DNA from: Desulfatiglandales bacterium
GTDB taxonomy: Bacteria; Desulfobacterota; DSM-4660; Desulfatiglandales; Desulfatiglandaceae
DNA: 64,000 bases
Direction of reading: 5' to 3'
Assembly (NCBI GenBank): GCA_963666345.1
Contig: OY762721.1
Coordinates: forward strand, 2,624,001-2,688,000
Position numbers and translations under genes: made by a program. A model generated the notes under the pieces. It was not told the origin of the DNA. It did no database searches and saw only the letters and a program-made list of their open reading frames with translations. The first letter of the stretch is position 1; each line of letters begins with the position of its first letter. This document shows positions 1 to 64,000 of this stretch, in pieces.

Positions 1-2871
1 GATAAGACTTTTCCAACTAACGATTGTGCCATGTGAATTATCTCACCCAAACTGGTCGAGGTCGGCCGGCATTTAAATATAGACATTATCACCAACTCCG
101 AAGTCGAATCGCTTGAGGGAGAACCCGGAAACTTCAGGGCGACACTGATCAACCAGCCACGATACATTGATCCTGATGTTTGCACAGGTTGCGGCCAGTG
201 CGCTCAGGCCTGTCCGGTTGACGGGGTCAACGACTATGACTGCGGGCTGGATCTCAAGGCAGCTACCTCCATAAAGTATGCCCAGGCTATCCCTCTTGCC
301 TATTCCATAGACAGGGATCTGTGCGTGGGCTGCGGTTTGTGCGAGAAGGTCTGTCTTGCTCAGGCCATCCGCTATGATGACAAGCCCAGGAAAAGGGAAC
401 TTGACATAGGGGCGGTAATACTGGCCCTGGGCAATGAGGTTTTTGACCCCGGAGTTCAGGATACCTACGGTTACGGCAAGTCGCCCAATGTGGTTACAAG
501 CATGGAGTTTGAGCGGATTCTCAGCGCTTCAGGCCCGTTTATGGGTCATTTGATGCGGCCTTATGATCGTGAGGAACCGAAGAAAATAGCATGGCTTCAG
601 TGTGTCGGTTCCCGCGACACGCATGAATGCAGCAATGCATACTGCTCTGCGGTTTGCTGCATGTATGCGATCAAGGAGGCGGTCATAGCCATGGAACATG
701 CCAGGGGCGACCTTGAGTCCAGTATTTTTTTCATGGACATGAGGACCTATGGCAAGGATTTCGAGAGTTATTACGATCGAGCCAGGGAAGAACATGGGGT
801 AAGGTTTATCAGGTCCCGTGTGCATACCGTGGAGCCGGTCGAGGATGAAAACCTCAGGATCAGATACATGGATGAGGGCGGGGAGCAGAAAAGCGAAATA
901 TTCGATCTCGTGGTTCTCTCCGTGGGATTTCAGGTCGGCCGGGAGTCGATAGAGCTTGCCGAACGTCTGGGGATAGAGCTCAACAAGTACAATTTTTTAA
1001 AAACCGACAGCTTCAGCCCGGTGGCGACATCAAGGGAAGGCATATATGTCTGCGGCTCGCTTCAGGGACCCAAGGACATACCTCAATCTGTGATGGAGGC
1101 ATCAGCGGCCGCTGCGGCCTCGGAAGCCATGCTGAGCGAGAGCAGATGGAGCAAAACCCAGGTTCAGGAAATGCCGCCGCAGAAAAATGTGATAGGCGAG
1201 TCTCCCCGTATCGGAGTGTTTGTGTGCCAGTGCGGCATCAATATAGCGGGTGTGGTTGATGTGCCTGCGGTGCGGGATTACGCAGCCAGCCTACCATATG
1301 TAACCTATGTGGAAGACAATATGTATACCTGTTCACAGGATACCCAGGTCAAGATGGCCGAGGTCATAAAAGAGCAGGGTATAAACCGGGTGGTCGTGGC
1401 GGCCTGCACACCCAAGACGCATGAGCCGCTGTTTCAGGAAACCTTGATGAGTGCGGGGCTTAACCGCTATCTCTTCGAGATGACCAATATCAGAAATCAG
1501 GATTCCTGGGTCCATGGAAACGACCCTGTGGCGGCAACCGAAAAGGCCAAAGACCTTGTCCGTATGGCGGTGGCAAAGGCGGCGCTCCTTGAGCCGCTTC
1601 CCGACACGGAGCTTGAGCTTAATCCTGTGACTCTGGTCATAGGCGGCGGTGTGTCAGGCATGGTCTGCGCCGGAAACCTCGCAGACCAGGGCTATGAGGT
1701 CCATCTTGTGGAACGCTCCGGGGAACTGGGTGGTCAGGCCAACCTGCTCAATAAGACCTGGAAAGGGGAGGACATACAGGATTATCTGAAAGACCTAATT
1801 GATAATATTTCTTCCAGGCCGAATATACATGTCCACCTGTCGACGGAGCTGGTTGATGTAGAGGGGTTTGTCGGAAATTTCAGATCCGGACTCAAAAAAG
1901 AGGGACAGGAGGCGTTTGAACTTGAATACGGTGTTGCGGTAATCGCCACCGGGGGAAAAGAATATAAGCCTGATGAGTACCTGTACGGGAAGGATCCCAG
2001 GGTAATGACCCACCTGGAACTGGACAAAAGATTAGTTGAAGATGACCCCGGTCTGAAAGAGGTCAGATCAGCCGCCTTTATTCAGTGTGTAGGTTCCAGG
2101 GAGCCTGACAGACCCTACTGCAGCAGGGTCTGCTGTACCCACACCATGAAAAGCGCCCTTGAACTAAAACGCAGGGAGCCTGACAGGGATGTATATGTCT
2201 TCTACAGGGACATGAGGACCTATGGCGAAAGGGAGGATCTGTTCAGAGAGGCAAGGGAAGCGGGAGTCATCTTTTTCCGTTATGATCTGGACGGCAAACC
2301 TGATGTGACCGCGGGTGAAGATTCTCTGGAAATAGGAGTTCATGACCCGATACTTGACAGGCGTGTAATAGTAAAGGCTGATCTTTTAACACTTGCCACC
2401 GCTATCCTCCCTAACGAGGAGGATCAACTGGCGACATTCTTCAAGGTTCCTGTAAATGATGACGGCTTTTTCATAGAGGCGCATGCCAAACTGAGGCCTG
2501 TTGACTTTGCCACGGAAGGTGTGTTTTTATGCGGCCTGAGCCATTATCCAAAGCCGATCGATGAGAGTATCGCTCAGGCACTGGCAGCGGCTTCCAGGGC
2601 GGCAGGGCTTATTTCGACCGGCAAGGTCTATGCGGCCGGTACTGTCGCGTACGTGAATCCCATGGTATGCAGCAGTTGCGGGGTGTGCGTTGAAATCTGC
2701 CCCTATTCCGCTCCTTCCTTTGTGGAGGAGGGACGTTTTGCGGGAAGGGCACAGATAAATCCTGTGCTGTGCAAGGGGTGCGGGCTGTGCGTTGCATCCT
2801 GCAGGTCAGGGGCTATCAGTCTCAAGGGGTTTGACCAGGAACAGATCATGGCCATGATCGAAGAGATATAA
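1..2871 (+). CDS. hdrA: Large HdrA-type heterodisulfide reductase flavoprotein, selenocysteine-containing; 5' end outside the window
   Basis: Frame 1 reads from base 1 DKTFPTNDCAM-(TGA 34-36)-IISPKLVEVGRH...CTGCGQCAQAC...CVGCGLCEKVC into the 325..2871 ORF. Two QCVGSR...YCSxVCC motifs, RIGVFVCQCG, GGGVSG FAD motif, C-terminal 2x[4Fe-4S]. Confidence 0.93.
52..69 (+). promoter_or_regulatory. Candidate bacterial SECIS hairpin for hdrA
   Basis: CTGGTCG-AGGT-CGGCCGG stem-loop (with G-U pairs) starting 15 nt after the TGA at 34-36. Confidence 0.65.
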
Positions 2872-3024
2872 TTATTAAAGGAAGTAAAAAAAAATGTTGA
2901 ATGGCTAAAACAAATATGGTTATTTGTTACGCAATTTGATATATGCAATTTGATTTATATTTGATGAATATGCGATTCGCCTAAACCATTTAACAAAATT
3001 ATTAATCAGATCCGGGAGATAAGA

Positions 3025-3456
3025 ATGGATAACTGGGAGCCTAAGATAACAAGTTTTCTTTGCAACTGGTGCAGTTACGGAGCTGCGGATCTTGCAGGGG
3101 TGAGTCGGTTTCAGTACCCCCCCAATTTCAGGATAATAAGGGTTCCCTGCTCCGGCAGGGTCAGTCCCAAATTTATCCTCGCGGCTTTCAGGCATGGCTC
3201 TGACGGGGTATGGGTGTCCGGGTGACACCCCGGCGACTGCCATTACCTGGAAGGTAATTATTATGCGAGAAGGAAATTCGCTCTTTTAAAGGGGCTGCTC
3301 GAACATGTCGGAATAGAGCCCGGCAGGCTGCATTTTTCCTGGATATCCTCTGCTGAGGCTACCAAATTTGTGGAGGTGGCCAAGGAGGTGGCGTCTGCCG
3401 TGAAGGAGCTTGGACCTGCAAAGTATCTAATCAAGAACAAGGCAGAGGTTGCGTGA
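3025..3456 (+). CDS. mvhD: MvhD/FlxD-type [2Fe-2S] subunit, selenocysteine at TGA 3223-3225 (143 aa)
   Basis: [22 protein letters not shown]-(TGA)[21 protein letters not shown]. The frame continues to TGA 3454-3456, which overlaps the next ATG. Confidence 0.93.
3242..3258 (+). promoter_or_regulatory. Candidate bacterial SECIS hairpin for mvhD
   Basis: Perfect ATTACCT-GGA-AGGTAAT hairpin starting 16 nt after the in-frame TGA. Confidence 0.7.
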
Positions 3457-4406
3457 TGCAAGGCTACACAGAGAAGATAAGGGAGACGGCAGAGAGGCTT
3501 TTGAAAGACGGTGTGGTGGAAGGTTTCATCGGGTACAGGAAAGGAACCGTTCCGATGATGAACGAACCTGTCCTCATAAAGGATGCTGATAAGGCCAAGG
3601 ATCTTCATTGGGACAGTTTCTGTGCGCTTAACCTGTGTAACTATCTGACCAAGAGGAAGGAAAAGCTTGGTGTGCTGGCTACCGGGTGTAATTCCAGGAA
3701 CATCGCCACCCACATAACCGAAAACCAGATAAGCCGTGAGCAGGTTTACATCGTGGGCGTGCCCTGCAGTGGAATGATAGATCACAGGGCGGTTGCAAGG
3801 GCGTTCAAGGGGAAAGACATCCTTGACGTGGAAGACAGGGGTGAGGAGTTCGTGGTCAGGGGCGAAGGGTTTGAAGAGACCCTGAAAAAGAAGAACTACC
3901 TTCAGACCAACTGCTCGGTGTGTAGGCACAGAAATCCCGTAATCCATGATGAACTTGTCGGAGAACTTGTGGATGAGCAGGTCGATGTCGATGCCTACAA
4001 GGATGTCAAGAAGATCGAAGAAAAGAATCCTGAAGAAAAATGGGATTTCTTTACTCAGCTCATCGGTAAATGCATCCGATGTTATGCCTGCAGAAACGCA
4101 TGCCCGCTTTGCTATTGTCCCACCTGCTTTGTGGATGAATCTAATCCCCAGTGGGTAGGAAAGAGCGTGGATTCGACAGACACGATGACTTTTCACCTGC
4201 TCAGGGCATACCATTGTGCCGGAAGGTGCACCGACTGCGGCGCATGCGAAAGGGCCTGCCCGGTCGGCATCCCTGTGAGGCAGTTTACGAAGAAACTCAA
4301 TAAGGACGCAGAGGAACTGTTTTCCTGGGAGGCGGGTTTGACGACAGACAGCAGGCCGCCTCTGGATGTATATCAACCTGATGATTACGATGAATTTATC
4401 AGGTAA
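3456..4406 (+). CDS. flxC: FlxC-like 4Fe-4S dicluster protein
   Basis: CIRCYACRNACPLCYC and CTDCGACERACP motifs; TGATG coupling to mvhD; position in the hdrA-flx cluster. Confidence 0.75.
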   Translation: MQGYTEKIRETAERLLKDGVVEGFIGYRKGTVPMMNEPVLIKDADKAKDLHWDSFCALNLCNYLTKRKEKLGVLATGCNSRNIATHITENQISREQVYIVGVPCSGMIDHRAVARAFKGKDILDVEDRGEEFVVRGEGFEETLKKKNYLQTNCSVCRHRNPVIHDELVGELVDEQVDVDAYKDVKKIEEKNPEEKWDFFTQLIGKCIRCYACRNACPLCYCPTCFVDESNPQWVGKSVDSTDTMTFHLLRAYHCAGRCTDCGACERACPVGIPVRQFTKKLNKDAEELFSWEAGLTTDSRPPLDVYQPDDYDEFIR

Positions 4407-4444
4407 CAGGTATAAAGAAAATAAGAAGCAAATAGGATAAAAAA

Positions 4445-5482
4445 ATGACCGAAAAGATATACGGCAAGGAAGAGTGGGAGAGCGCTCTCAAGGGATTGAG
4501 CCGGAGTTACAGCCTTTATGTGCCTGTTAAAGAGGGAGACATTCATTTTTTCAGGGAATTCAAAGATGGTGTAAAGACGGCCTTTGATTTCGACAACACA
4601 CGGATGTCCGCCAAAGAGATCGTGTACCCTCAGACCGAGCGCATGTTCGACTACAATATCGATGCCGGCAGAGAGGATTCAAACGTATTAAAGGAGTCGG
4701 AAAAAGACTTTCCTCCCCAGGCTATTGTGGGAATAAGACCATGTGACGCCCATGCCTTTGTTCTGGTAAAAAGGAATTTCGACACCCCGGAGTTTCAGGA
4801 TCCCTGGTGGATCAAACGCTACGAATCCACCACCCTTGTCGGGCTTGGATGCAACGCGCCTTCGGCTACCTGCTTCTGCACGTCCGCAGGCGGTGGACCC
4901 TATAATGAACAGGGCCTGGACGTGATGCTTTACGATCTGGGAGATCGATACCTGGCAAAGGGGCTTACCGAAAAAGGCGAGGCCTTCCTTTCAAAGGCTG
5001 AGGGAGGGAGTGCCGTAACGGAAGCGGACCTGGATGAGGCCGGAAGGCTGGCAAGGGAATCCGAGGCGAAGATTACCCGCAAGGTTCCAACCGACAGGTT
5101 GAAAGAAAAAAAACAGCGTGAACTATTTGATGCCCCTTTCTGGGATGAGGTAGCCTTCGGCTGCATAAACTGCGGAACGTGCACCTTCCTGTGTCCTACC
5201 TGCTGGTGTTTCGACATCCAGGACGAGGTGCAGGGCAAAGAGGGTGTCAGGATGAGAAACTGGGACTCATGCATGTTTCCGCTTTTCACCCTGCACGGCT
5301 CCGGCCACAATCCCAGGGATGAAAAATACCAGAGGGTCAGGCAGAGATTTATGCACAAGCTCAAGTATTATGTGGACAAGTACGAGGACGGCATCCAGTG
5401 TACCGGTTGCGGAAGGTGCGTGAGATATTGCCCGGCCAATATCGATATCAGGCGGGTTTGCGAACTTATGAACAACTATTAG
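4445..5482 (+). CDS. flxB: FlxB/AsrA-like 4Fe-4S protein
   Basis: GIRPCD, CFCTS, CINCGTCTFLCPTCWC, RxWDSC, RFMHK, CTGCGRCVRYCP. Confidence 0.8.
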   Translation: MTEKIYGKEEWESALKGLSRSYSLYVPVKEGDIHFFREFKDGVKTAFDFDNTRMSAKEIVYPQTERMFDYNIDAGREDSNVLKESEKDFPPQAIVGIRPCDAHAFVLVKRNFDTPEFQDPWWIKRYESTTLVGLGCNAPSATCFCTSAGGGPYNEQGLDVMLYDLGDRYLAKGLTEKGEAFLSKAEGGSAVTEADLDEAGRLARESEAKITRKVPTDRLKEKKQRELFDAPFWDEVAFGCINCGTCTFLCPTCWCFDIQDEVQGKEGVRMRNWDSCMFPLFTLHGSGHNPRDEKYQRVRQRFMHKLKYYVDKYEDGIQCTGCGRCVRYCPANIDIRRVCELMNNY

Positions 5483-5563
5483 TTATGATTTGAGATTCGG
5501 GTCTTAAGTTTTAGGTCGACATCTAACGCTTAACACCTGAAACGACGAAAAGGGAGAGCGGCC

Positions 5564-6406
5564 TTGGAGAATCCATATTTGCCTTATCCTGTAAGGATAG
5601 AGGATATCACCACTGAGACAGAGGACAGAAATCTGAAGACATTCAAGTTTGTGTTTTTGGAATCTGGAGATGAGGAAAAATTTTCCTACACGCCCGGCCA
5701 ATTCGCCGAGTTATCGGTGCCCGGCAAAGGAGAGATACCTATCGGCATAGCCTCTTCACCCACTGAAAAGGGGCATGTATCCTTTACCGTCAACCGTGTC
5801 GGCCTTGTTACAACCCATCTTCACAACATGAAAGAGGGTGACGTAATGGGAATCAGGGGGCCTCTGGGCAACTGGTATCCCTGGGAACAGATGGAAGGTA
5901 AGAACGTGGTTATCATAGGCGGGGGATTTGCCTTTACCACCTTGCGTTCCAGCATCATATACATGCTTGACAAGAAAAACCGCGATCGTTTCAAGGATAT
6001 CATCGTGGTTTACGGGGCGAGGAGTCCCGGTATGCTTCTGTACAAGGATGAGCTGACCGAATGGGAAAAGCGTGACGACCTCAAGATGCATATAACCGTT
6101 GACGGCACGGATGATCCGGAATGGAAGTACAATATCGGATTTGTTCCGGCCATTACCGAGCAGAAGGTGACGAGTGCCGAGGATACCATAGCCCTTGTAT
6201 GCGGACCGCCTATAATGATAAAATTCACGCAGCCCGTGCTCGAAAAGCTCGGGTTTCCCCCGGAGAGGATAATCCTGTCCCTTGAAATGCGTATGAAATG
6301 CGGAATAGGCATATGCGGCAGATGCAATATCGGCGATCAGTACGTTTGTAAAGACGGGCCTGTGTTCTCACTGGCTCAGCTGAAACAGATGCCTTCCGAA
6401 TATTGA
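5564..6406 (+). CDS. flxA: FlxA/AsrB-like FAD/NAD-binding [2Fe-2S] subunit (TTG start)
   Basis: PGQF, RGPLGN, IGGG, CGPPIM, EMRMKCGIGICGRC, CKDGPVF. Confidence 0.85.
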   Translation: MENPYLPYPVRIEDITTETEDRNLKTFKFVFLESGDEEKFSYTPGQFAELSVPGKGEIPIGIASSPTEKGHVSFTVNRVGLVTTHLHNMKEGDVMGIRGPLGNWYPWEQMEGKNVVIIGGGFAFTTLRSSIIYMLDKKNRDRFKDIIVVYGARSPGMLLYKDELTEWEKRDDLKMHITVDGTDDPEWKYNIGFVPAITEQKVTSAEDTIALVCGPPIMIKFTQPVLEKLGFPPERIILSLEMRMKCGIGICGRCNIGDQYVCKDGPVFSLAQLKQMPSEY

Positions 6407-6431
6407 TATCCGTTCCTACTGCTGAAATCAC

Positions 6432-6474
6432 ACCCCCGGTGCGCAGGCGTTCTGCCGCACGCGGGGGTTTTTTT
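6432..6474 (+). terminator. Rho-independent terminator after flxA
   Basis: ACCCCCG...CGGGGGT GC-rich stem with inner GTGCG/CGCAC pairing, followed by a T run. Confidence 0.7.
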
Positions 6475-6748
6475 GCCGCCCATGGATAATCCATACTCCG
6501 CACCCCAACCGACACAATGTCAGGGTCGCTCAAACATATTGAGATTTAACGGTATGGGCCGGGGTGGAGTCCGGGGAATTTGTGAGACCGGGTGTGGAAA
6601 TACTGCCTGAAATGAGTTGATAGGGCCGGCCGGTTGGTTTATCATTGCATCGACAGTTGTTGATTATCATTGAGGCGGATACGGATCTTTCAGAAGCTGT
6701 TACAGAGTAGGGCCCCATGGAAAATTATATGGGTTAGGATTATATGAG

Positions 6749-7495
6749 ATGAACGTCAGGCAAAGGATTAAGACCGTTTCTCTTGAACTTGCAGGGGAGA
6801 GGCGTGTCATGGATGTGCGAATAGGGCTGGGTTACACTGCCGTGCTTCTTGATGATGGCCGACTTGGCGTGGCCTATACCTTTCACCGGGATCAGGTCGG
6901 AGGGTGCACTGTTTTTAAGGCAATACGGCCCCTGGCGGGAAGGAAGGCCTTTGAACTGCTCCACCTTTTTGACTCCAAGGATATGGTTGAATCGGCCGTG
7001 GCCCTGGCCACATCAAATGCCCTTTCAAATAGAATGAAGGATGGGCTCGATCAGGGTGATGTCCTTGATAAGCTGGAGATTGTTTCTGACGACAGGGTTG
7101 GCATGGTCGGCTACTTTGCCCCTGTCATACCTCCGCTCAGAAAAAAGACTTCACACATAAGGATATTTGAACAGGACAGTGGGCCAAAGAACGATGTCTT
7201 TTCAGAAGAGGAAGCCTACAGGCAGCTGCCGAATTGCCAGATAGCCCTTTTGACGTCTACCTCAATTATAAACAACACTGTGGACAGGCTTCTTGAAGCT
7301 GCCGCCAATTGCAGGGAGGTGGTAATGCTGGGGGCGTCAACCCCATTGCTCCCGGCGGTTTTTAAAGGCACGTCCGTAAATGTTTTGTCAGGGGTGGTTG
7401 TGACGGATCCTGAAAATATCATGCGGGTGGTGAGCGAAGGAGGGGGAATGAGGTACTTTAAGGGGCATATAAACAAGGTGAATATGCGATTGTAA
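6749..7495 (+). CDS. DUF364/DUF4213 family Rossmann-like protein
   Basis: DVRIGLGYTAV, ALATSNA, VGMVGYF, TSTSIINNT, LGASTP pattern. Confidence 0.75.
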   Translation: MNVRQRIKTVSLELAGERRVMDVRIGLGYTAVLLDDGRLGVAYTFHRDQVGGCTVFKAIRPLAGRKAFELLHLFDSKDMVESAVALATSNALSNRMKDGLDQGDVLDKLEIVSDDRVGMVGYFAPVIPPLRKKTSHIRIFEQDSGPKNDVFSEEEAYRQLPNCQIALLTSTSIINNTVDRLLEAAANCREVVMLGASTPLLPAVFKGTSVNVLSGVVVTDPENIMRVVSEGGGMRYFKGHINKVNMRL

Positions 7496-7511
7496 ACGGG
7501 CAAGAACATAA

Positions 7512-7934
7512 GTGCGAAAGGAAACGGGAATGCCGAAGAGAGGAGCCGTTGAGGATTTTATTGGAAAAGATCTCTTTTTGTGGATCAGCAGGGAATTTAA
7601 TGCGAATACCAAGCTGAAGGAAATACCTGGGGAGATAATCGATAGAATTTCCCTGATAGACATAACATCGAGAGACTATCAAAGCGATCTTAACTGCGTA
7701 ACGGCTATTGCACTTATAACCTTTGCCTATAAAAGGGCGGGCAGGTATCCGGATATTCACGCCGGTCCGAAGGATCTGCTTTTGATGAAGGTGCTGGCAA
7801 AGCAGGAAAGATCAAGGAGAAGGAGCCCGGATCAGGCAGGTCTCTATCCTGCCGAGCAGTCGTTTTGTGAGATATTTACCGGTGAAATAGGATCCCGGAT
7901 AAGATCGATGGGTACAATGAATTGCGCGGTATAA
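7512..7934 (+). CDS. Hypothetical protein
   Basis: 140-aa ORF co-oriented with its neighbours; no recognised motif. Confidence 0.55.
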   Translation: MRKETGMPKRGAVEDFIGKDLFLWISREFNANTKLKEIPGEIIDRISLIDITSRDYQSDLNCVTAIALITFAYKRAGRYPDIHAGPKDLLLMKVLAKQERSRRRSPDQAGLYPAEQSFCEIFTGEIGSRIRSMGTMNCAV

Positions 7935-8020
7935 TCAAATGTTTTTATCACACCAGCGGATTTGCGTGCCTTGAATAATAATTATAGTATCAATATATTC
8001 GAAGGGAGTTTGTAAGGCCG

Positions 8021-8470
8021 ATGAAAGAGAGCCTCATCTGTCCACATTGCGGCAAGGAGGTGGAAAGATATAAGAATCCCTTTCCCACCGTGGATATAAT
8101 AATCGAGATGGAGGGAGGAGGGATTGTGCTGATAAAGAGAAAAAATCCCCCTTTCGGGTGGGCTCTGCCCGGAGGTTTTGTGGACTACGGTGAAAGTCTT
8201 GAGTCCGCGGCCAGAAGAGAGGCCCTTGAAGAGACATCTCTTGAAGTAATGCTTACGTCACAATTGGGAGCCTATTCGGATCCCTCCAGAGATCCAAGAC
8301 AACATACAATCAGTGTTGTTTTTCTGGCAAAGGCCGATGGTGAGCCGAAGGCGGCCGATGATGCCGATGAGGCAGGTATCTTTTTCCGTGATTCTCTTCC
8401 CGGTGATCTGGCATTTGATCATGGCAAAATAATTCAGGAATACTTTGAAAAATGCAATATAGAAGAATAA
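8021..8470 (+). CDS. NUDIX hydrolase
   Basis: Nudix box [25 protein letters not shown]-terminal CPHC. Confidence 0.92.
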
Positions 8471-11400
8471 GGAAGCTTTTAATCCCTGCCTTTCTGCTGT
8501 TCCTCCTATTGATAGCCTCTATCCTGTACCTTGAGACGTTAATCCAGGACCCTTCTACTCAACGAATTATCATTAAGAAGCTTTCAAATGCCATCGGTTA
8601 CGATATAAGCACCGGAAAGGTGGAGATTACCTTCCGGGAGGGGATCGCACTCATCGCGCCTGATTTTCTTGCCGAATCAAGGACAGGTTCTGAGAAAATA
8701 GCGGCGTCACGAATAATGCTCAAACTCGATGTGGGTGAACTCCTTCATGGGAGGTTCGTGCCGAAAAAGGTGTCCCTCTCAAGGCCGCGGATTGAGATTG
8801 CCTCAGAGCGGTTTTTCGGGCATCAGGGCGCCCCGGCTGGAGGTGATTTTCAAGAGCACTTCCATGACAGATTTGCCGCATTTCCCACTGTCTCAATTGA
8901 GTCGGGAAGCATAATCGTGCCCGGCCGTTCAATTACGATTGAGAACCTTTACCTTAATACCTTTCAGGGAAAAGGGGAAAAATCGCCTTTCAGGTTCGGC
9001 ATGCACGGCATATTGAGATACATGGGGAGAGACGCGTCCTTTGATGCGAATGGAAAGGTATTCAAGGGAGGCACCCAGGCAGGTGAAAATCTGGAATGTT
9101 CCCTTTCGATAAAAAAAATTCCGATACTCTGGTTCCCGTTGCCGGCGGAGATCCCTGCCCAGGGTGGCAGGGCTGAAACCGTTTTGCAGATCAAGGGAGA
9201 TACCAAGGAGGGGCTTTCAGGTGAAGGCGGGATAACAATAGAGAACTTCAACTTTCTCCTTATGGAAAAAGGACAGCTAAAGGTATTCCTGTTCCCTGAA
9301 TTTAAGGTCAGATTCAAGTCTGCATATAAAGATGGAAAACTGAATATCCCCCTTCTGGAGGTAGAGGGTAATGACTTCAGGCTGGATGCAAACGCGGATA
9401 TCGGCCTGGACAACCTGAAAGATCCTTTGATCGATCTTTCTCTGAAGGCCCCTTTCATGCCTGTTGCCGCTTTTAAGAGGATTTTCCCCACACCTCTTGT
9501 GGGCGGATGGATCGAGGGGGGGCTTTTCCCGGCAATAAAGGAGGGGATGGTTGAAGTTCCCCGTTTTTCTCTCAAAGGGACTGCTTCCGAAATAATGCAC
9601 CTGGGAAGAAAAGAGAATTCGGGTGTGCTCAGAATGGAACTCGCCTGGAAGGAACTGGAGGTTATTGAAGCAAGAGAGACAATCCCATACAGGGATATTT
9701 CCGGCGCGCTAATCGTTGAACATGGAAGACTCCTTGTCTCGGATGTAGTGGGGAAATTCGGCGGTTCGTCAATCAACGATTCCTCATTTGAAATAGGTTC
9801 CCTTTATGAAAAGGAGACTTTTCACCGTTACAGATTCGAGGGTGCTGTGGAGTTGCCGGAATTGAGGGAAAAACTGGAAAGAAATTTTATACCGACAGAT
9901 CTCAGAAATTTTATAGAGGAAATAGATCCGGTGCAGGGCATACTTAAGGGTTCGGTAGAGATAGAAAGCGGGGACTCGGGCAGGGATCTCATCCTTTCGA
10001 AAGGCAAAATGGAATTTTCAGATTGCTCTTTTTTGATTCCAGGAATCGGTCTTCCTCTTAAACTGGATAATGCCGGGGTAAAGATAGATAAAGATGTGGG
10101 ATTGCTTTTCAGCGGCAAAGGCCAGTGGGGTTCTTCCTCCTTCATGGCGAAAGGCTCTTCCGACAGTGCCTTAAGAGATTGGGAAGTGGATTTCGAGGGC
10201 GGGGCATATGTCGGCGAGCTTTATGAGACCTTTTTGCTGGATAAAAAATTACCTCTTAATTTCACCGGGCCTGTTAAATGTTCAGGTTCAGTCAAAAAAC
10301 ATGAGGAATTATGGCAAATTACCGGTGAAATAGACATGAGCAGCACCTCTTTTGACTCCAAATACTTCAGCTTCCGGCCTGCCAAGGGGAGTAAAAATTC
10401 CTTGTTTTCAATAGAGCGGCATCCGGAAAAGGGGCTGGTTCTTAAGAAATTTGATTGCAATGTCGGATCATCAAGTTTCCGGCTTTCAGGTTACCGTGGT
10501 CCTTACAAAGGCGATTCCATTTTTTTGAGCCTTAAGACGGAAGATCTTTCCCTGGAGGACCTTGGGATTCGCTTCAAGGATGACCTGACAGCAGTAAAGG
10601 GAAAAATAGGTGGTCGGGCAAATGCGGTCATCCCTTTTGAAACACCTTCAAATACCTCCATTAACGGAAAAATAGAAGGGGCAGGGATCTATTTTTTGTC
10701 CCCAATGTTGAAATTCCCCATCAGTGATACGGATATTGCTCTTGTTTTTTCAGACAAAAAAGTCCTTGTCAGCAATTGTACAGGGAAATTCAAAGGAATC
10801 CCCTTTGTGTCTTCAGGCTCACTTGAGGGATGGGAAGGTCTTAGCGGGGCCTTGAGTATCGGGTTGTCATATCTCGATTTTGAATGGCTGATAAGGAGCG
10901 GTGAAACAAAGGAGGAAGAAGGAAGGGCCGGAAGCATCAAGCGTTTCCCTGAATATCTGGAGCTGAAGGTAAAAATAGAGGCGGAAAAAGGGGTTTATAA
11001 AAAAATAAGAGGAGGACCTTTCTCTGCCGATTGTTCTATAAAATCGGGAAATATCTATATCGAGCGCGCCAGGTCCGGGCTGGAGCATGGCGAATTGTCA
11101 CTGAGGGGGCATATCAAGTCCGGGGAGCCTTTTGAAAAGCTGTTCGCGGGCTATATAAGCCTTCATGGTCAACCGGTGCAGGAATTTCTGGAGTCTCTGA
11201 ATATAAAAGACACCTATGTCGAGGGAGTTGTCGATATGGAGGGGGTCTTTTATATGAAGGGAAATGATAAGGATGATCTCATAAGAAGTCTTACCGGGAG
11301 CGCCGATGTGTCTGTTGAAAAAGGGGTGATAAAAAAAGATCATATCATGTTCAAGGTCCTCGATTTTTTAAGTCTTCAGAAGGTATTCAAAGACAGGCCG

Positions 11401-11856
11401 GAAGGGATATCAAAGGAGGGGATATATTTCGACAGTATAGGAGGCCGGCTACTGGCTGATAAGGGTTTGGTTGAAAGTGAAAAAATTGTGATGAAAAGCC
11501 CCGTGTTTAATGCCGCGGCAAGCGGTAAAATCGATCTTTCAGAAAACAGGATAGATGTCGATCTCCATATTCAACCCCTTGGATCAGTTGACATCCTGGT
11601 GAGCAAGATCCCGCTCGTTGGATATATCCTGGCAGGAGAAGACAAGACATTTATTGTTTATTATTTTACGGTTGAAGGTCTTTTTTCCGATCCCGAGATA
11701 AAATATGTCCCCCTGTCTGAAACTATAGGAGCGACTACAAAAGGATATTTTGAACGTCTTTTTGAGACCCCGAAAAGGCTCTTTGAAGGTTTTTCCAAAA
11801 TGACGCAAGAGCTTATCAAAAGAGGCGTTCCCATAACAGAGGAATATATCCCCTGA
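8452..11856 (+). CDS. AsmA-like/YhdP-type envelope protein
   Basis: N-terminal TM helix, 1134-aa beta-rich body, AsmA2-like C-terminus ([26 protein letters not shown]). Confidence 0.75.
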
Positions 11857-11906
11857 AACACTGATCGATGGAGACTGCCCGGTAGATCAGGAGAAGAGAG
11901 TGGGGC

Positions 11907-11935
11907 TTGAAAAAAGATTTATCTCATGTTAAAAT
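11907..11935 (+). promoter_or_regulatory. Putative sigma70 promoter upstream of the carboxyltransferase gene
   Basis: TTGAAA-17 nt-TAAAAT with an extended -10 TG. Confidence 0.45.
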
Positions 11936-12051
11936 TAACAATTTTGGTAAAATAAGCGGGTTTGTTTCGGGCTTTTCATTAAAAACATCTTGTAGTTGTT
12001 TTGATAAACTGAGTTGAGTGGTTATTGTAATATGAGATGTCAAGGGTTGAC

Positions 12052-12193
12052 GGCTTTGTAAAAAGACCGCCGCTCGTCGGGTTCATGGCCCTGAGTCAAG
12101 TCGAAGGGCTGGAGCTTGGTGCCCCGGAAGATCAGGACTCGGCGGGAGAACCTTTTACCGTGCCGTCTCAATTTTGATTTTTTACGGATGTAT
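12052..12193. repeat. MITE/REP-like intergenic element
   Basis: Ends GGCTTTGTAAAAAG...TTTTTACGGATGTAT match the element at 34490-34536; internal GCCCTGAG..CGAAGGGC matches 38135-38154 (minus strand). Confidence 0.5.
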
Positions 12194-12231
12194 GGAAGTT
12201 ATCTAAAACGAAAAAGAGGAATAGTTTTAAT

Positions 12232-14067
12232 ATGGATATTGTAGAAATTTTCAAGAAACGAACCAGACACCCTTTCAGACCCAGGGCTTCCAATATAATA
12301 AGCGAAATCTTCACCGATTTTCAACCCTATTCGTATAACGGAGCATCCCTTATAGGAGGGTCCTGCCATTTCATGGATAAAAAGCTCTTTGTGATAGGGC
12401 AGCAAAAGCCGACTCCTGAGGATCTGAAGAGCAGCAAAGATCTGCAAAAATTAAACTACGGCATGCTCACCTCAGATGACCATTCTTTTATCTTGAATGT
12501 CTTAAAAGAGGCCAAGGCCTCAGACCGTGAGAATACTTATATTTTCACTATTATAGATACCTACGGTGCTGATATCTCGATGTATTCGGCCCAGAGGTTT
12601 CAGGCCTTCTTTATCGGGCATCTTATAAGGGAATTCCTTACTATCCCGTTGAGGACGATTTCTCTCGTCCTTGGTGAGGGGGGCAGCGGGGGTGCCGTTG
12701 CCATACAGGCGACCGATATAAGGGGTCAGATGGAGGACGCCCTGTATGCTACCGCACCACCGGAGAGCACCGCGTCCATAGTGTTCAGAGATGCCAGCAG
12801 AATTAAGGACGCCCTTACAATCCTTAGGCCTACCGCCAAGGAACTGAAGTCTCTGAATGTCATAGACCGTATAGTTCCTGCGGCGGAAGATGTTACAAAA
12901 TGCGACGAGATGGCGGGAAATATCAAGCTGTTTCTTTCAAAGGCCATCAAGGATTTGTCCAGGTCGAGAATAAAGAAGCTGATTAAAAAGAGGGAAATTA
13001 CCGCCAAGAAGCATGGCCTTTCAAAGGGAAGCGGCACCTTTTTCGATATCAAAAGATATATTGAAAAACCTATAAAAAAGGCATTCAGAAAACCGCCTCC
13101 GGATATTCAGATTGTTAACTATTCAAGCCTTACTGAAGTAGGTGACGAATATGGGGATATAAATGTCCGAACGGCCGGTGAATTTATCGAATGCGGGGCC
13201 AGAAGAGGTGGAGGTAAGAGGATCGGCGGCTGCGGGAAAATGATTCCCCTGAAGGAATTGATCGATAACTTCAATGTGTGTCCTGAATGCGGGTATTCAT
13301 ATACCCTTGATGCCACAGGCTGGATCGATTGCATGGTCGATACCGGTACATTCCATGAGCTTTACAGAAACCTGAATGTCGACCAGCTTCTTGCTGAGGA
13401 TTCGATTACCGGTTATTATCGCGATTTCCTGGCAAAGCAGGAGGGCCGAAGCCATTTCAAGGAGTCTCTTGTCGTGGGAAGCGCCCGGGTCAATCAGTTC
13501 CATGTTACGATGGCTATCAGCGCGTTTTACTATTGCGGCGGTTCCATGGGGGTGGTATTCGGAGAAAAATTCAGACGGGCGGTTGATTTCGCCATTCAGG
13601 AAAATACCCCATTTATAAGCCTATGTTGCTCAGGAGGCGCAAGGCTCTATGAAGGAACTTCGGCCCTGATGCAGATGGTAAAGACGGTGGAGTCCGTAAA
13701 CAGGCTGAAAAGGCACGGCCTGCCCTACATATCGATCCTTGCCGATCCGGCCACAGGCGGCGCTATCGCCAGCTACGCCGCGTTGGGAGACATAACGATT
13801 GCTGAGCCGGGCGCCCTTGTAATATTTGCCGGTCCCAGGGTTATGCAGTCAAGGGGATTTGATGTGGATGAAAAGCTTGTGCGATCAGACTATCTGCACG
13901 AGCTTTCAAGGGATATCTATAAGGATCTGGATTATTTCCATGACATCCGGGGCATACAGGAGATCTGTGAAAGAAAGAATATGAAATCATGTCTTTCGAA
14001 ATATCTTGAGCTTTATTCGAGAACAGCCTTAAGAAGCAAGGGCAGGGGAAAGAAGCGAGGTGAGTGA
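12232..14067 (+). CDS. Fused acyl-CoA carboxyltransferase, AccA-like N-terminus plus AccD-like C-terminus
   Basis: IDTYGA and GEGGSGGA (alpha); C..C..CPEC zinc finger, GGSMGVVFGEK, SGGARLYEG, DPATGG (beta). Confidence 0.85.
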   Translation: MDIVEIFKKRTRHPFRPRASNIISEIFTDFQPYSYNGASLIGGSCHFMDKKLFVIGQQKPTPEDLKSSKDLQKLNYGMLTSDDHSFILNVLKEAKASDRENTYIFTIIDTYGADISMYSAQRFQAFFIGHLIREFLTIPLRTISLVLGEGGSGGAVAIQATDIRGQMEDALYATAPPESTASIVFRDASRIKDALTILRPTAKELKSLNVIDRIVPAAEDVTKCDEMAGNIKLFLSKAIKDLSRSRIKKLIKKREITAKKHGLSKGSGTFFDIKRYIEKPIKKAFRKPPPDIQIVNYSSLTEVGDEYGDINVRTAGEFIECGARRGGGKRIGGCGKMIPLKELIDNFNVCPECGYSYTLDATGWIDCMVDTGTFHELYRNLNVDQLLAEDSITGYYRDFLAKQEGRSHFKESLVVGSARVNQFHVTMAISAFYYCGGSMGVVFGEKFRRAVDFAIQENTPFISLCCSGGARLYEGTSALMQMVKTVESVNRLKRHGLPYISILADPATGGAIASYAALGDITIAEPGALVIFAGPRVMQSRGFDVDEKLVRSDYLHELSRDIYKDLDYFHDIRGIQEICERKNMKSCLSKYLELYSRTALRSKGRGKKRGE

Positions 14068-14074
14068 AAGCCTC

Positions 14075-14347
14075 CTATTTTTCCTCACTGTTTTTTTCAA
14101 GAAGATCACGCAGGGCCGGTTTGACATAGATCCTGCTTAAATCGAAGCGTTTAAGGGCCCTTTTAAGGGCCCTGACCTTTTGTTCCAGGGAAATTTGTTT
14201 GTTTATGATGATTGTGTGTTTTCCCCTTATCCTGCAAAGCCCCCCGGTCATACTCGCCTTTTCGCCTTCCATCCGCTCATAACGTATGGAGATATCGAGC
14301 GACTGTGCAAGTTCTTCAAGACGATGCAAGAGAGTCGGTTCGTCCAC
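14075..14347 (-). CDS. Small hypothetical protein
   Basis: 90-aa ORF with AGGAG RBS; GGLCRIRG motif. Confidence 0.65.
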   Translation of the reverse strand: MDEPTLLHRLEELAQSLDISIRYERMEGEKASMTGGLCRIRGKHTIIINKQISLEQKVRALKRALKRFDLSRIYVKPALRDLLEKNSEEK

Positions 14348-14560
14348 GGGATATCTCCTGGCGCGTTATCAATTGTCTGGTTGAAGAAGCGTTACTTGTT
14401 TTAAGTTAAAAAGCTCCTGCCCGGAGGCGCCCTTTAAAATGCCTGAAGTGAGATAAAGTGACTGGAGTGCGTAATGTTATGGAATTTGGCTTCCCCAATC
14501 CGGTTTGGAAAATCAACCTTTCCATCTCCTTATAAACGGGCAGATAATTAAATCAAGGAC

Positions 14561-15745
14561 CTATTCCTTATCCCCTACAGGAAACACCAGAACCAGAATA
14601 AAACCCGCAAAAGCCAACAGGCCGCAGGATGTAAAAAGGGTTTCCAGACCGGCCGTGTGAACGATCCAGCCCGACAAATAGGCCCCCGTAAAAAAACCGG
14701 TGTCATAAACGGCCGTAAAGGTAGACATGGCAAGAGATTTTTCCCTTCCGGTACCTTGAGCCGCGGCCAGTGCGTTATGGACGGGGAATAGAAACCCGAT
14801 TCCCGCTCCCATAAGTATGGCTGAAACCGGAAACAATCGTGATCCTATCATAAAAGGTATAAGTATGATGCCGCATGCAAAAAAAGGATATAATGAGCGA
14901 AGAAAAAGGGTCCTGCCGAAACGGTCGATAACCTTTCCGGAACAGATCAATATCACCAGTGCCGTTAAAAAGGTGACAAAAAAGAATTTCCCGCTTGTCG
15001 TTCCCTTTTGTTCGGAAAGCAGCGCCAGAAAGTTTATCACACTGGCCTGGCAGTGAGAGAAAAGAAGGGTTGAAAGCAGAAGCATAAGGTAGGAGGGGGA
15101 AGTTATGAGGCCAAGGAAATATGCCTTTTTCACCCTTTTTTCCATTTTGTCTGATGAGATGCCTCTATCGAGCCTGGACGCGCAAAACCATCCCAGTGCC
15201 CCCATTAAGGCGGCCGTAAAATAGAGTGTATGAAAACCTGCGTGGTAGACAATAAATTCACCGGCCGGTGGCGCAAGGGCAATCGAGGCCATAATGGAGA
15301 CGCCTATAAATGAAAAACCCTGAGCCCTCATGAAACCCGGAATTCTTCTGGCTGCGATGGAAAATGATGCGGCGATAAAGCAGGAAAAGCCCAATCCATG
15401 AAGTATCCTGAGTAAAAGTAATGAAGTTCCATAGGAACTTATCAGGTTGTAAAAAAGTGTTGAAAGGAAAAGCAGCAAAAGACCGAGGCAGAGCACCGGA
15501 TATTCGCCTTTGGCGGCTGATGCCTTACCTAAAAGGGGCCTTGAGACAACCGCTGAAAGTGAAAATATCCCCATTGCAAAGCCGATTTGCCTAGGGCCGG
15601 CACCGAATTTTTCAAGAGCCAGAGGGTAGAGATAGAAAAAACCGACATTTGAAAATACGAAGAAAAAAGACAGGAGCAAGAATATGAATTGAAATTCAAA
15701 GATCGATGAAAACCGGCCTTCTCTTGTTGTCTCTTTCAGGTTCAA
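14561..15745 (-). CDS. MFS transporter
   Basis: About 12 hydrophobic segments; GKVIDRFGR motif-A-like loop. Confidence 0.9.
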   Translation of the reverse strand: MNLKETTREGRFSSIFEFQFIFLLLSFFFVFSNVGFFYLYPLALEKFGAGPRQIGFAMGIFSLSAVVSRPLLGKASAAKGEYPVLCLGLLLLFLSTLFYNLISSYGTSLLLLRILHGLGFSCFIAASFSIAARRIPGFMRAQGFSFIGVSIMASIALAPPAGEFIVYHAGFHTLYFTAALMGALGWFCASRLDRGISSDKMEKRVKKAYFLGLITSPSYLMLLLSTLLFSHCQASVINFLALLSEQKGTTSGKFFFVTFLTALVILICSGKVIDRFGRTLFLRSLYPFFACGIILIPFMIGSRLFPVSAILMGAGIGFLFPVHNALAAAQGTGREKSLAMSTFTAVYDTGFFTGAYLSGWIVHTAGLETLFTSCGLLAFAGFILVLVFPVGDKE

Positions 15746-15923
15746 ATCTTAATCCCCCTGATCTTGTTAAGACAGTAAACAAAAGATATGCCAATTGACC
15801 AACTAATCGGGAGAAGATCCACAAATATTTGCGGGCTCCATGTCAGGATTCCAGTGGAACGGCTGTTTAAAGTAAAATGCAAAGGTGTCCGGGGCATCGG
15901 AGCGGCGGTTCTCCCTTTATCCT

Positions 15924-16238
15924 CTAAAGTTGATTTCCGCAAAAAGGGCAAAATCTGAATCCCTCACTGATCACGGCGCCGCAGTTTGGGCATTTCGGCG
16001 GCGTGTCGAACGCATGAGTGTGCGCGTAATCGGTTGATCCATCTGAAATAGTACCACACCGCCGGCACTCGACAAAATTCTCACCCTTTTTAACCCTGAA
16101 CAGCGGCAAAAAAAACAGAGACAGGTAATGATCGGTACGTTTGAGCATGGCCTGGTAAAGTCCGCAGGACGGGCATCTTCTGGGCCGGTCTTCGATTTTT
16201 ACGGTCTTGGGCTGTATCCCTGCAATAAAGAAAAACAT
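15924..16238 (-). CDS. Zinc-ribbon domain protein
   Basis: CPSC, LFFLPLF, CRRC, CPNC, CPFCG. Confidence 0.8.
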   Translation of the reverse strand: MFFFIAGIQPKTVKIEDRPRRCPSCGLYQAMLKRTDHYLSLFFLPLFRVKKGENFVECRRCGTISDGSTDYAHTHAFDTPPKCPNCGAVISEGFRFCPFCGNQL

Positions 16239-16785
16239 GTATTCAAAAGTCTCCGATCCTGGAGTTTGAAAAGATGGTACCGGTAAAACAGAGATAGAAT
16301 ATTACAACAAGCCGTGTCCGGCCTCCAGGATAAATTTTGTCTTTGCTCGATGGATCTATGAAATCGGCCTTATCTGTGCCTAACGTAGAAGTTCCCGCAT
16401 CCACGGGCTTTTGTAACCGTTACCTGTGCTGAGAGGGCACCCGGGAGGAAAGGCCCTGCCTGCGCTGCGGTTGGCTGTGGTATTTTCCGTGAGACAAGGG
16501 CTGCGGAAAGTGCCCCGGCGCATGCGTTTGTAAGCTGGCGGCTGGTGGCATAAAAATGGGCAGGGGGAGTCTTTTCGAAAAAAAATTAAAGCAGACCCCG
16601 GTTTGCGGCCTTCTGAAAAACAGGTGGCGGTCATGTAAGGGATTTTTACAGGGTAGGCAGAATATGATATGCTGATATTTATCTCTTTGACCTATTAAAG
16701 ACAGGCCTGCCTCGGCAGCGCTGCATCATGATTTTTCATTCCAAGGTATATTTGATATGGACTTAAAACGCGGGGTTGGCAGAGT

Positions 16786-17835
16786 ATGGGAAAGACAGGT
16801 ATTCTAAGAGACGAGAGATTCCTGGATCACAGACCCGGGCCTTTTCATCCTGAAAGCCACAAACGGCTGAAGGCCTTGTATGCCATGCTTGATGAACCTG
16901 ATATGGAAGGAAGATTTTCCGCGATACCTGCAAGGCACGCAAGTAAAGAAGAGCTTCTTTTTATTCATTCCCCTTCTTATATTGAAATGATCGGAAAAAC
17001 AGCCGGGAAACCGCACCGTTTCCTGGACCCTGATACTTCGACTTCTGAAGGCTCCTATGAGGCTGCCCTGCTTGCTGCCGGAGGATTTTGTAACTCTATT
17101 TCCATGGTGACCGCCGGTGATCTGGATAATGCCTTCGCCCTTGTGAGGCCTCCGGGCCATCATGCGGAAAATGGCAGGGCAATGGGTTTCTGCCTCTTTA
17201 ATAACGTAGCAATCGGGGCACGATACGCCCAAAGGGTTTTGGGCCTCAGGAAAATAGCCGTCGTAGACTGGGATCTGCACCATGGAAACGGGACCCAGCA
17301 CGCATTTGAGCATGACCCCACTGTCCTTTATTTTTCTACCCATCAATATCCCTACTATCCCGGAAGCGGGGCATTCGAACAGGTGGGTAAAGAAAACGGG
17401 AGGGGGTTCACGGTTAATGTGCCTCTTTCAACAGGGCATGGTGACGGAGAATACGCCGCTATATTTGAAATGATTCTCAAGCCTGTTGTGCTTGAGTTTG
17501 ACCCGGATCTCATACTGGTTTCAGCCGGTTTTGACAATTACATACGTGACCCCCTGGGTTCCATGACGGTAACGGAAAAGGGCTTTGCCGTGATGACCTC
17601 CTGTCTCATGGATATCGCTGAAAAGTGCTGTAAGGGCAGGATAGCCATGACGCTTGAAGGCGGATATAATCTGACGGGACTTAGTGAATCCGTAAAGGCG
17701 GTTTTAAATGAAATGGCAGGAGTCACTTCGACCGAAAGGCAGGCCGCTATCTGTCTTGCAGACAGCACAATGCTCAATCGTGCCTTAAACGGAGTTCAAA
17801 GGGTGCACGGATCATCGTGGAAGGTGTCTAAGTGA
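16786..17835 (+). CDS. Zn-dependent histone deacetylase-family protein
   Basis: [38 protein letters not shown]. Confidence 0.95.
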
Positions 17836-18296
17836 ATAAACATGGCCCCTTTTTCTCGACAAGACAGGCCGGTAAGGCCGACTGCCGATACATAAAGTCT
17901 CTTGGCTGTGCCGTGTTCGATCTTTACGGCCCCTACGGGGAGATCCTTTCATCATGGTTTTCTTCCGAAATCACCTATACCGTTGTGGCATCGACCCAAG
18001 AGGGAATGTCAGGATTCGCAATGCTAGCCTTAACCTCCGGGATCGCAGAACTTCTCGCAATCGCGGTGGAACCGGACATGCGGGGGATGGGTGTAGGGGG
18101 TTTTCTCATGGATGAGGTGATCAGAAGGGCAAGACAGGGTAAGGTCAAGTATTTTATGCTTCACACCGCGGTTGATAACTCGGCAGCTCAGGGTCTGTTC
18201 GAAAAATATGGCTTTGTCCGTTCAGGCATAAGAGATGATTTTTATCCGAATGGACAGGACGCCTTTATAATGACCAGGCATATCTATGATGAATGA
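17832..18296 (+). CDS. GNAT (RimI-like) acetyltransferase
   Basis: [13 protein letters not shown] acetyl-CoA motif, [23 protein letters not shown] overlap with the HDAC stop. Confidence 0.85.
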
Positions 18297-18382
18297 CAGG
18301 TGCTTCCTGACGGGGAGCAGCGATTTTATCCACGATGCCTTTGTGGAATGTGAAATAAAATCCGATAAAACAGGAGAATGTA

Positions 18383-19102
18383 ATGAAGCAGGTTGCCGAA
18401 GGTGTGTTGTTTATTCCGGGAAGAGATGATCTGATACCCGATTCCCACACATACATAATAGGGGATCCTTTATCCGGAGATCTGAGCATGATAGACCCGG
18501 GGCTCATGGGCAAGGGAAGATACAAGCTCGAATCGGTAAAGAAGCTGGTAGACACATCCCGAATAAAAAGAGTCATAATGACTCATACTCATCTGGATCA
18601 TATAGGGTGCCTTTCCGAAATCCTTGAACAACTGCCGTGGGCGGAGCTGTGGGTCCACCGCATTGAGGGGGAGGCGCTCGAACAGGGAGATGAACGTACT
18701 GTCTACGGTATGGAAATGTTTAAAAACATGTGCCAGGCGCAGTACGGAATAAAATCAGGGGCCTTCAGGTTCAATGTGGACAGAAAGCTGGAAGAGGGGG
18801 AAAGGCTTAAGATCGGGGCCATGGAATGGGATGTGATGCATATCCCGGGGCATTCATCAGGGAGTATCGCGCTTTATAAAAGTGATTCCGGGATACTTAT
18901 CCCGGGAGACGTTGTTTATGCGGACTATGCTATCGGCCGTTTCGATCTTTACGGCGCGGACGGGGACGCGTTGAAGGGATCACTTAAGAGACTTGCCGGA
19001 CTGGACGTGAAAATCCTTCTCCCGGGGCATAATGAGATTGCTCATGATCTGCCTCCGGGATATATTTCCGAGACTCTGAGGCAATGGGAGCCGTATCTCT
19101 AG
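18383..19102 (+). CDS. Metallo-beta-lactamase-fold hydrolase
   Basis: THTHLDHIG, PGHS, GD, PGH. Confidence 0.9.
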   Translation: MKQVAEGVLFIPGRDDLIPDSHTYIIGDPLSGDLSMIDPGLMGKGRYKLESVKKLVDTSRIKRVIMTHTHLDHIGCLSEILEQLPWAELWVHRIEGEALEQGDERTVYGMEMFKNMCQAQYGIKSGAFRFNVDRKLEEGERLKIGAMEWDVMHIPGHSSGSIALYKSDSGILIPGDVVYADYAIGRFDLYGADGDALKGSLKRLAGLDVKILLPGHNEIAHDLPPGYISETLRQWEPYL

Positions 19103-19216
19103 CCTTCATCCGTAAATGGCCCTTTTGTCCGATATCAAAGGCAACCGATCGGAGAAGGATAAGACTGTTCAGCTTTTGATTTCCTGATGGATGTTAAACC
19201 GTAATTGTGGACAGGG

Positions 19217-20695
19217 TCATATTTTACGGTAGTGCACAAATCTTTCCACTTCCATCTTGAGCCAATCGGGCCAGAAGGCCTCGTCAATCGGGTAGCTTGC
19301 GTCCAGGGCCTGAAACGATCCCTCGCCCGCCACCTTTTTTATCCTTTCCTGGGTGTTGTACTTTACCTCGTCGACACCCACCAGTTTTGCCACGGCATGA
19401 TTGATTTCATCCAGGTCCTTGTCATAGGGGTTATCCCCTGTAAATGCGCGTTGCGCGGCAAGTTCCTTGATGCTTTCCTCTCCCCTGTGCCATTCCTTGA
19501 ATGAGGGGAAAAACATCGGGCCGTAAGAGATCCAGAACTCTATAAACCTGGCCCCGGCGTTGTATGTAACCCAGACTGAACCTCCCTCGCTGACCGTTCC
19601 CCTTACTATGCTGTCATCGCCCATTGCGATACTTCTGCCGCTCAGCAGGGAATCTATACCCCCGAATTTGAGCCCTACTTCCTGATTTCTTGTCTGTTTG
19701 GCACCCTCCTGGAAGGTCCTGACCGCCTGGGGCAGTTTTATCAGCGCCGGATAAAGGGGCTTTTTCAGGCCTTCTGCTATGCCGACCGATACACCCCAGC
19801 CTGACTCCGGGTTTGGTATTACAATGTCCGCTTTTGAACAATTATAGTATTCAGTAAGCTCAAGGCCGAGTTCTCTCCTGATCTGAAATATCTCCTTGCC
19901 TCTGAACCTGGATGCCACGTTTCCGTAATAGACTCCCTGGAAGATGTCGGGCGCCATAGGGGATTCCTTGAGGCGCCTGGTTTCGACCCCGCCTGAAGAG
20001 CATATGGTCATTTCCGCGCCGTCATACTCGTTTTCGGTAATTCCGTGCAGCCTTCTGTGAGAGCATGACTCCGAGCTGGCAATGAACATCCCGTCTATCG
20101 TGGCGTAACAGAAAGGCTCAAAGGCCTTTTCATCGTTAAGGGCCAGCAGGTAGACTTCTTTTCCCCTGTGCAGAAGACAGGTTATGGCAAAGGTTGCCCT
20201 GCCCTTTAGCCTTTCCAGAAGTCTGTGGCCCGCGGAAAAGACGATTCCTTCCTCTTCCAGGTACTTGTGAAAAAGGGCACCCACTATCTCGGTCTTATTA
20301 TCGGTCTGGATGCTGTATTCCGGTTCAATCTCGGCCCTGAGGTCGTCATCCCTTATGAGATAACCGTCCATAGTCAGTACCATGCTTATGGAACAGGATC
20401 TTTTGGGCTTTATTTCTATCGGTTCGGCATTGATTTTTTCCGCTATCTTCCTTTTCGTATACCCGATATTGCCTATGGCGGCTACAGGTTCCAGGTCTGT
20501 AAACGTCTTTATTATGTTGTAATCTATTACCTCGGCTATCCTTCCGAGCCCCTTGTGAACATAAAGGCCCTTTGAGGTCCCGATGGCAAGGCCGGTGCAG
20601 GCCTTGCCTCTGTGCTGGCAGGCGCCGGTGGCAAGAAAGGTCTTGGAAACCAGGTCCGCATCATTATGCGCATAGGTTCCTACGATTCCGTCCAT
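19217..20695 (-). CDS. PurF-like amidophosphoribosyltransferase homolog lacking the glutaminase catalytic residues
   Basis: QHRG, ASSESC, RTF and DDSIVRGT (PRPP loop) present; N-terminus is MDGIVG instead of MCGIVG. Confidence 0.8.
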   Translation of the reverse strand: MDGIVGTYAHNDADLVSKTFLATGACQHRGKACTGLAIGTSKGLYVHKGLGRIAEVIDYNIIKTFTDLEPVAAIGNIGYTKRKIAEKINAEPIEIKPKRSCSISMVLTMDGYLIRDDDLRAEIEPEYSIQTDNKTEIVGALFHKYLEEEGIVFSAGHRLLERLKGRATFAITCLLHRGKEVYLLALNDEKAFEPFCYATIDGMFIASSESCSHRRLHGITENEYDGAEMTICSSGGVETRRLKESPMAPDIFQGVYYGNVASRFRGKEIFQIRRELGLELTEYYNCSKADIVIPNPESGWGVSVGIAEGLKKPLYPALIKLPQAVRTFQEGAKQTRNQEVGLKFGGIDSLLSGRSIAMGDDSIVRGTVSEGGSVWVTYNAGARFIEFWISYGPMFFPSFKEWHRGEESIKELAAQRAFTGDNPYDKDLDEINHAVAKLVGVDEVKYNTQERIKKVAGEGSFQALDASYPIDEAFWPDWLKMEVERFVHYRKI

Positions 20696-20832
20696 ATTTC
20701 ATGTTCCTCCGGAAATGGTGTCCCAGGATAAGGGTTTTTCAGATGAGACGGCCATGTGTTACTGTTTCACCTGGTTGACGGGCCTTGCGGCTATTCATCC
20801 AAGGAAGCGGGACCGGTTCATTCGGTCCCGAA

Positions 20833-23800
20833 CTATTTGATATCCGCATGATAACTCTGGAGCGATTTCATCTGCCCTCTTCCCCGCAGTTTGGCTACTA
20901 TGCCCCTTGCCGCTGCAAGGGCGGCCGACAGGGTGGTTATATAGGGGACCCTGTATCTTATGGCGGCCTTTCTGATATAGGAATCGTCATGCTTGCTGAG
21001 TCTTCCGCTGGGTGTGTTTATAATGAGCTGTATCTCATTGTTTTTAATGGCATCAACGATATTGGGCCGCCCTTCATGCACCTTCAGTATCTTCTCGGAC
21101 CTTACATAGTGTTCTTCCAGAAAATCATGTGTTCCTTGAGTGGCCCGTACCTTGAATCCGAGTGTGGCGAAAAGCCTTGCCACTTCTATTACAGCCGGCC
21201 TGTCCATCTCGGAAACGGTTATGAGAACCGTTCCCTCCGAAGGCAGGATCTGCTGTGCGGCCTCCTGGGCCTTCAGATATGCAAGCCCGAACTTGTCGGC
21301 CATGCCGAGTACCTCCCCTGTGGAGCGCATTTCAGGGCCGAGGATCGGGTCGACTTCGGAAAACATGTTGAAGGGAAATACCGCCTCTTTGACGCCGTAG
21401 TGGGGTATGGACTTGGGTGAGATGTCGAGTTCCGAGATTTTTTTACCGAGCATGAGCTGGGTGGCTATCCTTGCCATTGAAATATTACATACCTTTGAGA
21501 CAAGCGGCACGGTCCTGGAGGCCCTTGGGTTGGCCTCGATTATATAGACCGTGTCTTGTGCTATTGCATACTGGATGTTCATGAGCCCTACCACGTTAAG
21601 GTCTTTTGCAATCTTACGGTTATTCTCAAATATGGTGACCAGATGTTTGGCAGGGATACTTACGGGCGGGATTACGCAGGCCGAATCCCCTGAATGGATG
21701 CCGGCCAGTTCTATATGCTCCATAATAGCCGGCACAAAGGCGTCCGTGCCGTCGGCAACCGCGTCGGCTTCCACCTCGATTGCGTTTTCAAGAAACCTGT
21801 CAATGAGTATGGGGCGTTCCGGACTCACATCTACCGCGGCTGAGACATAATGCCTCAGCATCTCTTCGTCGTGAATCACCTCCATCGCCCTTCCGCCAAG
21901 CACATAGGAAGGCCTTACCATTAACGGATAACCTATGGAACCGGCCACTTCAAGGGCCTGCTCCATATTGCTTGCCATGCCCGATTCAGGCTGATTAATG
22001 CCCAGTTTTCTCATCTTTTGACGAAAACGGTCCCTGTCCTCGGCAAGGTCTATGGTATCGGGCGATGTCCCTATGATGTTTACACCCTGCTCGGCAAGCT
22101 CGGAAGCGATATTGAGCGGAGTCTGCCCTCCGAACTGGACTATGACCCCTTCAGGTTTCTCCTTTTCATATATGCTCAGGACATCTTCCACGGTCAGAGG
22201 TTCGAAATAGAGCTTGTCGGACGTGTCATAATCGGTTGATACCGTCTCAGGATTACAGTTGACCATGATGGATTCATAGCCCATATCACGAAGGGCAAAG
22301 GCCGCATGCACGCAGCAATAGTCAAATTCGATACCCTGACCTATCCTGTTGGGCCCTCCCCCGAGCACCATGATCTTTTTCCTGTCGCTTGTTTCAACCT
22401 GGTCAGGGGCGTTATATGTGGAAAAATAATATGCGGCGTTCTCTGCCCCGCTGACCGGAACAGGCTCCCATCCCTGAACAATCCCGAGGGATTTTCTTTT
22501 TTCTCTTATCTCCTTTTCCCCCTTTTGCAGGATCAAGGAGAGATAGCGATCGGAAAAACCGTCTTTTTTAGCCTTTTCAAGGAGCTGTTCAGGGATGTCC
22601 TTCCCCCTGTACGTGAGTATCTTCTCCTCCAGCTCAACCAGTTCCTTCATCTGCTCGATGAACCAGGCCTTGATGTGTGTCTTTTCATGGAGAATTTCAA
22701 CGGATGCGCCTTTTCTTAAGGCCTCATACATGATGAACTGTCTTTCGCTTGAGGGTTCCGACAAGAGGTCAAGGAGGTCATCAAGCGGTTTTTCATGGAA
22801 ATCCTTTGCAAATCCAAGCCCGTATCTGTTGATTTCAAGAGAGCGAATCGCCTTTTGAAAGGACTCCTTGTAGGTCTTCCCGATACTCATGACCTCGCCT
22901 ACGGCACGCATCTGGGTCCCCAGTTTATCCTCTGCGCCCTCGAACTTTTCAAAGGCCCAGCGGGCGAATTTCACTACGACATAATCTCCCCATGGCTCAT
23001 ATTTTTCCAGGGTCCCCTCTTTCCAGTAGGGGATTTCATCCAGCGTGAGTCCCCCCGCCAGAAGAGAGGAGACCAGCGCTATCGGGAATCCGGTGGCCTT
23101 TGACGCCAGGGCTGACGACCGGGATGTCCTGGGATTTATCTCGATTACCACCACACGGTCGGTCTTTGGATCGTGGGCGAACTGGATGTTGGTCCCGCCG
23201 ATGACCTTTATCGCCTCTACAATGTCGTAGGAATATTTCTGAAGACGTTTCTGCAGCTCAGGAGCGATCGTAAGCATAGGCGCCGTGCAGAAGGAATCTC
23301 CGGTGTGAACCCCCATGGCATCGACGTTTTCAATGAAACAGACGGTAATCATCTGGTTCTTGGAATCCCTTACGACTTCAAGCTCCAGTTCTTCCCAACC
23401 CAGGACGGATTCTTCCACAAGGACCTGACCGACAAGACTGGCGGCAAGGCCTCTTCCCGCAACCGTTCTCAGCTCCTCAACATTATATACCAGACCGCCT
23501 CCCGTACCTCCCATGGTATAGGCCGGCCTGATTACAACTGGATAGCCCAGCTGATCGGCTATCTTTTCCGTTTCCTCCACTGAGAAGGCAGGCTCGCTTT
23601 TGGGCATATCGATCCCTAGACCGTTCATCGTCTCTTTGAATGCGATCCTGTCTTCACCCCTCTCAATGGCATCTATCTCAACGCCTATGACCTTGACGCC
23701 GTGCTTTTCGAGCACTCCTCTTCGGGCCAGCTCAGAGGAAAGATTAAGGCCAGACTGTCCCCCCAGGTTCGGGAGGATCGCGTCCGGTTTTTCCTTTTCA

Positions 23801-24033
23801 ATGATTTCCGTGATGGTATCCGCATTGAGCGGCTCTATGTAGGTGGCGTCAGCAGTATCCGGATCGGTCATAATTGTTGCGGGGTTTGAATTTACCAGCA
23901 CTATTTCATACCCAAGCTTTTTTAAGGCCTTGCAGGCCTGAGTGCCTGAATAATCAAACTCGCAGGCCTGTCCTATAACTATGGGCCCCGAGCCTATAAT
24001 CATAACCTTATTGATATCGGTACGTTTTGGCAT
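20833..24033 (-). CDS. carB: Carbamoyl-phosphate synthase large subunit
   Basis: MPKRTDI..GSGPIVIGQACEFDYSG, two ATP-grasp halves, MGS domain. Confidence 0.97.
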   Translation of the reverse strand: MPKRTDINKVMIIGSGPIVIGQACEFDYSGTQACKALKKLGYEIVLVNSNPATIMTDPDTADATYIEPLNADTITEIIEKEKPDAILPNLGGQSGLNLSSELARRGVLEKHGVKVIGVEIDAIERGEDRIAFKETMNGLGIDMPKSEPAFSVEETEKIADQLGYPVVIRPAYTMGGTGGGLVYNVEELRTVAGRGLAASLVGQVLVEESVLGWEELELEVVRDSKNQMITVCFIENVDAMGVHTGDSFCTAPMLTIAPELQKRLQKYSYDIVEAIKVIGGTNIQFAHDPKTDRVVVIEINPRTSRSSALASKATGFPIALVSSLLAGGLTLDEIPYWKEGTLEKYEPWGDYVVVKFARWAFEKFEGAEDKLGTQMRAVGEVMSIGKTYKESFQKAIRSLEINRYGLGFAKDFHEKPLDDLLDLLSEPSSERQFIMYEALRKGASVEILHEKTHIKAWFIEQMKELVELEEKILTYRGKDIPEQLLEKAKKDGFSDRYLSLILQKGEKEIREKRKSLGIVQGWEPVPVSGAENAAYYFSTYNAPDQVETSDRKKIMVLGGGPNRIGQGIEFDYCCVHAAFALRDMGYESIMVNCNPETVSTDYDTSDKLYFEPLTVEDVLSIYEKEKPEGVIVQFGGQTPLNIASELAEQGVNIIGTSPDTIDLAEDRDRFRQKMRKLGINQPESGMASNMEQALEVAGSIGYPLMVRPSYVLGGRAMEVIHDEEMLRHYVSAAVDVSPERPILIDRFLENAIEVEADAVADGTDAFVPAIMEHIELAGIHSGDSACVIPPVSIPAKHLVTIFENNRKIAKDLNVVGLMNIQYAIAQDTVYIIEANPRASRTVPLVSKVCNISMARIATQLMLGKKISELDISPKSIPHYGVKEAVFPFNMFSEVDPILGPEMRSTGEVLGMADKFGLAYLKAQEAAQQILPSEGTVLITVSEMDRPAVIEVARLFATLGFKVRATQGTHDFLEEHYVRSEKILKVHEGRPNIVDAIKNNEIQLIINTPSGRLSKHDDSYIRKAAIRYRVPYITTLSAALAAARGIVAKLRGRGQMKSLQSYHADIK

Positions 24034-24442
24034 GAGTCTCTCCTTAGCTGTGATTAATGTCCAAAGGCATCAAAGGCCTCCGCCTGCCGCCTCTTGATAA
24101 GGACTATATGAATTCGGAATTAAACCGTGTCCGCCGTCAATATCTCTTTTCGTGAAAACATGCTTATACAGGAAGCGGCAAGCGGTCATGGCACATATGA
24201 AAATGATGTGGTTTGTTTTACAGAGAAAGGCGACAGACCATGTGCCTCCGCAAGTCCCGGCCTAGGTGGGCGCAAGTGGTAAAACAATACAGTCGCCGAA
24301 ACTATAGAGGAGCACCGGTTTTGTGTCAAGAGGAAACTAGGCCGATTTACATGGGGTGTAACTAACTGAGAATATATGATATTCAGACATCGACATGCCT
24401 TTTTTTAAATCCCATCTTCCAAAGAGAGGCCATCGGATCGCT

Positions 24443-24946
24443 TCAGCCGGCGGAATTGCCGTGGGGAATATCTTCAAAGGATTTTACCCCCCCTTCCAGG
24501 AATTCCTTTAAGACCCTTATATGCCTTTTTTCTTCATCGATAATGGTTTCAATGCAGTTGAAGGCCTCGGTGCCGTTAATAAATGAGCATAACATCTCGT
24601 AAAAGATCACCGTATCCTTTTCAAATTCGATTGCCTTCTCCAGTATCTCCTCAACCCGGTCCAGGCTGTGAAGGTCGTCGTCCTCAAGCGAAAAGGCCTG
24701 CCCCCCCATTACCGCGCCTAACATCTCCCGGCCGAGCCTGTCGATCCGCTCATCCTGAGTTTGCTCATTAAACTCCTTGCAGAGTCTGTTGAAGACGGTC
24801 GCGTGCTCGGCCTCATCATCGGCTAGCCACTTTAAAAGGGATGCAAGCTCCGGGTTTGATGCCCTGCTTAAAGCCTCCCTGTAGATCCTTTCACCGTTTT
24901 CCTCAATCTGTACGGCAAAATCTATGATCTCTTTGATCGTAAACAT
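24443..24946 (-). CDS. Ferritin/rubrerythrin-like protein
   Basis: E..E..Y, LADDEAEH, AIEFEKDTVIFY, IIDEEKRH diiron pattern; ATG at 24946 preferred as start. Confidence 0.85.
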   Translation of the reverse strand: MFTIKEIIDFAVQIEENGERIYREALSRASNPELASLLKWLADDEAEHATVFNRLCKEFNEQTQDERIDRLGREMLGAVMGGQAFSLEDDDLHSLDRVEEILEKAIEFEKDTVIFYEMLCSFINGTEAFNCIETIIDEEKRHIRVLKEFLEGGVKSFEDIPHGNSAG

Positions 24947-25113
24947 AATTGCAGTTGTTCCGTAGAATAATATGTATGCTAATGTTAAAATGCTAAATAT
25001 CAACAATTTAATATAGTATTTATCAATAAAATATGAAAGAAAAAAATCAGGAGCAGTTGATATCCTGATGAAGGTTTTTAATTGGGAAGTGTCTGCGGAA
25101 AGGCCTGCAAAAC

Positions 25114-25141
25114 AAAAAAGGCGGCCCAGAGGCCGCCTTTT
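25114..25141 (-). terminator. Terminator after hsp20
   Basis: AAAAGGCGGCC-CAGA-GGCCGCCTTTT perfect stem with A/T tails. Confidence 0.85.
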
Positions 25142-25169
25142 GGTTTAATAATTTCAGGTAGTTGAATTA

Positions 25170-25613
25170 TTAGTTAACGCTTATTTTCTTTGGTTCCTTC
25201 TCTTTAGGTTTCGGTATTTCTATTGTCAGTACACCGTCCTTGAACTCTGCATTTATCATGTCCGGATCAAGGCCCTCAGGGAGCGAAAAAGACCTGTTGA
25301 ATCTGCCGTAGGCACGCTCTTTTTTATAGAAGTTTTCCTCTTTCACCTCATTTTCATATGACCTTTCACCACTCAGGGTAAGTACGCCCTCTTTCACATC
25401 CACGTTAACATCCTTTTTGTCAACACCCGGAAGCTCGGCCTTTATGGTGGTTTTTCCATCCTTTTCGAATATATCAACCGCCGGAGTCCAGTTCCCGATT
25501 CCGGATTCGTCCTTAACCCCTATACGTGGAAAAAAGGTCGTCCCGAATATATCGTTCATTCGGTCTGAAAATAGATCCATCTCTCTCATGGGTTTAAATC
25601 TCACAAGGTTCAT
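25170..25613 (-). CDS. Hsp20/alpha-crystallin small heat shock protein
   Basis: PAVDIFE, AELPGV, ERAYGRFNRSFSLP, A.FKDGVLTI.IPK. Confidence 0.95.
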   Translation of the reverse strand: MNLVRFKPMREMDLFSDRMNDIFGTTFFPRIGVKDESGIGNWTPAVDIFEKDGKTTIKAELPGVDKKDVNVDVKEGVLTLSGERSYENEVKEENFYKKERAYGRFNRSFSLPEGLDPDMINAEFKDGVLTIEIPKPKEKEPKKISVN

Positions 25614-25796
25614 TTCTGATACCTCCTTTCCGTGATATCAAATAATGTTTATAATCGATTCTCCGTGCTCAAAAAATAATTACGAGCGTTATGATGTCAA
25701 GGGGCCGGCTATTATAAATGTACATTATTTATATTTGACAAAAAAGAATAGTAATGTAAACATCAACTCCTTGGATTTAGCTGTCGGGAGGAGATA

Positions 25797-26411
25797 ATGG
25801 ATATAATCCGTAATGGAAAATATAATAAAGATGGTCCGGAAGGGGGTTGTTTTTCATCCAGCCTCAGGGGAAAGCAATCCGTCAGGGCTACCTTCAGGCT
25901 GTCGAAAAGGGCCATAGACATCCTAAGCCTTGTGTCCAGTCATTTGAAAATAAAACAAAAATCCCTCTTTGATCACCTTTTTGATGATCCTGTGACCATG
26001 GACTATCTGGCGCAAGGCATCGAAATAGGGGATTTCATAGAACTTGACCGGGTGCAGAAGACATATGTCATCAGCAGGAAGACTCTTTCCTGTCTCGATA
26101 ATGCCTCCAGATCCTTTGATTCTCCCAGAGACGCCCTTGTCGAATATGCGGTTTATCGTCTTCTGCCGGTTATCAAAGAAGAGCGTGAAAAACAGTGGAA
26201 GCGAAAACAGGTATTAAGCGATATTAATCTTTACCTCAAAAAGGGGATGGATATCCTGCATAAGAGCAGAGAGGCCCTGGGAGAAGATGATCCTCTATGC
26301 CTTAGCCTCGAAAAATTGATTCTCGGCCTTGATAATGCATGCTCCGAGATGGTGGATTTTGTCGAAAAAGGCAGTATAATCGAAACATTTGACAAGGAAG
26401 GCGATAAATGA
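25797..26411 (+). CDS. Hypothetical protein, possibly a tandem ribbon-helix-helix DNA-binding protein
   Basis: GGGAGGAG RBS; two beta-helix-helix-like segments (VRATFRLS..., VQKTYVIS...). Confidence 0.6.
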   Translation: MDIIRNGKYNKDGPEGGCFSSSLRGKQSVRATFRLSKRAIDILSLVSSHLKIKQKSLFDHLFDDPVTMDYLAQGIEIGDFIELDRVQKTYVISRKTLSCLDNASRSFDSPRDALVEYAVYRLLPVIKEEREKQWKRKQVLSDINLYLKKGMDILHKSREALGEDDPLCLSLEKLILGLDNACSEMVDFVEKGSIIETFDKEGDK

Positions 26412-26453
26412 AAATCGTGGAATCAATCCACTGTAAAGTACCATGGGTCAGAT

Positions 26454-28580
26454 ATGGTCTCACATGAAGGAACTACCGAATCGGAAACCGAACGCATGCT
26501 CTCAATTTTCATGGCGAATCTGCCAGGCATGGCCTACAGGATTGTCAAAAACAGCACCTGGAAATTGGAATTCATCAGCGAGGGCTGCCTTTCTCTTACA
26601 GGTTTTTCAGCCGAGGATATGATTGAGGGGAAGACGGTTTCTTACAGGGATTTGATTCGTGATGAAGACCGGGCCGAAATAAGATCCGCCCTGAGGAAGT
26701 CTCTGGAAAGAAAGACCCCTTTTCGTGTCGAGTACAGGATAAATACCGCCGCAGGTGAAGAAAAATGGGTCATGGAACAGGGTACCGGGGTTTTCAAAGA
26801 GGGCGTGGGCCTTGTCGCGCTTGAAGGGTTCGTGACCGATGTAACGGACAGGAAGAAGGCTGAAGAGGCCTTGCGGGAAAGCGAACGGAGGCTTCAGGTC
26901 AAGCTCGATTTCATGCTTTCCCCTGATGAGGATCTGGGGGATTTCTCTCTCCTGGACATAGTGGACCTGGAGGAGCTCCAGACCATCCAGGACGCCTTTG
27001 CACAGGCAAACGAGGTATCCACGACCATTTGCGACCTTGACGGCAATCCCATAACAAAGCCGAGCAATATGCCCACCGTATGCCAGCTTGTCAGACAGAC
27101 TGAGAAAGGCAGTGAGAGATGCGCCATATCCTCCAGGGTGTTGGGGGAAAAGGCGAGAAAAAAGATGACCCCGGTGTACCAGGATTGCCTGAGCCTTGGA
27201 TTCGTGGATGCCTGCGCGCCTATAATTGTTGCGGGAAAACATATCGCAAACTGGGTTGCGGGCCAGTGCAACGTGATGGGCGTGGACAGGAAAAGGATCA
27301 AGGAGTACGCAATAGAGATCGGTGCAGATGTAGGGGAGATGCTTCAGGCCTTTGACAGTATGCCCCCTCAGATGTCAGTCGAGCGCTTTGAGAAGGTGTT
27401 GAACCTTCAGTGGCTCATGGCAAAGGAGATATCAAGCCTGGGTTACAACAATCTCAAACTGGCAAAGCAGATCGCGGAACTGACCAAGACCAAGGAGGCC
27501 CTTGCAGAGAGCGAAGAGAGATCCAGGCGCCTTGTAGAAAATTCGCCGGTCGGTATTTTTATCTTCAGAAATGACCGCATGCTCTATATGAACCCTGAAC
27601 AGGAAAGGATCTCGGCTTGGCTTCCGCAGAGTTTTGCCTCGATGAATCTATCCTGTATACATAAGGATGACAGGGAAAAGGTGAATAAATTTATCAACCG
27701 GCTCCGTGCAGGGAAAAGCGGCAATATGGAAACTGAATTCAGGTTTTATTGCCACAATGAAGCCGAAGGCAGGGTGGAGACCAAATGGGTATCCTGCAGC
27801 GGAAGCAGTTTGGAATACGGGGGAAAAGAGGCCATCCTTGTCAACATAATGGATATTACCAGGGCCAAGGAACTGGCCAGGATGGTCAAGATCCAGGACA
27901 AGATGAGTTCATTAGGACGTGTAGCCGCTGGGATCGCACATGAAATAAGGAACCCCCTGTCAGGCATAAACATCTATCTTTCCGCTCTCAGAAAGATTCA
28001 TGAAAGGGGTTGCGATTTTGAAAGAGTGCAGGAGATCCTGGGCCAGCTGGAGTCTGCGTCCAACAAGATAGAATCGGTTATAAAAAGGGTGATGGATTTT
28101 TCGCGGCCGAGTGCCCCCAGACTCGAGATAACTCAAATAAACGAACCGGTGAAGGAGGCCCTTGAGCTTTCAGCCGTCATGCTGCGAAAGAGCGGGGTAA
28201 TTCTGGAAACTGATATCAAAGAGGATATGCCCCCCTGCGCCATAGACAGTCAGCTTTTTGAGCAGGTGGTGTTGAATTTTATTACCAATGCGGCAGAGGC
28301 CATGGAGAACCGGGAAGGGGAAAAAAGAATCAGAATATCTACGGACGCCTCTAAGTCATTTGCTATTGTCAGGGTCGCGGACTCAGGTCCCGGGGTAGAT
28401 TCGGAAGTAAGAGAAAATATTTTTGACCCCTTTTTTACTACAAAGAACGGAAGCTCCGGCATAGGCTTGAGCCTGAGCCACAGGATAATAAGCGATCACG
28501 GCGGTACCATCAATGTGGGCAAAAGCCGCTGGGCAGGGGCTGAATTCGTTATCTCACTGCCGCTTAAAAGGGGGAACTAA
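26454..28580 (+). CDS. PAS-PocR-PAS sensor histidine kinase
   Basis: PAS/PAC, PocR-like segment (LQTIQDAF..C..C..C.SLGFVDACAPI), AHEIRNPL H-box, N/G1/F/G2 boxes. Confidence 0.9.
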   Translation: MVSHEGTTESETERMLSIFMANLPGMAYRIVKNSTWKLEFISEGCLSLTGFSAEDMIEGKTVSYRDLIRDEDRAEIRSALRKSLERKTPFRVEYRINTAAGEEKWVMEQGTGVFKEGVGLVALEGFVTDVTDRKKAEEALRESERRLQVKLDFMLSPDEDLGDFSLLDIVDLEELQTIQDAFAQANEVSTTICDLDGNPITKPSNMPTVCQLVRQTEKGSERCAISSRVLGEKARKKMTPVYQDCLSLGFVDACAPIIVAGKHIANWVAGQCNVMGVDRKRIKEYAIEIGADVGEMLQAFDSMPPQMSVERFEKVLNLQWLMAKEISSLGYNNLKLAKQIAELTKTKEALAESEERSRRLVENSPVGIFIFRNDRMLYMNPEQERISAWLPQSFASMNLSCIHKDDREKVNKFINRLRAGKSGNMETEFRFYCHNEAEGRVETKWVSCSGSSLEYGGKEAILVNIMDITRAKELARMVKIQDKMSSLGRVAAGIAHEIRNPLSGINIYLSALRKIHERGCDFERVQEILGQLESASNKIESVIKRVMDFSRPSAPRLEITQINEPVKEALELSAVMLRKSGVILETDIKEDMPPCAIDSQLFEQVVLNFITNAAEAMENREGEKRIRISTDASKSFAIVRVADSGPGVDSEVRENIFDPFFTTKNGSSGIGLSLSHRIISDHGGTINVGKSRWAGAEFVISLPLKRGN

Positions 28581-28587
28581 AAGAGAT

Positions 28588-29979
28588 ATGATAGGTTACA
28601 GGATCTTTGTGGTAGATGATGAGAAGACGATCAGAGACGGACTGGTCATGGGGCTGGAACAGGATTATGCGGTCGACGGTTTCGCAAACGCTGAAGATGC
28701 CGTAAAGGCGATGAAAGAGGGACCTCCCGACCTGATTCTTCTGGATATCGGCCTGCCCGGAATGAGCGGACTCGACGCGATCCCGGTTATTAAGGAAATT
28801 AATCCCGATGTAATCGTAATCATTATTACCGCGTATGAAGATATATCGACTGTGATAAGCGCCATGAAGCTGGGGGCGTACGACTATGTTGTAAAACCGA
28901 TACACCTGGACGGTCTGGAGGTCAGCATAGTAAATGCCCTTGAGACCGTCCGGATAAAAAGAGAGGTTCAGGATCTTCAGGAGAGGTGTCTAAAGGAAAA
29001 TGTCCCCTTCTTCATTGGTGAAAGTAATGCGATCCAGGACGTAATGGAGTTTGTGGGAAAGGTCGCTAAAAGTCCCGATACCCCCATACTCATATGCGGT
29101 GAGACAGGTACGGGCAAGGAATTGATCGCGAATGCGATCCATTACAGAAGCCCTAATTTCAAGGGCCCCCTGATTGCGCTTAACTGCGCGGCGGTTCCTA
29201 AGGATCTCGTGGAAAGCGAATTGTTCGGATATGAAAAGGGGGCCTTCAGCGGGGCCAAGCCGGAAGGTAAAAAAGGGCTGATAGAAGAGGCTGACCAGGG
29301 AACTCTTTTCCTGGACGAAGTGGGTGATCTGAGCTATGAGGCTCAGGCAAAGATGTTGAGATTTCTGCAGGAAGGGAAATTTTACAGGATAGGCGGGACA
29401 AGACCCGTCAATATAAAAGTCAGGGTTATTTCAGCCACCAACAAGGACCTTGACTCAATGATTGCCGAGGAAAGTTTTCGTAAGGATCTCTATTTCCGGT
29501 TGAGTGTGATAAAGGTCGCGCTGCCTTCTCTCAGGGAGCGAACAGAGGACCTGCTGCCCCTGGCGATGCATTTTCTGTCGGAATTTTCGGGAAAATTCGG
29601 CAAAAAGGTCTACTCCCTTTCAAAAGAGGCTCAGCATGTACTTCTTGAACACAGCTGGACCGGTAACATAAGAGAGCTGCGAAATTATATCGAACGAGCA
29701 GTCCTGATATGTGAAGGGGATGAAATAACGCTGAATGATCTGGGTCTTGTTCCGGAAAGAGGGAAATCCATTGCAGAACATGGTAAAAGCGGTATCAGCT
29801 TCGCCCCTTTATCGGAAAAGGGCGTTGACCTTTTATCGGCCCAGACTGCGCTTGAAAGGTATTATATAGAAGAGGCCTACAGGATGTCGGGGGGAAACGA
29901 AAGCAAGGCGGCGAAATTACTCAACGTGAATCACCATACCTTCAGGTACCGCAGAAAAAAATTTTTGGAAAACGATTAA
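28588..29979 (+). CDS. Sigma54-dependent NtrC-family response regulator
   Basis: Receiver domain (VVDDE, LLDI), GETGTGKE, ESELFGYEKGAFSGA, Fis-type HTH; ATG at 28588. Confidence 0.93.
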   Translation: MIGYRIFVVDDEKTIRDGLVMGLEQDYAVDGFANAEDAVKAMKEGPPDLILLDIGLPGMSGLDAIPVIKEINPDVIVIIITAYEDISTVISAMKLGAYDYVVKPIHLDGLEVSIVNALETVRIKREVQDLQERCLKENVPFFIGESNAIQDVMEFVGKVAKSPDTPILICGETGTGKELIANAIHYRSPNFKGPLIALNCAAVPKDLVESELFGYEKGAFSGAKPEGKKGLIEEADQGTLFLDEVGDLSYEAQAKMLRFLQEGKFYRIGGTRPVNIKVRVISATNKDLDSMIAEESFRKDLYFRLSVIKVALPSLRERTEDLLPLAMHFLSEFSGKFGKKVYSLSKEAQHVLLEHSWTGNIRELRNYIERAVLICEGDEITLNDLGLVPERGKSIAEHGKSGISFAPLSEKGVDLLSAQTALERYYIEEAYRMSGGNESKAAKLLNVNHHTFRYRRKKFLEND

Positions 29980-30017
29980 TCTTTACTTCCATCCTTTACC
30001 CGCATTTGCCTCAACAC

Positions 30018-30035
30018 CCCGCGGCTTGCCGCGGG
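30018..30035. repeat. GC-rich palindrome (REP- or terminator-like)
   Basis: CCCGCGGC-TT-GCCGCGGG just downstream of the regulator gene. Confidence 0.5.
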
Positions 30036-30163
30036 AAGCGGTATCCTGAATTTAGAACATTTCTTGCAAATATCGAAAAATTGCAAAATTACTCCATCCC
30101 ATGAATGACGGTTCTATCCTTATAACATACTGAAATTAAAAGTTAATTACTATTAAAGGTCTT

Positions 30164-30179
30164 TGGCATCCTTATTGCT
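30164..30179 (+). promoter_or_regulatory. Sigma54 (-24/-12) promoter upstream of usp
   Basis: TGGCATCCTTATTGCT with GG-N10-GC spacing; adjacent to the sigma54 activator gene. Confidence 0.75.
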
Positions 30180-30359
30180 TTAATAATATGTAAATGGGGT
30201 TGCTGAATATAGACATCGTGAAACGGCAAATCGCAAAATGCAACACCGGGAAGATTCCGACAGGTATTGTAGCAGCATAAATGATCGTTTAATAAGGCAA
30301 GTATAAACATTCTATAAAGCAGCCGTAAAATTGAACGGCCGTTAAAAGGAGAGACTGAG

Positions 30360-30839
30360 ATGAAAAATAAATCGTTTAAAAATATTCTTTTTTGCACCGA
30401 CTTATCGGAAACCTCGAATTCCGCCTTTGAATTCGCCTTAAGTATGGCGGGTAGGGACCAGGGAAGGCTCAATATACTGTATGTGATTCCTGATAATCCG
30501 AATAAAGGCATGTCCGAGGGATACCTTTCCAATCCGAGGATTAAACAATTCAAGGAAAATTTCAAGAACGGGGTCGACAGAAAATTTTCAGAACTTTATG
30601 TTGAAAAGATAGAGGATGCGGTGGAATTCAAGACCGTAACCAAGTCCGGAACTCCTCACGAAGAGATAATGCTTTACGCGGAAGAGGAAAACTCGGATAT
30701 TATCGTTATGGGCACAAACTGCAGGAGAGGGGTTGCAAAGCTGCTTTCAGGCAGTGTGTCGGAAAAGGTTGCGCGTGGAAGCAAAAGACCTGTAATGCTG
30801 ATTCATTCGGAAAAGACAGGGAACTTCATAACCGCCTGA
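30360..30839 (+). CDS. Universal stress protein
   Basis: ILFCTDLSETS, G.PHEEI, DIIVMGT, GSVSEKV. Confidence 0.9.
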   Translation: MKNKSFKNILFCTDLSETSNSAFEFALSMAGRDQGRLNILYVIPDNPNKGMSEGYLSNPRIKQFKENFKNGVDRKFSELYVEKIEDAVEFKTVTKSGTPHEEIMLYAEEENSDIIVMGTNCRRGVAKLLSGSVSEKVARGSKRPVMLIHSEKTGNFITA

Positions 30840-30894
30840 TTAAATAACCGCGGCGGAGGCGGTTCAATCTTTGAGATAAATGACAATGCCCTGC

Positions 30895-32121
30895 TTATTT
30901 CTCCTTCCACCTTTGAAGGAGATAGGGCTTTGTCATTTCAAAGGTCACGCAGTCGTCTTCAATGGCCTGTTCCGCCTGTTTAATAGACATCCTGGAGGTG
31001 CTTTTGACAAAGGACAGTGTCCTTCCGAAATAGAGGGGAATCAGGGCGTCCATCATTAGATCCGTATCGACAACGACATTCTTGTAGGCGACCGCCACAT
31101 CAAACAGGACCCTGGCCCACAGATCAGTTGGAAAGCCGAATTCCTTTTCCTTCATACCCAAGATTTCCACGAGCTTCTTATAGACGCCCTCTGTTAGAAT
31201 TTTTTTCCATATCTCTTTGTTCTCTTCAAAACCGCCATGAAATTTTTCCAGCAGATTATTGGTGTTAACTTCTACCTTGGGAGGCATTTCGACTTCGCCC
31301 AGTCCAAAGCCGTAAATGGCAGTTGGTTTGCTGTATTTTATCCTGGTCCATAAGGATTCAAAGTTTGTCATCATCGCGAAAATAGTTCCGACCACCTGCC
31401 TGAACATAGGTCCAAGGCTTGCTCCTGGATCCTTGGTTCGGTGTATCTTGGGTCTGCCCATGAATGCCTGGGTTATTTTCGCCCTTTGATTAATAGCCAG
31501 TGTGGTCATCCAGATATCGATGCCGAAGTTTGCCACGGCCTCATCCCAGACTTTGCTCTCCAGGTACGCCTTCGCCAGTTTTCCGGAGAATCCGAAGTCG
31601 CCTCCGATAGGCTGTCTGACCCTTCTTCCGTAGAGGCTCCTGGTCATGGGATATGCTATGCCGTTCGTAATTGTGCCGTCATACTTATGCCTTACATACA
31701 GGGGCGCCACGTATGAAAAACCCTGAAAAAGCGGTTCACCGAGGTGTTTTATCCATTCAGGAGTAATGCTTTTCAGATCGGCATCAACAACAACCACTGC
31801 CTTCGCGCGTAATTCGACCACTTTTTGGAAAAGATTTTTGAAATTATTTCCCTTTCCCTTTATCCCGGGAGGAGTTGAAAGGTAAATCTTCGGATATTTT
31901 GACGGGGTGTCCAGAAATACCTGCCCCGTATTATCCGGAGAGTTGTTGTCACAGTTGATAATAACGGCTGATCTGTCCTTGAAATACCTTTGAAGCCCCT
32001 TGTCCGCCTGAATCAAAGGGTAATTTATAGAGTCGGCCTCATTGTAGGATGGTATGCAAACCACCATTTCAGCCCTTTTTATCTTTTCAGGGTTTTTTTC
32101 CGCCTTGAACTCCTCAGCCAT
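30895..32121 (-). CDS. GT2-like glucosylglycerate/mannosylglycerate synthase (single-step, Ggs-like)
   Basis: IPSYNEA, DNNSPD, GKG, VDADL, RHKYDGTITN, RQPIGGDF, FGIDIWMT. Confidence 0.75.
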   Translation of the reverse strand: MAEEFKAEKNPEKIKRAEMVVCIPSYNEADSINYPLIQADKGLQRYFKDRSAVIINCDNNSPDNTGQVFLDTPSKYPKIYLSTPPGIKGKGNNFKNLFQKVVELRAKAVVVVDADLKSITPEWIKHLGEPLFQGFSYVAPLYVRHKYDGTITNGIAYPMTRSLYGRRVRQPIGGDFGFSGKLAKAYLESKVWDEAVANFGIDIWMTTLAINQRAKITQAFMGRPKIHRTKDPGASLGPMFRQVVGTIFAMMTNFESLWTRIKYSKPTAIYGFGLGEVEMPPKVEVNTNNLLEKFHGGFEENKEIWKKILTEGVYKKLVEILGMKEKEFGFPTDLWARVLFDVAVAYKNVVVDTDLMMDALIPLYFGRTLSFVKSTSRMSIKQAEQAIEDDCVTFEMTKPYLLQRWKEK

Positions 32122-33037
32122 TATTCCCCCCTTGATAATTTTTAAATATATCGAGAACGGCTGAATTCCAGGCCCCGGGACCGGTGCTTTCCGTGATACT
32201 GAGCCGGGGAATTCGTCCTTTCAGCCATGAATAGTCTAAGGAAGATCTTATGAGGACAGGAAGATCGGCGGACTCCAGCATGCCGAAGTCATTCGGACTG
32301 TCGCCCAGTGCTATTGAAACAACCTGTTCCTTCTTTTCCCTGTACCAGGCCGAAACGATTTTTAACGCCTCTGACTTGCCGTTTCTCCCCTGTAGATGAA
32401 AAAATCTTCCTCCTCTGGTAACGATAAGCCGCCTTTTCCCGGCGGCCTGTTCGATTTCCTCCAATTTATGTTCCCCTTTACCGATAATCATGAAAGGTTC
32501 ATCGAATTCTCTTTCGGCGGCCCTTTCAGCCTCCATCCTTTTAAGTCCGGTAAGGCGGCGGATTTCGCCCGTAGTCATATCTGAAAAGCCCCTTAAGCCG
32601 ATCCCCGCTTCAGCGCCTATCTCCTTCAAAGCCTCGGATAAACGGGAATAGGGGAATCCCAGACTTAATTTCCACAGCCCTTTATCGAAAAAGGCCCCGT
32701 CAGGATGACCGTAGGAATCGAGAGGGCTGAAAAAAATACCGCCGCCGTTTTCAGAGACAAATGGTGATGAGATGGCCATCTGTTTTACAATGACCTCGAT
32801 CTCCGCCCTTGTCTTGCTTGAAACAGGCACAATCGGAAACTTTCTCCTTTTGCACTCCTCTATGGCAGGCAGGGCCGGCTTCCACTCGTAGGTTTCATGA
32901 TCCAGAAGCGTGCCGTCCAAATCAGTGAAGATTATGAAAAAAGGGCCTTCCGGCGCCCCTGTGCATGTAACCCCCTTTTCGATTCGGTCGTCTTTCGAAT
33001 CAGGAAAATCTTTTCTTTTCACTTTCCACCACTTCAA
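32114..33037 (-). CDS. HAD-IIB glucosyl/mannosyl-3-phosphoglycerate phosphatase
   Basis: FTDLDGTLLD, SSKTRAE, ENGG, REFDEP, GGRFFH, GDSPND; start uncertain. Confidence 0.88.
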   Translation of the reverse strand: MKWWKVKRKDFPDSKDDRIEKGVTCTGAPEGPFFIIFTDLDGTLLDHETYEWKPALPAIEECKRRKFPIVPVSSKTRAEIEVIVKQMAISSPFVSENGGGIFFSPLDSYGHPDGAFFDKGLWKLSLGFPYSRLSEALKEIGAEAGIGLRGFSDMTTGEIRRLTGLKRMEAERAAEREFDEPFMIIGKGEHKLEEIEQAAGKRRLIVTRGGRFFHLQGRNGKSEALKIVSAWYREKKEQVVSIALGDSPNDFGMLESADLPVLIRSSLDYSWLKGRIPRLSITESTGPGAWNSAVLDIFKNYQGGNNG

Positions 33038-34364
33038 TTAGATCATAGAAGATTTGAGGAAGCTTATTGGATACTCTCTCCCATGAAACGGTCTGAGGCA
33101 TCTCGAAGGCCTTTTTTTCCTGCTTTTTTTCAACGGCAAGGATCGCATCTGAAAGACCGTTTGCGATATACGGCTTGAATTCCTGATAGGAGTTCACCAA
33201 CCTCAGAAATTTTTCCGTGATCCTGTATGGCGAAGTAAGCATGTCGCCGGCCGCTAGTATGGAGTGCCGGAAAACCTCTTTTACCAGGTATTCCTCGGTG
33301 TCCCTGTCATAGTTCAGATAATTAAAACTTGAGTCATCAGAATATCTCTTGACCTGTTCCTCGGCAACGGCCTGATAGGTGATTGCGAGGTCCCTGAAAA
33401 ATGTGTCTGTAATCTCAAGACCCTCTTCGATGATCAGGGCGTTCATGAGCGTTGTTACGATGTCCACGGCCATTCGATTAAGACCCTCGCTGCGTTCCTC
33501 GGGAGAAGGGTCCTGATGTTTGTGATCGAAAGCCTTTTCCGTAAACATGACCTGCGCCCTTGATGAAGATTTCCTGTAGACCTCTATCAGGGTGAATATT
33601 TCCACACCCCAGTTGGTGGCGAACCGCATCTTTTTCAGGAGATCGACATTAAAGGCGACCTCACCTGAAAGCTGGTATTTAAAATCGAGCAGAAACTCAA
33701 TCAGGTCCAGCATCTTTTCGTCCCTGCTCTCTTTGAATTTTCTCTTGAGCGCGATAAGAAGCGGGTCCAGAAGAAGCCTCTTTACCCTTCCATAAATATT
33801 TCGGTCTTTTATCCTTGCATAATAGGCCTTTGAAAAGTCGTAGTTATGAACCAGCACCGGGTAAAGGAGTCTGTCCAGCTGCACCTGTCTGAAATTGCGT
33901 ATATCGGCATCAATAAGACCGACCACCTTGGCCCCGAGCGCAATCGCGATTCCAAAGCTGAGGAACATGTTTTTTCCCTTGCCCGGCTCGCTTATATTGA
34001 ATCCGGCGTCGTTCAATTGATCGTATATGCTTTTGAATCCGGGTCCGTCGTTCCACTGGATCAGGTAATTGCGGAGTCCTGCTTCTTCTATCAGGTCCTT
34101 GAGCATGAAGGCCTGTTTTTCGCTTGCCCTGTCAAGACCGAAAATTATTTTGGAAAGGTAAGCGGCCCCCTTTAACTGCTTCAGGATATTCGTAAATGTG
34201 GGAAAATTAGCGGGATCCGCATACTCGCTGGCCAGGGTCGGCAATATAAGGACTGTTTTTTGCCATTTAGAGTGCAGCCTGATCTGTGCCCGAAGGTTTT
34301 TTCTGTCCTGCCTCAAAATATGAAAAGTGGAAATTTTACTGGAGTTTTGGGAAAAATCAGAGAT
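33000..34364 (-). CDS. gpgS: Glucosyl-3-phosphoglycerate synthase-like glycosyltransferase (probable ATC start at 34364)
   Basis: GLDRA, PGKGKN, DADI, KAYYAR, GRVKRL, YQLSGE, WGVEI, HKHQ; AGGAGG RBS 6 nt before an in-frame ATC. Confidence 0.75.
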   Translation of the reverse strand: MSDFSQNSSKISTFHILRQDRKNLRAQIRLHSKWQKTVLILPTLASEYADPANFPTFTNILKQLKGAAYLSKIIFGLDRASEKQAFMLKDLIEEAGLRNYLIQWNDGPGFKSIYDQLNDAGFNISEPGKGKNMFLSFGIAIALGAKVVGLIDADIRNFRQVQLDRLLYPVLVHNYDFSKAYYARIKDRNIYGRVKRLLLDPLLIALKRKFKESRDEKMLDLIEFLLDFKYQLSGEVAFNVDLLKKMRFATNWGVEIFTLIEVYRKSSSRAQVMFTEKAFDHKHQDPSPEERSEGLNRMAVDIVTTLMNALIIEEGLEITDTFFRDLAITYQAVAEEQVKRYSDDSSFNYLNYDRDTEEYLVKEVFRHSILAAGDMLTSPYRITEKFLRLVNSYQEFKPYIANGLSDAILAVEKKQEKKAFEMPQTVSWERVSNKLPQIFYDLIEVVESEKKRFS

Positions 34365-34489
34365 GTCGGACCTCCTTTTCGATTGCGGATTTTGTTAACC
34401 CGTCAAGCTTTACTACTGAAGAACACGGTTCCGCTTGAAATAGCGGCATAACTGCTTATAAGAAAGGATGAAGTCCCTTTAAAATTGGG

Positions 34490-34536
34490 GGCTTTGTGAA
34501 AAGTCCAGCTGTCCTGTGAACTTTTTACGAATGCAT
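34490..34536. repeat. Short copy of the MITE/REP-like element
   Basis: GGCTTTGTGAAAAGT...CTTTTTACGAATGCAT; ends match 12052-12193. Confidence 0.45.
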
Positions 34537-34738
34537 AAAAATTAAAAGGCGGCTTTATTTTTCAAAAAATCCTCAACCAAAATTAGCTAAAATCATATTT
34601 TTTGTCAACAACGATGGAGTCTGATTTGACTTGAAAGGGCGATGCCCAGCTGTTAATTAATATATTCCGGTTTCGATCTTCTGATAAGAAAAGATCTTGG
34701 TTACAACTTATTCCACTGACTCAATATAGGACGATGAA

Positions 34739-35302
34739 ATGATTCCTTCGGTTGATAACTGTTTTCAACTTATGAGTGTATACGGCATGCTGGATAATAT
34801 AAAGGGCCATTCGGTTACGGTTGCAAAGGTGGCGCGGATCATATCGAGAAAGCTGATAGAATCCGGATTCGCCGTCTCTTTTGAAAAGGTGACCGCCGGG
34901 GCGCTTATGCATGATATAGGAAAGACAGCCTCCCTCAAGTCGGGCGGGGATCATTCTGAAATAGGCAGAAGGATATGCCTCGAAAACAACCTGGATGAGA
35001 TAGCTGAAATCGTAGGCGAGCATGTGATTCTGAAAAACTACAACGGCAGCGATGATTTTTCTGAAAAACTGATCGTATATTATTCAGACAAGCGGGTAAA
35101 TCATGACAAGATTGTTAACCTGGATCAGCGGTTGAAGTACATCCTCGGGCGTTACGGAAGAAATGATGAAAGGATATGCCGGGCAATAACAGATAATTTT
35201 GCAAAATGCAGGAAGATTGAAAAAAGGATCTTCAGCCGGCTCCCTTTCGGCCCGGAGGAAGTTTCCCTGCTGGCTGATGCCGAGCTTTTGGAAGACGAAT
35301 GA
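34739..35302 (+). CDS. HD-domain (HDIG) protein
   Basis: HS..V, LMHDIGK, H..IG, YSDKRV. Confidence 0.85.
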   Translation: MIPSVDNCFQLMSVYGMLDNIKGHSVTVAKVARIISRKLIESGFAVSFEKVTAGALMHDIGKTASLKSGGDHSEIGRRICLENNLDEIAEIVGEHVILKNYNGSDDFSEKLIVYYSDKRVNHDKIVNLDQRLKYILGRYGRNDERICRAITDNFAKCRKIEKRIFSRLPFGPEEVSLLADAELLEDE

Positions 35303-35389
35303 ACCGGAGGAGGCATCTTGCTCGTTTTGTCACGCACCGGCTGAAAGCACAAACGCCATAAATTGTGCATTAACGATTAGGAATAGAAA

Positions 35390-37162
35390 TTGACCGTCTA
35401 CAGATCCTTGAAAAAGAATATATATATCTTTTTGTTCCTTCTGTTTCCGCTTTTCTGTCCTGCCGCATCTTCTTTTGCGGCTACGGCCGAAGTCGAGGTC
35501 CTTCAGTCACTTGACAGATATCCTGCAGGCGGATCATACCCCATAACAATCCGTATAAGGATTTCAGACAGCTGGTTTCTTCACGGAACCGGGGAAGGCG
35601 GGGAACTTATCCCAACCAGGCTTGCTTTCGAGGAGAAAGGATCTGCCAGGGTTGATAACCTGAGATTCCCGCCTCCTTTGAAGAAAAAGTTCGACTACAC
35701 CGAGGATCAGGTCGCGGTCTTTAAGGGTGAAATTTCCGTGAAGGCCGACCTCCTTATCGCCGGTGATGCAGCGGAGGGGGAAAATATCCTGACCGGGACT
35801 CTGTCATACCAGGCCTGTTCCCTCAAAAGCTGCAGACCTCCTGAAGATGTGCCGGTGAAATTTTCCTGCAAGGTAGCCCCGCGTGTGGCTGAAGCAATAC
35901 CTGTAAAGAGCAAAAAATTTGATGCCTTCTCAGGTGACGCACGTGCGGGCGGATCGTGGAATCCGGGAGCAGGTCTTTTGCTAACGCTGCTTGGCCTGCT
36001 TTTGGGCGGCATGGCCCTGAATCTTACGCCCTGCATATATCCTCTCATTCCGATAACCGTTTCCTATTTCGGGGGAAGAGGCGCTACCGGTACAAGGACG
36101 CAGACTGCACTCCACGCCCTTTTTTATATGCTCGGTCTTGCCTTTACCAATTCCCTTCTGGGCGCCTTTGCAGGCCTTACCGGGGGCATGCTGGGTTCCG
36201 TGCTTCAAAGTCCTCTCATACTTATAATCGTGGCATTGATTATCCTTTGTCTTGCCGCAAGCTTTTTCGGGCTCTGGGAGATAAGGCTTCCCCTGGGATT
36301 AACAAAAGCGGCATCCAGAGGGTTTGCCGGATTTTTCGGGGCCTTTTTCATGGGCCTTACCCTGGGGTTGGTGGCGGCCCCATGTCTGGGGCCGTTTGTC
36401 CTGGGACTCCTGACGTGGGTTGCCCAGAAGGGCGACCCGTTTACAGGCTTTCTCTATTTCTTTATCCTGAGCATCGGAATGGGGATACCCCTTTCACTGC
36501 TGGCAATATTTTCGGGCGGCATCAGCAAGCTTCCCGTCTCAGGTGACTGGATGGTATGGATCAAAAAGGCCCTTGGCTGGGTGCTGGTCCTAATGGCGGG
36601 CTATATGCTCGGCCCGCTTTTCCCCGGACCGTTTGCGAACGCACTGCTTATGTCTGTGATTCTACTTGGGGCAGGTCTTCATCTGGGGTGGGTGGAAAAG
36701 GCGGCGGCAGAAAAAAGGGGCTTCCTGTTGATAAGAAAGGTCACGGGCATTGCGCTGATAACCGCGGCGGTCCTTTTTACGGGCATCTCCGTTCATGATA
36801 AGGAGGGGGTAGCCTGGCTGAGTTACAAGGGGAGCCTTCTGACGGAGGCACTAAATGAAAACAGACCTGTGATGCTTGATTTTTATGCGGACTGGTGCAG
36901 CCCCTGCAAGGCAATGGAAAAGGATGCATTCAGGGATCAAGAGGTCGTATCTCTCAGTAAAAAATTTGTCACGCTGAGGGTCGATCTAACCAGGGCGCGG
37001 CCCTATCAGAAGGAGCTTATCGATAAATATCGAGTAAGGGGAGTGCCGACCGTTATCTTTCTTGATGGGGGTGGAAAGGAAATAAGAAGCCTCAGAATAG
37101 AGGCCCATGCCGACAAAAATGAAATAAAGACGCGAATGAAACAGGTTATTGAGAAGGATTGA
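35390..37162 (+). CDS. dsbD: DsbD thiol:disulfide interchange protein
   Basis: N-domain QAC..SC, TM domain TPCIYP and APCLGP, C-terminal thioredoxin WCSPC. Confidence 0.88.
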   Translation: MTVYRSLKKNIYIFLFLLFPLFCPAASSFAATAEVEVLQSLDRYPAGGSYPITIRIRISDSWFLHGTGEGGELIPTRLAFEEKGSARVDNLRFPPPLKKKFDYTEDQVAVFKGEISVKADLLIAGDAAEGENILTGTLSYQACSLKSCRPPEDVPVKFSCKVAPRVAEAIPVKSKKFDAFSGDARAGGSWNPGAGLLLTLLGLLLGGMALNLTPCIYPLIPITVSYFGGRGATGTRTQTALHALFYMLGLAFTNSLLGAFAGLTGGMLGSVLQSPLILIIVALIILCLAASFFGLWEIRLPLGLTKAASRGFAGFFGAFFMGLTLGLVAAPCLGPFVLGLLTWVAQKGDPFTGFLYFFILSIGMGIPLSLLAIFSGGISKLPVSGDWMVWIKKALGWVLVLMAGYMLGPLFPGPFANALLMSVILLGAGLHLGWVEKAAAEKRGFLLIRKVTGIALITAAVLFTGISVHDKEGVAWLSYKGSLLTEALNENRPVMLDFYADWCSPCKAMEKDAFRDQEVVSLSKKFVTLRVDLTRARPYQKELIDKYRVRGVPTVIFLDGGGKEIRSLRIEAHADKNEIKTRMKQVIEKD

Positions 37163-37221
37163 TTCGAAGACGATCCTCCTGGTTTAGGGCCGGGCAGGTA
37201 TTATCGGAAAGAAAAATCGCT

Positions 37222-38001
37222 TTATCCCCTGTAAAAGGAGGAAATGAAACCTTTTATTCGGTCGTTGAATTCCCCGTATGCCTCAATCATTACCATATGA
37301 CCCGCACCGGTTATTATACTCAGATCGCTTCCGATTATCTTTTCCCGGAGGCTCCTGGACAGTTTTAAAGGAGTCAACCTGTCCTGTTCACCGCAGACAA
37401 TAAGACACGGGCATTGAATTTTTTCGATTCTATCCCCTATGTCAAACCGGTCGCAGGCGTAAAAGTCCTTGAACACCCTTTTTGAGCCGGCATGCCTCAT
37501 TATTTCTGATCCCTGTTTCAGGATCTTACCATCCGTGCCGGGGGCGTAGGCATATCTTATAACAGAGTCTACTGTCTCCTCGAATCTATCCATGAGCCCT
37601 TCAAGAAAATCAGGGGAAACAGTAAGCCGTGGCCCCGTGCCCACCAGTATGATACCTGCCGCTATGTCGGGATAGTCAACTGCCATTTCCTGAACTATGG
37701 CCCCTCCCATGGAATGACCCATGACGAAGGGGCGCGGCCCCTCTAAATCATTGATGATTTCCGCAAGCCAGACCGCGTAATCCTTTATGCTTTCAAGCCC
37801 TATGTCGGGAGATTCCCCGTGGCCGGGAAGATCAAGAGCCAGGGTGTTGAAAAAGGCGTTGAGCAGGAATATTTGCGGCTGCCATATTCGGCTCATACCC
37901 CCGGCCCCGTGAATCATTATGAGGGTCGGGTGTCCCGGGTCGAACGGTCTGCTCCCCTTTCTGAATCCCACCCTCAGCTCGGTAAGTTTTTGAGCTGTCA
38001 T
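37222..38001 (-). CDS. Alpha/beta hydrolase
   Basis: IHGAGG, DLPGHG, GHSMGG nucleophile, GEQD, AGH; ATG at 38001 preferred as start. Confidence 0.9.
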   Translation of the reverse strand: MTAQKLTELRVGFRKGSRPFDPGHPTLIMIHGAGGMSRIWQPQIFLLNAFFNTLALDLPGHGESPDIGLESIKDYAVWLAEIINDLEGPRPFVMGHSMGGAIVQEMAVDYPDIAAGIILVGTGPRLTVSPDFLEGLMDRFEETVDSVIRYAYAPGTDGKILKQGSEIMRHAGSKRVFKDFYACDRFDIGDRIEKIQCPCLIVCGEQDRLTPLKLSRSLREKIIGSDLSIITGAGHMVMIEAYGEFNDRIKGFISSFYRG

Positions 38002-38079
38002 TGTGCAAACAATTCCTTCTGACTCATCATATGAGAACCGATCTCGCTGATATTTCAGGTGATGATGCGGAAGAGTGGC

Positions 38080-38224
38080 CAAGGAGTCAAGGATTCAAGG
38101 ATTCTTTGCTTCGCTTACGCTTCGCGCAGTCCCACCCTTCGGCCAGCTCAGGGCGGGTTCCCGGTTTCTTTGCTCCGCTTACGCTTCGCTCAGTCCCACT
38201 GCTTCGCAGCGGGTTCCCGGTTTC
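38080..38224. repeat. Period-8 repeats followed by two imperfect tandem units (about 64 and 56 bp)
   Basis: CAAGGAGT CAAGGATT CAAGGATT; then TTCTTTGCTYCGCTTACGCTTCGCKCAGTCCCAC-variable-GCGGGTTCCCGGTTTC twice. Confidence 0.8.
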
Positions 38225-38584
38225 AAGGGCTTTCTTTCCAGGGATTTGATCATCGCTTTGGACATTGCCCCGACATCCCTTATTTCCCTTCTTAATCTCT
38301 GAAGCTTACTTCTTTCAAATAACCCAGGTCAGCTGATGTCATGTCCCGGGTTTCCAATTCACAGGCTGAACCATATGCAATAAAGAAAAATTGCATATAC
38401 TCTATAGCCGTTTTTTCCCATACCCTCAGGCGGTATCCCTTGACATGAAAACAGCGGATCTTCTGATTCGGGAGGTAAAACAGTATTGCTCATCTTTAAA
38501 AAAACGTTTCGTTTCTTTATACATATGCAAACAAGGTGTATACGATTTTCCCCTAACGTTTAACTGCCTATGATCTTTAAGCTT
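38215..38584 (-). pseudogene. Decayed four-helix-bundle (23S rRNA IVP / S23-like) gene
   Basis: Fragments LKDHRQLNV..KSY..F.KDEQY.FTSRIRRSAV..A*GYG, then a frameshift to EY..F.IAYGSACELET..DLGY, a stop, a second frameshift, and AMIKSLERKPL. Confidence 0.8.
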
Positions 38585-38739
38585 TTCACTCGAACCCGCG
38601 GCCCCTTGACCCCTCCAATCCTTCATTTAGACCAACTCTTTTGGAGATGATCTAAGTTTGTTTAAGAAGGCGGAGCGTAAGGCATTATTCATTGATTTGA
38701 TTATATATCTCAAGATAGCGGGACCTGGGGTATATAGGG

Positions 38740-39729
38740 CTACCATTTTATAAGCGCGCTTCCCCAGGTCAGGCCTCCTCCGAATACAGGCAGGCAGACG
38801 AGGTTGCCTTTTTGGATAGAGCCGTCCCTCACCGCCTCGTCAAATGCGATGGCGCATGACGCCGATGATATGTTGCCGTATTTATGAACGGTCAGGTAGA
38901 ATCGTTCAAAGGGGATTTTCATGCTTTTGGACATTGACTGAAACATCCTCAGGTTTGCCTGATGGGGTATGAACCAGTCGATGTCCTCCAAGTCTATTCC
39001 GTTGTGGTTCGCCGCCTCTTTTGCCGAATCGATGAAGTGCCTTACAGCCACCCGGAAACTGGCATTGGCCTCTATCATGTTAAGGCTGTGAAGTCCCTTA
39101 TCGACACTTTCGTGGCTTATGGGAGTTGTCTTTGAACCCCCTCCCGGCATAAGAAGGTCCCGGCCGTTTTCCCCGTCCGTGTGTATGTGGGTGGAAAGGA
39201 TCTCAGGGCCGTCAAAACCGTTTGTCAGTATCGCGGCCCCTGCCCCGTCGCCCCAGAGGATGCAGGTGCTTCTGTCCTTCCAGTTGAGAGTGCGGGTCAT
39301 TATTTCAGAGGCTACCACCAGGACCGTCCTTGCGGCACCTGTCTTAAGATACTGCTCGGCGATATTCAGGCCGAAAATGAATCCCGAGCAGGCCGCCGTG
39401 ACATCAAAGGTGACCGCCTTGGGTACGTCGAGCTTGGCCTGCAGCCAGTTGGCGGCCGAAGGGCAGCAAGTGTCGGGCGTTATCGTGGCAAATATGATAA
39501 GGTTGATATCATCCTTGCTTATGCCGGCCATTTCAAGTGCCCTTTTAGAGGCCTCTTCGGCAAGGTCCGCGGATGTCACATCAGGATCCGCGATCCTTCT
39601 TTCACTTACTCCTGTTCTCTGGACAATCCATTCATCGGTAGTATCAAGCCCCATTGCCTGAAGATCAAAATTCGTCAGCACCTTTGGGGGGACGTAAGAA
39701 CCGGTTCCGAGAATCCTGATTGAACCCAT
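38740..39729 (-). CDS. fabH: 3-oxoacyl-ACP synthase III
   Basis: AACSGF, GDGAGA, PHQAN, GNISSAS, FGGGLTWG. Confidence 0.93.
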   Translation of the reverse strand: MGSIRILGTGSYVPPKVLTNFDLQAMGLDTTDEWIVQRTGVSERRIADPDVTSADLAEEASKRALEMAGISKDDINLIIFATITPDTCCPSAANWLQAKLDVPKAVTFDVTAACSGFIFGLNIAEQYLKTGAARTVLVVASEIMTRTLNWKDRSTCILWGDGAGAAILTNGFDGPEILSTHIHTDGENGRDLLMPGGGSKTTPISHESVDKGLHSLNMIEANASFRVAVRHFIDSAKEAANHNGIDLEDIDWFIPHQANLRMFQSMSKSMKIPFERFYLTVHKYGNISSASCAIAFDEAVRDGSIQKGNLVCLPVFGGGLTWGSALIKW

Positions 39730-39732
39730 ATG

Positions 39733-42213
39733 TCATTCATCCTCCACTGCAATTCCAAGCTCCTTTTCCTTTTTAGCAACCGTAATCCTGGTCTTGATGA
39801 CAGTGTCCGGAATAAGGCTGATTGAGTCTATGCCGCACTCGACCAGAAACTCAGCAAAGTCTGGGAAATCACTCGGTCCCTGTCCGCATATGCCGATCTT
39901 CCTGCCCTTTTTCTTGGCAACGTCTATGGCTTGGGAAATGAGCCTTTTTACGGATTCATTCCTCTCGTCGTACAGGTGGGAAACGAGCGAGGAATCCCTG
40001 TCCAGACCGAGTGCAAGCTGGGTGAGGTCGTTGGACCCTATTGAAAAACCGTCAAATATATCGGCAAACCTGTCCGCGCATATCACATTGCTTGGGATTT
40101 CGCACATAACGTAAATCTCGAGTCCGTCTTCGCCCTGGACAAGCCCGAACTTTTTCATCAGTTCGATGACTTTTATCCCCTCCTCAGGGGTCCTGCAGAA
40201 AGGCACCATGAGTTTGATGTTTTTCAGCCCTATCTCACTTCTTGCCCTGTATAACGCTCGGCATTCCAGCTCAAAGGCGGGCATGAACTTTTTATCATAG
40301 TAACGGGACGCACCCCTCCATCCTATCATGGGGTTGCTTTCTTCAGGTTCGTAGAGAAATCCCCCAAGCAGGTTCTTATACTCATTTGTCTTGAAATCGG
40401 ACAACCTTACTATAACGTCATTCGGGTAGAAGCCTGCGGCAATGCGGCTTACACCTTCAGATAGCTTGTCGATGAAAAACCTGGACTTGTCTTCATAAAC
40501 GGCTGTGGTCTGATCTATCTTATAGACAACTCCCGCGACTCGCTGGTCGTTTTTTGCCATTTCCCTGAGCTTGTCATATTCAAGGAGGGCCAGGGGATGT
40601 ATCCCGACGTGGGAACTTATGATGAATTCCTGCCTTGCCAGGCCCACTCCGTCGTTTGGTATCCTCCCCTGGGTAAATGCCTTTTCCGGCATTCCCACGT
40701 TCATCATTATTTTTGTTCGGGTCTTTGGTAATTCTTCCAGGTTTATTTTTTCTATATCGTATTTCAGTATCCCGTCGTAAACATGTCCTGTTTCTCCCTC
40801 ACAGCAGGAGACGGTTATTTTCTGCCCGCTTTTAATGATTTCATCGCCGTTTCCGGTCCCTATTACGCAGGGAATGCCCAGTTCTCTGGAGATTATCGCC
40901 GCATGGCAGGTTCGACCACCCTTGTTTGTTACGATAGCTGCGGCGATCTTCATGATAGGTTCCCAGTCCGGATCGGTCATGCTGGTGACGAGCACCTGAC
41001 CCTTTTCAAACCTGTCCATCTCAAGGGTCGAACCTATAATAGTTGTTACCCCTTGTCCTATCTTGGTTCCCACTGCGGTTCCGGTAGCCAGGGTCTCTCC
41101 TTTTTCAAGGAGGTGGTAGCTTTCGTAGGTGTTCCCAGCCTGCTGGGAATGGTAGGTCTCAGGCCTTGCCTGGACAATGAAAAGCTCGCCGCTTCCCACA
41201 TTGACGCCGTCGCCGTCCTTCGCCCATTCGATATCCATCGCCTTGAAATGCCCGGCTTCTTCGCTGTAGTGCTCTTCAATTATGCAGGCCCATTCGGCAA
41301 GTTTCAGGATCTCTTCATCGTCCAGTACATAGCGGTGTCTTTCGGTAAGGGTTGTGGGGACATTTTTTACCGTTGTTTCATCCTCCATGGAGTAGACCAT
41401 TTTGATGTCTCTGTCGCCGACTTTCCTGCTTATGATGGCAGGCATTCCTTTTCTGAGCGAGGGCTTGAACACGTAAAATTCATCAGGGTTTACCACGCCC
41501 TGTACGACGTTCTCTCCAAGCCCGTAGGCCCCTGTGATGAAGACCACGTCTTTGAACCCTGTTTCGGTGTCAATGGAAAACATGACACCTGAATAGGCCG
41601 AATCACTTCTCACCATCTTCTGAACCGCAATCGAAAGAGAGACGTCAAACTGGTCATAACCCTTGTCATGACGGTATGAGATCGCGCGGTTTGTAAAAAG
41701 GCTCGCGAAACAGTTTTTACATGCGTCAAGCACGCTCAGCCTTCCGCGGATATTAAGGAAGGTGTCCTGCTGTCCTGCAAAGGATGCGTCAGGTAGGTCT
41801 TCGGCGGTTGCGGAAGAGCGTATGGCGACATCCAGATTGTCCTTTCCCTGTTCGCCGAATTCGGCCGCGAGTTTTTCATATGCATTGAATATGGCCTGGG
41901 TAAGGTCGGGAGGGAACTCCGCGTGCTTGATCACCTCCCTTACGTTTCTTCCTCTCCTCATAAGGTCGTTCAGATCCGAGGTGTCAAGTCCCTTTAAAAT
42001 CTTCTTTATTTCATCGTCCACTCCGGAGTACTTGAGCATATATCTGTATGCGTAAGCCGTAATGGCGAAGCCGTTTGGAACCCTTATCCCGGCACCGTGA
42101 AGTTTCTGGTACATCTCGCCCAGGGAGGCGTTTTTACCTCCCACAAGGGGTACGTCCTCTATTCCTATCTCATTGAACCACAGGATGAACTTTTTTTCAT
42201 TTGTCGCTGCCAT
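39733..42213 (-). CDS. ppsA: Phosphoenolpyruvate synthase
   Basis: VGGKNASLGEM, RSSATAED, GGRTCHAAI, FSIGSNDLTQL, GICGQGPS. Confidence 0.96.
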   Translation of the reverse strand: MAATNEKKFILWFNEIGIEDVPLVGGKNASLGEMYQKLHGAGIRVPNGFAITAYAYRYMLKYSGVDDEIKKILKGLDTSDLNDLMRRGRNVREVIKHAEFPPDLTQAIFNAYEKLAAEFGEQGKDNLDVAIRSSATAEDLPDASFAGQQDTFLNIRGRLSVLDACKNCFASLFTNRAISYRHDKGYDQFDVSLSIAVQKMVRSDSAYSGVMFSIDTETGFKDVVFITGAYGLGENVVQGVVNPDEFYVFKPSLRKGMPAIISRKVGDRDIKMVYSMEDETTVKNVPTTLTERHRYVLDDEEILKLAEWACIIEEHYSEEAGHFKAMDIEWAKDGDGVNVGSGELFIVQARPETYHSQQAGNTYESYHLLEKGETLATGTAVGTKIGQGVTTIIGSTLEMDRFEKGQVLVTSMTDPDWEPIMKIAAAIVTNKGGRTCHAAIISRELGIPCVIGTGNGDEIIKSGQKITVSCCEGETGHVYDGILKYDIEKINLEELPKTRTKIMMNVGMPEKAFTQGRIPNDGVGLARQEFIISSHVGIHPLALLEYDKLREMAKNDQRVAGVVYKIDQTTAVYEDKSRFFIDKLSEGVSRIAAGFYPNDVIVRLSDFKTNEYKNLLGGFLYEPEESNPMIGWRGASRYYDKKFMPAFELECRALYRARSEIGLKNIKLMVPFCRTPEEGIKVIELMKKFGLVQGEDGLEIYVMCEIPSNVICADRFADIFDGFSIGSNDLTQLALGLDRDSSLVSHLYDERNESVKRLISQAIDVAKKKGRKIGICGQGPSDFPDFAEFLVECGIDSISLIPDTVIKTRITVAKKEKELGIAVEDE

Positions 42214-42422
42214 CCTTGCACTCCTCTTCAGTAAGGATTATTGGTATTTAAAGCAGATTTAGATGTAGTATATTATATTGATTTCAATGGAATATATCGG
42301 ATTTAGACCTAACATTAATGGGAGACCTTGTCAATTGCCAAAATCCTGTCTTCATGCGACATAAAGGCGTCGGGCAGAGGTGCCTGCGCATGTACGCTGT
42401 AGGATCATTGAGTCTTTTTACC

Positions 42423-42893
42423 CTATATATCTTTCAGCCACCCTGAGTGGATTATTCGAAACAGAAGTGCCGTTAAGAGATAAAGGAGCATGAAGGCGAG
42501 GTGAGATATATCTACAAACATGGTGAAGCCTGGGGAAAATACCACGTCAGGCAGGTTTTTGAGCACCCTGAATATGCCTGTGATAACGATTCCTGCCAGC
42601 AGCAGAATCCTTATGCAGGCCGATGAGGTGAGCTTTGAATATCTTCTTTTTATAAGAAAGTAATCCAGGATCGCGTATGTGAGAAAGGCAAGGAGAAATA
42701 TCGCACCAACATAATGGATATAGTGGGTGAGATAGAACTTGGCTGCCCATCCCATGCCCGGTATATCCGCGATGTAGTATCTTTTGAAGATCGGCATCTG
42801 GCCGAAACCGGTGAAGGCCATCACAATAAAGGCAAAAACAAATATTCGGCCCATTGCCTTGCCGGTGATGCTTTTCGACTGGGTATCAGTCAT
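42423..42893 (-). CDS. Four-TM cytochrome b / FdhC-like membrane protein
   Basis: TGFGQMP..RYY, HYIHY, ISHL in hydrophobic helices; follows the Fe-S gene; GGAGG RBS before ATG 42893. Confidence 0.6.
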   Translation of the reverse strand: MTDTQSKSITGKAMGRIFVFAFIVMAFTGFGQMPIFKRYYIADIPGMGWAAKFYLTHYIHYVGAIFLLAFLTYAILDYFLIKRRYSKLTSSACIRILLLAGIVITGIFRVLKNLPDVVFSPGFTMFVDISHLAFMLLYLLTALLFRIIHSGWLKDI

Positions 42894-42895
42894 TT

Positions 42896-43873
42896 TCAAG
42901 ACCTCCTTTCCTGCCGGCTGTCTTTTTTGGTGAAACTCCACACCTTGCCGAGGGCTGCGAAAAGACCGGCAAACGGCGCTATTAACATGGCCTTCGCGAG
43001 GTTGTCCGCATGGGCCATCGAGTCCTCTACAGGGTCCAGATGGGGGATCCCGGGCCCCTTCTGGATAGCCCTGTTGAGTTTGTCAAAGGGTACCGGCGAT
43101 ACGTATATGGTGTTGGTGCCTCCATTTTCCGTTTCACCATAGATGTATCCGTCTATCTCCTCTTTTATTCTGTGAGCCTCTTTTATTATCTTATCTCTGG
43201 GTCCTATTGTCTGAACCTGTTCCGGACATACCTCAATGCAGGCCGGGAGTTTTCCCAGGCCGATAAGGTCGTAACACCTGTCGCATTTGAACATGACCCC
43301 GTTTCCGGCAAAGGCGGGCAGTATATCCAGATAAAGGCCCACGCCTGTCTGGCGCTGAGGAATATCCCAGGGGCATACATCCTTGCACTTAGACCCTCCC
43401 AGGCAGATGTCAGGGTGAATCCTGGTGATTCCATTTTTGAGCTTTCTTGCGGCACCCCAGGGACATAGATCTGCACAGGGAGGATTCTGACAGTGCATAC
43501 ACCGTCGAGGAAACGTGAAGGTCTTTTCCTCCCCTTTGTCTTCGACTGTGGCTTCCTGTATAAACAGCCAGTTGTAGGGAGTGAGCCGGCCGGTCTCATC
43601 CTGTTTGCCGGACCAGTCGGAGACTTTTACCCTGCCGGGATACATCCTGGGAAAAGGCTTTTCAGGCTTCGGAAACTTGTGCCCGTTTGTTTCCTGACAG
43701 GCGTAAACGCATTCCTCGCATCCAATGCATTTTCTTATGTCTATCAATGTTGCCAGTTCATGCCGGTCTGCTTCCATTGCCGATGAAGGCAGAGGGACAG
43801 AGGAAACCCCTGCTGCACCAAGGGCGGCGATGCCGCCTTTTAAAAACGTTCTTCGGGAGATACTTTTGGCCAT
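42896..43873 (-). CDS. Tat-exported 4Fe-4S protein (FdhB/HybA-like)
   Basis: SRRTFLK Tat motif; CIGCEEC..AC, CMHC..PPC..CP, CLG..KC..CP, KCDRC..PAC..CP; C-terminal TM. Confidence 0.85.
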   Translation of the reverse strand: MAKSISRRTFLKGGIAALGAAGVSSVPLPSSAMEADRHELATLIDIRKCIGCEECVYACQETNGHKFPKPEKPFPRMYPGRVKVSDWSGKQDETGRLTPYNWLFIQEATVEDKGEEKTFTFPRRCMHCQNPPCADLCPWGAARKLKNGITRIHPDICLGGSKCKDVCPWDIPQRQTGVGLYLDILPAFAGNGVMFKCDRCYDLIGLGKLPACIEVCPEQVQTIGPRDKIIKEAHRIKEEIDGYIYGETENGGTNTIYVSPVPFDKLNRAIQKGPGIPHLDPVEDSMAHADNLAKAMLIAPFAGLFAALGKVWSFTKKDSRQERRS

Positions 43874-44104
43874 CTTTTTGCTCCTTTTTGCTGATAAGGC
43901 ATAAGGGTCAGGGCCCATTGGACGACATTAGACTATTCCATGTAAAAATATTGTCGAGATATTGAACAGTAAGAAGATAATGCCGAATACATATCATGCA
44001 ATAATACCCGCTTTTTGCACAGTATAACAGATTTTGTGACTGGATAGAAAAATTACCTCAGCATGAGGATATCTTGACGGTGAAGAAGAGGTCTTAAGCA
44101 AACC

Positions 44105-44148
44105 TTGACATCGATAAAAATGGGATATATTATCAGTAACAGTTACTG
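44105..44148 (+). promoter_or_regulatory. Sigma70 promoter and palindromic operator of the Fur/PerR-family gene
   Basis: TTGACA (44105)-17 nt-TATTAT, immediately followed by CAGTAAC-A-GTTACTG (44134-44148). Confidence 0.8.
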
Positions 44149-44176
44149 TTAAGAAAATTTGAGGGGGAGATTCCAA

Positions 44177-44626
44177 TTGAAAAACACCATGATGCCGCAC
44201 CACCGCATGACACGTCAAAGACAGGTTATTCTAGAAGAGATCAGAAATGATAAGACTCATCCTACGGCAGATGAAATTTATGAAAAGGTAAGGAAGCGAA
44301 TACCCAGGATAAGTATGGGAACGGTTTATCGCAATCTTGATATGCTTGCTTCCTCAGGCCTGATTAAACGCCTCGAGCCGGGCCGAAGCCAGATGAGGTT
44401 TGACGGTGATATAACCGACCATTATCATTTGACATGTGTTAAGTGCGGCAGGATCGAGGATATCCTTTTTGAAAGCCCTGAAAATTCCATTGAGACCCTG
44501 GAAAGGGCACTGGGGCATCTTACCAAATACGGGGTTTTCGGGCACAGGCTTGAATTTTTCGGCCTTTGCTCCATCTGCAGGCGGGAGGAAGATGTAACCG
44601 GATTAGTCTCGCTTGCCGCTAGATAG
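44177..44626 (+). CDS. Fur-family regulator, PerR-like
   Basis: TRQR..I, HPTA, TVYRNL, RFD, HYHLTCVKCGRIED, CSIC; TTG start at 44177 after GAGGGGG. Confidence 0.9.
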   Translation: MKNTMMPHHRMTRQRQVILEEIRNDKTHPTADEIYEKVRKRIPRISMGTVYRNLDMLASSGLIKRLEPGRSQMRFDGDITDHYHLTCVKCGRIEDILFESPENSIETLERALGHLTKYGVFGHRLEFFGLCSICRREEDVTGLVSLAAR

Positions 44627-44730
44627 ATGCAGCGGGAAGATAAACCGCCACGGATCCTTCACAGGGTATGGGAGGTTAGTATCTGTTTTCACGGGTCTGA
44701 GGCCAAACAACAAGGAGGTCCAAGGCGATA

Positions 44731-44964
44731 ATGGAAAGGTTTGAATATGAAGTGACCCTGCATCCGGCCGAAAGGTTTACCCAACTGGTATATTTCTGTA
44801 CTTCAGAAGGCGATTGCGCTCTTAAAAACGTTCCCCAGGACCAGATAAACATACTGAAGGGAATGCTGAATGAAAAAGGCGCGCAAGGGTGGGAGATTGT
44901 AAATCTCTTTCCGGGAAAAGACGGATTAATGGTTTTGTGGAAAAGGAGGAAAAGAGATATATGA
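44731..44964 (+). CDS. Small hypothetical protein (DUF4177-like)
   Basis: AGGAGG RBS; FEYEV...LNEKGAQGWEIV...WKR pattern. Confidence 0.65.
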   Translation: MERFEYEVTLHPAERFTQLVYFCTSEGDCALKNVPQDQINILKGMLNEKGAQGWEIVNLFPGKDGLMVLWKRRKRDI

Positions 44965-45022
44965 GCCGAACTACAACTGGGTTTCAATTTTCACCCGGTT
45001 ATTTGGGCAAATTTTTTTTCAA

Positions 45023-45042
45023 CTTAACAGTAACAGTTACTA
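45023..45042 (+). promoter_or_regulatory. Second copy of the palindromic operator, upstream of cooS
   Basis: CTTAACAGTAACAGTTACTA. Confidence 0.75.
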
Positions 45043-45085
45043 ATGCTGACAAATAAGAGAATTGATCCTTAGAGGAGGTAAACTC

Positions 45086-47062
45086 ATGGGTATAGATAAG
45101 AAGAAGATATCAGAGGCAAAGCCCGTTAATATTAATGATCTGACAATATGTGAATCAACCAGGCAGATGCTCAAAAAGGCTGAGCGTGACGGGGTTGAGA
45201 CCGCCTTTCATCGTGCTCTTTCAATGAAGGCCTGCCCTATAGGAGCGGATTCCGCCTGCTGTAAACACTGTTCCATGGGACCATGCAGGCTTAACGCCAG
45301 AGACCCGTACGGAAAAGTAGGCGTATGCGGAGCTACGATAGATACCATCATGGCAAGAAACTTTGCAAGGATGGTAGCCTCGGGGGCTGCTGCGCATACC
45401 GATCACGGCATGAGCATGCTGGATGTCTTCAGGGAGGTGGTAAACGGAAAAATTGAGGATTACGGGATCAAGGATCCTATCAAGCTCAAGGAAGTGGCGG
45501 AGGAGATAGATATAGAGGTCGAAGGGCGTGAGATCGAAGACATTGCGAAAGATCTTTATCAGGAGCTTGAGCGTACCTATACCCAGGTGGAGGGTGAAAT
45601 TCCTTTCATGAAGAGGGCACCTGAAAAGACCCTGGAGATGTGGAGAAAAAACGGTGTCGTTCCCAGAGGTGCAATGCGCGAAATAATGGAGATGATGCAC
45701 CGGACCCATATGGGGGTTGATCAGGATTATGAAAATATCTCAAAACAGTTTACAAGGACCGCCCTGTCAGACGGGTGGGGAGGTTCCATGGTGGCAACGG
45801 AGATCTCGGACATACTCTTCGGTACACCCACTCCCGTCAGGGGTGAAGTCGACATGGGCTGTCTTAAGGAAGACCATGTAAACTTAATCATACATGGTCA
45901 TGAGCCAAATCTTTTTGAATCGATTCTTGAATCAGTCGAGGACCCCACACTCGTCAAGGCAGCAAAGGACGCCGGCGCCGAAGGAATTAACCTGGTCGGG
46001 ATGTGCTGTTCCGGAGCTGAAATGCTTTCCAGGCACGGAATACCTCATGCCGGTAATTTCATGTCCACTGAAGCCGTTATCGTAACCGGTGCAGTTGATG
46101 CCATGGGGGTGGATGTCCAGTGTATAAAGCAGGGGCTTGTAAAGGTGGCGCAATGTTACGGGACAAGGCTTTTTACGACCAACCCGAGGGCACATATAGA
46201 AGGGGCTCTGCATGTGGAATTTGAAGAGCATGAACCCAGGAAATGCACCGATGAGATAGTCGAAATGGCCATAATGCGTTTCAAGAACAGGAAGCTGCCT
46301 GTGGAGATACCGAATATAAAGACAATGGGTATCCACGGCTTTTCACATGAATATATAAATTACATGCTTGGAGGGACATTCAGGGGTTCCTATACTCCCT
46401 TAAACGATAATATCATCAATGGAAGAATAAGAGGTGTCGCGGGTGTTGTGGGATGTACCAATCCCAGGGTGAAGCACGACTGGGTCCATGTTGAACTGGT
46501 AAAGGAACTCATAAGAAATGACGTGCTTGTTCTCCAGACCGGTTGTTCACAGATATCCCTGGCAAAGGCGGGCCTTTATACCCCGGAGGCGGCGCATCTG
46601 GCGGGTCCGGGACTCAAAGAGGTATGTTCCACCGTGGGCATGCCCCCGGTGCTCGGTATGGGCTCTTGTGTCGATAACAGCCGTATCCTTATAGCGGCCT
46701 CGGAAATGGTGAAGACCGGCGGGCTTGGCGAAACAATAGCGGACCTGCCGGTGGCAGGTGCGGCACCGGAATGGATGAGCGAGAAGGCGATTTCAATAGG
46801 CCAGTACTTTGTGGCATCCGGTGTCTATACCGTGTTCGGAGTAACATTTCCCATCGTGGAGGATACCAAATTTCACAAGCTGCTCTTTGGAGGCCTTGAG
46901 GAAATGGGTTATGGAAGCTGGGGATATACGAAAGATCCTTACGAGATGGCAAAGATGATGCTCGCCCACATAGACAAAAAACGCAAGGCCCTGGGACTTG
47001 ACAAGTCCAGGGAAAGGGTGCTCATGGATATGTCGGATCGAAGGGAACTGGATGCGGCCTAA
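45086..47062 (+). CDS. cooS: Anaerobic Ni,Fe carbon monoxide dehydrogenase
   Basis: C-x7-CCKHCSMGPC, AAAHTDH, HGHEP, GMCC, DVQC, VGC, TGC, GSCVDN, WMSEKA. Confidence 0.96.
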   Translation: MGIDKKKISEAKPVNINDLTICESTRQMLKKAERDGVETAFHRALSMKACPIGADSACCKHCSMGPCRLNARDPYGKVGVCGATIDTIMARNFARMVASGAAAHTDHGMSMLDVFREVVNGKIEDYGIKDPIKLKEVAEEIDIEVEGREIEDIAKDLYQELERTYTQVEGEIPFMKRAPEKTLEMWRKNGVVPRGAMREIMEMMHRTHMGVDQDYENISKQFTRTALSDGWGGSMVATEISDILFGTPTPVRGEVDMGCLKEDHVNLIIHGHEPNLFESILESVEDPTLVKAAKDAGAEGINLVGMCCSGAEMLSRHGIPHAGNFMSTEAVIVTGAVDAMGVDVQCIKQGLVKVAQCYGTRLFTTNPRAHIEGALHVEFEEHEPRKCTDEIVEMAIMRFKNRKLPVEIPNIKTMGIHGFSHEYINYMLGGTFRGSYTPLNDNIINGRIRGVAGVVGCTNPRVKHDWVHVELVKELIRNDVLVLQTGCSQISLAKAGLYTPEAAHLAGPGLKEVCSTVGMPPVLGMGSCVDNSRILIAASEMVKTGGLGETIADLPVAGAAPEWMSEKAISIGQYFVASGVYTVFGVTFPIVEDTKFHKLLFGGLEEMGYGSWGYTKDPYEMAKMMLAHIDKKRKALGLDKSRERVLMDMSDRRELDAA

Positions 47063-47096
47063 AGGCGGTTTGACATAGACGCATGCACAGCAGGGA

Positions 47097-47142
47097 GCCC
47101 TTCGGCATTTTTCAGGCGGCGGCAGCCCGGTTGCCGAAGGGC
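47097..47142 (+). terminator. Stem-loop after cooS
   Basis: GCCCTTCGGCA...TGCCGAAGGGC 11-bp inverted repeat; no T-tail. Confidence 0.35.
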
Positions 47143-47202
47143 GACCCTTAAGGTCGGATAAAATATCTTGGCGACCGAGATCAGCGGAAAAGTTGGAGTA
47201 AA

Positions 47203-49278
47203 ATGGAATACGGCCGTAAGAATAGACTTGCGCATGAAAAAAGCCCCTATCTTCTTCAGCACGCAGAAAACCCCGTAAACTGGTATCCCTGGGGGACGGA
47301 GGCGTTTGAAAATGCCTCCCGGGACCAGGTCCCCATATTCCTTTCCATAGGGTACGCAACCTGTCACTGGTGCCACGTCATGGCCCATGAATCATTTGAA
47401 GACGAACAGGTAGCCGGGATTCTGAATGAGGGTTTCATACCGGTCAAGGTGGACCGTGAGGAAAGGCCGGACATAGACAAGATCTACATGGATGTCTGCC
47501 AGGCGCTTACAGGCAGGGGGGGATGGCCGTTAACCGTAATAATGACACCGCATGGGAAGCCCTTTTTTGCCGGCACATATTTCCCGAAAACTCAGCGCAT
47601 GGGAATGCCCGGCCTTATAGATATACTTAATCAGGTGGCGGACCTGTGGAGGAATGACCGGGGGCATATCCATAATGTAAGCGAGGATATAACAAAGGCA
47701 ATAAGGGGTATGGAAGAAGGGGGACATGAGGCAGAGATTGATTTTGAAGAAATACTTGAAAGGGGTTTCAGCCGGCTTTCAGCGACCTTTGATCCTCAAT
47801 GGGGTGGATTCGGAGATTCACCGAAATTCCCGACTCCTCACAACCTCACTTTTCTTCTCAGATGGCATAACAGGAGTAAGGACCCGCTTGCCATTGAAAT
47901 GGTGGAAAAGACCCTTGTAATGATGAGAAACGGGGGTATTTTCGATCAGATAGGGTTTGGATTTCACCGCTATTCAGTGGATGAAAGATGGCTCGTCCCT
48001 CACTTTGAAAAGATGCTCTACGATCAGGCCCTGATAGCCATTGCCTGTCTTGAGACATCCCGGTTGACCGGGCGGGGCATTTTCGGCGATATCGCACGTG
48101 ATACCTTCACCTATGTGTTAAGGGATATGACAGGGCCTCAAGGCGGATTTTATTCTGCGGAAGACGCGGACAGCGAAGGAAAAGAGGGGTTTTTCTATGT
48201 CTGGAGGCCGGAGGAGATAAAAAGAGAAATCGGCAGGGACAAAGGAGATATTTTCTGCAGGTTCTTCGGGATCAGCGATAAGGGAAATTTTGAAGATAAA
48301 ATGAGCATACCCTTCAGGCGGTTTTCCTGTAAGGAATTCGCCGAAAGGGAGGGAATCAGACCGGAAGAATTGAAAACCGTTCTGGAAGACTCAAGGGCGA
48401 AGCTCTTTAAAGCAAGGGAGAAAAGGCCCCATCCGTTAAAAGACGATAAGATCCTCTGCTCCTGGAACGGACTGATGATCGCAGCACTTGCAAGGGGTTA
48501 CGCCATGTTGCGGGAAGACAGATATCTTGATTCCGCCAAAAAGGCGTGTGCCTTTATTTTCGAAAGACTCATGGATTCAAACGGAAGGCTCCTTCACAGA
48601 TACAGGGAAGGTGAGTCCGCTCATGCAGGATACCTTGAGGACTATGCCTTTTTGATCTGGGGGCTCATAGAGCTCTATGAGTCTTGCTTTGACCCGGATT
48701 ATCTGGAAAAGGCCATTGCCCTTAATCGCGACATGAAGGAGCTTTTCTGGGATGATGCCGATGGGGGGTTTTTTTTCACAGGCAAAGGAAATGAGGAGCT
48801 TATAACCAGAAGCAAGGATGTCCATGACGGCGCACTTCCATCCGAAAATTCCGTGGCAGCCCTTAACCTGTTGCGTCTTGCCAGGATTACCGGGGACAGT
48901 GAGCTTGAAAAAACAGCGGAAGAGATACTAAGGTGCTTTTCGCAACAGGTGAATAAACACCCCGTTGCCTGCACGCATCTTCTGTCCTCGGTTGATTTCA
49001 TGCTGGGCCCCGGCATGGAGATCGTCATAGCCGGCGACCCTGAGGATGATGAAACCGGCCGGATGATCTCTTCTGTTCGGAAAAGGTTTTTGCCGAGCAG
49101 TGTGTTAATCCTGAAAACAGGTGGGAAAAAAGGCGACAAGCTGATTTCTCTTTGTCCGTTTATAAAACATATGAGCCCGCAAAAAGGCAGGCCTTCCGCT
49201 TATGTGTGTGAACATTTTTCCTGCCGCAAACCTTTTACGGATCCGGAAGCTCTGGAAAAATACCTTAAAAGTATGTAA
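47203..49278 (+). CDS. YyaL/SSP411 (DUF255) thioredoxin-domain protein
   Basis: [45 protein letters not shown]. Confidence 0.93.
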
Positions 49279-49643
49279 GGCTGGAATTCGTCCATAAATC
49301 AAGATTTATGGGCTCACGCTATGAGCAATCGGCTCTCATTAAAACATTCGGAATATCAACTTATTGGCTACCTGCTGATAGTTGCCGCTTGCCTGCCGTG
49401 AATGTGGCGGGGCTGAAAGCAGTATCCGGAAGTGAACAATTTCCGGATGTGCACAAGGCCGGGACAAGATAGGCGTTAAAGGGGAGATGTTATCTTTATA
49501 TGATGGAGGTCCCTTTTTTCACTTTCAGCCTTTTTCAATCCCCGGTTGAGTTAAACTCGTAATTTGCTTAATATATCAACTATATCCATTATAAAGGAAT
49601 GAAAAGTTGAATAGCCTTAAATAACAGACAGGGGGACTGGAAG

Positions 49644-50831
49644 ATGACAGACTATCTGATCGTGGGTAACGGCGTGGCAGGTACGACAGCGGCGGAAAAT
49701 ATTCTCAACAGGGACAGGGAAGCGAAAATAACCATTTTAACTGAAGAGGATACCCCGTTTTACAATAGAATGAAACTAAACGATCTTGTCTCCAAAGAGC
49801 TTACAGAAGAAAAGCTGATTATGAAGAAGGACTCCTGGTACAGGGACAATAATATCGATATCAGGCTTAACACTCGAATAGTGACCGCAGATCCCAATAA
49901 AAGGAGCGTAACCGCGGAAAGCGGTTCAACCTTTTCCTATGATCGATTGCTTCTTGCCACAGGGAGTCATTCCTTTATACCCCCCATAAAAGGCTCTGAT
50001 CAGAAAGGAGTGGTTGCCCTCAGAAACATAAACGATGCCAGGAAGATCTCCGAACTTGCGGAAAAGGTTGAAAATGTGGTTCTGATAGGTGGAGGCCTGC
50101 TGGGGCTTGAGTCAGGCAAGGCTTTGAGGAACCTGGGAAAATCGGTTACCGTGGTGGAATTCTTCCCCAGGCTTCTGCCGCGGCAGCTTGACCTGAAAGG
50201 GGCCAAGGTGCTGGAGGGAATAATGGGGGATATGGGTTTTTCCTTCAGGCTGGGGGCCAAAACTGAGGAGATCGCAGGGGAAACCGGTGTGAAAGAGGTC
50301 CTGCTTGAAGGTGGAGAAGCGCTTGCCGCCGAGATGGTGGTAATATCCGCGGGCGTACGCCCCAACATGGAACTGGCAGGGCCGCTGGGCCTTGAAAAAG
50401 ACAAGGGCGTAAAGGTCGATGATTTTCTAATGACGAGTGTTGATGATATCTTCGCGGCCGGAGACGTGGCGGAATACCGGGGCATGCCCTATGGTATATG
50501 GCCCGCCTCTATGGAGCAGGGCAGGATCGCTGGAGTTAACATGGCGGGGGGTAATGAATCTTATAGCGGTACAACCATGGCAAACACCCTCAAAGTGGTC
50601 GGTGTCGATCTTGCCTCTGCCGGAGATATAGATGCCGAAGAAAAACTGGATTCCGAGGTTTTTTCAGAGGGAAATATTTACAAAAAACTGGTCTTTGACA
50701 AGGGCCGGATTACAGGCTGCATAATGCTCGGTGACACAAAGGATTTCAGCCGGATAACAAAGGCCATGAATGATAACCGGGACGTGTCACGGATAAGGCA
50801 TGAAATACTCAAAAACGGGTTAAAGGGCTAG
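49644..50831 (+). CDS. FAD/NAD(P)-dependent oxidoreductase (NirB N-terminal / NADH:rubredoxin oxidoreductase-like)
   Basis: GNGVAG, YDRLLLATGS, IGGGLLGLE, AAGDVAE. Confidence 0.88.
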   Translation: MTDYLIVGNGVAGTTAAENILNRDREAKITILTEEDTPFYNRMKLNDLVSKELTEEKLIMKKDSWYRDNNIDIRLNTRIVTADPNKRSVTAESGSTFSYDRLLLATGSHSFIPPIKGSDQKGVVALRNINDARKISELAEKVENVVLIGGGLLGLESGKALRNLGKSVTVVEFFPRLLPRQLDLKGAKVLEGIMGDMGFSFRLGAKTEEIAGETGVKEVLLEGGEALAAEMVVISAGVRPNMELAGPLGLEKDKGVKVDDFLMTSVDDIFAAGDVAEYRGMPYGIWPASMEQGRIAGVNMAGGNESYSGTTMANTLKVVGVDLASAGDIDAEEKLDSEVFSEGNIYKKLVFDKGRITGCIMLGDTKDFSRITKAMNDNRDVSRIRHEILKNGLKG

Positions 50832-50923
50832 AGGATTTAAATATTTAGGCGAAATGCCCCTATTATCCGCCTTGCCCGTTAGGCTGGTTGACCGATTGGT
50901 CAGCCTATTGACGAATTTATCTT

Positions 50924-51691
50924 ATGAGATCTTTTGGGTTTGTAACGACCTTATTACTGCTTTTTCAGATATTTGCAACCGCTGGGAACGGGGCGGCATC
51001 TGAAATGCCTTTTTCCCCGGGCGAGAGGCTTACGTTCAAGGTGCGATGGACGGTTATCCCGGCCGGTGATGTTACCCTTGAGGTCTTTCCTGATAAGCGG
51101 ATTAAGGGGAAACCCTGTCATCACTTTATAATGAAGGCAAAAACGACCCGTTTTGCGGACTACTTTTACAAGGTCCGCGACAGGATCGATTCCTATGCGG
51201 AAAAGGAAATGAAAAGGGCCGTCCTCTATAGGAAGAGAAAAGAGGGAAAGAGTAAAAGGGATGTGACGGTTGATTTCGACTGGCAAAGGCAGCAGGTCGT
51301 CTATTCCAATTTCGGGCGGAAGGGCTCCCCGGTTGATATAAGACCAGGCACCTTTGACCCCTTATCGGTCTTCTACGCGTTTCGCAACATGAAGCTTTCC
51401 CCGGGGAAAGTCCTTACCCTCTATGTAAGTGACGGCAAAAAAATCGTCCTCGGCACCGCAAAGGTTTTGACGAGGGAAAAGATAGATGCCTGTGGCAAGG
51501 TGTATGACTCTTTCCTTGTAGAACCCGCCCTGGAACATCTCGGGGGCGTCTTTGAAAAGAGCAGGGACGCGAAACTCAGGATATGGGTGACCGCCGATGA
51601 AAAAAAGATCCCTGTCAGGATAGAAAGCGAAGTAATGGTAGGCAGTTTTGTCGCCGAACTTATCCGCCATGAGCAGGTCAAGATCAAATGA
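50924..51691 (+). CDS. DUF3108 family exported protein
   Basis: Signal peptide, PF.PGERL.F, DPLS.FY..R, IW.T.D..KIPVRI. Confidence 0.75.
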   Translation: MRSFGFVTTLLLLFQIFATAGNGAASEMPFSPGERLTFKVRWTVIPAGDVTLEVFPDKRIKGKPCHHFIMKAKTTRFADYFYKVRDRIDSYAEKEMKRAVLYRKRKEGKSKRDVTVDFDWQRQQVVYSNFGRKGSPVDIRPGTFDPLSVFYAFRNMKLSPGKVLTLYVSDGKKIVLGTAKVLTREKIDACGKVYDSFLVEPALEHLGGVFEKSRDAKLRIWVTADEKKIPVRIESEVMVGSFVAELIRHEQVKIK

Positions 51692-51744
51692 ACTTCACCG
51701 CGTCATACTCCTGTTTTGTGAGGCCGGCTGCCGTGGTTCGCTTT

Positions 51745-52269
51745 TTATCTCACCGGTTTTTGCCACTCCTTTGCAAAGATCTTTGCTATCTTGGCCACCT
51801 GTCCCTGGTCTATCTTTAAGGCCTTTGCGATTTCCTCATAAAGCTTATTCCTGTCTCTGTTTTCCGCGTCAATCAGAGATCTTAGCGCCCTTTTTTCCTT
51901 AAGGCCCAGGTCGCCCCCCTTTAAAGAGACAAACCCGTCAGGTCCTTCATCCAACAGCCCCTTCTGGTAGAAAGGCTTGAGGCTTACATATCTGTTTTTC
52001 ATGCTCTGCTTCAGTGCCCTGATCGTCGGATTGGAGACCTCCGTAATCTCGTCCGCATGGGCGACAGGGGCAATAAAGGCATAGATAATATTTTCCAGAG
52101 AAGAACTCTTGTCCTTTTCCCGGCTTTCCCCCCTTATCTCGTTGACTATTTCTCCTGCCACCGATTCCACCTTTTCGGCAGGAAAATATATATTGATGGT
52201 CACACAGGCAAATATAAAAAATGAGCCTAAAACAGATGCGATCAAGAGCCTTTTTCCGTTTGCCTTCAT
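51745..52269 (-). CDS. YdbL (DUF1318) family lipoprotein with a YnbE-like N-terminus
   Basis: Lipobox IFAC-VTINIYFP; G.L.EG.DG, ENRDR..LY.EIA. Confidence 0.75.
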   Translation of the reverse strand: MKANGKRLLIASVLGSFFIFACVTINIYFPAEKVESVAGEIVNEIRGESREKDKSSSLENIIYAFIAPVAHADEITEVSNPTIRALKQSMKNRYVSLKPFYQKGLLDEGPDGFVSLKGGDLGLKEKRALRSLIDAENRDRNKLYEEIAKALKIDQGQVAKIAKIFAKEWQKPVR

Positions 52270-52338
52270 AATCCCCTCCAAATTCCGAGCCGTCAACTCG
52301 CCGTTTTCAGTATCTCAAATTCTGCCCCCTCAAACAAC

Positions 52339-55300
52339 CTACCTCACCATAGTCGGGGAGCCTCCTTTTGTAACCCTTTTTATCCTTTTCACCATATCCT
52401 TGAAACTTATACGGTTGTCAGGATTCTGATTTACTATATTTACGCCTGAAAAACTACCCCTTTTGACAATATACTCCTTATCCTCTTCCTTGATGGTCCC
52501 GTTTATTCTGAATGTATCATTTTCCAGAAAGGCCCTGACCCCGATCTTTTCATAGGGAAATTCCTTGAAAAGGGATGATATGGCCCCTGCCAGTCCGATA
52601 AAGGGACTCTGTCCCCCCCCGATTCTGGCTATGTTGTCTACGGCCTTTACGCTTATTTTCTGTTTCACGCCCTTTTTTTCAATCGTTTCAAGAAGCAGAT
52701 CAAATCTCTGAGGCTGACCGTACGCAAATTCAAGATCATTTACATGTCCCTCAAGAGTCCCTTCAATTTTCCCGAAAGATGTACCGGTTGTCATCTCGGC
52801 CAGGTCCAGGCCGTTCAGGCCTGCGTCAAATGAGATAAGCGGTCCCTTGCTGAATACGGAGGCGGCGGCGATATCCGAGAAAACAATTTGCCCTCCAAAG
52901 ATTTCAGCACTGATTTTACCTTTGGCAGTCATGCGGTTGTTACTGAATCTTACAGGGTCAAGCTCTCCTTTTATTGTCCCGTCAGCCCTTTTAAAAGCCG
53001 TTTCAGACATAAAAGGCCTTGTTTCAAGATTATCGATTTTGATGCTTGATTCGACTGAAGGGCTGGGGCCGAAAATGCCTGAAAATGAGACAGGTCCGAT
53101 CAAGACGGTTCCTCCGTGTGTCGATACCGCGGTTGATGATTCTATAAAAAGGGAATTTGGTCCTGCCTTCAAAGGGGAAGAGAAAGACTGCTTTGAGATA
53201 AAAGGCATCTTTACCGACCCTATCTTGAGGTTGCCTGAAGGGGATACTGTTGCCGCACCCGGTTTCCCCTTTTGAATCCAGACCGGCAGGTCTAGAGAAA
53301 GATCCTCAAGTTTAATTTTTTCTCCCGCGTGTGAAAGCTCCCCTTTCTTCCAGTGAAAGTGGCCGAAAATACGGGTATCGTCTTTCCCTTTTTTTGCCTC
53401 AAACCGGGCGGAGATTGTTCCCGCCGCCTTGATGGACTCCAGTTCCGGTTTTTCAGCCTTGAACGGTTCAACTACAAACATCCGGAAGAGAGGATAAACC
53501 GGTGCGTCATGGATATCTATATCTATATCCCCTGTTGTTAAACCAGGCCCCAGGATGCAATTTCCTCCAAGATCAACCCTGAACATATCCTTTAGCGTGA
53601 CATTCGTTTCACTGATTTCCAGCGCCTTTTCATCTATCCTGTAGGTTCCCCTGAGATCCGAGGTCAGGGCTGTTTTCCCCAGGTCCAGATAGAACCTGTC
53701 ATATAGGACCTCCCCTTCCTTTAATCTGACTGATGTATCAAATGAAAAGGCGTTCCGGTCGATTCCGTACCCGGCCTTTATAAAAAAAGAGGACTTAAGC
53801 CCCTCCCCCATGAACACGGCCTTAGGGTCCTCAAAGTCAAACCTGTTCAACTCCAGCCCGGCCTTTAAGATCCAGTTGTTTGCATCCTCTCTTTCGGCGT
53901 CTAAAAAAAATGTGTCCAGGCCCTTTAATTTCCATCCCTCAGGGATAATGCCGTATGAGTTCGCTAATTCAACAACCCCGGTGTTGCTTCCTTTAACCCT
54001 GAGCTCGAATGTCCTGTCTCCCCTTTGCCCTGAAAGCCGCAGGTTTTTCAGCAGGTCTGAACTGATTGAAATATCGGGCAGGTTGAATGCCTTTGTCCTG
54101 GAATCAAAAGAGCCTCTTTTTGAAGATATTTCAACGGCCTTTAAATTAATGGGCTTTTCCCTTGCGGTAATATCCAGGTTCGGCACGGTTAATGCGAAAT
54201 CTTCCAGATCAAAGAGCGGGAACCTGCCGTTAATCTTGAATCTTGCCTTAAATGGAAACGCTCTGAACGCAGTTGATTCCAGCCTGCCGTCTATTGCTTC
54301 GAGATTGATATCGAGATCCGGATTCGTGACCTCCCCTTTGGCTGCTATCTCTCCTTTGATCGTGCCCCGGATCTTATAGCCGCCCGATGAAAAGAAGGCT
54401 CGATTGCCGTTGAGAAAGGTCTTTAAGCTACAGTCCCATTTCCAGGCATGATCCCTTCTGAGCCCTTGCACTCGGCCCTTTATGCGGATCTGTCCCTCTA
54501 AATCGGAGCCCCCGATCAGATGTTTTGTCTTTTCAGACAGAAATTTATCAAACCTTGATGGAAAGAAAATGCCCTCTCTGATCTCAACGGAGACAGAACC
54601 CTGACCCCTTAAATCCGCCCTGGCCGACCCTTGAAGATCAAAGAGGCCCTTTGAATTGATACTGAACCGGTTCGCATGAATATCAAGCTTTTGCAGATCC
54701 GCAATACCACTAATCTCGGCCTCCAGGTCCTGCAGCGAAAGATCTTTCCCCTTGCCGGAAACAGATATCTTCGCTGCCTTGAGGCATGCCTTCACACCAG
54801 GCCTGAAGATATCTCCAATGACCTCCATATCAGCCGATAGGTCCCCGAATATTTTATCCCCATTCTGCAAAATGAGGGAGTACCTGTTTTCAAGAAGGAG
54901 GTTAAGGTCTGATCTGCCGGTAACTTTTCCCCCCTCTTTTATTAATTCCAGAGCGCCGTGGATACTGCAGGGGCCGGATACCTGAAAACCGTTATTTTTG
55001 TCTGAAAACGTTCCTGTTCCGTTAATTTCAAGGGGCCTGCATTGCAGTCTTTGCTTTTTATAATCATAACTTATGTTTGAGTTGATGTTGAGGTTCTCCA
55101 GTTTAAGGCCCGGTTTGCTGAAGGCCGCACCGGATGACTTAATGCGGGCACTGACCTCGGGCGTGACAAGCGAGATTGAACTGTTGGTGGCTATTTTTAA
55201 ACCGGGCAGAGTGAGTTCCATACCCTTTCCAGCAATGGATGCCCTTGCATCACAGGCTATTTCAATGAGGTTTTCTTCATTCATGTGTCCGTTTATTTTT

Positions 55301-55821
55301 GAGATTACGATCTCGTCCATGCCGGAATGGAATTTGAGGTCGCCGTCAGAGACCTCAATCTTTCTGAATTCAATTTCCCTGAAAAAAAACAGGGCTGTGA
55401 GGCCTCTGATGAGCCTTGAAAAAAAGGTGTTTCCCGGCCTTCCGCCCGGCAATGCACTCCGCCGGTCTAATTTTATAACCGGGTCCCTTAAGGCGATCCT
55501 TTCGATTATCAGCCTTTTTTTGCCGAAAGAGCCCTCGCGGTGAATATCAACGGTAATCTCAGGGATAGATGCGCCGGTTACCTCCTCATCTTTGATAGGC
55601 CTGAGGGTTAATCCCTTTAAACTGAAATTAACGGGAAAAAGGGAATATTCAAATGCCTTGATCCCGGCCTGCGCACCGCTGGCGCTCGCAATGCCTTTTT
55701 CGATCAGATGTCTTGTCCTTTCAGGACTGGAAAGGTAGTAGGACAGTACCCCCGCAATAGACAGGAGGGCTATGGAGAAAAGGGTCAAAAGGGATATTAT
55801 GATTTTTTTCTTAGCGCTCAT
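52339..55821 (-). CDS. YdbH/AsmA-like large envelope protein
   Basis: N-terminal TM, 1160-aa beta-rich body, directly upstream of the ydbL-like gene. Confidence 0.65.
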   Translation of the reverse strand: MSAKKKIIISLLTLFSIALLSIAGVLSYYLSSPERTRHLIEKGIASASGAQAGIKAFEYSLFPVNFSLKGLTLRPIKDEEVTGASIPEITVDIHREGSFGKKRLIIERIALRDPVIKLDRRSALPGGRPGNTFFSRLIRGLTALFFFREIEFRKIEVSDGDLKFHSGMDEIVISKINGHMNEENLIEIACDARASIAGKGMELTLPGLKIATNSSISLVTPEVSARIKSSGAAFSKPGLKLENLNINSNISYDYKKQRLQCRPLEINGTGTFSDKNNGFQVSGPCSIHGALELIKEGGKVTGRSDLNLLLENRYSLILQNGDKIFGDLSADMEVIGDIFRPGVKACLKAAKISVSGKGKDLSLQDLEAEISGIADLQKLDIHANRFSINSKGLFDLQGSARADLRGQGSVSVEIREGIFFPSRFDKFLSEKTKHLIGGSDLEGQIRIKGRVQGLRRDHAWKWDCSLKTFLNGNRAFFSSGGYKIRGTIKGEIAAKGEVTNPDLDINLEAIDGRLESTAFRAFPFKARFKINGRFPLFDLEDFALTVPNLDITAREKPINLKAVEISSKRGSFDSRTKAFNLPDISISSDLLKNLRLSGQRGDRTFELRVKGSNTGVVELANSYGIIPEGWKLKGLDTFFLDAEREDANNWILKAGLELNRFDFEDPKAVFMGEGLKSSFFIKAGYGIDRNAFSFDTSVRLKEGEVLYDRFYLDLGKTALTSDLRGTYRIDEKALEISETNVTLKDMFRVDLGGNCILGPGLTTGDIDIDIHDAPVYPLFRMFVVEPFKAEKPELESIKAAGTISARFEAKKGKDDTRIFGHFHWKKGELSHAGEKIKLEDLSLDLPVWIQKGKPGAATVSPSGNLKIGSVKMPFISKQSFSSPLKAGPNSLFIESSTAVSTHGGTVLIGPVSFSGIFGPSPSVESSIKIDNLETRPFMSETAFKRADGTIKGELDPVRFSNNRMTAKGKISAEIFGGQIVFSDIAAASVFSKGPLISFDAGLNGLDLAEMTTGTSFGKIEGTLEGHVNDLEFAYGQPQRFDLLLETIEKKGVKQKISVKAVDNIARIGGGQSPFIGLAGAISSLFKEFPYEKIGVRAFLENDTFRINGTIKEEDKEYIVKRGSFSGVNIVNQNPDNRISFKDMVKRIKRVTKGGSPTMVR

Positions 55822-56120
55822 CGCTGTTGCTCAATCAGCCTGTCAGCTGGATGTTTGAAAGGCGTAAACGAGTGATTCCAAAAGCATAGGCCAAACAAAC
55901 CGATGCGTAAAGAAGAAACCTGCGCAGGCCCTGTCTCCCCCTGTTTCATAAAGCATTTCACCTTTATTATCGATTATGTTAGACAGTACGAAATCGGGCC
56001 TTGACAAATAAGGCCCATTATTTTCATGGAGAACCGGCTGAAATTCCCGGGCCGTTTATCTGCTGCGATAAACCCGATAATGAGCACAAACGGGACTTTG
56101 ATAGAGGTCGGAACCTGATA

Positions 56121-57092
56121 ATGACTCAAGACAGAAAAACGGAACAGGAACCATTGAAGACTTATGCGTGGCGCAATCGCATGTCAATCCTTATCACAAC
56201 CGTTCTGGGATTAATCCTCCTTTCAGCCGGGCTTGTTAAGGGGACCGACATGGGCCTGTTTGCGAGACAGATAGCTGCATACGGTCTGGTCTCACAATCT
56301 GTTCTTATATTTGTGGGCGCCTGGTTCCTTGTGGCGTTTGAATGCCTAATCGGCGCGGGGCTTATAGCCAGATATCGCCTCAGTCTTTTGTTGATTCTGG
56401 CTTTCGGGCTTTTCAGCATATTTCTGGGGGTTACAGTCTGGGCGTGGCTGGCGGGAACTGCAGAAGAGTGCGGCTGTTTCGGGCCCTGGATGAGACACAG
56501 TCCGTATGAAGAGGCGGTTCAAAATTTATTTCTACTGCTTCTGATCGGTTTCGCGTTTTTCAGCAGCAGGGGCAGCAAAGCCGGAACAGGAAAGGCCGGG
56601 GCAGTTTTTGTTTGTCTGGCTTTTTCAACAGGCCTTTTGATGCCTCTTTTCACGGGATTGCCTTTGCCTGAAGGCAGGGAAACGGCCGGTGCAATCACCG
56701 CAAGACCGAGCGCAAAAGATGTGGAGGTCTACGGAATAAAGAATTTCAATCTTTCAGAGGGGACATGTCTGGTCGTTCTCATGCAGACCGATTGCCGGCA
56801 CTGCAAAGAATCCCTTGAGCGGATGGAAATACTTTCAGATGCCCCCGGGCTTCCCGGACTTGTGGGCCTCTGTCCTGACGAAGAGGAAGAAAGACTCAGA
56901 TTCATCGATGAATTCATGCCTGTTTTTCCGTTCGGCCGGATAAGTGAGGACGACTTCTGGCGTCTTCTGGAGGATAGTGAAACTCCGCGGCTTCTGATTT
57001 TTCAAGATGGAAAGGTTGTGCACGCATGGAATGGAAATATGCCCGGCATTGAAGCGGTCAAAAAAGCTGTTTCTTCAAAAAGCGATCTATAA
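56121..57092 (+). CDS. MauE/DoxX-family membrane protein with a C-terminal thioredoxin-like CxxC domain
   Basis: TM helices, ECGCFG, DCRHC; start uncertain (56121 or 56181). Confidence 0.7.
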   Translation: MTQDRKTEQEPLKTYAWRNRMSILITTVLGLILLSAGLVKGTDMGLFARQIAAYGLVSQSVLIFVGAWFLVAFECLIGAGLIARYRLSLLLILAFGLFSIFLGVTVWAWLAGTAEECGCFGPWMRHSPYEEAVQNLFLLLLIGFAFFSSRGSKAGTGKAGAVFVCLAFSTGLLMPLFTGLPLPEGRETAGAITARPSAKDVEVYGIKNFNLSEGTCLVVLMQTDCRHCKESLERMEILSDAPGLPGLVGLCPDEEEERLRFIDEFMPVFPFGRISEDDFWRLLEDSETPRLLIFQDGKVVHAWNGNMPGIEAVKKAVSSKSDL

Positions 57093-57345
57093 GGAGCAGG
57101 CGGCCGGGAAAGGCGTCGCTCATCGCCTGCAGATACCTTGCTGATACTCAGGGATCCTCCCAAATCCAGCGCTTTCACCTATCTGACTCAGACGGTTGAT
57201 TTGGGGACGCCGTCATTATTTGACCTGCCGGCCTATATATTAATATAATGTAGCAGGGCAGGCTGCCGTTCAACCCTGGTACGGACGGAATTAAACCTGA
57301 CAATAGCGGCAACAGCAGTAAATAAATCAAGAGAGGCTACCAGAT

Positions 57346-58431
57346 ATGAAACGAGCTTTAATAACCGGAATTACAGGTCAGGATGGGGCGTATCTGGCCG
57401 AATTTTTGCTCAATAAAGGCTATGAAGTTCATGGCATAAAGAGACGTTCATCCTCTTTCAATACCGCCCGTGTCGACCACCTTTACAAGGATCCCCATGA
57501 GGAAGGTGTACGGTTTTTAATGCATTACGGGGACCTGACCGATGCGACAAACCTTATAAGGGTTATTCAGGAGATTCGGCCGGAAGAGATCTACAATCTG
57601 GCGGCCCAGAGCCACGTGCAGGTCTCCTTTGAAACACCCGAGTACACGGCAAACGCGGATGCGCTCGGTACACTGCGAATACTTGAGGCGATTCGAGTGC
57701 TGGGGATGGAAAGGCAGACAAAATTTTACCAGGCCTCTACCTCGGAGCTGTTCGGAAAGGTGCGGGAGGTACCGCAAAAGGAGACTACCCCCTTCTACCC
57801 CCGCTCACCTTATGCGGCAGCCAAAATATATGCATACTGGATAACGGTCAACTACAGGGAGGCGTATGGCATTTTTGCATGTAACGGCATACTGTTTAAT
57901 CATGAATCTCCGATAAGGGGCGAGACCTTTGTCACCCGCAAGATCACCAGGGCACTTGCAAGGATAAAACTGGGCCTTCAGGACCGGTTGTACCTGGGCA
58001 ATTTGAACGCGAAAAGGGACTGGGGTCACGCAAAGGACTATGTGGAGATGCAGTGGCTCATGCTCCAGCAGGATGAACCGGATGATTTTGTGATTGCAAC
58101 GGGAACGCAGCACTCCGTAAGGGAATTTGTGGAATACGCGGCCAAGGAGCTGGGGATCGATATCAGGTGGCATGGCGGGGGTGTGGATGAAACAGGCATT
58201 AATTCCGAGACCGGAAAGACAATCATCTCGGTTGATCCCCGCTACTTCAGGCCTACCGAGGTCGAAACGCTCCTGGGCGACCCCACCAAGGCAAAGGAAA
58301 AACTCGGATGGACTCCCAAGATCACCTTTCAGGAACTTGTCTCGGAGATGGTAAGGGAGGATTTGAAAGAGGCTGAACGGGATGAGCTCTGCAGGACGGA
58401 AGGGTTTCGCACGTTCAACCACTTTGAGTAG
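57346..58431 (+). CDS. gmd: GDP-mannose 4,6-dehydratase
   Basis: [37 protein letters not shown]. Confidence 0.97.
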
Positions 58432-58537
58432 GCCTTTAGAGGTTAAGTTCGACGTTCCTTTATCGTATGAAAACCGGCTCAAAAGCTGAACACTTTTTAA
58501 ACGACCTTATAAATCTTTTAAGGGGAATAGGTGTTAA

Positions 58538-59683
58538 ATGAAGAATATCTCTGAAAACCGATCTTCATCTGAGCCCCGATCCTCAAGGATCTGTGAGGAT
58601 TCGCCTGTTTTTGTCGCGGGTCATCGCGGATTAGTGGGCTCTGCAATCGTTCGAAAGCTTGGTTCCGAAGGCTGCAGAAACCTTATTACCAGGACCCATG
58701 ATGAACTCGATCTTATGGATCAGAAGGCTGTGGCGGAATTTTTCCGGAAACAAAGGCCTGAATATGTGTTCCTTGCCGCTGCAAAGGTCGGTGGCATAAA
58801 CGCCAATAACCGATATCCCGCCGAATTCATATATAATAACCTGTTGATCCAAACGAATGTCATTCACCAGGCCTATCTGCATAATGTAAGCAGGCTCCTT
58901 TTTCTTGGCAGTTCCTGTATATATCCCAGGATGGCACCTCAGCCTCTTAAGGAAGAATACCTGATGACAGGCCCTCTCGAGCCTACCAATTCACCATATG
59001 CGGTCGCAAAGATCGCCGGCATAGAAATGTGCTGGTCCTATAACAGACAATATGGAACGCGGTTCATTCCCGTCATGCCTGCAAACCTGTACGGGCCTGA
59101 CGATAATTATGATCTTGAAACATCTCACGTGCTTCCGGCCTTGATACGCAAATTTCACCTTGCAAAACTTGCAACTCAGGACGACCTGGATGGAATCGAA
59201 CAGGATAAAGACACCTACGGCCCGATCCCTGAGGATATAAGATCAAACCTGGCGGATATCATTCAGGCGGGCAGTTCATCTGAAAAGACAAATGATTCCG
59301 TCATTCACCTCTGGGGGACAGGTTCCCCACGCAGGGAGTTTCTCCATGTGGATGATCTGGCGGATGCGGCCGTATTTCTGATGAATCGACCCTGGGACAG
59401 CCTGGAAAAGGCATACGGTAAAGGCCGTTCCTCACTGCTTTTCAATGTCGGTGCGGGGGAAGACTTGAGCATAAAGGAACTTGCGGATCTGGTTTCGGCT
59501 GTGGTCGGCTACAAGGGATCTATTGCCTGGGATTCGACAAAACCTGATGGAACCCCCCGGAAACTTCTCGACGTGACGAAAATGGAGTCTATCGGATGGA
59601 AGTGGAGAACAACCCTTGAAAAGGGAATAAAGGAAACATACGAGAAATATTTAAGGAATGAGACTGGCAAGATAATCGCATGA
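58538..59683 (+). CDS. fcl: GDP-L-fucose synthase
   Basis: GHRGLVGSA, AAAKVGGI, LGSSCIYP, YAVAK, SHVLPAL, WGTGSPRREFL, KPDGTPRK. Confidence 0.95.
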   Translation: MKNISENRSSSEPRSSRICEDSPVFVAGHRGLVGSAIVRKLGSEGCRNLITRTHDELDLMDQKAVAEFFRKQRPEYVFLAAAKVGGINANNRYPAEFIYNNLLIQTNVIHQAYLHNVSRLLFLGSSCIYPRMAPQPLKEEYLMTGPLEPTNSPYAVAKIAGIEMCWSYNRQYGTRFIPVMPANLYGPDDNYDLETSHVLPALIRKFHLAKLATQDDLDGIEQDKDTYGPIPEDIRSNLADIIQAGSSSEKTNDSVIHLWGTGSPRREFLHVDDLADAAVFLMNRPWDSLEKAYGKGRSSLLFNVGAGEDLSIKELADLVSAVVGYKGSIAWDSTKPDGTPRKLLDVTKMESIGWKWRTTLEKGIKETYEKYLRNETGKIIA

Positions 59684-60009
59684 TATTTAAAGGCCTTTTC
59701 CCTGCCTATGTCATTCCGACCCGAATCCCGTTCAGATCAGAGGCCGCCTTGGGTTGTCCCGGTCTTTTGGGTTGTGAATTTTTACATTTTGGTTTTTAAT
59801 GATGTGGAAATGTCCGGATCATCTCACGATTAATCGGCCTTAAACAGGGCTCAATAAGGAGCCCCGCTTCAGGGATATCCGGAATCAAGGCAAAATTATC
59901 AAATAATCAAGGGTACGGCAGCGATCGAAAGGATGTCAAGGTGCTCATAAGGTCGCCGGCAAATACCTCGCTTGACCCTATGTGCCCAATATCTTATCCG
60001 GAGGAACAG

Positions 60010-60780
60010 ATGTCCTTGGGGTATGTTTTTCCATCAAGAATGCCTGCTGGCGCGATTATTGTCTTTTTTTTAATATCTTTTTGCTCTATGTCCGTCATGT
60101 CCGGATGCGTGGAGGAAAAAGAGGGCAAGGTCGATAATCAGGGCGGGGTCGTACGTTTCAAGATACGAGCCGCACGGGCTGTCGCAAAAAAAGAGCCGGC
60201 CGATGAGACGGTAAAACAGGTTCATGATGTAAGGCCGGCCATGTCTGTTGAGGATAAAAGAGAAGACCGGAACAGGGTTGAAAAAGAAGGCATATACACC
60301 GTAAAAAAGGGTGAAAGCCTCTATTCAATAGCGGAAAAAGAGGATGTATACGGAAACCCGTTGAAATGGATAAGCCTTTTTCGCCTGAACCTTGAGCGGT
60401 TGAAGGATGCAGGGGGGGCCGGTGATATCCGGCATGAAATACTCAAGGAGGGGATGGAACTCAGATATATCACTCCTGAAGACGCTGAAAAGGCCCTTTC
60501 GCATTTCCAGGGTAAAGGGTGGGTGGTAAATGTCCTGTCTTCGCAGGTTTCGGGAAAGATAGTACCTGCCGCCAAAGCCCTCATAAAGGAGGGTTACAAG
60601 GTTTACATATCCGAGGCGCGGGTCAGGGGGGAAAACTGGCTGCGGCTCCGTATAGGCTTTTATGGAGATTCAGCTGATGCTGCAAAAGATTCAATAAAAA
60701 TAATGAGTATCGCAGGTGTCAGTGATGCCTGGGTGACAAAGGCGGATGAAAAGGAAATCAGGGAATATGGGGGCTTTTGA
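60010..60780 (+). CDS. LysM + SPOR domain protein (possible lipoprotein)
   Basis: YTVKKGESLYSIA..VYGNPLKW (LysM); WVVNV.S..WLRLRIG..DAWV (SPOR); start uncertain. Confidence 0.75.
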   Translation: MSLGYVFPSRMPAGAIIVFFLISFCSMSVMSGCVEEKEGKVDNQGGVVRFKIRAARAVAKKEPADETVKQVHDVRPAMSVEDKREDRNRVEKEGIYTVKKGESLYSIAEKEDVYGNPLKWISLFRLNLERLKDAGGAGDIRHEILKEGMELRYITPEDAEKALSHFQGKGWVVNVLSSQVSGKIVPAAKALIKEGYKVYISEARVRGENWLRLRIGFYGDSADAAKDSIKIMSIAGVSDAWVTKADEKEIREYGGF

Positions 60781-60981
60781 CCCGGCATCCAGGCCCCTGT
60801 TCTCAGATTTTTGGTCCTTCTCCCGACTTACCGGTCTTAAACAGGGCCGAACAAGGAGATTTTCCTTAAGTTGTGCAGGTGTAAACTCCTTGGGTCCTTA
60901 AAATCTCTTCTGCAAGTTGGGGAAGGAAACTGAAATTTAGACGGCAGCTTCATAAAGGCTTTTTTGAAAGGTGAGGCAGGC

Positions 60982-62184
60982 ATGAGAAGTCTGGAAGGGA
61001 AAAAGGTGGTACTGGGTGTAAGCGGGGGCATCGCCGTATATAAGGCGGTTGAGCTGCTGAGACTCCTTGTGAGGGCAAAGATAGATGTAAAGGTGGCCAT
61101 GACAAAAAACGCAACCAGGTTCGTCTCGCCGCTGACCTTTGAGGCATTGTCGAAAAACAGGGTGATTTACGACATGTGGGAAGGAGACGGATCATCCATC
61201 GGCCATATCGAATGGGGTCAGGGCGCCGATCTTGTGATAATCGCCCCTGCAACGGCCAACATAATAGCCAAGGCGGCAAACGGCATCGGCGATGACTTCC
61301 TTTCGACCATGCTCCTGGCCGCTACAGCCGGGATAATGTTCTGTCCGTCGATGAACAGCCGGATGTATGAGAATCAGGCAGTGCGGGAAAACATCAATCG
61401 CCTGAAGAGCAGGGGCGCCGTGATAATGGCCTCGGGCGAGGGAGAACTGGCATGCCGTACTACCGGTCCCGGAAGGCTTCCGGAGCCGGCCGAAATAATG
61501 GAATACGCTTCCACCCTGCTTGCTCCACACGACCTTACAGGTCTAAAGATACTTATCACAGCCGGCCCTACTGTTGAACCGATGGATCCTGTTCGTTTCA
61601 TAAGCAACAGATCCTCGGGAAAGATGGGTTATTCGCTCGCAAAGGCGGCCAGGCGCAGGGGGGCCTCCGTGATACTTGTGAGCGGGCCGGTCTGTCTTGA
61701 ACCGCCTTTTGACGTAACCCTTTTAAGGACGGAAACAGCCGATGAAATGGAACAGGCGGTTTTTGACAAATACCGTGACTGTGATATCATCATAAAGGCT
61801 GCGGCCGTATCGGATTACAGGCCGAAAAGCCGTGAGCAAAACAAGATAAAAAAAGGTCCCGATTCGATGAAACTGGAACTTGTCCGGAACAGCGATATCT
61901 TAGGCCGGCTCGGGAAAAACAAGGGTGAGTCAAGGTTTGTGCTTGTCGGGTTTGCAGCTGAAACGGAAGATCTGCTCGAAAATGCCGGGAAGAAACTTAC
62001 AGCCAAGAATCTTGATATGATCGTTGCAAACGATGTATCTGCGTCCGATGCAGGTTTCGGAACGGATACAAACAGGGTCAAGATATTATACGCAGGGGGT
62101 GAAGTTGAGGATATCCCCCTGCTGGGGAAAGATGAAGTGGCGGATATAGTGCTTGAAAGGGCGAAACAACTGCTTCGGAAGTGA
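60982..62184 (+). CDS. coaBC: Bifunctional phosphopantothenoylcysteine decarboxylase/synthetase
   Basis: GVSGGIAVYK, APATAN, PSMN, TAGPT.E..DPVRFISNRSSGKMG, GFAAET. Confidence 0.95.
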   Translation: MRSLEGKKVVLGVSGGIAVYKAVELLRLLVRAKIDVKVAMTKNATRFVSPLTFEALSKNRVIYDMWEGDGSSIGHIEWGQGADLVIIAPATANIIAKAANGIGDDFLSTMLLAATAGIMFCPSMNSRMYENQAVRENINRLKSRGAVIMASGEGELACRTTGPGRLPEPAEIMEYASTLLAPHDLTGLKILITAGPTVEPMDPVRFISNRSSGKMGYSLAKAARRRGASVILVSGPVCLEPPFDVTLLRTETADEMEQAVFDKYRDCDIIIKAAAVSDYRPKSREQNKIKKGPDSMKLELVRNSDILGRLGKNKGESRFVLVGFAAETEDLLENAGKKLTAKNLDMIVANDVSASDAGFGTDTNRVKILYAGGEVEDIPLLGKDEVADIVLERAKQLLRK

Positions 62185-62216
62185 TTCGGGCTTTAGGAAT
62201 TTAAGGGCCATGCCGC

Positions 62217-63026
62217 TTGATAGATAAAAATAAACGTTATTTACCATTGTGCCGTAAGATGCCTGTTACTATTGCTGAAGACATAAAAGAGATCCTCAAG
62301 GACCTCAAAAAGACACTGCTTGTAATGGATAAAATGGGTTATGCCGTGCCGGCCGTTTCAACGGAGGCTTTAGGTTACCTGGAAAGCGGGATTTCCGCGC
62401 CTCCCTGCCGGCCGCTGTCGTCAAACGGCCGTGAAAGCGACAGGCCTGATGATATGGAGACCCTCAGGGAAGAATTAGGAGATTGCAGACGCTGTAAACT
62501 TCATAAGACAAGAAAGAATATCGTATTCGGAGAGGGATCAGACAGTGCAAGACTCGTTTTCGTGGGAGAGGGCCCCGGCAGAAATGAAGATATCCAGGGA
62601 AGGCCTTTTGTGGGAGAAGCAGGTGAGATGCTTTCAAGGATAATAAGGGCCATGGGGCTTACGAGGCGGGATGTGTTCATATGCAACGTGGTAAAGTGCA
62701 GGCCCCCGGCAAACCGCGACCCTGAAAGAGATGAAATCGAAACCTGTATGCCGTTTTTAAAAAGACAGCTTTCAATAATAAGGCCCGAGGTCATATGCAC
62801 CCTTGGCCGGGTTTCAACCCAGGCACTTTTGGGGAAGGATTTCAGGATAACCAGAGAAAGGGGAAAATGGCGCTCTTATGAGGGGATTCCCCTTATGCCT
62901 ACATTTCATCCCGCCTATATATTAAGGAATAAGCCGCGTGAAAAGGAGCTCAAGGGCCAGGTCTGGGATGACGTGCAGATGATAATGAAACGCATGGGCC
63001 TGGAGGTCAAAAGGAATGCCAAGTAG
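62217..63026 (+). CDS. Family-4 uracil-DNA glycosylase
   Basis: CRRCKL, VGEGPG..ED..G.PFVG, VKCRPP.NR, TFHPAY; start uncertain. Confidence 0.92.
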   Translation: MIDKNKRYLPLCRKMPVTIAEDIKEILKDLKKTLLVMDKMGYAVPAVSTEALGYLESGISAPPCRPLSSNGRESDRPDDMETLREELGDCRRCKLHKTRKNIVFGEGSDSARLVFVGEGPGRNEDIQGRPFVGEAGEMLSRIIRAMGLTRRDVFICNVVKCRPPANRDPERDEIETCMPFLKRQLSIIRPEVICTLGRVSTQALLGKDFRITRERGKWRSYEGIPLMPTFHPAYILRNKPREKELKGQVWDDVQMIMKRMGLEVKRNAK

Positions 63027-64000
63027 AAAACCGTTTTTTCTTTCCTGTTTTTTGATTTCTATTTTCTGCCTGTTTCATGTGTCCGTTATGGTTCAGCCTT
63101 CAGCCGCGGGCAATGAGGCCCTGGTAATAGAATTCGAGGGCCCTATCAACCCCGGTACCGCCATGTATGTGAAGCGGGGAATTGAAGAGGCCGATGAAAT
63201 GGGTGTGCATATCGCCGTTTTGAGGATGGATACCCCGGGCGGACTGGGTTCTTCCATGAGAACGATGGTCAAGGCGATACTCAATTCAAAGATTCCCGTA
63301 GTGGTATTCGTCGGACCGAGCGGGGCTGGAGCCGCGTCGGCAGGAGTTATGGTGACCGTTGCGGCCCATGTGGCTGCCATGTCCCCCGGCACCAATATCG
63401 GGGCGGCTCATCCCGTGACAGCGGGCGGCAAGGATATCGAAAAGACCATGTCTGAGAAGGTGGTAAACGACATGGCCGCTTATGCCAGGGGGATTGCCGA
63501 GGGCAAGGGGAGAAACGGCGAGTGGGTTGAAAAGGCGATCCGCGAGAGCGTGTCGATAACGGCCGACGAGGCGCTTGAGATAAAGGTGATCGATCTGGTG
63601 GCAAAAGACCTTGATGACCTTATGGAAAAGCTGGATGGAAGAGAAGTTCTACTGCCGGGCGGCAAAACCATCCTCAATACAAAGGGCATCGTCAGGACAC
63701 ATTACCGTCCCGGTTTCAGGGACAGGGTCCTGAGGACGATAAGTGATCCCAACATCGCCTATATACTAATGATGATAGGACTGGCAGGCCTTTATTTTGA
63801 GCTTGCGCACCCGGGCGCAATCTTTCCTGGGGTTATAGGGGCGATCTCCCTGGTTCTTGCTTTTTTTTCCTTTCAGACCCTGCCTGTAAACTATGCCGGG
63901 CTTCTTTTGATTGCCCTGGCAATAATCTTTTTTGTTGCAGAAGTTATGGTTACAAGTTATGGAATTCTTTCAATCGGCGGATTGATTTCATTGACCATAG
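63016..64000 (+). CDS. nfeD: NfeD membrane-bound serine protease (3' end outside the window; absent from the ORF track)
   Basis: MPSRKPFF.. signal, GPINPG, MDTPGG, AASAG, AAMSPGTNIGAAHPV, EKVVND, DPNIAYIL, ELAHPG. Confidence 0.9.
   Translation, partial: MPSRKPFFLSCFLISIFCLFHVSVMVQPSAAGNEALVIEFEGPINPGTAMYVKRGIEEADEMGVHIAVLRMDTPGGLGSSMRTMVKAILNSKIPVVVFVGPSGAGAASAGVMVTVAAHVAAMSPGTNIGAAHPVTAGGKDIEKTMSEKVVNDMAAYARGIAEGKGRNGEWVEKAIRESVSITADEALEIKVIDLVAKDLDDLMEKLDGREVLLPGGKTILNTKGIVRTHYRPGFRDRVLRTISDPNIAYILMMIGLAGLYFELAHPGAIFPGVIGAISLVLAFFSFQTLPVNYAGLLLIALAIIFFVAEVMVTSYGILSIGGLISLTI

Follow-up and report, generated by a model that had tools for sequence, protein, structure and literature searches.

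Why would a sulfate-reducer-type bacterium keep, behind a gene for the large subunit of carbamoyl-phosphate synthase, a PurF homologue that lacks an N-terminal cysteine? We met this arrangement in the window, by which we mean the whole 64,000-nt stretch of Desulfatiglandales DNA that was analysed. A sequence-only reading of this DNA had described a carB and a downstream PurF-like open reading frame on the same strand, 137 nt apart, with carA outside the window, and each of these points was confirmed: the 137-nt spacer occupies 20696-20832, and carA is absent from the window. The features concerned are the following.

24301..24329, minus strand: sigma-70-type promoter-like site (TTGACA-17-TATAGT, 11/12 matches) upstream of carB2
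20833..24033, minus strand: carB2, a putative second, stand-alone carbamoyl-phosphate synthase large subunit of 1066 aa, assigned by its NF003671 and TIGR01369 scores
20808..20830, minus strand: 8-bp GC-rich hairpin just 3' of the carB2 stop, without a T tract, from an exact inverted repeat and the MFE fold
20706..20710, minus strand: GGAGG ribosome-binding site 10 nt 5' of the PurF-like ATG, from sequence reading
19217..20695, minus strand: putative Cys-less PurF paralog (PurF'-type, 'MDG' family, 492 aa), from a sub-cut-off TIGR01134 score and the AF2 fold

An independent contig (run X2, probably the source) shows 0 differences from the assembly over 19000-24400, and near-identical pieces within both genes occur in study X4.

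The first gene is a full-length carB by every profile applied to it. It scores 1520.5 bits on NF003671 (cut-off 599), covering positions 1-1057 of 1058, and 1374.9 bits on TIGR01369; the Pfam domains CPSase_L_D1, D2, D3 and MGS are all present. It thus resembles the large subunit of CarAB (NF003671, TIGR01368) in both ATP-grasp halves, the oligomerisation domain and the MGS-like allosteric domain, but no carA adjoins it, and its identity with carB1 of its own genome is just 52%. The earlier proposal had the pair feed NH3 directly into carbamoyl phosphate and phosphoribosylamine; it is in any case not the sole route of the organism, because a complete canonical operon, hisH-hisF-carA-carB1-purF, sits 1.4 Mb from the window, making the pair an extra set. 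The genome search suggested there for carA and a canonical purF found both in this one operon, where the sole carA of the genome (G000:C1:1205838-1206950) adjoins carB1. The same holds for all 5 further genomes checked, each with one carA beside carB1. None of the 19 loci examined has a glutaminase gene next to carB2, and carB2 here coexists with a full carA-carB without a glutaminase partner of its own. Across the phylum, the carB2 type is found in at least 90 of 251 genomes, with relatives at 70-83% identity versus 51-56% for the carB1 type, and on these values carB2 is a separate, slowly evolving type of CarB. Two genomes (98% and 93% complete) encode carB2 as their only CarB; a search at E<=1e-10 found no carA in either, carB1 was not found, and pyrB and a second carbamoyltransferase are present in both, but this evidence is weakened because both are draft assemblies.

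What kind of protein does the second gene encode? It scores 124.9 bits on TIGR01134, under the cut-off of 350 (the genome's real purF reaches 521), its one Pfam match is a weak GATase_6 hit of 20.7 bits, and it is 25% identical to the canonical PurF of its own genome. Nevertheless, phmmer aligns it to B. subtilis PurF (1ao0) with an E value of 7e-28, and the AF2 model (pLDDT 94.3) has the two-domain Ntn plus type-I PRTase fold with a PRPP loop and a flexible loop. The best PDB match of the model is again 1ao0 (TM 0.79/0.85), and 1ecb and 6lbp likewise fall within TM 0.79-0.85. By the definition of PurF in TIGR01134, therefore, the protein has the fold and lacks the N-terminal Cys, the glutamine-site residues and the score. 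In the ESM Atlas, the family and its neighbour fall only into generic 'amidophosphoribosyltransferase' and 'CarB' clusters.

The sequence-only reading had proposed an altered glutaminase site beside a retained PRTase signature, and every replacement it listed was seen in the alignment with 1ao0. First, the protein begins MDGIVG in place of CG(V/I)xG. Second, IGNIGYTK, LTMDGYL and QTDNKTE are aligned to IGHVRYAT, LAHNGNL and QTSSDTE of B. subtilis PurF. Third, neither of two alignment-covered Fe-S positions (PDIFQG, FFPSFK) has its cysteine. Numbered by residue, Cys1 has become Asp, Arg73 Gly78, Asn101-Gly102 Asp110-Gly111 and Asp127 Lys134; Arg73, Asn101-Gly102 and Asp127 we take to be the glutamine-site residues in E. 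coli PurF numbering, and canonical PurF representatives hold R, N-G and D at these places. Because methionine aminopeptidase spares a Met that precedes Asp, the Met of the Met-Asp start is not cleaved, and an N-terminal nucleophile is therefore impossible. No in-frame upstream start could supply a Cys, and in many relatives an in-frame carB stop lies a few codons upstream of the PurF-like start. The PRTase residues are kept, namely DDSIVRG(T), R326-T-F, K343, S298-G299 and Y79, the equivalent of Tyr74, although GTT of the PRPP loop has become GTV. Compared with PurF (TIGR01134; 1AO0, 1GPH, 1ECB, 6LBP), the window protein thus shares the two-domain fold and the phosphoribosyltransferase residues, but its C-terminal 90 residues are family-specific and its identity is 23-25%.

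The family is under strong constraint. Intact frames of 482-500 aa were found at 77 loci (76 of 489-499 aa, one of 482), and Asp directly follows the start codon in all 77. Nonsynonymous diversity (pN 0.14-0.27) lies far below pS (0.72-0.85), with synonymous sites saturated, and the databases yielded 776 relatives, the top 120 of them at 75-80% identity. Very strong conservation extends over the entire protein and takes in a surface-rich C-terminal region with family-specific motifs. The earlier argument that an intact frame speaks against simple decay is borne out by this strong purifying selection, and its own test, whether close homologs retain Cys1, shows that the site was lost throughout the clade rather than in one strain.

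To what lineage, then, does this protein belong? In a FastTree phylogeny of 133 rows, which were the best matches to the query and were rooted at the midpoint only, it falls in a 32-row clade with support 100, all of whose members lack Cys at the nucleophile position. The last Thr of DDSIVRGTT is Val, Ile or Met in the query and in 20/20 sampled members, and Asn101 is Asp in the query and 19 of the 20, P0130 having Gly; the 10 canonical PurF examples have N and T at these two positions. Asp127 is kept by P0144 and P0151 in the same sample (20 members and the query), although elsewhere we counted all but one member as lacking it. A metagenome scan with the signature [GTC][DE]DSIV[RK]G[TGS][VI] returned 395 stretches, 379 of them relatives, and many metagenome relatives of the clade lie on archaeal-type contigs. 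Among 80 metagenome loci of distant Cys-less relatives, purL-purQ stands directly upstream in 4, purD nearby in 2 and a Cys-type PurF next door in 1. Judged by this tree, the PurF-like protein is a member of an old clade of Cys-less PurF paralogs and not a recently disabled PurF. Recent duplication of a carB-linked purF was also considered and rejected, since the carB2-linked Cys-type PurF paralogs lie on the canonical side of the tree, apart from the query.

How firmly are the two genes tied to each other? The synteny with carB is real. Among 68 loci with enough flank, carB is directly upstream of the PurF-like gene in 36 and lies 3.8 and 5.6 kb upstream in 2 others, whereas 30 show no carB in the fetched flank of at most 6 kb. 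The PurF-like gene occurs in 7 of the 251 genomes, against the at least 90 with carB2, and in one of its genomes (85% complete) no carB2 was found; an obligate module is thus not upheld. The PurF-like gene always accompanies a canonical PurF (the own genome and 5/5). At the 19 carB2 loci without an MDG protein, a divergent Cys-type PurF paralog occupies the slot after carB2 in 4, and a Gly-type paralog lies upstream in 1; the canonical purF is whole in 4 of these 5 genomes, G184 having only a 162-position piece of 189 bits. The slot after carB2 is one that belongs to PurF-type genes. The remaining neighbours of the PurF-like gene differ from locus to locus, among them a rubrerythrin-like protein, a metallo-beta-lactamase, a TRAP transporter, a Lon-like protease and a sigma-54 activator, and look like inherited local synteny that offers no functional clue. 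A complex prediction for CarB2 residues 1-500 with the full PurF-like protein (31-row alignments each) gave a score of 0.00 and no tool verdict, which counts neither for nor against a complex.

Where the genes do adjoin, they are likely co-transcribed, judging from their spacing, because spacers of 11-20 nt are common among the relatives and the promoter and terminator scan made no call of either kind in the spacer of the window. At least 80% of 49 aligned regions upstream of carB2 keep CTTGAC and T..A.T of the promoter-like site there; the carB2 leader of about 260 nt in this genome has no counterpart among relatives. A hairpin in the spacer had been suggested to modulate read-through. It exists, as CGGGACCG-7 nt-CGGTCCCG at exactly 20808-20830, is unique in the window (0 expected) and is present in the MFE fold; it lacks a T tract on its 3' side and was not called by the terminator scan. 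We rejected it as a family-wide control of read-through, because most relatives' spacers, at just 11-40 nt, have no room for it, and it is private to the long spacer of this genome. An Rfam search (E<=1, 18800-25800) gave sub-threshold matches near 25040-25190 and none beside carB2 or the PurF-like gene. One RNA data set, of marine-sediment metatranscriptome contigs, contained any of the stretch (share 0.06): a 185-nt contig is identical to carB2, and that single run held no usable transcript over the PurF-like gene, so that it gives no sign of expression or of co-transcription.

Taken by sequence, the window holds a second, paralogous carB-purF gene pair. What might it do? We tentatively favour, at a probability of roughly 0.4, an ammonium-using CarB2/PurF' set that stands beside the glutamine-dependent operon. 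CarB2, as a lone synthetase subunit, would make carbamoyl phosphate from free ammonium without CarA, and the PurF-like protein, as a competent phosphoribosyltransferase, would make phosphoribosylamine (PRA) from PRPP and free NH3. The pocket that once served the glutaminase, lined by the conserved residues Asp2, Asn76, Asp110 and Lys134, would no longer hydrolyse glutamine and may admit NH4+ and deliver NH3 by way of the PurF channel. Both genes would share one transcript, started at the conserved promoter upstream of carB2, and the pair would spare the ATP cost of glutamine synthesis when ammonium is plentiful. We favour this reading because the PurF fold and PRTase site are kept while the glutamine site is lost, the PurF-like frame is under purifying selection, carB2 stands alone without a glutaminase gene, PurF-type genes occupy the slot after it, the two genes are likely co-transcribed, distant Cys-less relatives adjoin purL-purQ and purD, and both proteins have published precedents.

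The first precedent is the lone CarB2 of B. thetaiotaomicron (BT3866; Liu et al. 2021, Cell Rep), described as needed with ammonium, carAB being needed only without it, for which the authors propose an ammonium-dependent CPS (PMC8121099). This lends genetic support to the earlier statement that CarB can run on free NH3 without a glutaminase. By description, the window carB2 resembles it as a second carB without glutaminase partner beside a full carAB; it differs in phylum, and PMC8121099 mentions no PurF-type neighbour (purF has 0 occurrences in its text). The second is the crenarchaeal PurF' (Brown et al. 2011, Biol Direct), a Cys-less paralog that coexists with true PurF and was proposed to be an NH3-dependent PRPP aminotransferase (PMC3261824); the same source notes that E. 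coli PurF can still work with NH3 when Cys1 is missing. By that description the window protein resembles it, being Cys-less and coexisting with a canonical PurF. PurF' of Crenarchaeota is described as having Ala or Val as residue 1 and as lying close to purF and pur genes, whereas the window family has a Met-Asp start, is bacterial (Thermodesulfobacteriota) and follows carB2. Among open-access papers and bioRxiv, searches on bacterial Cys-less PurF beside carB, on second carB genes in Desulfo-bacteria and on NH3-dependent PRA synthases met no description of the window family.

Several observations weigh against the ammonium-using pair. It is weakened by the lack of an obligate pairing. Canonical PurF itself can use NH3, so the benefit of a separate isozyme is less evident. 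Because carB2 lies beside a Cys-type, presumably glutamine-using, PurF paralog in some lineages, pairing alone is no sign of ammonia use. The former pocket is strongly conserved with new charged residues rather than relaxed, a pattern that a new ligand explains no less well than a passive inlet for NH3 does, and the clade-wide change of the last PRPP-loop Thr means that substrate handling may differ from that of PurF.

Could the protein instead be a regulatory pseudoenzyme? It would then make no PRA, and its binding of PRPP or nucleotides would tune CarB2, or canonical PurF via mixed oligomers, coupling the supply of purine precursors to that of pyrimidine and arginine precursors. The loss of the glutaminase residues in a protein so highly conserved, down to its C-terminal family-specific motifs, is what one would expect of such a partner, as are the 36 of 68 loci in which it follows carB2, the constant presence of canonical PurF and the altered PRPP-loop Thr. 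The dead amidotransferase homologues of herpesviruses are described as acting through partners (PMC7605207). However, every catalytic PRTase residue is retained, as is the flexible loop, a full set that a mere sensor would not need; carB2 mostly lives without the PurF-like gene, 30 of the 68 loci show no carB in the fetched upstream flank, and distant clade members adjoin purL-purQ or purD rather than carB. We regard this explanation as unlikely.

Equally doubtful is a neofunctionalised enzyme, in which the remodelled pocket takes nitrogen from a donor other than glutamine, or the PRTase transfers phosphoribosyl to a nucleophile other than NH3, so that the product differs from the PRA of PurF or is made differently. 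The pocket residues form a new, invariant, charge-inverted set without drift, the change of Asn101 to Asp is common across the sampled Cys-less clade, and the single, fully supported branch suggests a function that is old, stable and distinct. Other Cys1-less homologues of Ntn-amidotransferases have acquired new chemistry; beta-lactam synthetase, from AsnB, lost Cys1 in this way. Against this, a narrow NH3 channel of about 20 A is described as the sole link between the two sites of PurF (PMC7953260), and a bulkier nucleophile could not traverse it from the old pocket; moreover, no gene of an unusual pathway recurs beside the family, its neighbours other than carB2 being variable. A bolder variant, which we consider highly improbable, would make the former pocket a new catalytic site that frees NH3 from a non-glutamine donor, with carbamate or carbamoyl phosphate made by CarB2 as the obvious candidate and, in effect, a route driven by ATP that leads from ammonium and bicarbonate to phosphoribosylamine; if true, such CarB2-fed release would represent a way of delivering nitrogen that is not known from any amidotransferase.

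Finally, a purF that is decaying or is broken in this strain alone, or else a sequencing error in the Cys codon, might be read from the sub-cut-off TIGR01134 score and from single internal stops in the relatives in G034 and G171 (whole genomes), but has almost no chance of being correct, since the sequence conservation set out above (77 intact frames with an invariant Asp, saturated synonymous sites with low pN, and 776 database relatives) and the matching independent contig refute it.

In this locus, two questions meet in one operon: whether bacteria have an ammonium-dependent CPS, so far a genetic inference from Bacteroides CarB2, and what role the Cys-less PurF paralogs, known from archaea since 2011, may play. 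The tandem of carB2 and PurF' and the complete carA-carB1-purF in one genome provide a clean pair of gene sets for comparison. If the ammonium-using reading is true, anaerobes short of energy in sediments rich in ammonium would do without glutamine, and the ATP that it costs, in making pyrimidine, arginine and purine precursors, and genome-based models of nitrogen metabolism would have to add a second category for the genes that they label 'carB' and 'purF'. If it is false, the family would be a well-conserved putative PRPP-binding protein.

What kind of protein is encoded downstream of the window's carB, and how closely are the two genes tied? The pair (hereafter carB2 and the gene for PurF') and its flanking signals are arranged as follows.

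24033 to 20833, minus strand: carB2, 1066 aa, 1520.5 bits on NF003671 (cut-off 599 bits)
20695 to 19217, minus strand: PurF-like ORF, 492 aa, 124.9 bits on TIGR01134 (cut-off 350 bits)
20808-20830, minus-strand spacer: hairpin, 8-bp stem and 7-nt loop, occurring once in the window and folded in the MFE structure
24329-24301, upstream of carB2: promoter-like site, 11/12 matches

carB2 is a full CarB with all Pfam CPSase domains and the MGS-like domain. PurF', encoded after a 137-nt spacer, is by its sequence a remote PurF relative; its sole Pfam match is a weak GATase_6, and the Pfam search gave no match to Pribosyltran. The hairpin lies where the sequence-only reading had placed it; no T tract follows, and the terminator scan made no call. 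The spacer contains no promoter-like site, GGAGG stands 10 nt ahead of the PurF-like ATG, and an alignment of 49 carB2 upstream regions shows that the -35 and -10 letters of the site ahead of carB2 are conserved in 80% or more; the two genes are probably co-transcribed from the carB2 promoter. The predicted carB2 leader (24034-24300, ~260 nt) matches no Rfam family, and the promoter-to-start distance is much shorter in most relatives. Positions 19000-24400 recur with 0 differences in an independent contig from run X2, probably the source. Immediately upstream of carB2 is a rubrerythrin/ferritin-like gene (24443-25006, minus strand). Three plus-strand genes (16786-19102), for a histone-deacetylase-family protein, a GNAT acetyltransferase and a metallo-beta-lactamase-fold protein, converge toward the PurF-like gene, the last of them being seen again in a few related loci. 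Complex prediction, RNA runs, Rfam and Atlas gave no usable information on the gene pair.

Alignment to B. subtilis PurF (1ao0; E 7e-28) recovered every substitution that the sequence-only reading had listed. First, Met-Asp-Gly occupies the position of PurF Cys1 (E. coli numbering); methionine aminopeptidase does not act on Met-Asp, so a free N-terminal nucleophile cannot arise. Second, PurF' has IGNIGYTK, LTMDGYL and QTDNKTE where B. subtilis PurF has IGHVRYAT, LAHNGNL and QTSSDTE, respectively. Third, no Fe-S Cys is found at the two aligned positions. DDSIVRGT and RTF are retained. The AF2 model (pLDDT 94.3, pTM 0.91) has low confidence only at the equivalent of the PurF flexible loop, about residues 321-340, and its top Foldseek matches are PurF structures, namely 1ao0 (E 3.5e-35, TM 0.79/0.85), then 1gph, 6lbp and 1ecb; GlmS and AsnB come later and match via the N-domain only.

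Might the gene simply be a purF in decay? The best 80 of 114 relatives found were retained (59-79% identical; source MAGs labelled Desulfatiglandales, Desulfobacterales/Desulfobacteraceae, Syntrophus, Thermodesulfobacteriota and the like), and the N-terminus was covered in 77 of these 80 loci. All 77 begin with (M/V/L)-D-G, with Asp at the Cys1 position, and all 77 frames are open (489-499 aa in 76, 482 aa in L016). In many relatives an in-frame carB stop is found a few codons before the PurF-like start, which makes a hidden Cys-bearing leader impossible. In six pairwise comparisons pS was saturated (0.72-0.85) and pN was 0.14-0.27. The earlier argument that an intact frame speaks against decay is thus upheld by the 77 open frames together with low pN at saturated pS, and a decaying purF is extremely improbable. 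The motifs conserved in the family span both domains, comprising Asp2 (PurF' numbering), GN.GY.K, T.DGYL and T.N.TE in the pocket and IPNPESGWG, IKLPQA.RTFQE, EVGLKFGG and MGDDSIVRG.VS in the PRTase part. Of 8000 candidates scored in a protein database, 776 are relatives; the sources annotate the top 120, at 75-80% identity, as 'amidophosphoribosyltransferase' or 'hypothetical protein'.

The genome does not lack glutaminases: a search of it found carA and a canonical purF in one gene row on the same chromosome, near 1.20 Mb.

G000:C1:1201085-1208390 (own genome; locus L089, 7085-14390), one strand, outside the window: hisH-hisF-carA-carB1-purF

Here carA scores 509 bits, carB1 (the carB beside carA) 1705 bits and purF 521 bits. 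Identity is 52% between carB2 and carB1 and 25% between PurF' and the canonical PurF. A glnD gene (PII uridylyltransferase, 570 bits) lies ~1.5 kb from the carA-carB1-purF row on the opposite strand, and a PhoR/PhoB-like pair lies downstream of the row. We looked at five other genomes that carry the PurF-like gene: each contains a single canonical purF (520-539 bits), one carA and a carB1 of ~1700 bits. In four of them these three genes adjoin on one contig, and in G201 purF is on another contig than carA-carB1. carB2 is also present in four of these five genomes, and the fifth is 85% complete.

The expected synteny with carB held only in part. Among 68 PurF-like loci whose upstream flank reaches 600 nt or more, carB2 is directly upstream on the same strand in 36 (spacers of 11-510 nt, many of 11-20 nt) and 3.8 and 5.6 kb away in two; 30 have no upstream carB within the fetched flank of at most 6 kb, one of which (L017) has a carB downstream. 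No other neighbour recurs beyond a few loci. In three loci without carB2 (L040, L074 and L077) a rubrerythrin-like gene directly precedes the PurF-like gene. This looks like an inherited local order, and it suggests an older rubrerythrin-carB2-PurF' arrangement from which carB2 has moved or been lost. Among 251 sampled genomes of the phylum, 7 carry the PurF-like gene and at least 90 a gene of the carB2 type (70-83% identical), and carB1-type genes form a band of their own at 51-56% identity; carB2 therefore has no need of the PurF-like gene.

We inspected carB2 at 19 loci of genomes that lack the MDG protein, and no glutaminase gene was found among the flanking ORFs. Directly downstream of carB2, four of these loci (L091, L094, L100 and L103) have a divergent PurF paralog of the Cys type (298-316 bits on TIGR01134, below the cut-off), and one (L107) has a Gly-type paralog directly upstream. 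With the MDG neighbours, second PurF-type genes of at least two separate PurF lineages have thus come repeatedly to occupy the slot beside carB2. Four of these five genomes contain, at another place, a canonical purF scoring 497 bits or more; in the fifth, G184, it is a 162-position piece only (189 bits). An NrpR-type nitrogen repressor gene follows in L100. L106 (G166:C1:1499000-1508000) carries carA, two small genes, carB2 and a carB1-type gene on one strand, with both CarB types in one cluster. In G013 and G218, drafts of one family that are 98% and 93% complete (L098, L099, L189 and L190), carB2 is the only carB, no carA was found even at E<=1e-10, pyrB scores above its cut-off, a second carbamoyltransferase is present, and so is a canonical purF without carB1 ahead; in both genomes a CPS that works without CarA may be the only source of carbamoyl phosphate. 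In Liu et al. (2021; PMC8121099), the lone CarB2 of B. thetaiotaomicron (BT3866) is important with ammonium and carAB only without it, and an ammonium-dependent CPS is proposed for this CarB2. The likeness of BT3866 to the window's carB2 is one of gene context. From context and this precedent, we may fairly infer that carB2 is ammonium-dependent.

An exhaustive representative search with PurF' gave 2594 matches at E<=0.001 and 33 at E<=1e-30, and many of the nearest matches outside the family start with MSG, MAG, MPG, MGG, MKG or MDG instead of MCG. In a midpoint-rooted FastTree of 133 PurF-type proteins, taken from the best matches to the query, PurF' falls in a 32-row clade (support 100) without a single Cys at the nucleophile position, the remaining 101 rows being mostly Cys-bearing; on this phylogeny, PurF' sits in an old Cys-less clade. 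Compared with ten canonical PurFs, which have Asn, Asp and Thr at the changed positions, PurF' and 20 sampled clade members all replace the last Thr of DDSIVRGTT by Val, Ile or Met; Asn101 is Asp in PurF' and 19 of the 20 (Gly in P0130), and Asp127 is replaced in PurF' and 18 of the 20 (retained in P0144 and P0151). Arg-Thr-Phe/Tyr, Lys343 and D/E-D-S are kept in 19 of the 20, P0239 having Lys-Ser-Phe where others have Arg-Thr-Phe. Six proteins on the canonical side of the tree (P0217, P0249, P0254, P0231, P0178 and P0251) have Ser or Gly at position 1, and P0217 reaches 480 bits on TIGR01134; the nucleophile seems to have been lost more than once. A metagenome scan with the clade signature gave 395 stretches, of which 379 are relatives. 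The 80 loci that were retained come mostly from contigs of archaeal type with PolD, Orc1, TBP and Kae1. None has carB nearby; purL-purQ is directly upstream in four, purD is close in two, and one adjoins a Cys-type PurF. In Brown et al. (2011; PMC3261824), Cys-less 'PurF'' paralogs of Crenarchaeota lie near purF and pur genes and are suggested to be NH3-dependent PRPP aminotransferases.

The best-supported picture would be one of two parallel sets, a glutamine-dependent carA-carB1-purF and a glutaminase-free carB2-PurF'. Because the PRTase machinery is kept, the gene occupies an operon slot and the published hypothesis fits, we tentatively propose, at a probability of about 0.4, that PurF' may be an NH3-dependent PRA synthase, that is, an ammonium isozyme. 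PurF' might alternatively be a PRPP-sensing regulatory pseudoenzyme, which we consider unlikely. The use of a new donor or substrate is likewise doubtful in our estimate, and a new ligand or donor would account for the invariant, charge-inverted pocket and the altered PRPP loop just as well as an NH3-dependent synthase would. Cys-less PurF paralogs and lone CarB2 are each already in print, and our searches of open-access literature found no description of the carB2/PurF' tandem or of this bacterial MDG family. The carB2-PurF' pair would serve as a clean system in which to test both functions.
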